Shown here: positions 1-31,351 of the stretch, in pieces
Position numbering within the stretch: the first letter of the stretch is position 1
Layout of the letters: every line of letters starts with the position of its first letter
Source: Candidatus Nealsonbacteria bacterium
GTDB taxonomy: Bacteria; Patescibacteriota; Minisyncoccia; Minisyncoccales; RBG-13-42-11
DNA: 31,351 nucleotides
Direction of reading: 5' to 3'
NCBI GenBank assembly: GCA_043815465.1
Contig: JBDRIW010000052.1
Span: forward strand, 1 to 31,351
The notes under the pieces: model-generated
Databases searched by the model: none
Seen by the model: only the letters and a program-made list of their open reading frames with translations
Told to the model about the DNA's origin: nothing
Translations under genes and position numbers: made by a program

Positions 1-134
1 TTATAAGCTTGCAACCATCTCTCTAGACTCCTTTTACTATAAGGACATACTTTTATTACATCCCTTATCCTTACTTCTTTATTATATATGGGCAAAACCC
101 ATCTTAACCTCTCTTCCTTTATTGTTTTAGACAT
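1..134 (-). CDS. IS481-family transposase, N-terminal HTH part (runs off left edge of window)
   Basis: Manual translation from ATG at 134: MSKTIKEERLRWVLPIYNKEVRIRDVIKVCPYSKRSLERWLQAY... with no stop before the edge. It resembles the HTH start of IS481-type transposases I recall from Parcubacteria. Not in the ORF track. Confidence 0.7.
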   Translation of the reverse strand, partial: MSKTIKEERLRWVLPIYNKEVRIRDVIKVCPYSKRSLERWLQAY

Positions 135-197
135 ATTAACACACATATACCAAGACAATAAACTATCTTGGTAAAAACCGCCATATGTCTGTACACA
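1..197 (-). mobile_element. Left end of putative IS481-family insertion sequence
   Basis: The transposase start at 134 is preceded on the minus strand by 5'-TGT(G)TACAGAC at 195-197, and IS481 ends begin with TGT. An 8-bp inverted repeat, taccaaga/tcttggta, lies at 148-173. The other end is not visible. Confidence 0.5.
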
Positions 198-210
198 TTA
201 CCTATCGCTC

Positions 211-239
211 TTGACAAAATATACATATTGTATTACAAT
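211..239 (+). promoter_or_regulatory. sigma70-type promoter
   Basis: TTGACA (211-216), 17-nt spacer, TACAAT (234-239). Confidence 0.75.
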
Positions 240-243
240 AGTC

Positions 244-372
244 AATTAGCTTTAAAACTGGGGGCTCGGAATTTTTTTAGATGGATAGATCGGTTACGGC
301 TGCTCTACTCCTCGAAAACGTTTTGAACTTTGCGTTCCTAATACCTTAGTGCCCCCAGTTTTGAAGCTAATT
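244..372 (+). ncRNA. Candidate structured RNA with 22-bp terminal stem (family unknown)
   Basis: aattagctttaaaactgggggc (244-265) pairs with gcccccagttttgaagctaatt (351-372), with one U-G wobble on the + strand. It starts just after the promoter and is followed by a T-run. It contains a 22-codon ORF at 281-349. Confidence 0.5.
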
Positions 373-377
373 TTTTA

Positions 378-1688
378 TTACTCGCCCGTAACTCTTTCAA
401 CTTCTTCTATCGTAGTTACGTTTTCCAATACCTTAACAAAACCATCTTGTTTCATAGTAGTCATCCCCCTTTCAATAGCTTTTTCTTTTAAGTCTGCGAT
501 AGAGGGATTTTTTAATATAAATCTTTCCATTTCTCCATCTATCAAAATGGTTTCAAAAACTCCTACTCTTCCTTTAAATCCAGTAGAATTACATTCGCTA
601 CACCCTTTAGGGATAGCAATTTTACTTACCTCAGAGAGTTTGTATTTTTTAATAAAAATTTCTGGTAATTCTTTTTTTATTTTAGTCAGCTCTTCTTTTG
701 AAATAGTTTTTAGAGATAAACATTTTTTACATACTTTTCTTACCAATCTTTGAGCAATAGCCATATTGATTGCTGGTCCGATATTTTTTATATCTCCCTC
801 TAGGCTAGTCATTCTAGAAATTGTTCCAGCTGCGTCATTAGTATGTAAGGTAGAAAATACAAGATGACCAGTTAGAGCTGCCTGTATAGCTATTTTGCTT
901 GTTTTAGGGTTTCTTATTTCTCCGACAAGGATAACGTCAGGATCTTGTCTCATAATAGATTGAAGACCAGAAGCAAAATCATATCCTTTTTCAGGATTTA
1001 CTTGTGTTTGAGAGATTCCTTTTAAATGATATTCAATAGGATCTTCTATCGTTATCATTTTTATTTCAGAACTTTGTATTTCTTTTAAAAAAGCGTATAG
1101 GGTGGTGGTTTTTCCAGAGCCAGTAGGTCCTGTAATAATAATCATCCCATTAGGTTTTTTAATTTCTTTCTTAAACATTTTTAGTAAATCCTCTCGCAAG
1201 CCTAAATCTCCCAAGCTTATTAAAGATTTAGGATTTAATATTCTAATTACAACAGCCTCTCCATATTCTGCTGGCAGAGTAGAGATTCTTAACTCTATAG
1301 GAAGAACATCTTTTTCTTCTCCCATAAAAACGCTAAATCGGCCATCTTGAGGCCGATCACTTATGTTTAATTTAATACCAGCTAAAAGTTTTATTCTAGA
1401 AAGTATTTCTTTATAATCTTCTGTATTTAAGTCTATAACATCTTGTAAAATTCCATCTGTTCTGATCCTTATCTTTGAAGTCTCCTTCATCGGTTCTATG
1501 TGAAGATCAGATGCGCCTATTTGTATAGTTCCTCCAATTATTGTTTCAATTAGCTCACTAGTAGTTTCTGAAACAGCTTTTTTAATTTCCTCTTGTAAAA
1601 TAGAAACACTTTTTATCTTATTAACCAAAGAAATCTTTTCTGGAGAAAAAAATATTCCCTTACCTGATTGTTTTGAGTTCTCTTGCAT
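378..1688 (-). CDS. Type IV pilus / type II secretion assembly ATPase (PilB/GspE family)
   Basis: GASDLHIEP, RIRTDG, Walker A GPTGSGKTT, TIEDPIEY, RQDPDVILVGEIR, TGHLVFSTLHTN and a Zn tetracysteine site (CKKC...CSEC). Confidence 0.93.
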   Translation of the reverse strand: MQENSKQSGKGIFFSPEKISLVNKIKSVSILQEEIKKAVSETTSELIETIIGGTIQIGASDLHIEPMKETSKIRIRTDGILQDVIDLNTEDYKEILSRIKLLAGIKLNISDRPQDGRFSVFMGEEKDVLPIELRISTLPAEYGEAVVIRILNPKSLISLGDLGLREDLLKMFKKEIKKPNGMIIITGPTGSGKTTTLYAFLKEIQSSEIKMITIEDPIEYHLKGISQTQVNPEKGYDFASGLQSIMRQDPDVILVGEIRNPKTSKIAIQAALTGHLVFSTLHTNDAAGTISRMTSLEGDIKNIGPAINMAIAQRLVRKVCKKCLSLKTISKEELTKIKKELPEIFIKKYKLSEVSKIAIPKGCSECNSTGFKGRVGVFETILIDGEMERFILKNPSIADLKEKAIERGMTTMKQDGFVKVLENVTTIEEVERVTGE

Positions 1689-1746
1689 AAAGAGGTAATA
1701 TTAAATTACTTGATTTAAATTAGCTTGAAAGAGCCTAAAAGTCAAC

Positions 1747-2211
1747 ATGGAAAACAAAGAAATATTTATTACCAAAAACGTAGATCAGACTAAAAGGGCG
1801 GGAGAATTACTAGCAAAAGAACTTCTTTTAAATAAATCCAAGAGGGGGTCTTTAGTCCTTAGTCTTAACGGATATTTGGGAGGAGGAAAAACTACTTTCT
1901 TGCAAGGATTTGCGAAGGGATTAGGACTTAAAGAAAAAATATTAAGTCCAACCTTTGTTATTTTAAAAAGATTTAAATTAACAAAAAATAAAAACTATAA
2001 TAATTTTTATCATATAGATTGTTATAGAATACAAAACTCAAAAGAAATGTTATCTTTGGGCATCAAAGAGATTTTAAAAGATCCTAAAAATATAGTTGGT
2101 ATAGAATGGGCCGAAAGAATAAAAAATATCTTACCGAAAGAAGTAATAATTTTACAGTTTGATGTTATTGAAAAAGACAAAAGAAAACTTACTTTAAAAT
2201 ATAATGACTAA
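1747..2211 (+). CDS. tsaE: tRNA threonylcarbamoyladenosine biosynthesis ATPase TsaE
   Basis: GYLGGGKTTF, SPTF, YHIDCYR and GIEWAE motifs; 154 aa. Confidence 0.93.
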   Translation: MENKEIFITKNVDQTKRAGELLAKELLLNKSKRGSLVLSLNGYLGGGKTTFLQGFAKGLGLKEKILSPTFVILKRFKLTKNKNYNNFYHIDCYRIQNSKEMLSLGIKEILKDPKNIVGIEWAERIKNILPKEVIILQFDVIEKDKRKLTLKYND

Positions 2212-3139
2212 AGAAAAGAAATATTTAATTGTTATAGATTCTAATTCTATTATTCATAGAGCCTTTCATGCATTACCACCTTTAAAGAAAAAGAATGGAG
2301 AAATAGTAAACGCCGTTTACGGATTTTTATTAGTTTTTATAAAAGCTATTCAAGATTTTAAGCCAAGCTATATTGTCGCTACATTTGATTTACCAAAACC
2401 AACTTTTAGACATAAAAAATATAAAGAATATAAGGGGAAAAGAGAGAAGTCTCCAGAAGAACTTTACTCTCAAATACCAAAGATAAAAGAATTCTTAAAA
2501 CTATTTAAGGTTCCAATAGTAGAAAAAGAAGGATTTGAAGCAGATGATATCATTGGAACTGTTTCAAGAATTGTTCCTAAAAAAGATCCCAAAATAGAAA
2601 CAATCATTCTTAGTGGAGATTTAGATGTTTTGCAATTGGTAAATAATAAAACAAAAGTTTTTACTTTGAGAAAGGGCGTAAAAGATATAATTCTTTATGA
2701 TGATAAATTAGTGAAAGAGAGATTTGGAGGCTTGGGCCCCGAGCAATTAATAGATTATAAGGGGTTAAGAGGAGATCCTTCTGACAATATACCAGGAGTT
2801 GTTGGGATAGGAGAAAAAACAGCTATTAATTTATTATTAGAGTTTAAAACATTAGAAAATATTTATAAAAATATTGCTAAAACAAAAAATATTTCTGAAA
2901 GAATTAAAAAATCATTGTTAGATAATAAAAAAATGGCATTTTTATCTAAGGAATTAGCCGAAATTAACGTTAAAACTCCAATAGATATTAAGATTGAAGA
3001 TTGTGAATGGGGAGTTTATGATAAAAATAAGGTTATGGAAATGTTGGATGAATATGAGTTTTTTAATATAAAAAAAAGATTTATTGAAATGATTAGAGAA
3101 GAGAATAAATTAATTGGGGAGAATTTAAAATTATGGTAA
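2204..3139 (+). CDS. Stand-alone 5'-3' exonuclease / flap endonuclease (PolA N-terminal domain family)
   Basis: IDSNSIIHRAFHA, NAVYGF, FRHKKYKEYKGKR, EADDIIG, SGDLD and GDPSDNIPGVVGIGEKTA motifs; no polymerase domain in 311 aa. Confidence 0.9.
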   Translation: MTKEKKYLIVIDSNSIIHRAFHALPPLKKKNGEIVNAVYGFLLVFIKAIQDFKPSYIVATFDLPKPTFRHKKYKEYKGKREKSPEELYSQIPKIKEFLKLFKVPIVEKEGFEADDIIGTVSRIVPKKDPKIETIILSGDLDVLQLVNNKTKVFTLRKGVKDIILYDDKLVKERFGGLGPEQLIDYKGLRGDPSDNIPGVVGIGEKTAINLLLEFKTLENIYKNIAKTKNISERIKKSLLDNKKMAFLSKELAEINVKTPIDIKIEDCEWGVYDKNKVMEMLDEYEFFNIKKRFIEMIREENKLIGENLKLW

Positions 3140-3148
3140 AATCTTATA

Positions 3149-4435
3149 ATGAATATTTTAATAGCTTATTATTCTAGAACGGGAAACACAGAAAGATTAG
3201 CTAATGAGCTACAAAAAAAACTCAAAGAAAAGGGTCATATTATAGATTTGGAAAAGATTATAGTTAAAAATAAAAAAGGATCTTGGTCCTGGTTTTTTTT
3301 GAGAATTTTTAAATCAAAAACAGAAATATTTCCATTAAAAATAAAAGATGTTTCGAAATATGATGCGATTTGTCTTGGTTCTCCTAATTGGACAAAAATA
3401 TCTCTTCCTTTAGCTACTTATCTTGAGGAGGTAAAGGGAATAAAAAATAAAAAAATTGGTATTTTTGGTACTGCTTTTTTATGGCCAAAAATTGAGTGGT
3501 ATTTAATTTCCTCCTATATGTTTGATGCATCTTTTTACGGTGCCGTAGAAAAAGCAGGAGGAAAAATTGTTTTTTCTTTATTTTTATCAGGATATTTTAA
3601 ATTTAAAGGAATGGAGTCTAAATATGGAAAAGAAAATATAGATCAATTTTGCGACAAAATAGAAGCTCCAACTCTCTCTTTTAAACAATATTTTTTAAAT
3701 CAAAGAAATGTCGAAGGAGCTAGATTATCTTTTCTTTTGTTTTCATTTTTTCTTTTAATTTCTTTTGTCGTTCAAATATTAAGCTCTATTCTAGGTAAAA
3801 ATATTTTTTCATGGGAAGAGTATTATCCTTTATTAGGAATATCTATTATTTCCTCTTTTTTCGTTCTTGCAGCTTTGTCTGCCAAAAAATTCTTTTCTCT
3901 TATTAAATATTTCAGTATTTTTTCTTTTCTTTCTATTTTAACAATCTGGATCTTTTTATTTAATTTTTCTTCAGGAGAAATAATAAGTGGATATATTCTT
4001 TTATTCGCTGTATTCTCTTTCTTTAAAGATACAAGAGCAATTATTTTTTCTGGAATATTATCTCTTTTAAGCTACGGATATTTATATTTATTTTGTTCCC
4101 TAGAACATAATTTTAATCCCTTAGTAAATATTTCTTTTTTAATTTTAAGTATTATTATCATCAGTTTTGTAACTAAAAATATACAGGATAGTCATATTAA
4201 GTCCCTAGAATCTCAAGACGAAGCCGAAATAGCAAAGTCTTCTTTGGAAGTAAGGATTGAGGCTAGAACCAAAGAATTAAAAGACATGTCTAAAAGATTG
4301 GAAGAACAGGTAGAAATTAGAACCAAAGAATTAAGAATAAAAATAGAAGAATTAGAAAGATTTAATAAATTATCAGTTGGAAGAGAATTAAAGATGATAG
4401 AACTTAAAAATGAACTTAAAAAGTTAAGAGAATAA
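3149..4435 (+). CDS. Flavodoxin-domain multi-pass membrane protein with C-terminal signalling helices (putative sensor)
   Basis: N-terminal YYSRTGNTERLA and YDAICLGSPNW (flavodoxin fold). About 6-7 hydrophobic segments lie at aa ~190-345. The C-terminus has two RTKEL S-helix motifs and ELERFNKLSVGRELKMIELK. Confidence 0.75.
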   Translation: MNILIAYYSRTGNTERLANELQKKLKEKGHIIDLEKIIVKNKKGSWSWFFLRIFKSKTEIFPLKIKDVSKYDAICLGSPNWTKISLPLATYLEEVKGIKNKKIGIFGTAFLWPKIEWYLISSYMFDASFYGAVEKAGGKIVFSLFLSGYFKFKGMESKYGKENIDQFCDKIEAPTLSFKQYFLNQRNVEGARLSFLLFSFFLLISFVVQILSSILGKNIFSWEEYYPLLGISIISSFFVLAALSAKKFFSLIKYFSIFSFLSILTIWIFLFNFSSGEIISGYILLFAVFSFFKDTRAIIFSGILSLLSYGYLYLFCSLEHNFNPLVNISFLILSIIIISFVTKNIQDSHIKSLESQDEAEIAKSSLEVRIEARTKELKDMSKRLEEQVEIRTKELRIKIEELERFNKLSVGRELKMIELKNELKKLRE

Positions 4436-4438
4436 AAG

Positions 4439-5632
4439 ATGTCAAAGCTACCTCAAAAAATTAATATACCCGAAAGAAAGAAGATAGTTAAGATAGATAA
4501 AAGCACTGAAGATTTAGAAAATTCAAGAAAGGCCTTAATGAATATGTTAGAAGATGTGGAGGAGGCTAAAAATAGAGCAGAAGAAGAAAAGAGCAAAACT
4601 TTGTCTATAGTTAGCAATCTTTTTGATGGCTTAATTGTTATTGATAAGGAGGGAAAGATTTTTTTAATAAATAAGCAAGCAGAGAAGTTTTTAGGTTTAC
4701 CTGTCGATGAGTTAATGGGAAAAACTATAGAAGAGAGCAAAATTCATCCTTTAATAAAAACATTAATAGGAGAAACAGAAGCAATTTTTAGAAAAGAAAT
4801 AAATATTAAAAAAAATCTTACTGTAGAAATTTCTACGATATCATTAATGATTAAAGGAACCGAGATGGGGACAATGATTATTCTTCATGATATTACTAGA
4901 GAAAAAACAATAGAGGCAATGAAAACAGAGTTTGTTTCTTTGGCAGCTCATCAATTAAGAACTCCCTTAGCTGCTATTAAGTGGACAATTAGAATGCTTT
5001 TAGATGGAGACTTGGGGGAGATTACTCTAGAACAAAGAGAAATGATTAAAAAAACATATCAAAGCAATGAAAGGATGATCATTCTAATTAATGATTTATT
5101 GGATGTTACCAGAATAGAAGAAGGAAGATATCTTTATAAACCTGTTTCGGCTGATTTAAAAAGTCTTGTAGCTTTCACTATCAAGCCATACAAAGATGAG
5201 TTAAAAAGAAAAAATATAAAATTAGAATTTAAAAATTCTAGAGATAAGATTCCAAGAGTTCTTATGGATGTTGAGAAAATCAGATTGGTCATTCAGAATA
5301 TTTTAGAAAATGCTATAAAATATACTTTAACCGGAGGTAAAATAAATATTTTTCTTAAAGTTGATAAAGAGGCAGTAGAAGTTCAATTTCAGGACGATGG
5401 AGTGGGAATACCAAAAGATCAACAAAAAAGAATATTTACAAAATTTTTTAGAGGAGCAAATGTTATAAGAATGGAGACGGAAGGATCTGGATTAGGAATA
5501 TTTATCTCTAAAAATATAATAGAGGCTCACGAAGGAAAGATATGGTTTGAATCAGAAGAAGGGAAAGGAACTACTTTTCATTTTTCTCTACCTATCAGAA
5601 AAGAGTTTAAAGAATTCTTAAAAGAATTTTAA
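4439..5632 (+). CDS. Cytoplasmic PAS-domain sensor histidine kinase
   Basis: Coiled coil, PAS-like DGLIVIDKEGKIFLINKQAE, H-box FVSLAAHQLRTPL, N-box NILENAIKY, G1 DDGVGIP and G2 GSGLG; no transmembrane segment. Confidence 0.93.
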   Translation: MSKLPQKINIPERKKIVKIDKSTEDLENSRKALMNMLEDVEEAKNRAEEEKSKTLSIVSNLFDGLIVIDKEGKIFLINKQAEKFLGLPVDELMGKTIEESKIHPLIKTLIGETEAIFRKEINIKKNLTVEISTISLMIKGTEMGTMIILHDITREKTIEAMKTEFVSLAAHQLRTPLAAIKWTIRMLLDGDLGEITLEQREMIKKTYQSNERMIILINDLLDVTRIEEGRYLYKPVSADLKSLVAFTIKPYKDELKRKNIKLEFKNSRDKIPRVLMDVEKIRLVIQNILENAIKYTLTGGKINIFLKVDKEAVEVQFQDDGVGIPKDQQKRIFTKFFRGANVIRMETEGSGLGIFISKNIIEAHEGKIWFESEEGKGTTFHFSLPIRKEFKEFLKEF

Positions 5633-5651
5633 AATATAAATATAAAATAAT

Positions 5652-6020
5652 ATGTCTAAAAAAATACTTATAATAGAAGATGAAGAGATAATGATGGAAC
5701 TTTTGCAAAAAAAGTTAATTCAAGCTGGATATGATGTTGTGGTTGCTAGAAACGGAGAAGATGGATTAAGGGTAATGGAAGAGTCTAAACCAGACTTAGT
5801 TTTGTTAGATATAGTTATGCCAAAGATGAATGGATTTGACGTAATGGAAAAAATGAACGAAAATAAAGATATTAAAAAGATTCCAGTAGTAATTGTTTCA
5901 AATTCAGGACAGCCAGTAGAAATAGATAGAGCTCAGAAATTAGGGGCTAAAGATTGGTTGGTTAAAACGGAATTTGATCCTAAAGAAGTATTGGATAAAG
6001 TAAAAAAACAAATAGGATAA
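5652..6020 (+). CDS. Single-domain response regulator (receiver only)
   Basis: ILIIEDE, DLVLLDIVMPKMNG (phospho-Asp), VSNS and LVK motifs; 122 aa with no output domain. Confidence 0.92.
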   Translation: MSKKILIIEDEEIMMELLQKKLIQAGYDVVVARNGEDGLRVMEESKPDLVLLDIVMPKMNGFDVMEKMNENKDIKKIPVVIVSNSGQPVEIDRAQKLGAKDWLVKTEFDPKEVLDKVKKQIG

Positions 6021-6021
6021 T

Positions 6022-6390
6022 ATGGCAAATAAAATACTAATAGTAGAAGACGATAAATTCCTTAGAGAATTAATATCTCAAAAATTGTTGAAAGAGCAGT
6101 ATGACGTTTCTGTTGCTATTGATGGAGAAGAAGGAATTAAAAAAATAATAGAAGAAAAGCCAGATATGGTTTTATTAGATCTTATTCTTCCAGGAATAGA
6201 TGGTTTTGAGGTCTTAACAAAAATGAAAAATGATCCTACGGTTTCTAATATCCCCGTTATCATTCTTTCTAATTTAGGACAAAAAGAAGATATAGAAAGA
6301 GGATTAAAATTAGGAGCGACAGATTATATGATTAAAGCTCACTTTACTCCAGGAGAAATAATAGAAAAAATAAGATCGATTCTTGGATAA
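6022..6390 (+). CDS. Single-domain response regulator (receiver only), paralogue of the upstream gene
   Basis: ILIVEDD, DMVLLDLILPGIDG, LSNL and MIK motifs; 122 aa. Confidence 0.92.
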   Translation: MANKILIVEDDKFLRELISQKLLKEQYDVSVAIDGEEGIKKIIEEKPDMVLLDLILPGIDGFEVLTKMKNDPTVSNIPVIILSNLGQKEDIERGLKLGATDYMIKAHFTPGEIIEKIRSILG

Positions 6391-7265
6391 TGCCAGAATT
6401 ACCAGAAGTAGAAACAATAGTTAGAGAGTTAAAAAAAGAGGTCCTGAATAGGACCTTTGTTGATGTATGGACTGATAATGAAAACATGATTAAGAAACCA
6501 AAAAGTTTTAATCTCTTTAAAAAAGAAATAAAAGGAAAAATTGTAAAGCGCATAGAGAGAAGAGCTAAAAATATTCTTTTTTATTTATCTGGAGGTAAAA
6601 TGTTATTAATTCATCAGAAAATGACTGGACATTTTTTGATCGGCAAATGGAAAAGAGAAAAAAATAAATGGACTTCTATCATAAAAGGACCAATTTTAGA
6701 GGATCCCATGAATAGATTTTTGCATTTAATTTTTTGGTTGAATAATGGGAAAATGTTAGCCTTAACAGACCTTAGAAAGTTTGCTAAAGCTGAATTGTGG
6801 GATGAAAAAGAATTTAAAGAATCAGCTTATTTAAAATCTTTAGGACCAGAGCCCCTAGAAAAGAAATTTGATTACAATAAATTTAAAGAAGTCTTAGAGA
6901 GAAAAAGGGGAAAAATAAAACAAGTTCTTTTAGATCAAACTGTGGTAGCTGGAATAGGAAACATATACTCAGATGAAATACTTTTTGTTGCGAAAATTAG
7001 ACCCACAAAGAATGTTCCAGAATTATCAGAAAAAGAAAAGAAGAACATTTATTTAGGAATTAAGAATATTCTTCGCTTGGCAATAAAACTTAAGGGAGAA
7101 TCTTTTTCCGATTTTAGAAGAACTAATGGGGAAAAGGGATTTTACGATAAGGCTAGAAAGGTTTATCGTAAAGAGGGAGAAGAATGTCCTGTTTGTGGAG
7201 AGAAAATACAAAGAATAAAGATGGGTGGAAGATCTGCTCATTTTTGTCCAAAATGCCAAAAATAG
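6390..7265 (+). CDS. mutM: Formamidopyrimidine-DNA glycosylase / AP lyase
   Basis: N-terminal MPELPEVET, RRAK, H2TH GIGNIYSDE and C-terminal zinc finger CPVC...CPKC. Confidence 0.96.
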   Translation: MPELPEVETIVRELKKEVLNRTFVDVWTDNENMIKKPKSFNLFKKEIKGKIVKRIERRAKNILFYLSGGKMLLIHQKMTGHFLIGKWKREKNKWTSIIKGPILEDPMNRFLHLIFWLNNGKMLALTDLRKFAKAELWDEKEFKESAYLKSLGPEPLEKKFDYNKFKEVLERKRGKIKQVLLDQTVVAGIGNIYSDEILFVAKIRPTKNVPELSEKEKKNIYLGIKNILRLAIKLKGESFSDFRRTNGEKGFYDKARKVYRKEGEECPVCGEKIQRIKMGGRSAHFCPKCQK

Positions 7266-7268
7266 ATT

Positions 7269-8204
7269 ATGATTTTTTTACTTTACGGACCAGATAATTA
7301 TAGCTCTAGAGAAAAAGTGAGAGAGATGGTAGAGCATTATAAAGAAATTCACAAAAGTGGATTAGATTTTAAATATCTTGATGGTAAGAATTTAGACTTT
7401 AGCGAGTTACTTAATGAAGACCAACAGAGCTCTATTTTTAATGAGAAAAAACTTATTGTTGTGACAAATGTTGTTTCTAATAAAGAGTTTAAAGAAAAAT
7501 TTATTAAAGGTTACAAGAAACTCATTGATAGTTCTAATATAATTGTCTTTTTAGAGGAAGATAAGATAGCAACAAATGATTCTATTTTAAAGATTTTAAA
7601 AAAGCATGCTAAATGTCAGGAATTTCCAATTTTATCTGGAGAGAAAATGAAAAGATGGGTTAAAAATGAGCTTAGTAAATTTAAGGGAGATATCTCCACA
7701 AATGCTTTAGATAAACTTTTAGAATATTGCGAAGGTAATCTATGGAGTTTAAGTAATGAGATTAAGAAGTTGGGCGCCTTTAAAATTGGAAAAACGATAG
7801 AAATAAACGATGTTGAATTATTGGTAAAACCAAAGATAGAAACAGATATTTTTAAAACTATAGATGCCATAGCTTCTAAGGATAGAAAGTCAGCTTTATT
7901 ATTACTTCATAAACATTTAGACAAAGGAGACTCTCCTCTTTACCTTTTGTCTATGATTAATTTTCAATTTAGAAATCTTTTATTGGTAAAAGATTTAATG
8001 GAAAAAGGAAAATCTTATTATGATATTCCTAAATTAACGAAGCTTCATTCATTTGTTGTTAAAAAAAGTTATCAATCAGCCCAAAGGTTTCAATATCAAG
8101 AATTACAAAAAATCTACCAAAAGATTTTTCAGGTAGATTTGTCTATTAAAACTGGTAAATTAAAACCAGAGATAGCTCTAGATATTTTTATTGCTGAGAT
8201 TTAG
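7269..8204 (+). CDS. holA: DNA polymerase III delta subunit
   Basis: FLLYGPDNY start, NEIKKL, IFKTIDAI and D-x-x-IKTG C-terminus. Confidence 0.88.
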   Translation: MIFLLYGPDNYSSREKVREMVEHYKEIHKSGLDFKYLDGKNLDFSELLNEDQQSSIFNEKKLIVVTNVVSNKEFKEKFIKGYKKLIDSSNIIVFLEEDKIATNDSILKILKKHAKCQEFPILSGEKMKRWVKNELSKFKGDISTNALDKLLEYCEGNLWSLSNEIKKLGAFKIGKTIEINDVELLVKPKIETDIFKTIDAIASKDRKSALLLLHKHLDKGDSPLYLLSMINFQFRNLLLVKDLMEKGKSYYDIPKLTKLHSFVVKKSYQSAQRFQYQELQKIYQKIFQVDLSIKTGKLKPEIALDIFIAEI

Positions 8205-8460
8205 CTTTCTTTATAGCCTTAGATATTCTGGATTTTTTTCTATCTACTTTTCCTTTTTTAATAATTCCAACTTTAGATGTTTTATCTAAAGCCTTATAAA
8301 CATTAGGAAGTAGTTTTTTAGCCTCTTCTATTTTCTTTTGGGAAATTAAATTATTGATCTCCTTCAAGAGATCTTTTAAGTTGTCTTTCCTTATAATGTT
8401 TCTTTTTCTTCTTTTTAAGCTCTGTCTTAGAGCTTTTTTTGCTGAACTTGTTATTGGCAT
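8188..8460 (-). CDS. rpsT: 30S ribosomal protein S20
   Basis: MPITSSAKKALRQSLKRR...LDK...GIIK...RKKSR; 90 aa and basic. It overlaps the holA 3' end convergently by 17 bp. Confidence 0.95.
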   Translation of the reverse strand: MPITSSAKKALRQSLKRRKRNIIRKDNLKDLLKEINNLISQKKIEEAKKLLPNVYKALDKTSKVGIIKKGKVDRKKSRISKAIKKAKSQQ

Positions 8461-8474
8461 ATTTAATATATAGC

Positions 8475-10403
8475 TTATTTTAACTTTTTTATCAAGTCTC
8501 TAATTTCAGTTGCTCTCTCAAAATCTAAATTAGCAGCAGCTTTCTTCATCTCTTTTTCTAATAGTTTTCTGTCATGTATCTCGGAAAATTCAGAAAATAT
8601 CTCTTCTTTTTTAGCGAAAGACCATTCCCTTATTGATTTTATAATGGCTTTTGGAGTTATATTATGTTCTTTATTATATTTTTCTTGTATAGCCCTTCTT
8701 CTCTTTATCTCTTTTAAGGCTAGCTTCATAGAATTAGTAATATTATCAGCATAAAGGATTACATGTCCTTCTATGTGCCTAGAAGCTCTCCCCATTGTTT
8801 GTATTAAGGTAGTTGTAGATCTTAAAAATCCTTCTTTGTCAGCATCTAAAATAGCGACAAGACCAACCTCTGGCAAATCTAACCCTTCTCTTAAAAGATT
8901 TATTCCAACCAATACATCATATTTCCCTTCTCTTAATCCTTGAATAATAATCGGTCTTTCCATGGTTTTTACTTCTGCATGCAACCATTTAGTTTTTATT
9001 CCATTTTCTATAAGATAATCTGATAATGCTTCAGCCAATCTTTTAGTTAAAGTTATTGCTAATACTCTTTGGTTTTTCTTTACTCGTTCTTTAATCTCCT
9101 TTATTAAGTCCTCTACTTGGTTTTTTGTAGACCTTATCTCAATAGATGGTTCTATTAATCCAGTGGGTCTTATTATTTGTTCTGCAACGTTGTCTTTGCC
9201 TGATTTTTCTGTTTCATATTCATTGGGAGTAGCAGAAACATATATTGTTTGTGGTGTTCTTTCTTCAAACTCTTTAAAGGTTAAGGGTCTATTGTCTATG
9301 GCAGAAGGAAGCCTAAAACCATATTCTATTAAACTTTGTTTTCTGGCCCTATCTTGGTTAGCCATAGCTCTTATTTGAGAAAGAGTTATGTGGGATTCAT
9401 CTATGAAAACTAAAAAATCTTTTGAAAAATATTCTAACAAGGAAGATGGAGCAGCTCCTGGCTTTCTAAATTCCATATGTCTGGAATAATTTTCTATCCC
9501 ATGACAATATCCTGTTTCTTTCATCATTTCTAAATCATAATTAGTTTTTCTTTCTAATCTTTGGAACTCTACTAACTTGTTATCTTTCTTTAGTTTTTTT
9601 AATTGTTCTTGAAGTTCTGTCCTTATATTTTCAATAGAGATATCTAACTTTTCATCTGGAGCTACCCAAAAATGAGCAGGATAAAGATTATATTTTTGAT
9701 TCAATATTTTATATTTTGGATTTATACTGTTTTCAGAAATTGAGATAGAGGATATTTTATCTCCAGAAAATTCAACTTTTAGTAGTTCTTTTCCAGTAAC
9801 CAAAAAGATATCAATAATACTTCCCCTTACCCTATATGTTCCTGGTTTAAACTCTATGTCATTTCTTTGATATTGGAGAGAAGTCATTCTTTTCAAGAAT
9901 TCATTTCTCTTTATTTTTTTATTAGGATGTATTTCAAAAGAAACTTTTTGATAGTCTTCTTGAGATCCAATATTATAAACACAGGAAACGGAAGCAATAA
10001 CAATAACATCCTTTCTATTTAATAAGTCTTGAGTAGTAGCATGCCTTAATTTGTCTATCTCTTCGTTTATTTTGGCATCTTTTTCAATATAGGTATCTGT
10101 TTGGGGAATATAAGCTTCTGGTTGATAATAATCATAATAGGAAACAAAATAATGAACTCCACTTCCTGGAAAGAACTCTTTAAATTCTTGATAAAGTTGA
10201 GCGGCTAGAGTTTTATTATGGGAGATTATTAAGACTGGTTTCTGCATTTTTTCTATAACCTTTGCAATAGTAAAAGTTTTGCCAGACCCAGTAACGCCTA
10301 AAAGAACCTGGTTTTTTATTCCAGATTTTATGTTTTTGGTTAGTTTCTCTATCGCCTTTGGCTGATCCCCAGTTGGCTTATAGCTTGAAGATAATTTAAA
10401 CAT
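8475..10403 (-). CDS. uvrB: Excinuclease ABC subunit B
   Basis: PTGDQPKAI, GVTGSGKT, HNKTLAAQLY, YYDYYQPEAY, DESH, GFRLPSA, GINLLREGLDLPEV and a C-terminal UVR motif. Confidence 0.98.
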   Translation of the reverse strand: MFKLSSSYKPTGDQPKAIEKLTKNIKSGIKNQVLLGVTGSGKTFTIAKVIEKMQKPVLIISHNKTLAAQLYQEFKEFFPGSGVHYFVSYYDYYQPEAYIPQTDTYIEKDAKINEEIDKLRHATTQDLLNRKDVIVIASVSCVYNIGSQEDYQKVSFEIHPNKKIKRNEFLKRMTSLQYQRNDIEFKPGTYRVRGSIIDIFLVTGKELLKVEFSGDKISSISISENSINPKYKILNQKYNLYPAHFWVAPDEKLDISIENIRTELQEQLKKLKKDNKLVEFQRLERKTNYDLEMMKETGYCHGIENYSRHMEFRKPGAAPSSLLEYFSKDFLVFIDESHITLSQIRAMANQDRARKQSLIEYGFRLPSAIDNRPLTFKEFEERTPQTIYVSATPNEYETEKSGKDNVAEQIIRPTGLIEPSIEIRSTKNQVEDLIKEIKERVKKNQRVLAITLTKRLAEALSDYLIENGIKTKWLHAEVKTMERPIIIQGLREGKYDVLVGINLLREGLDLPEVGLVAILDADKEGFLRSTTTLIQTMGRASRHIEGHVILYADNITNSMKLALKEIKRRRAIQEKYNKEHNITPKAIIKSIREWSFAKKEEIFSEFSEIHDRKLLEKEMKKAAANLDFERATEIRDLIKKLK

Positions 10404-10411
10404 CGAAGTAA

Positions 10412-10619
10412 ATGAAATTTACGAGATACAAGATGAATTTTAATTAATCGGCTATCAAAATGAAATTTTAATTTTATTGAGCATACAGTTAATTTTGACT
10501 TAATTTTTCTTTTTCTTCAAGTTAAGCTAGGATAAGAATATAACAGCAGGCGATGAAATTTAAATCTGTAATACGATGAATTTAAAGATTCATCCATAAT
10601 TTCATTCGCTTTTAGCGAA
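10412..10619. repeat. Cluster of ATGAA(A)TTT motifs and nested inverted repeats in the uvrB/murE divergent spacer
   Basis: Forward copies start at 10412, 10433, 10460, 10553 and 10576. The palindrome GATGAAT-N6-ATTCATC is at 10575-10594. gcgatgaaatt (10550-10560) pairs with aatttcattcgc (10598-10609), and ttcgc-tttta-gcgaa is at 10605-10619. Confidence 0.55.
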
Positions 10620-10623
10620 TTTG

Positions 10624-11820
10624 ATGAAACAATTAATTAAAAAATTTATTCCATCTTTTTTGTTGAGTTGGTATCATCTATCTTTAGCTTTGCTAGGAGC
10701 TATTTTATATGGTTTTCCATCAAACAAAATAAAGATTATTGGGATAACTGGAACTAATGGAAAAACCACTGTTGTTAGTTTAGTTACTAACGTTTTAGAA
10801 GGCGCTGGTTTTAAAGTAGCTTCCTTGTCTTCAGTTAGATTTAAAATCGGAGATAAAGAAAAAGAAAACAATCTAAAAATGACCATGCCCGGCAGATTTA
10901 AAATACAGAAATTCTTGAAAGATGGGGTAGAGGTAGGGTGTAAATACGCGGTTTTAGAAGTTTCTTCCGAAGGAATAAAACAATATCGTCATAAGTTCAT
11001 TAATTTTGAAGTAGCTGTTTTTACGAATTTAAGCCCAGAACATATTGAATCTCATGGAGGGTTTGAAAATTATAAAAAAGCTAAGGGGAAATTATTTGCT
11101 TCTACAAAAAAAGTTCATGTCGTCAATATAGATGATAAAAATTCAGATTATTTTCTAAGTTTTAGTGCTGATAAAAAATATACATATGGATGGGAAAAAG
11201 GAGATGTTAATACTAAAAATACTAATTTTAAACTTCCATTAATCGGAAGGTTTAATATTTATAATGCTTTAACTGCAATATGCGTGGGATTATCTCAAGG
11301 GATAAGTTTAGAAGTTTGCCAAAAAGCTTTAGAAAAAGCTAAAGGTATACCAGGAAGGATGGAAGAAGTTATTTCTACTCCCTTTAAGGTTATCGTGGAT
11401 TACGCCGTAACTCCAGACGCTCTAGAGCAACTCTATAAAACTATTAAGGAAATATATTCTCCATCTAGGATAATTTCTGTATTTGGTTCTTGTGGAGGAG
11501 GAAGAGATAAATGGAGAAGACCTATCCTTGGAGAAATAGCCTCTAGATATTGCCAAGAAATAATAATTACAAACGAAGATCCTTATGACGAAGATCCAAT
11601 GGGAATAATAAATCAGGTTGCAGATGGAGTAAAAGGTAAAACTACCAAAATATTAGATAGGAGAGAGGCCATACGAAAGGCCTTGCAAATAGCTGAACAA
11701 GGAGATATAGTTCTTATTACAGGTAAGGGTTGTGAATTATGGTTGGCCGAAGCCAAGGGAAAGAAAGCTCCTTGGAATGAGAGAGAAGTTATTCTTCAAG
11801 AATATAGCAAATTAAAATAA
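10624..11820 (+). CDS. murE: UDP-MurNAc-tripeptide ligase (MurE-like Mur ligase)
   Basis: GITGTNGKTT, LEVSSEG, FTNLSPEHIESH, GRFNIYNAL, PGRME, VDYAVTPDAL, FGSCGGGRD and GKG motifs. The usual DNPR motif reads EDPY. ATG at 10624 was chosen over TTG at 10621. Confidence 0.85.
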   Translation: MKQLIKKFIPSFLLSWYHLSLALLGAILYGFPSNKIKIIGITGTNGKTTVVSLVTNVLEGAGFKVASLSSVRFKIGDKEKENNLKMTMPGRFKIQKFLKDGVEVGCKYAVLEVSSEGIKQYRHKFINFEVAVFTNLSPEHIESHGGFENYKKAKGKLFASTKKVHVVNIDDKNSDYFLSFSADKKYTYGWEKGDVNTKNTNFKLPLIGRFNIYNALTAICVGLSQGISLEVCQKALEKAKGIPGRMEEVISTPFKVIVDYAVTPDALEQLYKTIKEIYSPSRIISVFGSCGGGRDKWRRPILGEIASRYCQEIIITNEDPYDEDPMGIINQVADGVKGKTTKILDRREAIRKALQIAEQGDIVLITGKGCELWLAEAKGKKAPWNEREVILQEYSKLK

Positions 11821-11850
11821 AGTTTTTCAACGTTTGTTAGGAGGAATTTA

Positions 11851-12168
11851 ATGACAAAGGAAGGTTTAATCTGTCGGCGTTGCGGAGAAGAAAAAATTGA
11901 AAAGTTAAATCATCTTGTTAGGATATTTGCTGACATTAGACATCCCTATGGAAGTTGTGTGAATTGTGGGGCTTTTTACTGGAAGGATTATGAATTCAAG
12001 CCTTCTATTGTTTCTACAACAACAACTCCTAGTAACGCTATTTTTTCTCCATCAATTAAAACTTCGTCCAAGCCTTATTATCCTTTTAGAAAAGGGAAAC
12101 CCCTATCTCGGAGGCAAAAAAGACGTGCAAAGAGAAAGGCAAGATTAGCCCAAGGGAGCTTATATTGA
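11851..12168 (+). CDS. Hypothetical protein with Zn-ribbon (CRRC...CVNC) and basic tail
   Basis: AGGAGG Shine-Dalgarno 6 nt upstream of the ATG, two CxxC pairs and a downstream terminator-like hairpin. Confidence 0.65.
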   Translation: MTKEGLICRRCGEEKIEKLNHLVRIFADIRHPYGSCVNCGAFYWKDYEFKPSIVSTTTTPSNAIFSPSIKTSSKPYYPFRKGKPLSRRQKRRAKRKARLAQGSLY

Positions 12169-12187
12169 AAAAGCTCTCTTTTTATTT
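12152..12187 (+). terminator. Putative intrinsic terminator
   Basis: aagggagct / agctctctt stem followed by a T-run. Confidence 0.5.
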
Positions 12188-12265
12188 TAATGAATGATAA
12201 TGCCTTCTGGACAAAAATCAAATTTTCCACTATAATTATAAGATATTAATAAGAATAAAATAGAA

Positions 12266-12445
12266 ATGAAAAACAAAATGTCTAATTCAATTAAAAAACA
12301 TATACGCACAGAGAAAGCTCGTATTCGTCGAGAATCCTTTAGTATCAAAGAGCAAAAAGATAAAGTAGATAAACTATACCAAGGTTTGGTTAAAAAAAAT
12401 GAGAATAAAAGAGATCTACAACCTAGCGATAAACAAAGGGATTGA
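12266..12445 (+). CDS. Small basic hypothetical protein (59 aa, below ORF-track cutoff)
   Basis: Manual translation: MKNKMSNSIKKHIRTEKARIRRESFSIKEQKDKVDKLYQGLVKKNENKRDLQPSDKQRD*. The IRxEKARIRR motif resembles a small Parcubacteria protein I recall. It overlaps the NIF3 start by 47 nt. Confidence 0.6.
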   Translation: MKNKMSNSIKKHIRTEKARIRRESFSIKEQKDKVDKLYQGLVKKNENKRDLQPSDKQRD

Positions 12446-13343
12446 GTCTGATCTTAGGGGGAAAGAAAGAGTAGAAAAATTCTTAAGCAAGAAGAAGGAA
12501 AAGTTCGAAAAGCTTTCAGAGTCTGCTAAAGAAGAATTTGACAAAGAAGCTTTAATTAATCCTTATTTAGATTCAAGAATCCTTAATATCTCAGAAGATA
12601 AAGAAATTAAAAAGATTTTAGTTGGTGTTGATATCGAACCAGCAGAGCTTTTATTATCAAAAGAATTAGAAGATATTGATTTGACAATAGCTCATCATCC
12701 TTTGGGAATAGGATTAGCTTATTTATCTGATGTAATGGATTTGCAGTGTGATGTTTTGAATTTATATGGGGTTCCTATCAATATAGCAGAAGGCTTAATG
12801 AAAGAAAGAATTAGCGAAGTTGCTAGAGGTATCTCTGGGGTAAATCATCAAAGAACAGTAGATGCTGCAAAGCTTTTAGGAGTTAATCTTATTAACCTAC
12901 ATACGCCTTGCGATAATTTAGCTGCTAATTTTTTGAAAGAAATAATAGAAAAAAATAATCCAGAAACGATAGAAGATCTTTTAAAGATTATAAAAACGAT
13001 TCCTGAGTATCGAGAGGCTATAAAAATAGGAGCAGGGCCTACAATCTTCTCTGGGCACGAAGATAATCGTTGCGGAAAAATATCAGTTAGCGAAATCACT
13101 GGAGGTACGAATCCTTCCCCCAAGATTTACGAAAAGATGGCTCAAGTTGGAATCGGAACAGTGGTTGGCATGCATATGAAAGAGGATTCAAAAAAAGAGG
13201 CAGATAACGCCAATCTAAATATCGTTATAGCAGGACATATGAGCTCTGATTCTCTTGGTTTGAATTTATTTTTAGATGAATTAGAAAAACAGGGAATAGA
13301 AATTGTTCCCTGTTCTGGATTTATAAGAATTTCTAGAAACTAA
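12399..13343 (+). CDS. NIF3 / NGG1p-interacting factor family dinuclear metal protein
   Basis: NPYLDSRIL, GVDI, AHHPLG, LHTPCDN and GHMSSDSLG metal-ligand motifs. Confidence 0.8.
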   Translation: MRIKEIYNLAINKGIESDLRGKERVEKFLSKKKEKFEKLSESAKEEFDKEALINPYLDSRILNISEDKEIKKILVGVDIEPAELLLSKELEDIDLTIAHHPLGIGLAYLSDVMDLQCDVLNLYGVPINIAEGLMKERISEVARGISGVNHQRTVDAAKLLGVNLINLHTPCDNLAANFLKEIIEKNNPETIEDLLKIIKTIPEYREAIKIGAGPTIFSGHEDNRCGKISVSEITGGTNPSPKIYEKMAQVGIGTVVGMHMKEDSKKEADNANLNIVIAGHMSSDSLGLNLFLDELEKQGIEIVPCSGFIRISRN

Positions 13344-13349
13344 AGATTA

Positions 13350-14894
13350 TTAAGATAGATTTTTTAGCATATAAGTATTCTTTAACTTATATCCTATTTT
13401 TCTATAATAACCTCTTACTCCTACACCTGAAATAACGGTTATTTTTTTTGCCCCATATTCTTTTTTAGCTATTCTTTCAGCTTCTTCCGTTAATTTTTTG
13501 CCTAATCCTTTATGTTGAGGGGACCTTTCTTTCATAGAATCTATTGGTTGAAGTTGTCCAAAAGTATGAACCTCTCTGATAAAAGCTTCATTATTTTCAG
13601 TTATTCTTAATCTTAAAAGACTGTATAATTTATCCTTTCCTTTATTTTCAAAAGTTAGAAATATTTCATTCCCATTTGATGCTTTGTAATTATCTCTAAA
13701 AAGATAGAGTTTTTCTTTAGGATCATATTTTTCTCTTATTTCTCTACATCTTATACATTTACATTTCCAATTAGATATTTTCATATCATTCGTTAGAATT
13801 TGTCTAAGGTTTGTGATTCTAGCTGGCCCTAAAACGATGCTGTGAGATGGAATATCTCTGGTTATCCGTTGTATTCTTATATATGGAGGAATTATCTTTT
13901 TAATATCTTTTACTAGAGATATTAATTGCTTCTCTCCGTAAGGTTTGTATTTTTTCTTTTTATATAATTTATATAAATCAGTTCCTTTAATTAATGCACA
14001 AGGATATATTTTTAAGAAATCAGGCTGAAAATCTTGATTAGAAAATAATTCTTTAAAAGTTTCTTTGTCTCTCTTTAAGCTAGACCCCATTAAATTAGGC
14101 ATCATTTGGTAAAGAATTTTAAATCCATAATCTTTTAAGATTTTAGTTGCTGAAATTATTGTTTTTCTATCATGTCCTCTTGAATTTAATTTTAAAACAT
14201 CATCATAAATTGATTGGATTCCAAGTTCTACCATTGTTACGCCTAGTTCCCTTAAGTGTTTTATTTCTTTTTGATTAATAAAATCTGGTCTGGTTTCAAT
14301 GGAAAGTCCCACTATTCTGTGTTTTGCTGTTTCGTTTAATTTTTGAGCTTCTTTTAGGTTTTTACTTGTTTTTTTATTGCAGGCCTCAAAACATCTTTTT
14401 ATAAACCAATTTCTATATGTTTTAGGGTAATAACTCCAAGTTCCTCCAATTGTTCTTAATTCTACTTTATCAGTTGGATGTCCTTCATTATTTAACATTT
14501 CTATTCTTTTCTGGACCTGTAGATATGGATCAAACTTTAATTTTTTAGCTCTTTCTACGGCTGGTTCTCCAGATAAGTAGCTTTTTGGCAAGTTCTTCTC
14601 TGTGGGGCAAAAAATACATTTTCCAGGACAATCATATGTTTTGGTTAATACAGAGATATTAACGATGCCAGATAAAGACCTAATTGGTCTGGTTCTTAAT
14701 ATTAATTGTATTCTTTCGTTCTTTTTAATCTTTCTCTTTTTTACTAATTCATGGTAATTTTTAAGAATAGACATATTGGTAGGACAAGGAGCTTTATATC
14801 TTTTGGATATAAATCTTTTCACCTTATTTAAATCTTCCAGAGTCTTAGAGCTCCTTTCTATTAATTCTTTAATTATTTCTTCAGATATATTCAT
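13350..14894 (-). CDS. elp3: tRNA uridine(34) carboxymethyltransferase Elp3 (radical SAM + KAT domains)
   Basis: RSLSGIVNISV, CPGKCIFCP, PKSYLSGEPA, GGT, IETRPD, VELGIQS, RIQRITRDIP, CKCIRCRE, IREVHTFG, QHKGLGKKL and ISGVGVRGYYRKIGY. Confidence 0.95.
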   Translation of the reverse strand: MNISEEIIKELIERSSKTLEDLNKVKRFISKRYKAPCPTNMSILKNYHELVKKRKIKKNERIQLILRTRPIRSLSGIVNISVLTKTYDCPGKCIFCPTEKNLPKSYLSGEPAVERAKKLKFDPYLQVQKRIEMLNNEGHPTDKVELRTIGGTWSYYPKTYRNWFIKRCFEACNKKTSKNLKEAQKLNETAKHRIVGLSIETRPDFINQKEIKHLRELGVTMVELGIQSIYDDVLKLNSRGHDRKTIISATKILKDYGFKILYQMMPNLMGSSLKRDKETFKELFSNQDFQPDFLKIYPCALIKGTDLYKLYKKKKYKPYGEKQLISLVKDIKKIIPPYIRIQRITRDIPSHSIVLGPARITNLRQILTNDMKISNWKCKCIRCREIREKYDPKEKLYLFRDNYKASNGNEIFLTFENKGKDKLYSLLRLRITENNEAFIREVHTFGQLQPIDSMKERSPQHKGLGKKLTEEAERIAKKEYGAKKITVISGVGVRGYYRKIGYKLKNTYMLKNLS

Positions 14895-15590
14895 ATGGAT
14901 AAAGAGTACGCTAAAAAGATATTAGAGGAAACTAAAGAAAATTACAACATTATTTCTCAAGATTTTTCTAGAACTAGAAATAAGTTTTGGGAGGAAATGG
15001 GATTTATTTCTAAATACGTTAATGACAACGAGAAGGTTTTAGATTTAGGGTGTGGGAATGGAAGGTTGTACGAATTGTTTCAAGAAAAAACTATAGATTA
15101 TTACGGAGTCGATTTTTCAGAAAAACTCATAGAGATAGCTAAAAAAAGATACCCTCAATTTAAATTTCAAGTAGCAGATGCTTTAAACTTACCATTTCCT
15201 GCTGATTATTTCGATAAAGTTTTTAGCATAGCTGTATTGCATCATATCCCCTCAAAAGAATTAAGGCTAAAGTTTTTACAAGAAATAAAAAGAGTTTTAA
15301 AACCAGAAGGAATATTAATATTAAGCGTATGGCATTTTAATGCTTTTAAAAAGATTAAATTTTTCTTTAAATTTTTATTTTTAAAAATATTTCATGGAAA
15401 AAAAATTGATAGTGGGGATGCATTTATTCCTTGGGGAAAGAAGTTATTAAGATACGTCCATAATTTTTCCACAAAAGAATTAACAAAACTTGTTAAAAAA
15501 GCTTGTTTTAAGGTTATAGATGTAAGAATAATAAGTAGACCAAAAGCTAAGGAAAGTAATATTTTAATCGTTGCTGAAGACTTTCTATAG
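14895..15590 (+). CDS. Class I SAM methyltransferase, Trm9/ALKBH8-like (putative tRNA cm5U34 methyltransferase)
   Basis: YNIISQDFSRTRNKFW, VLDLGCGNG, ADALNLPF..FD..SIAVLHHIPSKELR, LILSVW, DAFIPW and RYVHNFSTKEL. These match, in order, the motifs I recall for yeast Trm9. Confidence 0.8.
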   Translation: MDKEYAKKILEETKENYNIISQDFSRTRNKFWEEMGFISKYVNDNEKVLDLGCGNGRLYELFQEKTIDYYGVDFSEKLIEIAKKRYPQFKFQVADALNLPFPADYFDKVFSIAVLHHIPSKELRLKFLQEIKRVLKPEGILILSVWHFNAFKKIKFFFKFLFLKIFHGKKIDSGDAFIPWGKKLLRYVHNFSTKELTKLVKKACFKVIDVRIISRPKAKESNILIVAEDFL

Positions 15591-15592
15591 GA

Positions 15593-15621
15593 TTGACATG
15601 GGGTTCGTTCCTAGTTAGAAT
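15593..15621 (+). promoter_or_regulatory. sigma70-type promoter
   Basis: TTGACA (15593-15598), 17-nt spacer, TAGAAT (15616-15621). Confidence 0.75.
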
Positions 15622-15625
15622 ATTA

Positions 15626-15758
15626 AGTGAGGAGGTGCGGGTTTTATACCCTATGGACACATAGTTTTTGAAAAAGGAGATCACAGCGGCCGCCTAGTTA
15701 ATGTCCAACTGGACTTAGGTACTTAATCGATTTTTTTGGGAATTATTTCCTCCTCACT
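15626..15758 (+). ncRNA. Candidate ~133-nt non-coding RNA with 10-bp closing stem (6S-like or unknown)
   Basis: agtgaggagg (15626-15635) pairs perfectly with cctcctcact (15749-15758). It is bracketed by a consensus promoter and a terminator and has no ORF of note. Confidence 0.55.
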
Positions 15759-15761
15759 AAA

Positions 15762-15785
15762 GCAGAGGCTTTCAGCCTCTTCTTT
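15762..15785 (+). terminator. Intrinsic terminator
   Basis: agaggct-ttc-agcctct followed by tcttt. Confidence 0.7.
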
Positions 15786-15815
15786 AGTTAGAAATATGTG
15801 TTAAAATTAAAATAT

Positions 15816-16376
15816 ATGGTATATAAAAACAAATTTAAAATAGCAGTTGCTGGAGCAGCAGAAGCCCATATTTGCTCAAAGGCAGCCACAAAATTAGCAG
15901 AAGAAGTTGGAAAAGAAATTGTTCGTCAGGGATGCATCTTAATTACAGGGGCTACAACAGGCATACCTCATTATGCAGCTATTGGAGCTAAAAAAGCTAA
16001 AGGATTATCTATAGGATTTTCTCCTGCAGCTACAGAGATAGCTCATGTTAAGAAATATAGGCTTCCTTACGATGCTTTTGATGTTATAGTTTATACTGGA
16101 TTTGGATATGCTGGTAGAAATCTATTAATGACTAGAGCAGCTGATGGAGTAATAGTTATATGTGGAAGGATGGGAACCTTAAATGAATTTACTATTGCTT
16201 TTGAAGATGAAAAACCAATAGGCGTTATGTCAGGATCTGGTGGAATAGCAGATGAATTAAATCAGATAGTTAAACGTCCCTTTAGGGGAAGGATGAATAT
16301 GATTTATTCTCCAGATCCCAAAGAATTAGTTAAGAAATTAATAAAATTAATTAAGAAAGAAAAAGGTCGTCTTTAA
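15816..16376 (+). CDS. LOG family (TIGR00725-like) nucleotide phosphoribohydrolase
   Basis: IAVAGAA, ITGATTG, RNLLMTRAADGVI and GRMGTLNEF motifs. ATG at 15816 is preferred to GTG at 15798. Confidence 0.8.
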   Translation: MVYKNKFKIAVAGAAEAHICSKAATKLAEEVGKEIVRQGCILITGATTGIPHYAAIGAKKAKGLSIGFSPAATEIAHVKKYRLPYDAFDVIVYTGFGYAGRNLLMTRAADGVIVICGRMGTLNEFTIAFEDEKPIGVMSGSGGIADELNQIVKRPFRGRMNMIYSPDPKELVKKLIKLIKKEKGRL

Positions 16377-16391
16377 AATAAATATTTTAAT

Positions 16392-16652
16392 ATGGCAGAA
16401 AAAAAATTAAAAGAAATAGGCAAAATTATTCATTACTTTGACAATGTTGGAGTGGCAGTTGTTAGCTTATCTGATAAGTTAAAAGTAGGAGACACAATAA
16501 GAATAATTGGTGGAGAGAGTACTGACTTTAGTCAAAAGATTGATTCCATGGAGGTAGATCATGAAAAGATAAAACAAGGAAAGAAGGGAGATGAGATTGG
16601 AATGAAAATAAAAGAAAAGGTTAGAAGTGGATATAGGGTATATCTAGAGTAA
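16392..16652 (+). CDS. Small beta-barrel protein (EF-Tu domain II-like / U32 C-terminal-like)
   Basis: IGKIIHYFDNVGVAVV, LKVGDTIRI, SMEVDH and GDEIGMKIKEKVR pattern; 86 aa. Confidence 0.7.
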   Translation: MAEKKLKEIGKIIHYFDNVGVAVVSLSDKLKVGDTIRIIGGESTDFSQKIDSMEVDHEKIKQGKKGDEIGMKIKEKVRSGYRVYLE

Positions 16653-16676
16653 ATAATTTAAACGAATAAGTTCAAA

Positions 16677-17819
16677 ATGTTAAGTTTTAGCAAAAACAGT
16701 GTTTTCGCTTTATTTATTTTTGTAGGAAGCACAGTAGGAGCAGGAATTTTTGGTATTCCTTATGTTGTTTCAAAGAGCGGAGTTATTCCCGCTATTTTTT
16801 ATTTTTTAATTTTAGGAGGGATAATGCTTCTTCTTAACTTATTTTTTGGAGAAATATTTTTAAGGACAAAAGAAAATTGTAGATTAGCCGGTTTATCTAG
16901 AAAATATTTAGGAAAAAATTATGGAAGACTTACTTCTTTTTCTGTTTTTGTAGGATTGATAGGGGCTTTATTGGCCTATATCATTTTAGGAGGGAAATTT
17001 TTAAGTATCTTATTGTCTTCTGTAATATTAGTTGATCCTTTTTATTGTAGTTTGTTTTTTGGATTAATATTGATTCCTTTTATTTTTAAGGGGGTAAAAG
17101 TGGTAGCTCCTTTGGAAATTTTTACGAATGCATGCTTTTTTATTATAATTTTTATTATTTTTATTTTAGGGTTTCCCAAGATAAATTTTCATAATTTTAC
17201 TTTGATTGAAATTCCTAATATTTTACTTCCTTATGGAGTAATATTATTTTCTTTGGCAGGGATGTCAGCAATTCCAGAAGCAGAAGCTCTTTTAAAAACT
17301 ACAAAAGAAAAGAAGAGCCTTAAAAAAATTATCATTACATCTTTTGTTGCAATGGTTTTTTTATATGCTTTTTTTACCTTTATAATTGTAGGAATAAGCG
17401 GAAAAGATACTTCTGTTGATGTTTTTCAAGGGTTAATTCCTTTTTTGGGCCCAGAGATAATTTTTATTGGATCTTTAGCTGCGTTTATTACTTTGGCAGA
17501 TTCTTTTTTAGTAATTGCTATTTGTTTAAGAAATAGTTTGGTTTGTGATCAAAAAATGCCAAAATTATTAGCTAATTCCTTGGTAACTTTTTTGCCAATA
17601 ATTTTATTTTTAATAGGGTTAAGAGGATTTATTGAAGTTATAGGATTTTTAGGGACACTGATTGGGGCTGTAGAGGGGGTAATAATTATTTTATTATTTA
17701 GAAAAGCTAAAGAATTGGGAAATCATCAACCAGAATATACGATAAATGTCCCTAAGATAGTACTTTTCTTATGTGCAGTATTTTTAATTTTAGGGGCAGT
17801 TATCCAATTTGTCTTATGA
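16677..17819 (+). CDS. Aromatic/hydroxy amino acid permease (HAAAP/APC superfamily)
   Basis: GSTVGAGIFGIPY, SLAGMSAIPE and about 11 hydrophobic segments. Confidence 0.82.
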   Translation: MLSFSKNSVFALFIFVGSTVGAGIFGIPYVVSKSGVIPAIFYFLILGGIMLLLNLFFGEIFLRTKENCRLAGLSRKYLGKNYGRLTSFSVFVGLIGALLAYIILGGKFLSILLSSVILVDPFYCSLFFGLILIPFIFKGVKVVAPLEIFTNACFFIIIFIIFILGFPKINFHNFTLIEIPNILLPYGVILFSLAGMSAIPEAEALLKTTKEKKSLKKIIITSFVAMVFLYAFFTFIIVGISGKDTSVDVFQGLIPFLGPEIIFIGSLAAFITLADSFLVIAICLRNSLVCDQKMPKLLANSLVTFLPIILFLIGLRGFIEVIGFLGTLIGAVEGVIIILLFRKAKELGNHQPEYTINVPKIVLFLCAVFLILGAVIQFVL

Positions 17820-19063
17820 AATTTGTAGCAGACTTTCATATACATTCTAAATATTCCAGAGCTACTTCTAAGAATATGGATTTAGAAAGTTTAGATAAAT
17901 GGGCCAAAATAAAAGGAATAAAAGTTTTAGGAACAGGAGATTTTACTCATCCAGGATGGTTAGCTAATTTAAAAGAAAAATTAAAACCAGCAGAACCTGG
18001 TTTGTTTAAATTAAAAAACAATGATCAGGGCGCGCGGTTTTTTCTAACTTCTGAAATAAGTTGTATTTATTCTAAAAATGGGAAAGTTAGAAAAATACAT
18101 ATAATAGTTTTTGCTCCTTCCTTTAAAGCGGTAGAAAAAATAAATACTAAACTAAATAAGATTGGTAATTTAAAGGCAGATGGCAGACCTATCTTGGGGT
18201 TGGACGCCAAAGAATTAGCTAAAATTGTCCTAGAAGCAGATCCAGATTGTATGGTTATTCCTGCTCACGTTTGGACTCCTTGGTTTTCTCTTTTTGGATC
18301 AAAATCAGGGTTTAATTCTATAGAAGAATGTTTTGAAGAATATTCTAAATATATTTATGTTATGGAGACTGGTCTTTCTTCTGATCCGGCTATGAATTGG
18401 AGAATATCTTTTTTAGATAGAATAACCTTTATTTCAAACAGTGACTGTCATTCCCCCCAAAAAATTGGGAGAGAAGCAAATGTATTTGATACAGAATTAA
18501 GCTATGGAGCCATTACAGAAGCTTTAAAAATAAAAGATTCTAAAAAGTTTTTATACACTGTAGAATTTTATCCAGAAGAAGGAAAGTATCATTTTGACGG
18601 CCATAGGAATTGTGATGTTGTTTTATCTCCTAAAGAAACTAAAAAATATGGAGGACTTTGCCCTGTTTGTGGTAAACCGTTAACGGTAGGTGTTTTAAAT
18701 AGAGTAGAAGAATTAGCTGATAGAAAAGAAGGTTTCATTCCTTCAAATCATATTCCATTCAAGAGTCTAGTCCCCTTAAATGAAATAATATCAGATGTTA
18801 TCGGTGTCGGAACGGCTTCGAAAGCAGTGGGAATAGAATATGATAATCTAATTAATAAGCTTGGTTCAGAATTTGAAATTTTATTAAAAACCAAAGAAAG
18901 TTTCTTAAAGGAAGTGACTAGGCCAGAAATAGCGGAAGGGATAATTAAGGCTAGAGATGGGAAAGTTACTAAAACTCCTGGGTATGATGGTGTTTTCGGG
19001 AGAATAAGTGTTTCTTCAATAAAAGAAAAGAAAATCTCTATAAATCAGAAAACATTGTTTTAA
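17816..19063 (+). CDS. Endonuclease Q family (PHP-domain) DNA repair nuclease
   Basis: DFHIHSKYSRATS, GTGDFTHP, PAHVWTP, ETGLSS, SNSDCHS, EEGKYHFDGHRNC and CPVCG. The start at 17816 forms an ATGA overlap with the permease stop. Confidence 0.85.
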   Translation: MKFVADFHIHSKYSRATSKNMDLESLDKWAKIKGIKVLGTGDFTHPGWLANLKEKLKPAEPGLFKLKNNDQGARFFLTSEISCIYSKNGKVRKIHIIVFAPSFKAVEKINTKLNKIGNLKADGRPILGLDAKELAKIVLEADPDCMVIPAHVWTPWFSLFGSKSGFNSIEECFEEYSKYIYVMETGLSSDPAMNWRISFLDRITFISNSDCHSPQKIGREANVFDTELSYGAITEALKIKDSKKFLYTVEFYPEEGKYHFDGHRNCDVVLSPKETKKYGGLCPVCGKPLTVGVLNRVEELADRKEGFIPSNHIPFKSLVPLNEIISDVIGVGTASKAVGIEYDNLINKLGSEFEILLKTKESFLKEVTRPEIAEGIIKARDGKVTKTPGYDGVFGRISVSSIKEKKISINQKTLF

Positions 19064-19076
19064 ATCTATATATAAA

Positions 19077-19113
19077 AAATCCCCATTAGCCTATTTTGAC
19101 AAAGTGGGGATTT
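19077..19113. terminator. Probable bidirectional terminator between convergent genes
   Basis: aaatcccca / tggggattt inverted repeat flanked by A/T runs; the loop is rather long. Confidence 0.45.
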
Positions 19114-19339
19114 AGGGGTACTCAATATCTGACATCCTAAGCCTTAATGCTTCGTCCCCCCAGACTATAAGAAGTATTTCTTTTCCACTAAAAGGACAAC
19201 TTATGTCGTAAACTTTTTTTCCTCTTTCAAAAAAGGAGCTTTCTAACAAGTCATTTACCACCTCTCTTGGTATTTCTGTGGCAAATTTACGCCAATTTAT
19301 TGGAAGTTCTTTAATTCCTGGAAGATTATTTTCATTCAT
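19112..19339 (-). CDS. Small hypothetical protein (75 aa)
   Basis: MNENNLPGIKELP... start preceded by GAGGAGG. The ORF-track start at 19417 overlaps ispG and lacks an RBS. Confidence 0.6.
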   Translation of the reverse strand: MNENNLPGIKELPINWRKFATEIPREVVNDLLESSFFERGKKVYDISCPFSGKEILLIVWGDEALRLRMSDIEYP

Positions 19340-19397
19340 TACGTGGCCTCCTCTATGATAAATCAAAACAGCTAATATATTAATAAGGGAAATAATC

Positions 19398-20453
19398 TTA
19401 TTTGTCAATTTTAGCAATTTCTTTTTTGAACTCTTTTAAAATTTTTAATTTTTTCCCTCTTTTAATTATTTTTCCATTTTTCATTAATAAGGTTAAAGAA
19501 TTTCCACTTCCTACAATAGCTAAAGCAGATTCTTTTCCTTCTCCCAGCCCATTAACCGTGCATCCCATAACAGAAATTTTCACTGATTTTTTAGTTAAAG
19601 CAGTTAGCTTTTCTATCTCTTTAGCAATTTTAATAACATCTATTTTTGCCCTAGAGCAAGTTGGACAACTTACTATTTTTACACCCTTTTCTCTTAATTC
19701 TAAACTTTTTAATATTTCCCAGGCAACAGATACTTCTTTCACAGGATCTGCGCTCAAAGAAACTCTAATAGTGTCTCCAATTCCTTTTAATAGCAGATAT
19801 CCGATTCCAATAGAAGATTTTATTGTTCCCGAGAAATCAGTACCAGCTTCAGTTATTCCTAAATGAATTGGATAGTTAGTTTTTTTAGATAATAGTTCGT
19901 GAGCTTTTACGGTTCTTAATACATCTGGTGCTTTTAAAGAAATGACTAGGTTTTTAAACCCCAATTTTTCTATTGATTTTATACTTCTCATAGCAGATTT
20001 TACCATCATTTCTGCAGTAGCTTTTTTTCTTTCCCCTAGTATGTCTTTTTCTAAGGATCCGCTATTGATACCTATTCTTATTGATATATTTTTCTTTTTT
20101 GCTAAATCAACTATTTCTTTTAAAGCTTTTTTAGGAAAATTTCCTGGATTTATTCTTATCTTATCTGCGCCTTGTTTTATTGATTCTAGTGCTAATTTGT
20201 CTGAAAAATGAATATCTGCCACTAATGGAATGTTTATTTGTTTTTTTATTTCTTTTATGGCTTGAGCTGATTTTAAATCAGGTATACCTACTCTTATTAT
20301 TTCACATCCGGCATTTTCTAATTCTCTTATTTGTTTTATTGTTTTTTTTATATCCCAAGTATGGGTATTCGTCATAGATTGAATGCGAATAGGTAGCCCT
20401 CCCCCAATCTTTATTTTTCCTATTTTAATTATTTTTGTTTTCTGTTTAACCAT
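19398..20453 (-). CDS. ispG: 4-hydroxy-3-methylbut-2-en-1-yl diphosphate synthase
   Basis: IQSMTNT, GCEIIRV, PLVADIHF, KIRINPGN, IRIGINSGSLE, HLGITEAG, GIGDTIRVSL, SCPTCSR and MGCTVNGLGE (Fe-S Cys intact). Confidence 0.96.
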   Translation of the reverse strand: MVKQKTKIIKIGKIKIGGGLPIRIQSMTNTHTWDIKKTIKQIRELENAGCEIIRVGIPDLKSAQAIKEIKKQINIPLVADIHFSDKLALESIKQGADKIRINPGNFPKKALKEIVDLAKKKNISIRIGINSGSLEKDILGERKKATAEMMVKSAMRSIKSIEKLGFKNLVISLKAPDVLRTVKAHELLSKKTNYPIHLGITEAGTDFSGTIKSSIGIGYLLLKGIGDTIRVSLSADPVKEVSVAWEILKSLELREKGVKIVSCPTCSRAKIDVIKIAKEIEKLTALTKKSVKISVMGCTVNGLGEGKESALAIVGSGNSLTLLMKNGKIIKRGKKLKILKEFKKEIAKIDK

Positions 20454-21262
20454 TGTATTGTTTCTTTTATTTCCCAATTTGGAGTTGAAGCTCCAGAGGC
20501 TATTCCTAAAATTTTAATCTTAGATAATTTTTTTCTATTTAATTCTTTATAAGTATTTACAAAGAAAAAAGGTTTTTTTGTTTTTTTAGCTATATTTACT
20601 AATCTTTTTGTATTAGCAGAAGTTTTTGATCCCATTATCAATATTCCATCTGTTTTTTTTGATATTGTTTTTAATTCTTTTTGTCTAATTTTAACTTCTG
20701 GGCAAATAGTATTTATATATTTTATATTTTTAGAGTGCTTCTTGAGAACTTTTAGAATTAAATTAACATTTTCTAAACTTTGTGTTGTTTGAGCAATTAC
20801 CCCTATTTTTTTAAAGTCTGGAATTTTTTCAGCTTCTATTTCATTTTCTATAATAATAGCTTTATTTTTTGCATATCCTTTAATTCCCCTTGTTTCAGAG
20901 TGTTTTTTATCTCCAATAATAATAACTTGGTATCCTTGTTCAAGCAATTTTTTAGAAATTAATTGAACCCTCTTTACGAGAGGGCAAGTAGCATCTTTGA
21001 TTATTATTTTATTATCTAATTTAAACTTAAGGGGAGGAATTCCGTGAGCTTGGATTATTAGAGTTCCTGGTTTAGCTTTTTTAATATCTTTAATAAATTT
21101 AACTTTTAGTTTTTTAAATTTATTAATAACTTCTTCGTTATGAACAATGCTTCCCAAAAACTGAATAGGTCTTTTATCTTTTTTTATACTCTCTTCTGCC
21201 ATCAATATGGCTCTTTCAACCCCAGAACAGAATCCTATGTTTTTAGATATAATAGTTTTCAT
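20429..21262 (-). CDS. ispH: 4-hydroxy-3-methylbut-2-enyl diphosphate reductase
   Basis: GFCSGV, IVHN, AHG, DATCPLV, KHSE, AQTT, TICP..RQ, SANT and SGAS; all three Fe-S Cys are present. Confidence 0.95.
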   Translation of the reverse strand: MKTIISKNIGFCSGVERAILMAEESIKKDKRPIQFLGSIVHNEEVINKFKKLKVKFIKDIKKAKPGTLIIQAHGIPPLKFKLDNKIIIKDATCPLVKRVQLISKKLLEQGYQVIIIGDKKHSETRGIKGYAKNKAIIIENEIEAEKIPDFKKIGVIAQTTQSLENVNLILKVLKKHSKNIKYINTICPEVKIRQKELKTISKKTDGILIMGSKTSANTKRLVNIAKKTKKPFFFVNTYKELNRKKLSKIKILGIASGASTPNWEIKETIQWLNRKQK

Positions 21263-21276
21263 TTTTTAAATAAATG

Positions 21277-21349
21277 GGTGAGCGAGGAGATTCGAACTCC
21301 CGCTAAGAGTTCCACAAACTCTTGTGCTAACCACTACACTACGCCCACC
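21277..21349 (-). tRNA. tRNA-His (GTG)
   Basis: Minus-strand cloverleaf with acceptor GTGGGCG/CGCTCAC, encoded G-1 and C73, anticodon arm AAGAG-TTGTGGA-CTCTT and T-loop TTCGAAT. CCA is not fully encoded. Confidence 0.97.
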
Positions 21350-21361
21350 ATGAACAGCTAT

Positions 21362-21390
21362 ACTATACATAAAAAGAGACTTTTTAGCAA
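21362..21390 (-). promoter_or_regulatory. Promoter for tRNA-His-ispH-ispG
   Basis: Minus strand TTGCTA, 17-nt spacer, TATAGT, ending about 12 nt before the tRNA. Confidence 0.6.
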
Positions 21391-21404
21391 TGTTGTTTTG
21401 GGGG

Positions 21405-21432
21405 TTGACATGATTTCTTATGGTTCTATACT
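21405..21432 (+). promoter_or_regulatory. Promoter for greA leader
   Basis: TTGACA, 16-nt spacer, TATACT. Confidence 0.6.
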
Positions 21433-21450
21433 AAAATATAGTTTAAAGTA

Positions 21451-21552
21451 ATGAAAAGCTTAACCAGAGAACAATTAAATAGAATCTGCTTAACCCCTAA
21501 ATTGGCTTATGCAATTATTGTTTTTGGTTCAGTTAAAATGTTTAAACGATAA
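21451..21552 (+). CDS. Putative 33-aa leader ORF upstream of greA
   Basis: Manual translation MKSLTREQLNRICLTPKLAYAIIVFGSVKMFKR*, lying between the promoter and a terminator; no SD. Confidence 0.35.
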   Translation: MKSLTREQLNRICLTPKLAYAIIVFGSVKMFKR

Positions 21553-21586
21553 GGGGGTTAAATAAAATTATTAAACAAAGTTATTT

Positions 21587-21610
21587 AGCCCCCACCAAAT
21601 GGGGGCTTTT
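21587..21610 (+). terminator. Terminator/attenuator hairpin immediately upstream of greA
   Basis: agccccca-ccaaa-tgggggct followed by ttt, 6 nt before the greA ATG. Confidence 0.65.
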
Positions 21611-21616
21611 GAAAAC

Positions 21617-22096
21617 ATGACAGAAGAAAAAAAGTTTTATCTAACTAAAGAAGGACTTAAGAAGCTTGAAAGAGAGCATGAAAATTTGATCGAGCTAAAA
21701 TTAGCAAAAACGAAGGGAGAAGAATCTCCAAAGATTTTAGAGTCTGAAGATTTAAATCCTGAGTATTTAGCCTTTCAGGAAGATATAAGCTTTTTGGAAT
21801 CAAGAATAACTGAAATAGATCATGTTCTTAAGAATAAAGTGTTGATTAAGTCTCCTAGGGGGGAAGAAAAGAAAAAAATTGGCTTAGGAGCTACAATATT
21901 AATAGATGTTCGTGGACAAAAAGATGAATTTACTTTAGTTGGGTCTCTGGAAGCTAATCCCTCTTTAGGTATGATTTCTGATGAATCGCCTGTTGGAAAA
22001 GCTCTTTTGGGACACAAAGTTGGAGAAATGGTAGTAGTTTCTTCTCCAGTTAAAACTGTATATAAAATTAAAAAGATAAAATATAATATTTCTTAA
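21617..22096 (+). CDS. greA: GreA/GreB family transcription elongation factor
   Basis: YLTKEGLKKLERE, NPEY, IGLGATI, FTLVGSLEANPSLGMISDESPVGKALLG. ATG at 21617 is preferred because the one at 21599 lies inside the hairpin. Confidence 0.88.
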   Translation: MTEEKKFYLTKEGLKKLEREHENLIELKLAKTKGEESPKILESEDLNPEYLAFQEDISFLESRITEIDHVLKNKVLIKSPRGEEKKKIGLGATILIDVRGQKDEFTLVGSLEANPSLGMISDESPVGKALLGHKVGEMVVVSSPVKTVYKIKKIKYNIS

Positions 22097-22112
22097 AATA
22101 TTAATAATATTG

Positions 22113-22136
22113 AAAAGAGGGTTCCCCCCTCTTTTT
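22113..22136 (+). terminator. Intrinsic terminator after greA
   Basis: aaaagaggg / ccctctttt hairpin. Confidence 0.7.
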
Positions 22137-22171
22137 AAGTTAATGATTAATGTGTTAAATTAGACAAAGAT

Positions 22172-22879
22172 ATGAAAAATTTACTTAATTTTTTGTTAGA
22201 AATTGAAAAATTAAAAGGTAAGGAAAGAAGAGGCTGGATGATACATAAGATAAAGAATGGAGAGACTACCGCAGAACATATTTGGCATTTAGTCATGTTG
22301 GTCTGGGTGTTAGGAAGAAAAAAAAGAATTAATATGGAAAAAGCTCTTAAGATTGCTCTTGTTCATGATCTATGTGAAATATATTCTCCCGATTTTACTT
22401 CTTATGATGCTGCTAATTTAAAAGAAAAAGGAAGGATTTCTCTTAAAGAAATTATGAAGACTATTCCCAAGCCTGCTCGTCCAAATAATTTACAGAGGAA
22501 AAAGTTAGAAAAATTAAAACAAAAATTAGAAAAAAAAGCATTTGATAAGCTTATTAAATGTCTTCCGATAGATTTAAGAAAAGAAATAAAGAATCTTTGG
22601 ATGGATTATGAAAATGGATATAGTAAAGAAGGAAGATTCGTAAAACAAGCCGATAAAACAATAAATCTTTTCCAAGGATTAGTCTATTGGAAAAAATATG
22701 GAAAAATTCAGCATAATTTATGGATAAGGAGAGCTAAAGAAGTTTTAGACGATAAAGTTTTAGTTGAATTTATGCAGACTTTAGAAAAAGAATTTTGTAA
22801 AAAAGGTAGAAAAAAAAAAGAGTTAAGAATTCCTCTTTTTATGGAGAAAATCATGACTCTTTTTTTATTTTATTTTTAA
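22172..22879 (+). CDS. HD-domain hydrolase (HDDC2/YfbR-like 5'-deoxynucleotidase family)
   Basis: LKGKERRGW, ETTAEH, HDLCE and VKQADK motifs. Confidence 0.8.
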   Translation: MKNLLNFLLEIEKLKGKERRGWMIHKIKNGETTAEHIWHLVMLVWVLGRKKRINMEKALKIALVHDLCEIYSPDFTSYDAANLKEKGRISLKEIMKTIPKPARPNNLQRKKLEKLKQKLEKKAFDKLIKCLPIDLRKEIKNLWMDYENGYSKEGRFVKQADKTINLFQGLVYWKKYGKIQHNLWIRRAKEVLDDKVLVEFMQTLEKEFCKKGRKKKELRIPLFMEKIMTLFLFYF

Positions 22880-22906
22880 TAAGATATACAGTATAATCAA
22901 TAAATC

Positions 22907-23899
22907 ATGAAAAAATTATTACTTTTTATTTTATCTCTTTTAGTAGGTATAGGTATATTCATTTGGGTGATAAAAATGGTTGGTTGGGAAGAACTGGAGA
23001 AGGATTTCAGACTTTTTCAAGGAACAGATGGTTTGATAATCCTTGGACTTACTCTTATGACAATGGCTATAGGAATATGGAGATGGAGGGAAATATTGAA
23101 AAGCATTGGAGTTAAGCTTCCTCCAGGGAAAATGATAAGCCCTTTTTTGGCAGGTTTTTCTATTATGTTTTTAGCTCCAATATTAATTTGGGGAGGAGAG
23201 GTTCTTAGAACTTATATTTTAAAACATAGAAATGATGTCCCATGGTCAAAAGGTATGGCATCTGTAATAATTGATAGAATATTAGAATGGACTGCTAATT
23301 TAGTGGTTATTTTTTTAGGAGGGATAATATTTTTATTTTTTAATGATTTTCCTACCAATAAGTTTGTAATAATTTTTGTAGGGTTATTTTTATTTTTTGT
23401 CGTTTTGCTGATATTTTTCTTTATTAAATGCTATAAGAGAGAAAGTATATCGGCTATCTTTTTAAGAAAAAGAAAAGATAATCTGTTGGAGGTAGAAAAA
23501 GAAATATTTAACTTTTTTAAAAGAAGTAAGTTAGCTACGTGGAAGGCCATAGCTCTTTCTTTTTTAAGAGTTAGTATTATGTATGTAAGAGTTTGGTTTT
23601 TGATAACTTTTTTAGGAAAAAGTGTAGCTGCTTTGTCTGCCTTATCTATTTTAGGATTTTCTTATTTGGCTATTATGATACCTATTCCTACTGCCCTAGG
23701 AACACATGAAGCTATTCAATCTTTCGCATTTAATTCTTTGGGGTTGGGCATTTCTACAGCAACAGCCTTTACTATGATAATAAGAGTAGCAGAACTCGCA
23801 GTTGCTTTCACAGGAGTAGTTTTATTATTTAGATTTGGGATAATAATAATGAGAGATAAAATTTTAAGTAAAATAGAAAGTTTATCAGACGAAGATTAA
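22907..23899 (+). CDS. Lysylphosphatidylglycerol synthase TM / flippase-like protein (UPF0104)
   Basis: WRWREIL, GGEVLR, SVIIDR and PIPTALGTHE motifs; multi-TM. Confidence 0.82.
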   Translation: MKKLLLFILSLLVGIGIFIWVIKMVGWEELEKDFRLFQGTDGLIILGLTLMTMAIGIWRWREILKSIGVKLPPGKMISPFLAGFSIMFLAPILIWGGEVLRTYILKHRNDVPWSKGMASVIIDRILEWTANLVVIFLGGIIFLFFNDFPTNKFVIIFVGLFLFFVVLLIFFFIKCYKRESISAIFLRKRKDNLLEVEKEIFNFFKRSKLATWKAIALSFLRVSIMYVRVWFLITFLGKSVAALSALSILGFSYLAIMIPIPTALGTHEAIQSFAFNSLGLGISTATAFTMIIRVAELAVAFTGVVLLFRFGIIIMRDKILSKIESLSDED

Positions 23900-23903
23900 A
23901 TAT

Positions 23904-24563
23904 ATGTTTAAATCTATTAATAAAATAATAAAGATATTAACTCTTTCAGACGTTCTTTTGTTAACTGGTTTTGGATTTATTGCTCCAATATTTGCTATTT
24001 TCATTAATGAAAGAATAACTCTTGGGGATCCAGCGGAGGCAGCTAAAGTAGCTGGTTTTGCAATGGCTATTTATTGGGGAGTTAAGTCTTTGTTGCAAAT
24101 ACCCATAGGTAATTATTTAGATAAAAATCATGGAGAGAGAGATGATATAATATTTGTAATCTTAGGTAATCTAATAGCTGCTTTAGCGGTTTTTGCTTAT
24201 ATATTTAGTTCCTTGCCTTGGCATATTTATTTAATTCAAGTTTTCTATTCTATTGGTATGGCTATGAATATACCTGCTTGGACAGCAATATTCACTAGGC
24301 ATATCGATAAAGGGAAAGAAGCTTTTGAGTGGGCTAGCAGAAGCACTGCTATTGGGATAGGAGCTGGAATATCCGGAGCCCTTGGTGGGTTGTTTGTGTC
24401 AAAGTTCGGTTTTAATCCATTATTTGCTGTAATGGGCATATTTATTTTATTTTCTTCTTTGTTATTGTTGATAATTCTTTGGGAAATATCTCCAAGAGAC
24501 AAAAAGACTGCTAGAGTCCCAGAAGCAAAAAGCTTTCACGAGCCACAGCTACCAAAAGGTTAA
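23904..24563 (+). CDS. Half-size (6-TM) MFS-like membrane protein
   Basis: MFS motif A-like GNYLDKNHGER and GGLFVSKFGF; about six hydrophobic helices in 219 aa. Confidence 0.75.
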   Translation: MFKSINKIIKILTLSDVLLLTGFGFIAPIFAIFINERITLGDPAEAAKVAGFAMAIYWGVKSLLQIPIGNYLDKNHGERDDIIFVILGNLIAALAVFAYIFSSLPWHIYLIQVFYSIGMAMNIPAWTAIFTRHIDKGKEAFEWASRSTAIGIGAGISGALGGLFVSKFGFNPLFAVMGIFILFSSLLLLIILWEISPRDKKTARVPEAKSFHEPQLPKG

Positions 24564-24570
24564 TAAACTC

Positions 24571-24590
24571 AATGAATCAAAAAATTCATT
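24571..24590. promoter_or_regulatory. Palindrome AATGAAT-N6-ATTCATT upstream of polX
   Basis: Perfect 7-bp inverted repeat with a 6-nt spacer, matching the core of the palindrome at 10575-10594. Confidence 0.4.
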
Positions 24591-24624
24591 TCGAACTTCG
24601 CTTTAATTTATTAAAGCTTGTTAT

Positions 24625-26337
24625 ATGAATAATCAGATATTATCTAAAATATTTTATGAAATTTCAGAATATCTGAAAATGGACGAAGTACCATTTAAAC
24701 CTTACGCTTATCAGAGAGCAGCTATGTTTTTGGAAGGGTTAGAAGAAGACGTTCAAGATATTTATGATAAAGATGGAATAAAAGGATTAATAGCTCTTGA
24801 GGCAATTGGAAAAAGTATTGCAGAATTAATAGAGGAATATTTAAAAACAGGTAAGATAAAATATTATCAATCTTTTAAAAAAAGACTTCCTTTAAATTTA
24901 GGAGAGTTGATCAATGTTGAGGGAATGGGGTCTAAAAAAGCTAAAGTTCTTTTTAAAGAATTAGGAGTCATAGATTTAAAAACATTAGAAAAGGCAGCTA
25001 AATCTCATAAAATAGCTCCCCTTTTTGGTTTTGGAGAAAAAACAGAGAAGAATATTCTAGAAGGGATAGAATTTTTAAAGAGAAGCAAGGGAAGGTTTCT
25101 TTTGGGAGAAATATTGCCAGAAGTAAAAAGGATAATTAAAAAATTAGAATCGTTAAAAGAAATAGAACAAATTAGTTCAGCTGGATCTATTAGGAGGAGA
25201 AAAGATACTATAGGGGATGTCGATATTTTAATAACTACTAAAAATCCTAAAAAAGTTATGGAGTTTTTTCTATCTTTTCCAGAGATAGTTAAAGTTTGGG
25301 GAAAAGGACAAACAAAATCTTCAGTTAGGATGAAACAAGGGTTTGATGTTGATTTAAGAGTTTTAAAAAATAGAAGTTATGGTTCCGCTCTTCAATATTT
25401 TACAGGTTCAAAAGAGCACAATATAGCCACTAGAAAACTAGCTATTCAAAAAGGATTAAAGCTTTCTGAATATGGTCTATTTAAGGGGTCTAAAATGATA
25501 GCTGGTGCTTCAGAAAAAGGGATTTATAAAGCTTTGGGATTAGACTGGATAGAACCAGAGTTAAGAGAAGATAGGGGCGAAATAGAAGCAGCTAGCAAAA
25601 AGAAGTTACCTAAATTAATAGAATATAAAGATATAAAAGGAGATTTACATTGTCATTCTAATTGGGATGGAGGAGAAGATTCAATAGCCGAAATGGCCAA
25701 AACTGCAAAGAGTTTAGGATATGAATATATAGGAATTTCAGACCATACTAAATTCTTAAGAATAGAAAATGGATTAGATGAAAAACAATTAGATAAGAGA
25801 AATAAAGAGATTGATAATTTAAATAAAAAACAGAAAGACTTCAAAATTCTTAAAGGAGCTGAGGTCAATATTTTAAATGATGGGTCTATAGATATAAAAG
25901 ATGAAAGTTTGGCAAAACTAGATTACGTTATAGCTGGGATTCATTCTAATCTTAAGATGCCTAAGGACAAGATGACAGAAAGGATAGTCAAAGCTATTAA
26001 AAATCCTAATATTGATATTCTTTCTCATCCAACAGGTAGAATATTAAAAAGAAGGGATGAATATCAGTGTGATTTCGATAAAATATTAAAAGCAGCAAAA
26101 GAATATAACGTCGCTTTAGAAATAAATGCTTCCATGGAAAGAATGGATTTAAATGATCAAAATATTAAAAGAACTAAAGAAGCAGGAGTTAAAATGATTA
26201 TTAATACAGATGCTCATTATAAAAGTCATTTAAACAATATAGAATTAGGGATATCTCAAGCTAGAAGAGGTTGGGCAGAAAAAGAAGATATCATTAATAC
26301 TAATTCCGTTAAGAAATTATTAACTTATTTTAATTAG
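24625..26337 (+). CDS. polX: DNA polymerase X family / PHP 3'-5' exonuclease
   Basis: PYAYQRAA, GSIRR..TIGDVDIL, DVDLR, YFTGSKEHN, LSEYGLF, PELREDRGE, DLHCHS, SDH, HPTGR, LEIN and TDAH motifs. Confidence 0.95.
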   Translation: MNNQILSKIFYEISEYLKMDEVPFKPYAYQRAAMFLEGLEEDVQDIYDKDGIKGLIALEAIGKSIAELIEEYLKTGKIKYYQSFKKRLPLNLGELINVEGMGSKKAKVLFKELGVIDLKTLEKAAKSHKIAPLFGFGEKTEKNILEGIEFLKRSKGRFLLGEILPEVKRIIKKLESLKEIEQISSAGSIRRRKDTIGDVDILITTKNPKKVMEFFLSFPEIVKVWGKGQTKSSVRMKQGFDVDLRVLKNRSYGSALQYFTGSKEHNIATRKLAIQKGLKLSEYGLFKGSKMIAGASEKGIYKALGLDWIEPELREDRGEIEAASKKKLPKLIEYKDIKGDLHCHSNWDGGEDSIAEMAKTAKSLGYEYIGISDHTKFLRIENGLDEKQLDKRNKEIDNLNKKQKDFKILKGAEVNILNDGSIDIKDESLAKLDYVIAGIHSNLKMPKDKMTERIVKAIKNPNIDILSHPTGRILKRRDEYQCDFDKILKAAKEYNVALEINASMERMDLNDQNIKRTKEAGVKMIINTDAHYKSHLNNIELGISQARRGWAEKEDIINTNSVKKLLTYFN

Positions 26338-26340
26338 AAT

Positions 26341-26549
26341 ATACCAATCGAAAAATCAGCTGGAGTGGTATTTTTTTAACAGAAGTAAACATTGAAGAAG
26401 TTATTATTTTTTCTGAACACGAAGAAATTAAATGGGTGTCTTTCGAAAAATCATTAAAATTGTTGACTTTTTGGAACAGTAAGGATATCCTCAAAAAAGA
26501 TAATAATTATTTAAATAAACAATATGCTACCTTTAGTAGAAACAAATAG
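26341..26549 (+). pseudogene. Nudix hydrolase remnant (internal deletion, lost start)
   Basis: IPIEKSAGVVFF* (start reads ATA) followed in another frame by ...SEHEEIKWVSFEKSLKLLTFWNSKDILKK. These resemble the N- and C-termini of Ap4A-hydrolase-like Nudix proteins; the Nudix box is missing. Confidence 0.6.
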
Positions 26550-27771
26550 TAAAAGTCTTAATAAATACAAAAATTTTATTTCTCCAAAAGTCTTAAAAGA
26601 AATAAAAACTTTGAGTAAACAACTTAAGGGTCTGAAAATATTTCACGTTAATTCTGCTCCAAGGGGCGGAGGAGTAGCTGAAATATTAAAAAGTTTAGTT
26701 CCCTTAATGAAAGGAATAGGTTTAAATGCCGAATGGTATACTATTCCTGCTAGAAATAGTTTTTTTAAGATAACTAAAGAAATGCACAACGCCCTTCAGG
26801 GCAAAAGTTATAAATTTTCTTTTAAGGATAGGAAAAAATATATTCTTCACATGGCTAATACTGCAGAATTAATGGGAGATATGAAGCCAGATATTTGGGT
26901 TATACATGATCCTCAGCCAGCTGGGGTTATCATGTTTTTACCTGATTTTTATCCTGCTATTTCTAGAATACACATTGACTCAACTTCTCCGAATATGGAA
27001 GTTTGGAAGTTTGTAGCTAGTTTTTTGGAATGTTACGATAAAGTAATTTTTAGCTCTAATGATTTTATACATAGTGAAGTTAAAAATAAAGCAAAAATTA
27101 TTCAACCAGCGATAGATATGCTTAATCCCAAAAATAAACCATTACCAATTAATAAAGCCAATGATATTATTAGAACTTTTGGAGTTAATCCCGATAAACC
27201 CTTAATCTCTCAAGTTTCCAGATTTGACCCATGGAAAGATCCAGTGGGCGTTATAGAGGCTTATAAAATAGCTAAGAAAAAAATACCTGATTTGCAATTA
27301 GCTATGGTGGGTTTGATTTTAGCTAAAGATGATCCTGAAGCAGATAAAATTTATACAGAAACAAAAAAGAAAGCAGATGGTGATCCAGATATATTCCTTT
27401 TTGCCGATGTCTCAAAGTTGGGAAGCTTAAAGGTTAGTACCTTTGTTAATGCCTTTCAGGTTGCTTCAGATATAATTATTCAAAAATCTATTAGAGAAGG
27501 ATTTGGAATGACGGTGGCAGAGGCTATGTGGAAGGAAAAAGCTGTTATCGCTGGAAGAGTTGGAGGAATAAAACTTCAAATAAAAAATGGAAAGAATGGA
27601 TTTTTAGTCTCAACTCCAAAAGAAACAGCTAAAAGAATAGTTCAATTAATAGAAAATCCAGTTTTAGCGAGGAAACTTGGTAAAGAAGCTAAAAAAACCA
27701 TACAAGAAAAATTTTTAATGCCTAGACTCTTGAGAGATTATCTTAGGCTTTTTAAAGAACTTAAAAAATAA
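26524..27771 (+). CDS. treT: Glycosyltransferase family 4, trehalose synthase TreT-like
   Basis: HVNSAPRGGGVAEIL, FFKITKEMHNALQG, IHDPQP, RIHID, QVSRFDPWKDP and QKSIREGFGMTVAEAMWK. Confidence 0.85.
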   Translation: MLPLVETNSKSLNKYKNFISPKVLKEIKTLSKQLKGLKIFHVNSAPRGGGVAEILKSLVPLMKGIGLNAEWYTIPARNSFFKITKEMHNALQGKSYKFSFKDRKKYILHMANTAELMGDMKPDIWVIHDPQPAGVIMFLPDFYPAISRIHIDSTSPNMEVWKFVASFLECYDKVIFSSNDFIHSEVKNKAKIIQPAIDMLNPKNKPLPINKANDIIRTFGVNPDKPLISQVSRFDPWKDPVGVIEAYKIAKKKIPDLQLAMVGLILAKDDPEADKIYTETKKKADGDPDIFLFADVSKLGSLKVSTFVNAFQVASDIIIQKSIREGFGMTVAEAMWKEKAVIAGRVGGIKLQIKNGKNGFLVSTPKETAKRIVQLIENPVLARKLGKEAKKTIQEKFLMPRLLRDYLRLFKELKK

Positions 27772-27919
27772 AAATTATAATATTCCCTTATTATGTATGA
27801 TAATTTGGGAAGATATAATAACAATAAAAATAACTTTACTTAAAGAAGAAAGAGTGTTAATAGAAACATGGAGGGTTGTTCTTTGACAACCTATTTTAAA
27901 ATAAAAAGGAGGACATAAA

Positions 27920-29269
27920 ATGTCAGGAATTCTTGGATTTGACGTTGATACAGATTGTTGGCCAGAAACAAAAAGTGCTAGTGGTATTTTGCAACCCAGA
28001 GGAGACGAGTGGGGTGGATTCGCGGTAATTCAGGGTGATAAAATTGTCAGGGAAGCACAAAAAGGCAAAATAACACCTTTGCTTGAAAAAGAAGAATTAA
28101 AGCTAAAGAATACTCAGAAAATAATCACTCATGTAAATCAGAATCCCGAGAATCCTCAGCCGGCTAAAATAAATGAAACCAAAATGGGGCAGATTGCCTT
28201 GGCCTTTGATGGAAAGATTATTAACAAAGAAGAGTTGATAGCGAAATCACCTTATCTTGTTGGTTCAGAAGCCGGCATTATGGCGAGATTGGTTGCTTCA
28301 GAAGAAGATCCTTTAAATGGATTAAAGAAGCTACTCCAAAGTATAAAAGGTCCATTTTGTCTGGTTTTATTAACCTTGGATGGGATTTTTGCCACTAGAG
28401 ATGTTTTAGGAATTAGACCTATGATTTCTGGTAGATTTCTAGGGGATAGCAAGATAGGATGTGGCGTTGCCTCTGAATCAGCTTCCCTGGAGCACATTGG
28501 GATGGAGCTGATAAGAGACATAAGACCGGGTGAGATAATTTCAATAGCCCCAGACGGATTCAAAACGATCTATCAAGTACCTGAAGTCAATCCGGTTATT
28601 TGCAGTTTCGAATATGGCTACTGGGCCAGAATTTCTTCAACAATTGAAAATATCTGGGTTGGCGAAGTCAGGAGAAAAGCAGGGATGAAACTCGTCTCTA
28701 ATTGTCCCGAAGCAGACATTATTTCTAGCTTCCCAATGTCTGGAAGCGCAGCGGCAGAAGGATTACATCAGGCCTCGGGGATCAACTACCAAACCATTTT
28801 TGATTATAATCTTGAGGCTGGAGGAAGAAGTTTTCTTCCCTTTGACTCGGAGGTAAGAACTAAAAGAGCAAAAGATAAACTTTTAATAGTTCCCCCAGCA
28901 GTAAAGGGAAAAAGAATTGTGATAGTTGACGATTCAATTGTCGAAGGGAGGCAAACTTTAGCAAGGATATCTTCCATCAAAAGGGCAGGTTCAGAAGAAA
29001 TTCATCTTAGGATTGAAACTCCTCAGATGAAACATTCTTGTCCCTTTGACGTTACTCCAAGAGGCAAATTACTTGCTACTGATCATACGCTTGAGGAAAT
29101 GAGAAAAATCTTGGGTGTTAAGAGTTTAGAATTTAATGCAGTAGAAGACTTTGTCGATGCAATAGTTTCTTCTCAAAGTGAAAAAAGAAAGATAGAAAAT
29201 CCAATAAAGAATGAAAATATCTGTCTTGGCTGTTTCACTGGAGAATTTCCAAAGTACCCTAATTTTTAA
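27920..29269 (+). CDS. Amidophosphoribosyltransferase (PurF) homologue lacking the catalytic Cys1
   Basis: RDVLGIRP, SESASL, CSFEYGYWAR, VDDSIVEG, IHLRI and CLGCFTG mark the PurF fold. The N-terminus is MSGILG rather than MCGIxG. AGGAGG SD is present. Confidence 0.85.
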   Translation: MSGILGFDVDTDCWPETKSASGILQPRGDEWGGFAVIQGDKIVREAQKGKITPLLEKEELKLKNTQKIITHVNQNPENPQPAKINETKMGQIALAFDGKIINKEELIAKSPYLVGSEAGIMARLVASEEDPLNGLKKLLQSIKGPFCLVLLTLDGIFATRDVLGIRPMISGRFLGDSKIGCGVASESASLEHIGMELIRDIRPGEIISIAPDGFKTIYQVPEVNPVICSFEYGYWARISSTIENIWVGEVRRKAGMKLVSNCPEADIISSFPMSGSAAAEGLHQASGINYQTIFDYNLEAGGRSFLPFDSEVRTKRAKDKLLIVPPAVKGKRIVIVDDSIVEGRQTLARISSIKRAGSEEIHLRIETPQMKHSCPFDVTPRGKLLATDHTLEEMRKILGVKSLEFNAVEDFVDAIVSSQSEKRKIENPIKNENICLGCFTGEFPKYPNF

Positions 29270-29285
29270 ATATCATAAAAGAATT

Positions 29286-29321
29286 AAAAGTCTCCATCTT
29301 TTTAAATGGAGACCTTTTTTG
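29286..29321. terminator. Bidirectional terminator between convergent purF-like gene and rplT
   Basis: gtctccat / atggagac stem with an A-run before and a T-run after. Confidence 0.75.
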
Positions 29322-29329
29322 TTTATTGT

Positions 29330-29677
29330 TTAAACTTTTACTTTTTCTATTATCTTTTTGAATATTTGAGGATTTTTCTCAACTAGTTCAGAAAGTATCT
29401 TTCTATCTATTTCTATCTTATTCTTTTTAAGAGATGCTATAAATTTACTGTAGGCTAATCCTTCTGCCCTAGAGGCTGAATTTATTTGGCTTTGCCATAA
29501 ACCCCTCTTATCTCTTTTTTTAACTTTTCTATCTCTGTAGGCATATTCCCAAGCATGTCTTAAAGCATCTTTAGCTAATTTATATTTTGATTTTCTTCCC
29601 CATTTAAAACCCTTAGCGTGCTCTAATACGTTTTTTCTTCTTTTATTTGCTGTTGTTCCTCTTTTAACTCTAGGCAT
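29330..29677 (-). CDS. rplT: 50S ribosomal protein L20
   Basis: MPRVKRG, AYRDRK, RGLWQSQIN and IDRKILSEL. Confidence 0.98.
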   Translation of the reverse strand: MPRVKRGTTANKRRKNVLEHAKGFKWGRKSKYKLAKDALRHAWEYAYRDRKVKKRDKRGLWQSQINSASRAEGLAYSKFIASLKKNKIEIDRKILSELVEKNPQIFKKIIEKVKV

Positions 29678-29871
29678 TATTTTTTAATTATTTTCCTGAT
29701 TCTTTTACTTTCGGCCTTAGATAAGTGAACTAATTTTCTGCCTTTTCTTATGGTATTTCCTGATTGTTTAGCTCTAGAATGATCAAGACCGGTTAACATC
29801 CTTAGGATCTTACCATTCTTTGTTATTTTAAATCTTTTTGTTACTGATTTTCTTGTTTTTAATTTTGGCAT
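29677..29871 (-). CDS. rpmI: 50S ribosomal protein L35
   Basis: MPKLKTRKSVTKRFKITKNGK; located between infC and rplT. Confidence 0.96.
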   Translation of the reverse strand: MPKLKTRKSVTKRFKITKNGKILRMLTGLDHSRAKQSGNTIRKGRKLVHLSKAESKRIRKIIKK

Positions 29872-29872
29872 A

Positions 29873-30382
29873 TTATTTTTTGGAAATTATCATTGTAAAT
29901 CCTCTGGGTTCTCTTTTCAATTCTTTTTCTGTTTTTATTGGTATTATTTCATTTAAAGACTCAAGGAAGCTCATCATTTTCTCTCTTCCAAAATCCCCTA
30001 AGGCTTTTTGTCTTCCTCTTAAAGGCAGGTCTATTCTCACCGTATCTCCCTTTTTAAGAAACTTTTCGGCTAAATTGGCCCTTGTCTCCATATCGTGCTT
30101 TGAAATGTTGTAAGTGAGTCTTATCGCCTTCAATTCCCCGCCTTTATTTTTACGGTTATGTTTTTCTTTTTTTTCTTCTTGATATAAATATTTTCCGATA
30201 TTTCCTATTTTACAAACAGGGGGCTCAACTTTTTCTGTTACCTGAATAAGGTCTAGGCTCTTTTCTTTGGCTAAACTAAGACCCTCTTCCAAAGGAACAA
30301 TTCCAAGTTGATTTCCAATTTCATCTATCAATCTTATTTCTGTAGCCCTTATTTGGTTGTTTATAAAAATTCTTTTAGGCAA
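29873..30382 (-). CDS. infC: Translation initiation factor IF-3 (TTG start)
   Basis: INNQIRATEIRLID, LDLIQV, PPVCKI, KFLKKGDTV and LRGR. The start codon is TTG, with an in-frame TAA three codons upstream. Confidence 0.96.
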   Translation of the reverse strand: MPKRIFINNQIRATEIRLIDEIGNQLGIVPLEEGLSLAKEKSLDLIQVTEKVEPPVCKIGNIGKYLYQEEKKEKHNRKNKGGELKAIRLTYNISKHDMETRANLAEKFLKKGDTVRIDLPLRGRQKALGDFGREKMMSFLESLNEIIPIKTEKELKREPRGFTMIISKK

Positions 30383-30839
30383 TTTCTTTTATTAATTTTG
30401 TTCTTGGTAATATTTCAAAAAACTTTTTTAAAAATATAGCCCTTTTTTTGTTAATTATCAAAGAATATTTTCCATTTCTTGGAGTGACTTTGACGTACTC
30501 TTTGATTACTAATTTCGACCTGATTAATTTATATGTTTTCAAATAAGGCAGAATCTGTTTTAGGATGTTTAAAGCTTGTCGATTTCTTACTCTGTAAATA
30601 TAGGCGATACAATGATTTTCATTTTTACTCATTTTTACTCTTATGTCTCCAGCTCCTATAGTCTTTTTTACCCACTTAAGCATATAAAGGTCTGTATTAT
30701 CTATTTCTACTAATAATGATCTGTTTTTATTTGCATTAGTGCGACTTAAAGTTACAGTTCCTTCTCCATCTATTAATCCGGCTAAATAACCAGCCTCCTC
30801 AGGCTTCAAACTATTAATTTTATTATACTTTATTTTCAT
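30375..30839 (-). CDS. Single-motif LAGLIDADG homing endonuclease-like protein (free-standing)
   Basis: AGYLAGLIDGEGTV motif, IDNTD, ILPYLKTYK; 154 aa. Confidence 0.9.
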   Translation of the reverse strand: MKIKYNKINSLKPEEAGYLAGLIDGEGTVTLSRTNANKNRSLLVEIDNTDLYMLKWVKKTIGAGDIRVKMSKNENHCIAYIYRVRNRQALNILKQILPYLKTYKLIRSKLVIKEYVKVTPRNGKYSLIINKKRAIFLKKFFEILPRTKLIKEIA

Positions 30840-30855
30840 TTAATTATTAATTATG

Positions 30856-31197
30856 TGGAGGTGAGGAGAATTGAACTCCTGTCCAAAAAATTTCTTTAAA
30901 ACATTTCTACAAGCATAGCCAGATTTTATATAAGATATAGAGTTTAAACCGGGCAAAAAATCTATATCTTTGATACAGAGCCATTTTCAATAGTTATCCT
31001 GAATCAAAAAACTATCTATCTCGCTAAAATAACACCTCGGATCTGCCTAGCGAGAATCCTCAGACGAGATGGCATTAGGCGAATGCTAATGCTGGTTTTT
31101 TGAATAAGTTGGCACTTATTTCTTTATTAGTTTTACAAGATCTAATAACTCGGCTTGCATATTTTAATTAGATTTTCTGTCGAAGCCTTTCACCCCC
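30856..31197 (-). ncRNA. ssrA: tmRNA
   Basis: 5' GGGGGTGAAAGGCTTCGAC, 3' GGAGTTCAATTCTCCTCACCTCCA, a G3-U70 pair in the acceptor stem and an internal tag ORF; 342 nt. CCA is not encoded. Confidence 0.96.
31075..31113 (-). other. tmRNA proteolysis tag reading frame (A)ANLFKKPALAFA*
   Basis: ATAAGT|GCC resume context, then GCC AAC TTA TTC AAA AAA CCA GCA TTA GCA TTC GCC TAA. Confidence 0.85.
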
Positions 31198-31351
31198 TCA
31201 AATTCAATTCTCTTTTCATATCTATTTCAGTCTCTCTTTTTTTTATCGTTTCTCTCTTATCTTTCTGTTTCTTTCCTTTGGCGACTCCAAACTCTAACTT
31301 AATATTACTCTTCAGAGTATACACCTTTATTGGGATTAAAGTCAACCCTTT
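31190..31351 (-). CDS. smpB: SsrA-binding protein SmpB, C-terminal part (begins beyond right edge)
   Basis: Manual translation KGLTLIPIKVYTLKSNIKLEFGVAKGKKQKDKRETIKKRETEIDMKRELNLRG*, containing the GLTLIP, GKK and DKRETIK motifs. Confidence 0.93.
   Translation of the reverse strand, partial: KGLTLIPIKVYTLKSNIKLEFGVAKGKKQKDKRETIKKRETEIDMKRELNLRG

What the first reader, a model, noticed from the sequence alone, without database searches (positions are those of the whole stretch)
3149..6390. Split flavodoxin-membrane sensor + PAS kinase + two receiver-only regulators: possible redox-sensing relay with no DNA-binding output
Seen: a protein with an FMN-loop flavodoxin domain, about 6-7 TM helices and tandem S-helices is followed by a soluble coiled-coil-PAS-HisKA-HATPase kinase and two 122-aa receivers with intact phospho-Asp. 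No transcriptional output domain is present. Inference: the membrane protein docks on the kinase through coiled coils and passes a flavin redox signal to protein targets, such as the pilus ATPase encoded nearby. I do not recognise a flavodoxin fused to a membrane sensor arm as a described architecture.
Basis: partly seen in the sequence, partly recalled or inferred. Interest (0 to 1): 0.68.

Follow-up and report, generated by a model that had tools for sequence, protein, structure and literature searches.

The report
Split flavodoxin-membrane sensor kinase system
A tiny-genome (Patescibacteria) bacterium encodes a signalling kinase in two separate proteins, a membrane sensor carrying a flavodoxin-type domain and a soluble kinase, which feed two small receiver proteins; this is a real, conserved and undescribed variant of ordinary two-component signalling.

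Summary
Gene 3149-4435 encodes a flavodoxin-fold domain, six membrane helices and one ~100-residue helix ending in a highly conserved tail (ELERFxKLxVGRELKMIELK). Gene 4439-5632 is a soluble helix-PAS-HisKA-HATPase kinase, followed by two intact 122-aa receivers.

The two large genes are in frame across a single TAA, but this is not a broken gene:
- All 27 full-length orthologues found in 401 genomes of the order end at the same place.
- Most relatives have extra sensor genes (V4R-like, FIST) between the halves.
- The nearest congener has the kinase overlapping in another frame.

Natural one-chain versions (715-918 aa) exist and align end to end with the two window genes. The two halves are also present or absent together within the genus. 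The membrane protein is therefore very probably the input subunit of this kinase.

Still untested: flavin binding (the cofactor-site residues are the best conserved), docking through the tail, and a type IV pilus target. The pilus idea rests only on context: every receiver in this genome is stand-alone, and the others lie in pilus operons.

This scan has met the split cassette before in other CPR genomes. New here are the flavodoxin-6TM input and the minimal two-protein form.

The parts
3149..4435 (+). FldTM gene: kinase-less membrane sensor subunit (428 aa)
   Evidence: ORF; full-length orthologues, all ending here
3149..3664 (+). Flavodoxin-fold domain (aa 1-172) with P-loop YYSRTGNTE (aa 7-15), GSPNW (77-81) and IFGTA (105-109)
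   Evidence: Pfam; AF2; Foldseek; alignment to 3EDO; conservation
3680..4183 (+). Six-helix transmembrane module (aa 178-345), no named family
   Evidence: no Pfam hit; also found without the flavodoxin domain
4184..4432 (+). Cytoplasmic continuation of TM6 as one long helix (aa 346-428) with two xRT S-helix-like signatures (372-374, 390-392)
   Evidence: S-helix definition PMC1592074
4349..4408 (+). Conserved terminal tail ELERFNKLSVGRELKMIELK (aa 401-420), candidate docking surface
   Evidence: 90-96% conservation of G411, R412, E413, M416, L419 and K420 in 130 homologues; nearly always at the C-terminus of kinase-less sensors; 75% identical between G000 and G003 against 48-57% for the rest
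4433..4435 (+). TAA stop that separates the two in-frame genes; an ordinary terminator, not a lesion
   Evidence: TAA ends 214 of 288 long ORFs; split conserved
4439..5632 (+). Soluble histidine kinase (397 aa): N-terminal helix, PAS, HisKA (H171), HATPase_c
   Evidence: Pfam; motifs; orthologues
4502..4618 (+). Conserved kinase N-terminal helix (aa ~22-60: ELExSRKALMNMLEDVEEAKxxAEEEKSKTL), the N-cap of the PAS domain
   Evidence: conserved in all 20 cassette kinases; in fused P0008 its second half continues directly from TM6
5652..6020 (+). REC1, stand-alone receiver (D53)
   Evidence: Pfam; alignment; conserved downstream of the kinase
6022..6390 (+). REC2, stand-alone receiver (D53), 44% identical to REC1
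378..1688 (-). PilB/GspE-type ATPase (436 aa), divergent neighbour; context only and a candidate target
   Evidence: Pfam T2SSE; NCBIfam PilB/GspE; syntenic in relatives

Best explanation
The four genes form a naturally split two-component system of Paceibacteria-type Patescibacteria.

Shown:
- FldTM is a membrane protein whose N-terminal flavodoxin-fold domain and C-terminal long helix lie on the same side of the membrane, since there are six TM helices. That side is taken to be the cytoplasm.
- It has no enzymatic output.
- It ends in a tail that is far more conserved than a generic coiled coil.
- The next gene is a soluble PAS-HisKA kinase with all catalytic motifs.
- The kinase is followed by two CheY-like receivers with intact phospho-sites.
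- Relatives exist in which FldTM and this kinase are a single chain.
- The split form is the rule in the order.
- The two halves are gained and lost together.

Inferred:
- FldTM is the input subunit of this kinase.
- Its flavodoxin domain binds FMN and reports a redox (or flavin-dependent) state to the 6-TM bundle and TM6 helix.
- The dimeric helix and tail contact the kinase's N-terminal helix, the N-cap of its PAS domain, and so set autophosphorylation at H171.
- The kinase then phosphorylates REC1 and REC2 at D53.
- The receivers have no output domain and act by binding other proteins, most plausibly the type IV pilus motor ATPases.

My estimates for each step: sensor-kinase partnership about 0.75; flavin as the cue about 0.5; direct tail-to-kinase docking in this genome about 0.4; pilus target about 0.3.
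For: - Architecture.
- Rosetta stone: 7-8 fused representatives (715-918 aa) carry flavodoxin-like + TM + PAS + HisKA + HATPase_c. P0008 aligns end to end with the read-through of the two window genes, and its kinase half is closely similar.
- Fused forms lie in about five places among split forms in the tree.
- Split conserved: open frames of 431-484 aa in 27 of 27 full-length matches from 401 genomes of the order. The congener G003 has the kinase overlapping in another frame.
- Gene pair plus two receivers conserved in 19 loci.
- Co-presence in G000 and G003, co-absence in G001 (100% complete) and G002.
- Cofactor-site conservation: S9 95%, G12 80%, T14 95%, G77, W81 and F106 100%, W48 99%.
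- The tail is conserved at 90-96%. It stays the most conserved part between G000 and G003, both of which lack any V4R-like gene at the locus; none was found in G000's genome.
- The kinase N-terminal helix is conserved in all 20 cassette kinases.
- All REC domains in this genome lie in 118-127-aa ORFs. The other three lie in type IV pilus clusters.
- No CheW or MCP was found.
- Fused forms are also followed by a stand-alone receiver.
Against: - No biochemical data exist for any member.
- Pfam flavodoxin models match only the P-loop region above threshold. G12 varies in 20% of homologues. This window has Thr where 83% of homologues have Cys58.
- In most relatives V4R-like or FIST genes sit between the halves. 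V4R-like genes pair 12 of 12 with kinases that have an extra PAS, so the tail's usual partner might be that adaptor rather than the kinase.
- Some lineages have FldTM without an adjacent kinase (L113, L118, L119, L115).
- The AF2 read-through proxy gives low confidence (pLDDT 39-73) at residues 356-446.
- The tail and the kinase N-terminus show no pairwise similarity.
- The pilB neighbour is part of a long conserved housekeeping block.
Confidence: 0.62

Rival explanations
1. One broken or recoded gene: the TAA at 4433 is a recent nonsense mutation, a sequencing error or a programmed read-through site, and the real product is an 827-aa membrane kinase.
For: The two ORFs are in the same frame, separated by TAA plus one codon. 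Fused one-chain relatives exist.
Against: All 27 full-length orthologues in the order stop at the same place. In G003 the kinase overlaps in a different frame, and in most genera whole genes lie between the halves. Fused forms are about 110 residues shorter than a read-through and lack the tail. No protein was found with the two helices contiguous. TAA is the standard stop in this genome.
Confidence: 0.03
2. FldTM signals through an adaptor rather than by touching the kinase. The tail's real partner is the V4R-like (H-NOX-like) protein found in most relatives. In this genus, which has lost that gene and the kinase's first PAS domain, FldTM is uncoupled, vestigial or rewired.
For: Kinases with the extra PAS are directly preceded by a V4R-like gene in 12 of 12 loci. 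Tail-bearing proteins are typically followed by a V4R-like gene. No V4R-like gene was found in this genome.
Against: The tail remains the most conserved segment between G000 and G003 (75% against 48-57%) although neither locus has the adaptor. Direct FldTM-kinase adjacency recurs in G143 and G178. Fused forms show that the sensor can drive the kinase without any adaptor.
Confidence: 0.2
3. FldTM is an independent membrane flavoprotein, for example a redox enzyme or electron-transfer protein. Its adjacency to the kinase only reflects frozen gene order in a streamlined genome.
For: The whole block pilB-tsaE-exo-FldTM-...-fpg-holA is syntenic. Orphan FldTM loci without a kinase exist (L113, L115, L118, L119). 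Stand-alone flavodoxin paralogues exist.
Against: There are fused sensor-kinase chains and co-loss in the genus. The same tail ends dCache-HAMP and sCache-HAMP sensors. The helix carries S-helix-type signatures typical of signalling proteins.
Confidence: 0.1
4. The N-terminal domain keeps the flavodoxin fold but does not bind flavin. It binds another ligand or only scaffolds the TM bundle, and the cue is sensed in the membrane by the 6-TM module.
For: Weak, partial Pfam matches. The 6-TM-plus-tail form exists without the domain (G021, many 260-300-aa homologues). P-loop Gly varies in 20% of homologues.
Against: All three FMN-contact loops align with FMN-bound 3EDO and are the most conserved positions in the domain. 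In G021, which lacks the domain, a FAD-oxidoreductase gene sits in the cassette, which hints that flavin chemistry is the theme.
Confidence: 0.3

Closest known systems
Classical membrane sensor histidine kinases of the PAS-HisKA-HATPase_c type (WalK/PhoR-like by NCBIfam similarity)
   Same: Same catalytic core, the same logic of a TM input linked by a signalling helix to PAS and DHp, and phosphotransfer to a receiver Asp. Fused relatives (P0008 and others) have exactly this layout.
   Different: Here the input and the kinase are separate polypeptides. The input is a flavodoxin-fold domain plus an unnamed 6-TM bundle. The receivers have no DNA-binding domain.
Accessory-sensor plus kinase pairs: H-NOX/HnoK and NosP/NahK (established knowledge; also named in the earlier scan notes e1-5160449 and e1-729100)
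   Same: A separately encoded sensor protein controls a co-encoded soluble histidine kinase by protein-protein contact.
   Different: Those sensors are soluble haem proteins. This one is an integral membrane protein with a flavodoxin-type domain and a conserved helical tail. No H-NOX-like or V4R-like protein is present in this genome.
Signalling helix (S-helix; Anantharaman, Balaji and Aravind 2006, PMC1592074)
   Same: A parallel coiled-coil segment with an R-T signature in a central heptad, directly after a sensor module.
   Different: The S-helix is defined as a ~40-residue connector between two domains of one protein. Here the helix ends the protein, carries two signatures 18 residues apart with E replaced by A or I, and is followed by a distinct, more conserved VGRELKM tail.
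Pil-Chp chemosensory system with the antagonistic stand-alone receivers PilG and PilH (PMC10519157)
   Same: A membrane receptor with a helical cytoplasmic tail, a soluble kinase and two CheY-like receivers without output domains. Genomic association of stand-alone receivers with PilB, PilT and PilC.
   Different: The kinase is HisKA-type, not CheA. No CheW or MCP was found in the genome. No link to pili is shown for REC1 or REC2.
Flavodoxin_4/5-type small flavoproteins (3EDO, 4ICI, 3KLB; WrbA; HemG-like)
   Same: Same fold and the same three FMN-contact loop motifs.
   Different: Those are soluble redox proteins. Here the domain is fused to six TM helices and a signalling helix and, in relatives, to a kinase.

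Membership tests
HisKA-type sensor histidine kinase (gene 4439-5632) | HisKA dimerisation/phospho-acceptor domain with conserved His, and an HATPase_c domain with N, G1, F and G2 boxes | tested here: met
   Pfam HisKA E 5.7e-15 and HATPase_c E 3.1e-30; H171, NILENAIKYT, DDGVGIP, FTKFFRG and GSGLGI present
HisKA-type sensor histidine kinase (gene 4439-5632) | Autophosphorylation and phosphotransfer activity | not testable with these tools
   needs biochemistry
Flavodoxin-like FMN proteins (Flavodoxin_4/5 type) | Five-stranded parallel alpha/beta flavodoxin fold | tested here: met
   AF2 pLDDT 87.9; Foldseek 3EDO TM 0.77 rmsd 2.1 A; Atlas TM 0.84-0.91
Flavodoxin-like FMN proteins (Flavodoxin_4/5 type) | Phosphate-binding P-loop (S/T-x-T-G-x-T) and aromatic isoalloxazine-contact loops | tested here: met
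   S9-R-T-G-N-T14, GSPNW81 and F106-G-T align with FMN-bound 3EDO/2MWM; conserved 80-100%
Flavodoxin-like FMN proteins (Flavodoxin_4/5 type) | Score above the family's curated threshold over the whole domain | tested here: inconclusive
   Flavodoxin_3 (37.4 bits against 27.5) and Flavodoxin_5 (28.5 against 27) pass, but only on residues 4-38; Flavodoxin_4 scores 17.1 against 24
Flavodoxin-like FMN proteins (Flavodoxin_4/5 type) | Binds FMN | not testable with these tools
   needs spectroscopy of the purified domain
S-helix (PMC1592074) | ~40-residue, five-heptad helix with a central E-R-T signature | tested here: inconclusive
   A-R-T (372-374) and I-R-T (390-392) on a continuous helix; family consensus ARTREL / xRTxEL; E not conserved; the two signatures are 18 residues apart
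S-helix (PMC1592074) | Lies between an upstream sensor domain and a downstream effector domain of the same polypeptide | tested here: not met
   the helix ends the protein at residue 428; conserved in orthologues
CheY-like stand-alone receivers (REC1, REC2) | Receiver fold with acidic pair, phospho-acceptor Asp, conserved Ser/Thr and Lys, and no further domain | tested here: met
   Response_reg E 8e-26 each; E9-D10, D53, S83, K105; ORFs of 122 aa
Chemosensory (Che/Pil-Chp) system | CheA kinase, CheW adaptor and MCP receptor | tested here: not met
   no CheW (PF01584) and no MCPsignal (PF00015) found in the 87%-complete genome; the kinase is HisKA-type
PilS-type or MASE-type membrane sensor modules | Match to PF25323 (6TM_PilS) or the MASE profiles | tested here: not met
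   no hit even at E up to 10 for the TM region of 8 family members; only language-model feature similarity

The most novel reading that the evidence does not exclude
The VGRELKM tail is a general docking plug. It lets kinase-less sensors, here a flavodoxin-6TM redox sensor, assemble non-covalently onto a soluble HisKA kinase. The kinase's two CheY-like receivers then steer type IV pilus ATPases. In bacteria that have no transcription-factor response regulators and no Che proteins, this would be a chemoreceptor-array-like control system for host-attachment pili built from ordinary two-component parts, with cellular or host-derived redox state as its cue.
Probability: 0.2. Interest if true: 0.8.

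Novelty: new variant of a known kind. Interest (0 to 1): 0.55.

Why it matters
Patescibacteria make up a large share of bacterial diversity and live attached to host cells, yet almost nothing is known about how they sense anything. This locus shows three things:
- A flavodoxin-type domain used as a kinase input, which I could not find described.
- A sensor kinase that is normally built from separate polypeptides joined by a conserved tail.
- A lineage in which essentially all response regulators are stand-alone receivers, several of them encoded inside type IV pilus operons.

In cultivated relatives such pili drive host attachment (PMC9894109, PMC11623550). If the parts work as inferred, this gives a minimal two-protein system for testing how split sensors couple to kinases. 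It is also a candidate route from redox state to pilus behaviour in episymbionts.

Tried and rejected
- Read-through or pseudogene reading: rejected.
- Search for proteins in which the membrane-half tail and the kinase-half helix are contiguous: none. Six hits covered at most 48% of the junction, and all matched the tail only.
- Positional orthology of fused forms: could not be shown. The contigs are short or in other neighbourhoods, and no fused form was found among the species-representative genomes scanned.
- PilS or MASE identity of the 6-TM module: not supported by HMMs.
- AF2 of the read-through chain as a stand-in for the heterocomplex: the domains fold, but the junction 356-446 has low confidence, so it is uninformative.
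- A 'matching repeat' between the tail and the kinase N-terminus, suggested by an earlier scan note: no pairwise similarity in this window (E 6.2).
- Chemotaxis parts in the genome: none found.
- A V4R-like adaptor elsewhere in the genome: none found.
- Promoter and terminator scan: promoter-like sites are at chance level, and there is no + strand terminator-like site between tsaE and about 7925, near the end of holA.
- Literature: no paper in the held library has the terms 'flavodoxin-like domain', 'histidine kinase' and 'transmembrane' together. Patescibacteria two-component papers were not relevant.
- Foldseek hits to GPCR entries are engineered flavodoxin-fusion crystallisation constructs and were ignored.
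Full report
**What is there.** The window is contig C52 of a 489-kb genome, about 87% complete. Public names for relatives point to Paceibacterota, Parcubacteria and Nealsonbacteria in the Patescibacteria. On the + strand lies an uninterrupted run of genes:
- tsaE (1747-2211)
- a 5'-3' exonuclease (2204-3139)
- FldTM (3149-4435, 428 aa)
- a histidine kinase (4439-5632, 397 aa)
- two 122-aa receivers (5652-6020, 6022-6390)
- fpg and holA

A PilB/GspE-type ATPase (378-1688) is transcribed divergently. There is no + strand terminator-like site between tsaE and about 7925, near the end of holA.

**The membrane protein.** Pfam recognises only the flavodoxin P-loop region, residues 4-38. An AlphaFold2 model built on 27 homologues is confident (pLDDT 87.9, pTM 0.73). 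It shows:
- a five-stranded alpha/beta domain (1-172)
- six TM helices (178-215, 222-245, 249-270, 275-292, 295-315, 324 onward)
- TM6 continuing as one helix to residue 427

Hydropathy also gives six TM segments, so both ends lie on the same side of the membrane.

Foldseek places the N-terminal domain with FMN-bound flavoproteins (3EDO, 4ICI, 4J8P, 3KLB), WrbA and classical flavodoxins. Atlas structure searches agree. By sequence, the three FMN-contact loops (YYSxxGxT, YDxIxxGSPxW, FxTxA) align with 3EDO/2MWM. In 130 homologues these are the best-conserved positions of the domain: S9 95%, G12 80%, T14 95%, G77, W81 and F106 100%, W48 99%. Flavin binding is therefore likely but not shown. The window protein has Thr where 83% of homologues have Cys58.

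No Pfam model covers the 6-TM module. The PilS and MASE leads from language-model features were not confirmed.

**The helix and tail.** The helix carries two xRT-K-E-L signatures, at 372-374 and 390-392. These resemble the 'ERT' signature of the S-helix (PMC1592074). But the S-helix is defined as a connector between two domains, and here the helix ends the protein.

The last part, ELERFNKLSVGRELKMIELK (401-420), is conserved at 90-96% at G411, R412, E413, M416, L419 and K420. That is far more than a generic coiled coil needs. In the exhaustive search this segment lies at the very C-terminus of nearly all hits of 100-540 aa. These include dCache-HAMP and sCache-HAMP membrane proteins.

**Split, not broken.** The two large ORFs are in frame, separated by TAA and one codon. 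The split is nevertheless conserved:
- All 27 full-length matches in 401 genomes of the order lie in open frames of 431-484 aa, as do about 20 representative clusters in the 1.8-billion-protein library.
- In the congener G003 the kinase overlaps FldTM in another frame.
- In most other genera one to three V4R-like genes, small tail-bearing proteins or a FIST gene lie between the halves.
- TAA is the usual stop in this genome, ending 214 of 288 long ORFs.
- A search with the read-through junction found no protein in which the two helices are contiguous.

**They belong together.** Seven to eight representatives of 715-918 aa carry flavodoxin-like, TM, PAS, HisKA and HATPase_c in one chain. P0008 aligns end to end with the read-through of the two window genes. 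It lacks about 110 residues, which are the S-helix-like region, the tail and the kinase's first ~40 residues. Its TM6 helix runs straight into the segment that forms the kinase's N-terminal helix here.

In a tree of the Fld-6TM part the fused forms fall in about five places among split forms. One clade (support 96) is nested in a large split clade. This is consistent with recurrent secondary fusions, although a single origin is not excluded by the well-supported branches.

FldTM is followed by the kinase, and wherever the contig extends far enough also by two receivers, in 19 loci. Within the genus, G000 and G003 have both halves, while G001 (100% complete) and G002 have neither. Exceptions exist: four loci (L113, L115, L118, L119) have FldTM without a kinase nearby.

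**The cassette is modular.** Kinases with an extra N-terminal PAS (528-558 aa) are directly preceded by a V4R-like gene in 12 of 12 loci. Shorter kinases (397-474 aa) are preceded by FldTM itself (this window, G003, G143, G178) or by a FIST gene. Related genomes are not independent samples, so these counts overstate the evidence.

This genus has the minimal form. No V4R-like gene was found in the genome. Even so, the tail remains the most conserved segment between G000 and G003 (75% identity against 48-57% elsewhere). This argues that the tail still has a partner here, most simply the kinase. The kinase's N-terminal helix (ELExSRxALMN[MI]LEDVEEARxKAEEEKxKTL) is conserved in all 20 cassette kinases.

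A read-through AF2 model was tried as a proxy for the complex and was uninformative at the junction. The tail and the kinase N-terminus show no sequence similarity.

**Output.** Both receivers have the acidic pair, D53, S83 and K105. The genome has three HisKA kinases and five receiver hits, all in ORFs of 118-127 aa. Across 25 genomes of the family, about 105 of 109 receiver hits lie in open frames under 170 aa. The lack of a DNA-binding output is therefore a property of the lineage.

The other receivers in this genome sit in type IV pilus clusters:
- HK-REC-PilB-PilC on C27
- PilB-REC-PilT-PilC-pilin on C44
- a REC-like gene next to a likely prepilin peptidase and pilins on C23

No CheW or MCP was found. 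Stand-alone receivers controlling pilus motors are known from PilG and PilH (PMC10519157), and type IV pili mediate host attachment in cultivated Saccharibacteria (PMC9894109, PMC11623550). A pilus target for REC1 and REC2 is thus reasonable but only circumstantial. The pilB neighbour here belongs to a long syntenic block of housekeeping genes.

**Comparison and novelty.** The system works like an ordinary membrane sensor kinase, as the fused relatives show. In its split form it works like accessory-sensor/kinase pairs such as H-NOX/HnoK or NosP/NahK. It is not a Che system.

Public databases call the protein 'hypothetical', 'flavodoxin' or 'uncharacterized membrane protein'. No family model and no paper in the held library describes the architecture.

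Earlier notes from this scan, which are AI-written and unchecked, describe the same split cassette and the VGRELKM tail in other CPR genomes. None covers this protein. New here are the flavodoxin-6TM input, the natural fused counterparts and the minimal adaptor-free form. I rate it a new variant of a known kind, of moderate interest.

Noticed in passing
G000 contigs C27:9000-13300, C44:2600-9050, C23:17370-20030 (same genome, outside the window): Every receiver domain found in this genome is a stand-alone protein of 118-127 aa. The three outside the window lie inside type IV pilus gene clusters, next to PilB, PilT, PilC, a likely prepilin peptidase and pilins. The same REC-only pattern holds for about 105 of 109 receivers in 25 genomes of the family.
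   Followed up: partly
L014, L015, L016, L017, L019, L020, L108, L109, L121, L122, L124, L125 (relatives): V4R-like genes of about 200 aa (ending ...ETKCxFxGDPYHEF..W; weak Pfam V4R match) always directly precede cassette kinases that carry an extra N-terminal PAS (12 of 12). They are missing where the kinase is short. They may be adaptors working with that PAS domain.
   Followed up: partly
L022:4827-8889 (G021): Here the FldTM orthologue lacks the flavodoxin domain (271 aa, TM plus tail). A 396-aa FAD-dependent amine-oxidase-like gene sits between it and a GAF-PAS kinase, so a different flavoprotein occupies the same cassette.
   Followed up: no
L109:2466-4313 (G396); L114, L115, L117 (family f21): G396 has a stand-alone 171-aa flavodoxin paralogue (48% identical to FldTM residues 1-172) directly upstream of FldTM. 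In family f21 a 222-241-aa flavodoxin-like gene precedes FldTM and a 425-461-aa membrane protein follows it. In L115, the only one of these loci with enough flank, there is no kinase nearby.
   Followed up: no
window 3320-3322 (FldTM residue 58): 83% of 130 homologues have Cys at this position within a conserved E-C-x-I motif of the flavodoxin domain. This window has Thr. Whether the Cys is redox-active or contacts the cofactor is unknown.
   Followed up: no
L109, L110, L121, L122 (relatives): Extra small proteins of 194-211 aa that end in the same VGRELKM tail lie inside the cassettes, mostly followed by a V4R-like gene (L109, L121, L122; in L110 a FIST-like gene follows). This suggests repeated sensor-plus-adaptor units feeding one kinase.
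   Followed up: no
window 1747-8204: The signalling genes sit within a co-directional run of tRNA-modification, repair and replication genes (tsaE, 5'-3' exonuclease, fpg, holA). There is no + strand terminator-like site before about 7925, near the end of holA, and no recognisable Shine-Dalgarno sequence before any of the genes. The order is conserved across many genera.
   Followed up: partly

What the first reader, a model, noticed from the sequence alone, without database searches (positions are those of the whole stretch)
27920..29269. PurF homologue with a dismantled glutaminase site but retained Fe-S cysteines, apparently acquired
Seen: Cys1 is replaced by Ser (MSGILG), the GHxRY glutamine-binding motif becomes THVNQ, the HNG oxyanion motif becomes FDG, and the PRPP loop VDDSIVRGTT becomes VDDSIVEGRQT. 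Four Cys equivalent to the B. subtilis-type 4Fe-4S ligands remain (CSFE, HSCP, CLGC). No other pur gene is adjacent. It has a strong SD and higher GC (26/60 at 28681-28740 versus 13/60 at 7441-7500; spot counts only). Inference: it may be an ammonia-dependent or reverse-acting PRTase, a Ser-Ntn hydrolase, or an Fe-S/nucleotide sensor rather than a purine-synthesis enzyme.
Basis: partly seen in the sequence, partly recalled or inferred. Interest (0 to 1): 0.62.

Follow-up and report, generated by a model that had tools for sequence, protein, structure and literature searches.

The report
Orphan cysteine-less PurF paralogue
This tiny-genome bacterium keeps, under strong selection, a remodelled copy of the first purine-synthesis enzyme although no other tested part of that pathway or the enzyme's usual substrate supply was found in its assembly, so the protein probably does a different job, which remains unknown.

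Summary
ORF 27920-29269 has the PurF fold (AlphaFold pLDDT 89; TM 0.86 to B. subtilis PurF). All four [4Fe-4S] cysteines are kept. Cys1 is Ser, Arg73 is Asn, Asn101 is Asp and the PRPP loop reads DDSIVEGRQT. It is the most GC-rich stretch of the window.

It is not a decaying gene. It belongs to a tight subfamily, here called D-type or 'EGNQ': 59 cluster representatives, 54-82% identical, dN/dS 0.06-0.10, both domains equally conserved.

It occupies the slot where related Patescibacteria carry purF, often beside guaB. No purD, purM or PRPP synthase was found in eight small D-type genomes, including this one. Three 2-3 Mb Chloroflexi-labelled genomes carry it alongside a canonical PurF.

It is therefore a neofunctionalised member of the Cys-less PurF' kind (Brown et al. 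2011), but with direct PRPP 5-phosphate contacts replaced. The substrate is unknown. Ammonia-dependent phosphoribosylamine synthesis is unlikely in this genome, though it remains plausible for the sister E-type.

'Acquired' is partly right. The allele's synonymous divergence is about twice that of its flanks against the closest relative, which points to exchange among Patescibacteria at a conserved locus.

First readers of this scan noted the same subfamily on two other genomes, and follow-ups described related PurF' types.

The parts
27908..27912 (+). Shine-Dalgarno GGAGG, 7 nt upstream of the ATG
   Evidence: Read from the sequence.
27920..29269 (+). D-type ('EGNQ') Cys-less PurF paralogue, 449 aa
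   Evidence: ORF. TIGR01134 scores 195 bits against a cut-off of 350. PDB 1ao0 matches at E 1e-53. AlphaFold2 pLDDT is 89, with TM 0.86 to 1ao0.
27920..28594 (+). Ntn (former glutaminase) domain, residues 1-225. Ser2, Asp29, Trp31, Asn73, Gln74, Asp97 and Glu117 replace Cys1, Gln, Gly, Arg73, Tyr74, Asn101 and Asp127.
   Evidence: Alignments. Family-wide counts and mean pairwise identity of 64.7%. Pfam GATase_7 scores 27 bits.
28595..29266 (+). PRTase-type domain plus C-terminal Fe-S segment, residues 226-449
   Evidence: Alignment to 1ao0. Mean pairwise identity in the family is 68.9%. Pfam Pribosyltran scores only 14.9 bits.
28928..28957 (+). Remodelled PRPP loop D337-D-S-I-V-E-G-R-Q-T346. 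The family consensus is DDSIVEGNQT and the canonical loop is DDSIVRGTTS.
   Evidence: Glu342 is 59/59 and Gln345 is 59/59. The E. coli equivalents Arg371 and Thr374 hydrogen-bond cPRPP in simulations (PMC7953260).
28736..28747 (+). PPi-loop equivalent P272-M-S-G275 (canonical P-D-S-S/G)
   Evidence: Met is 51/59, and Asp is not among the four commonest residues listed for this position.
28808..28882 (+). Flexible-loop equivalent (N297 to L321), with Arg303, Ser304, Arg313 and Lys320 kept and an extra Gly301
   Evidence: Arg303 and Lys320 are 59/59. Model pLDDT falls to 61-74 here, as expected for a mobile loop.
28601..28603 (+). Cys228 codon, Fe-S ligand 1
29039..29041 (+). Cys374 codon, Fe-S ligand 2
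29222..29233 (+). Cys435-x-x-Cys438, Fe-S ligands 3 and 4
29286..29321 (.). Hairpin plus T-runs between the convergent PurF-like and rplT genes (terminator-like on both strands)

Best explanation
The gene encodes a neofunctionalised, glutamine-independent [4Fe-4S] PurF paralogue. It belongs to a distinct 'EGNQ' (D-type) subfamily of the Cys-less PurF' kind.

**Shown**
- It has the two-domain PurF fold.
- It keeps the four cluster cysteines, the ribose-binding Asp-Asp-Ser and the flexible-loop Arg303 and Lys320.
- Every residue needed to bind and hydrolyse glutamine is replaced.
- Two residues that contact the 5-phosphate of PRPP are replaced: Arg to Glu and Thr to Gln. The PPi-loop Asp is also replaced.
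- These new residues are themselves invariant.
- Both domains are under strong purifying selection.
- The gene sits in the slot where relatives carry purF.
- It persists in genomes where no purD, purM or PRPP synthase was found.
- It was also passed to Chloroflexi-labelled genomes that already have a canonical PurF.

**Inferred**
- It no longer starts purine synthesis.
- It still uses the PurF two-site architecture. The acidified former glutamine pocket (Asp29, Asp97, Glu/Asp117) would bind a cation or amine.
- The altered PRTase pocket would bind a ribosyl-(di)phosphate or nucleotide-like ligand that lacks a conventional 5-phosphate contact.
- It then either performs C1' ribosyl-transfer chemistry on a substrate other than PRPP, or reports the presence of that ligand.
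- The substrate is not identified.
For: - **Fold and residues.**
- **Family conservation.** 59 representatives at 54-82% identity. Asp29, Glu342, Gln345 and the four Cys are 59/59. The N-domain (64.7%) is about as conserved as the PRTase domain (68.9%).
- **Selection.** dN/dS is 0.06 against L029 and 0.10 against L030. The protein is about as conserved as L20, IF3 and PolX.
- **Position.** It sits in the same syntenic slot as canonical-looking purF in the order.
- **Pathway genes.** No purD, purM or prs was found in G000, G123, G125, G126 (G126 = G021, 99% complete), G127, G128 or G132.
- **Other enzymes of the N-glycosidic bond.** G000 has no other PRTase hit and no hit to the two nucleoside phosphorylase families tested.
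- **Coexistence.** It occurs with a canonical PurF (523-530 bits) in three 2-3 Mb genomes.
- **PRPP contacts.** In E. coli, Arg371 and Thr374 contact cPRPP in simulations (PMC7953260).
Against: - No substrate, partner or informative operon was found. The upstream polX-nudix-treT-atl string is general synteny shared with other PurF types.
- The sister E-type carries the same EGNQ loop. It is the only PurF homologue in two genomes that have purD and purM, with guaB next door. The loop may therefore still accept PRPP.
- One D-type genome (G124/G068: 1.5 Mb, 260 contigs, 85% complete) has purM, prs and an adjacent guaB.
- G021 has a PyrE-like ORF, so some PRPP use without a recognisable prs cannot be excluded.
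- MAG incompleteness: the home assembly is 86.6% complete.
Confidence: 0.55

Rival explanations
1. Ammonia-dependent phosphoribosylamine synthase, the PurF' hypothesis. The dead glutaminase domain only delivers free NH3/NH4+ to a still PRPP-using PRTase site.
For: - Brown et al. 2011 proposed this for Cys-less PurF'. They cite that E. coli Cys1 mutants keep NH3-dependent activity (PMC3261824).
- Asp-Asp-Ser, Arg303 and Lys320 are retained.
- The sister E-type, with the same EGNQ loop, is the only PurF homologue in two genomes with purD and purM, and sits beside guaB.
- The acidic former glutamine pocket could hold NH4+ (inference).
Against: - Eight small D-type genomes gave no purD, purM or prs, so there would be neither substrate nor consumer.
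- The equivalents of Arg371 and Thr374, which contact PRPP, are Glu and Gln in 59/59.
- The PPi-loop Asp is replaced.
- In the Chloroflexi-labelled genomes a canonical PurF is already present.
Confidence: 0.2
2. Non-catalytic Fe-S or nucleotide sensor (a pseudoenzyme). The PurF scaffold is kept only to bind a ligand or to report cluster integrity to a partner.
For: - Catalytic residues are lost in one domain and substrate contacts are altered in the other, yet purifying selection is strong.
- From established knowledge, PRTase folds have been reused as regulators (B. subtilis PurR, PyrR), and the B. subtilis PurF cluster is oxygen-labile.
Against: - There is no DNA- or RNA-binding domain and no conserved partner gene.
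- The catalytic Asp-Asp-Ser and the flexible loop are invariant, which ligand sensing alone would not require.
Confidence: 0.15
3. Ser-Ntn hydrolase. After Met removal, Ser1 replaces Cys1 as nucleophile and hydrolyses an amide other than glutamine.
For: - Ser is at position 2 in 58/59 members.
- A small second residue allows Met removal.
- Ser and Thr Ntn hydrolases exist (established knowledge).
Against: - P0037 has Ala, and sister-clade members have Ala.
- The oxyanion-hole Asn101 is Asp in 58/59.
- The carboxylate-binding Arg73 is gone.
- E. coli Cys1Ser PurF has no glutaminase activity, as cited in PMC3261824.
Confidence: 0.05
4. Decaying relic of purF after loss of the purine pathway.
For: No purD, purM or prs was found in the host genome, and the canonical motifs are lost.
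Against: - dN/dS is 0.06-0.10.
- There are 68 invariant positions across 59 representatives.
- The frame is intact in all loci.
- The replaced residues are themselves invariant.
- The gene has been retained after transfer into Chloroflexi-labelled genomes.
Confidence: 0.02

Closest known systems
Glutamine PRPP amidotransferase PurF, [4Fe-4S] type (B. subtilis, PDB 1ao0/1gph; TIGR01134; EC 2.4.2.14)
   Same: - Two-domain Ntn plus PRTase fold (TM 0.86).
- Similar length.
- Four cluster cysteines.
- Asp-Asp-Ser of the PRPP loop.
- Flexible-loop Arg and Lys.
- Occupies the purF slot of the locus.
   Different: - No Cys1, Arg73, Tyr74 or Asn101.
- PRPP loop Arg-Gly-Thr-Thr is Glu-Gly-Asn/Arg-Gln.
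- PPi-loop Asp is Met.
- HMM score is 195 bits against a cut-off of 350.
- No purD, purM or prs was found in the host genome.
PurF' of Crenarchaeota (Brown, Hoopes, White and Sarisky 2011, Biol Direct 6:63, PMC3261824)
   Same: - PurF-like proteins that lack the N-terminal Cys (Ala, Val or Ser instead).
- They form a cluster apart from true PurF.
- No function has been demonstrated.
   Different: - PurF' sits next to purF and other purine genes in purine-synthesising archaea, and was proposed to use ammonia.
- The D-type branches with Patescibacteria PurF-like proteins. In the tree built here no crenarchaeal PurF' sequence was included, so its relation to them is untested.
- The D-type also has altered PRPP and PPi loops.
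- In Patescibacteria it occurs without the pathway genes tested.
E-type sister clade (RGDK...DDSIVEGNQ; e.g. Candidatus Paceibacter normanii SCGC AAA255-P19, Parcubacteria CG1_02_39_15)
   Same: - Shares Asp29, Asp97, the EGNQ loop and the Fe-S cysteines.
- Same syntenic slot.
- Sister to the D-type in the tree (SH-aLRT 89; each clade 100).
   Different: - Only 33-40% identical.
- Carries an insert after the PRPP loop.
- Position 2 is Ala or Ser.
- Its genomes have purD and purM, with guaB adjacent.

Membership tests
PurF (TIGR01134, EC 2.4.2.14) | Two-domain Ntn-glutaminase plus type I PRTase fold | tested here: met
   The AlphaFold2 model has pLDDT 89. Foldseek top hit is 1ao0 with TM 0.86.
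PurF (TIGR01134, EC 2.4.2.14) | Score above the curated equivalog cut-off | tested here: not met
   195.4 bits against a cut-off of 350.
PurF (TIGR01134, EC 2.4.2.14) | N-terminal Cys nucleophile, with Arg73, Asn101-Gly102 and Asp127 for glutamine binding and hydrolysis | tested here: not met
   The residues here are Ser2, Asn73, Asp97 and Glu117. Family-wide: Ser 58/59, Asp97 58/59, and Arg is not among the residues found at position 73 (N 46, S 12, I 1).
PurF (TIGR01134, EC 2.4.2.14) | Canonical PRPP loop DDSIVRGTT and PPi loop PDS | tested here: not met
   The loops read DDSIVEG(N/R)QT and P(M)SG. Asp-Asp-Ser is kept, but Arg is Glu and Thr is Gln in 59/59.
PurF (TIGR01134, EC 2.4.2.14) | Works with the other de novo purine genes and with PRPP synthase | tested here: not met
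   No purD, purM, purA or prs was found in G000 (86.6% complete). The same holds for purD, purM and prs in seven other small D-type genomes.
PurF, B. subtilis [4Fe-4S] subtype | Four Cys ligands (B. subtilis Cys236, Cys382, Cys437, Cys440) | tested here: met
   Cys228, Cys374, Cys435 and Cys438 align with them and are 59/59. Presence of the cluster itself cannot be tested with these tools.
PurF' (Brown et al. 2011) | PurF homologue without the N-terminal Cys, clustering apart from true PurF | tested here: met
   The D and E clades each have 100 support. They are separated from the canonical PurF clade, which also has 100 support. The definition is read from PMC3261824.
PurF' (Brown et al. 2011) | Encoded near purF and other purine genes | tested here: not met
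   This is not the case in Patescibacteria. Only in two Chloroflexi-labelled genomes is it 5.4 kb from purF.
Type I phosphoribosyltransferase domain (Pfam PF00156) | Domain score above the gathering threshold | tested here: not met
   14.9 bits against 26.3. The protein's Pfam scan returned GATase_7 only.
Ser/Thr Ntn hydrolases | Invariant N-terminal nucleophile with a competent oxyanion hole | tested here: inconclusive
   Ser is 58/59, but one member has Ala. The sister clade has Ala or Ser. The oxyanion Asn is replaced by Asp.

The most novel reading that the evidence does not exclude
The D-type protein is a PRPP-independent enzyme of the N-glycosidic bond. No PRTase, PNP/UDP-type or thymidine/AMP-phosphorylase-type enzyme was found in this genome, so it would be the only such enzyme detected.

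It would use the old PurF two-site machine on a scavenged ribosyl donor, for example a nucleotide, nucleoside, ribose-1-phosphate or NAD-derived ribose. It would either salvage bases and ribose or, running backwards with PPi, make PRPP in cells without PRPP synthase.

That would be a new route of nucleotide salvage in ultra-small episymbiotic bacteria, useful enough to have been picked up by Chloroflexi.
Probability: 0.15. Interest if true: 0.8.

Novelty: new variant of a known kind. Interest (0 to 1): 0.55.

Why it matters
Databases label this whole group 'amidophosphoribosyltransferase'. That label wrongly credits purine-auxotrophic Patescibacteria with the first step of purine synthesis.

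In a genome of roughly half a megabase, a 449-residue Fe-S protein conserved as strongly as ribosomal proteins must matter to the cell.

The locus also gives a natural series. It runs from canonical purF, through Cys1-bearing intermediates, to two Cys-less types, all in the same slot. This shows how the first enzyme of a lost pathway can be repurposed and exchanged between lineages.

Finding its ligand could reveal an unknown step of nucleotide or ribose scavenging in episymbiotic bacteria.

Tried and rejected
- **Literature.** Four searches for a characterised Cys-less PurF in Patescibacteria found nothing relevant. The Lipocone preprint mentions an amidophosphoribosyltransferase only in an unrelated operon.
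- **Protein atlas.** The feature search returned only generic 'amidophosphoribosyltransferase' clusters.
- **Cluster names.** Intermediates carried no informative names.
- **Operon context.**
  - The upstream polX-nudix-treT-atl string looked like a DNA-repair link. It is shared with the other PurF types at this site and is partly deleted in this window, so I did not use it for function.
  - The Chloroflexi contexts (rplKAJL, tldD/pmbA; ABC transporter, MarR) are uninformative.
- **RuBisCO / AMP-phosphorylase nucleotide route.** Not found in the genome.
- **Extra invariant Cys181.** I considered it as a relocated nucleophile. I rejected this because Cys1-bearing relatives P0122, P0125 and P0127 also have it.
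- **Recent foreign insertion.** I rejected this as the explanation for the high GC. The gene is more GC-rich than its flanks in every Patescibacteria host examined, and its GC3 tracks host GC.
Full report
**1. The observation**

The ORF runs 27920..29269 on the + strand and encodes 449 residues. A GGAGG lies 7 nt upstream of the ATG. A hairpin with a T-run follows the stop codon, between this gene and the convergent rplT.

- Pfam sees only GATase_7 (27 bits).
- NCBIfam purF scores 195 bits against a cut-off of 350.
- The best solved relative is B. subtilis PurF 1ao0/1gph, at E 1e-53.
- An AlphaFold2 model built on a family alignment has pLDDT 89 and pTM 0.89. It superposes on 1ao0 with TM 0.86.

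| Canonical PurF | This protein |
|---|---|
| Cys1 | Ser2 |
| GHVRY (Arg73, Tyr74) | THVNQ |
| HNG (Asn101) | FDG |
| SDTE (Asp127) | SEAG |
| PDS (PPi loop) | PMS |
| DDSIVRGTTS (PRPP loop) | DDSIVEGRQT |

Cys228, Cys374, Cys435 and Cys438 align with the four cluster ligands of the B. subtilis type.

The GC spot counts are exact.
- The gene has the highest GC, GC12 and GC3 of 30 ORFs in the window: 0.394 against 0.302 +/- 0.028, and GC3 0.311 against 0.209 +/- 0.032.
- It is the most GC-rich 1350-nt stretch of the window.

**2. It is a family, not a mutant**

A search of about 5.8 billion proteins gave 61 clusters at 54-82% identity. There is then a sharp drop to 39% or below.

In 59 full-length representatives:
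- Ser2 is 58/59, with Ala in P0037.
- Asp29 is 59/59, Trp31 58/59 and Asp97 58/59.
- Glu342 is 59/59 and Gln345 59/59.
- All four cysteines are 59/59.
- 68 positions are invariant.
- The former glutaminase domain (64.7% mean pairwise identity) is about as conserved as the PRTase domain (68.9%).

dN/dS is 0.06 against L029 and 0.10 against L030. Across lineages the protein is about as conserved as L20, IF3 and PolX. This excludes simple decay.

I call this the D-type or 'EGNQ' subfamily.
- A profile search of 1.84 billion representatives shows it is small, with roughly ten 50%-identity clusters scoring above the canonical PurF continuum.
- Exact-motif scanning of 185,579 species genomes found 10 D-type and 2 sister E-type carriers.

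**3. The locus**

In every Patescibacteria locus fetched, the gene lies at the end of a same-strand string. The string reads polX-(nudix)-(treT)-(atl-like DNA_binding_1)-(guaB), and the gene is convergent with rplT-rpmI-infC-ssrA-smpB.

Of 121 genomes sampled from the same order, 30 carry a PurF homologue. All 12 that I fetched have it at this site. There the flanking proteins are 54-71% identical to the window's, while the PurF homologue ranges from 27% to 74%.

By motifs the site holds several types:

| Type | Features |
|---|---|
| A | Canonical-looking PurF |
| S | Semi-canonical |
| B | Cys-less, with an intact PRPP loop |
| C | 'GHVSL' type |
| D | This subfamily |
| E | Sister of D |

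In a maximum-likelihood tree:
- A and S fall inside the canonical PurF clade (support 100).
- D and E are sisters (support 89; each clade 100).
- D and E sit at the end of a ladder of Patescibacteria sequences that still have Cys1: P0127, P0125 and P0122 (three nodes at 99).
- P0125 sits in the same slot, directly after guaB.

The D-type is therefore the positional and phylogenetic descendant of a purF.

**4. Was it acquired?**

This is not a foreign insertion, but the allele has moved.

- Against the closest relative, L030:
  - The flanking proteins PolX, L20, IF3 and MFS are 85-93% identical.
  - The neighbouring genes have dS of 0.36-0.73.
  - The D-type gene has dS 1.33 and only 77% amino-acid identity.
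- Against L029:
  - The D-type is 82% identical.
  - The flanks are only 45-70% identical, and their dS is saturated or not computable.
- Two congeners, G115 and G058:
  - Their flanks are 78-82% identical.
  - They carry E-type and S-type homologues that are only 24% identical to each other, in the same slot.

I read the locus as a conserved site where old PurF lineages are swapped by recombination.

The gene is more GC-rich than its flanks in every Patescibacteria host. Its GC3 tracks host GC, ranging from 0.30 to 0.56. The GC excess is therefore a family trait and not a sign of recent arrival. I cannot explain it.

A D-type clade in three 2-3 Mb genomes labelled Chloroflexia or Dehalococcoidales is nested inside the Patescibacteria diversity. 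In those genomes the gene's GC matches its flanks. This suggests one transfer from Patescibacteria into that lineage.

**5. Metabolic context**

| Genome(s) | Finding |
|---|---|
| G000, the home assembly (489 kb, 86.6% complete) | No purD, purM, purA, prs or RuBisCO; no IMPDH above 18.6 bits |
| G000 | No PNP_UDP_1 and no Glycos_transf_3. The only Pribosyltran-like hit is this gene |
| Seven other small D-type genomes (0.5-0.6 Mb, including G021/G126 at 99% complete) | No purD, purM or prs |
| G124/G068 (1.5 Mb, 260 contigs, 85% complete) | The exception: it has purM, prs and an adjacent guaB |
| Type A genomes | Carry purD, purM, IMPDH and mostly prs |
| Three Chloroflexi-labelled genomes | A canonical PurF (523-530 bits) as well as the D-type, 5.4 kb apart in two of them |
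| Both E-type species genomes | purD and purM present, guaB adjacent, and no other PurF homologue |

Some D-type genomes have one further PRTase-domain ORF.
- Two of these are ComF-type, judged by eye from N-terminal CxxC pairs plus a PRTase motif.
- One, in G021, looks PyrE-like by sequence motifs.

**6. What it most likely does**

Glutamine hydrolysis is out. The nucleophile, the carboxylate-binding Arg and the oxyanion Asn are all gone. E. coli Cys1 to Ser or Ala enzymes have no glutamine-dependent activity, as cited in PMC3261824.

A Ser1 Ntn mechanism is weakened for two reasons. Ala occurs in P0037 and in E-type members. The oxyanion residue is now an Asp.

In the PRTase half:
- Kept: the ribose-binding Asp-Asp-Ser, which is needed for activity in Arabidopsis GPRAT2 (PMC7056826), and the flexible-loop Arg303, Ser304 and Lys320.
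- Replaced: the equivalents of E. coli Arg371 and Thr374 are invariantly Glu and Gln. Both residues hydrogen-bond cPRPP in simulations (PMC7953260).
- Also replaced: the PPi-loop Asp.

No prs or purD was found in these genomes either. This argues that the D-type no longer makes phosphoribosylamine for purines.

My best reading, at about 0.55, is a repurposed two-site protein.
- It binds a ribosyl or nucleotide-type ligand other than PRPP, and perhaps a cation or amine in the acidified N-domain pocket.
- Whether it turns the ligand over or only senses it cannot be decided from sequence.

The ammonia-dependent PurF' idea (about 0.2) remains plausible for the E-type. If the E-type proves active with the same EGNQ loop, that rival should be upgraded for the D-type as well.

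**7. Comparison with what is known**

Cys-less PurF paralogues were named PurF' in Crenarchaeota in 2011. Their function is untested and ammonia use was proposed (PMC3261824).

Earlier notes of this scan describe other PurF'-type families that sit in purine operons with intact PRPP loops. Two first-reader notes describe this same D-type on other genomes. I treated these as leads only.

The D-type differs from those families in four ways:
- its PRPP and PPi loops are remodelled;
- it occurs in genomes where no purD, purM or prs was found;
- it shows allele exchange at a conserved locus;
- it has spread to Chloroflexi-labelled genomes.

I file it as a new variant of a known kind.

**8. Limits**

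- All genomes are MAGs, and absences refer to what was assembled.
- Organism labels such as 'Saccharibacteria' and 'Chloroflexia' are the submitters'.
- The trees used a quick search with SH-aLRT support only.
- dS values above about 1.5 are near saturation, and the NG86 method ignores the gene's composition bias.
- No biochemical claim was tested.

Noticed in passing
L021 (G115) and L027 (G058), same genus by the tool's label: At the identical slot, with flanking proteins 78-82% identical (IMPDH, L20, IF3 and another ORF), the two genomes carry PurF homologues only 24% identical to each other: E-type versus semi-canonical S-type. This looks like in-situ replacement of one old PurF lineage by another.
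   Followed up: partly
L036, L037, L038 (genomes G129-G131, 2-3 Mb, labelled Chloroflexia/Dehalococcoidales): A D-type clade is nested within the Patescibacteria D-types. The carrier genomes also have a canonical PurF (523-530 bits), 5.4 kb away in two of them. The gene's GC equals its flanks there. This suggests transfer from Patescibacteria to Chloroflexi.
   Followed up: partly
L040 (Parcubacteria CG1_02_39_15) and L041 (Candidatus Paceibacter normanii SCGC AAA255-P19): The E-type sister clade (MSA/MAG start, RGDK, same DDSIVEGNQ loop) is the only PurF homologue in two genomes that have purD and purM, and it lies directly after guaB. It is a candidate ammonia-dependent first enzyme of purine synthesis.
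   Followed up: partly
window 26338-26523 and 27772-27919, compared with L030: The closest relative has a NUDIX gene between polX and treT, and a small MGMT-like DNA_binding_1 (atl-like) gene directly upstream of the PurF-like gene. Both are missing from this window, which has only short intergenic gaps there.
   Followed up: partly
L042 (G126 = G021, contig 2, 6700-8000): A 217-aa ORF that looks PyrE-like by sequence motifs. Its genome is 99% complete yet has no recognisable PRPP synthase. The source of PRPP there, if any, is unexplained.
   Followed up: no
window 24625-26337 and 26524-27771: A PolX-type polymerase with a PHP domain and a TreT-like GT1 glycosyltransferase lie upstream. Both are conserved at 63-92% across the order and form part of a stable gene string.
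   Followed up: partly
window 30375-30839 (-): A free-standing LAGLIDADG endonuclease gene overlaps the infC start. Two searched relatives' loci (L002 and L029) show no gene called between infC and the smpB side.
   Followed up: no
L026 and L028 (G108, G086): Semi-canonical S-type PurF homologues at the same slot have lost the first Cys of the C-terminal CxxC pair (LSMGC, LTMGC). These probably no longer bind the Fe-S cluster.
   Followed up: no
window 28460-28462 (Cys181): An extra invariant Cys lies in an enlarged hairpin (KIGCGVASES). It is shared by the D- and E-types and by Cys1-bearing relatives P0122, P0125 and P0127, and is absent from canonical PurF. Its role is unknown.
   Followed up: partly
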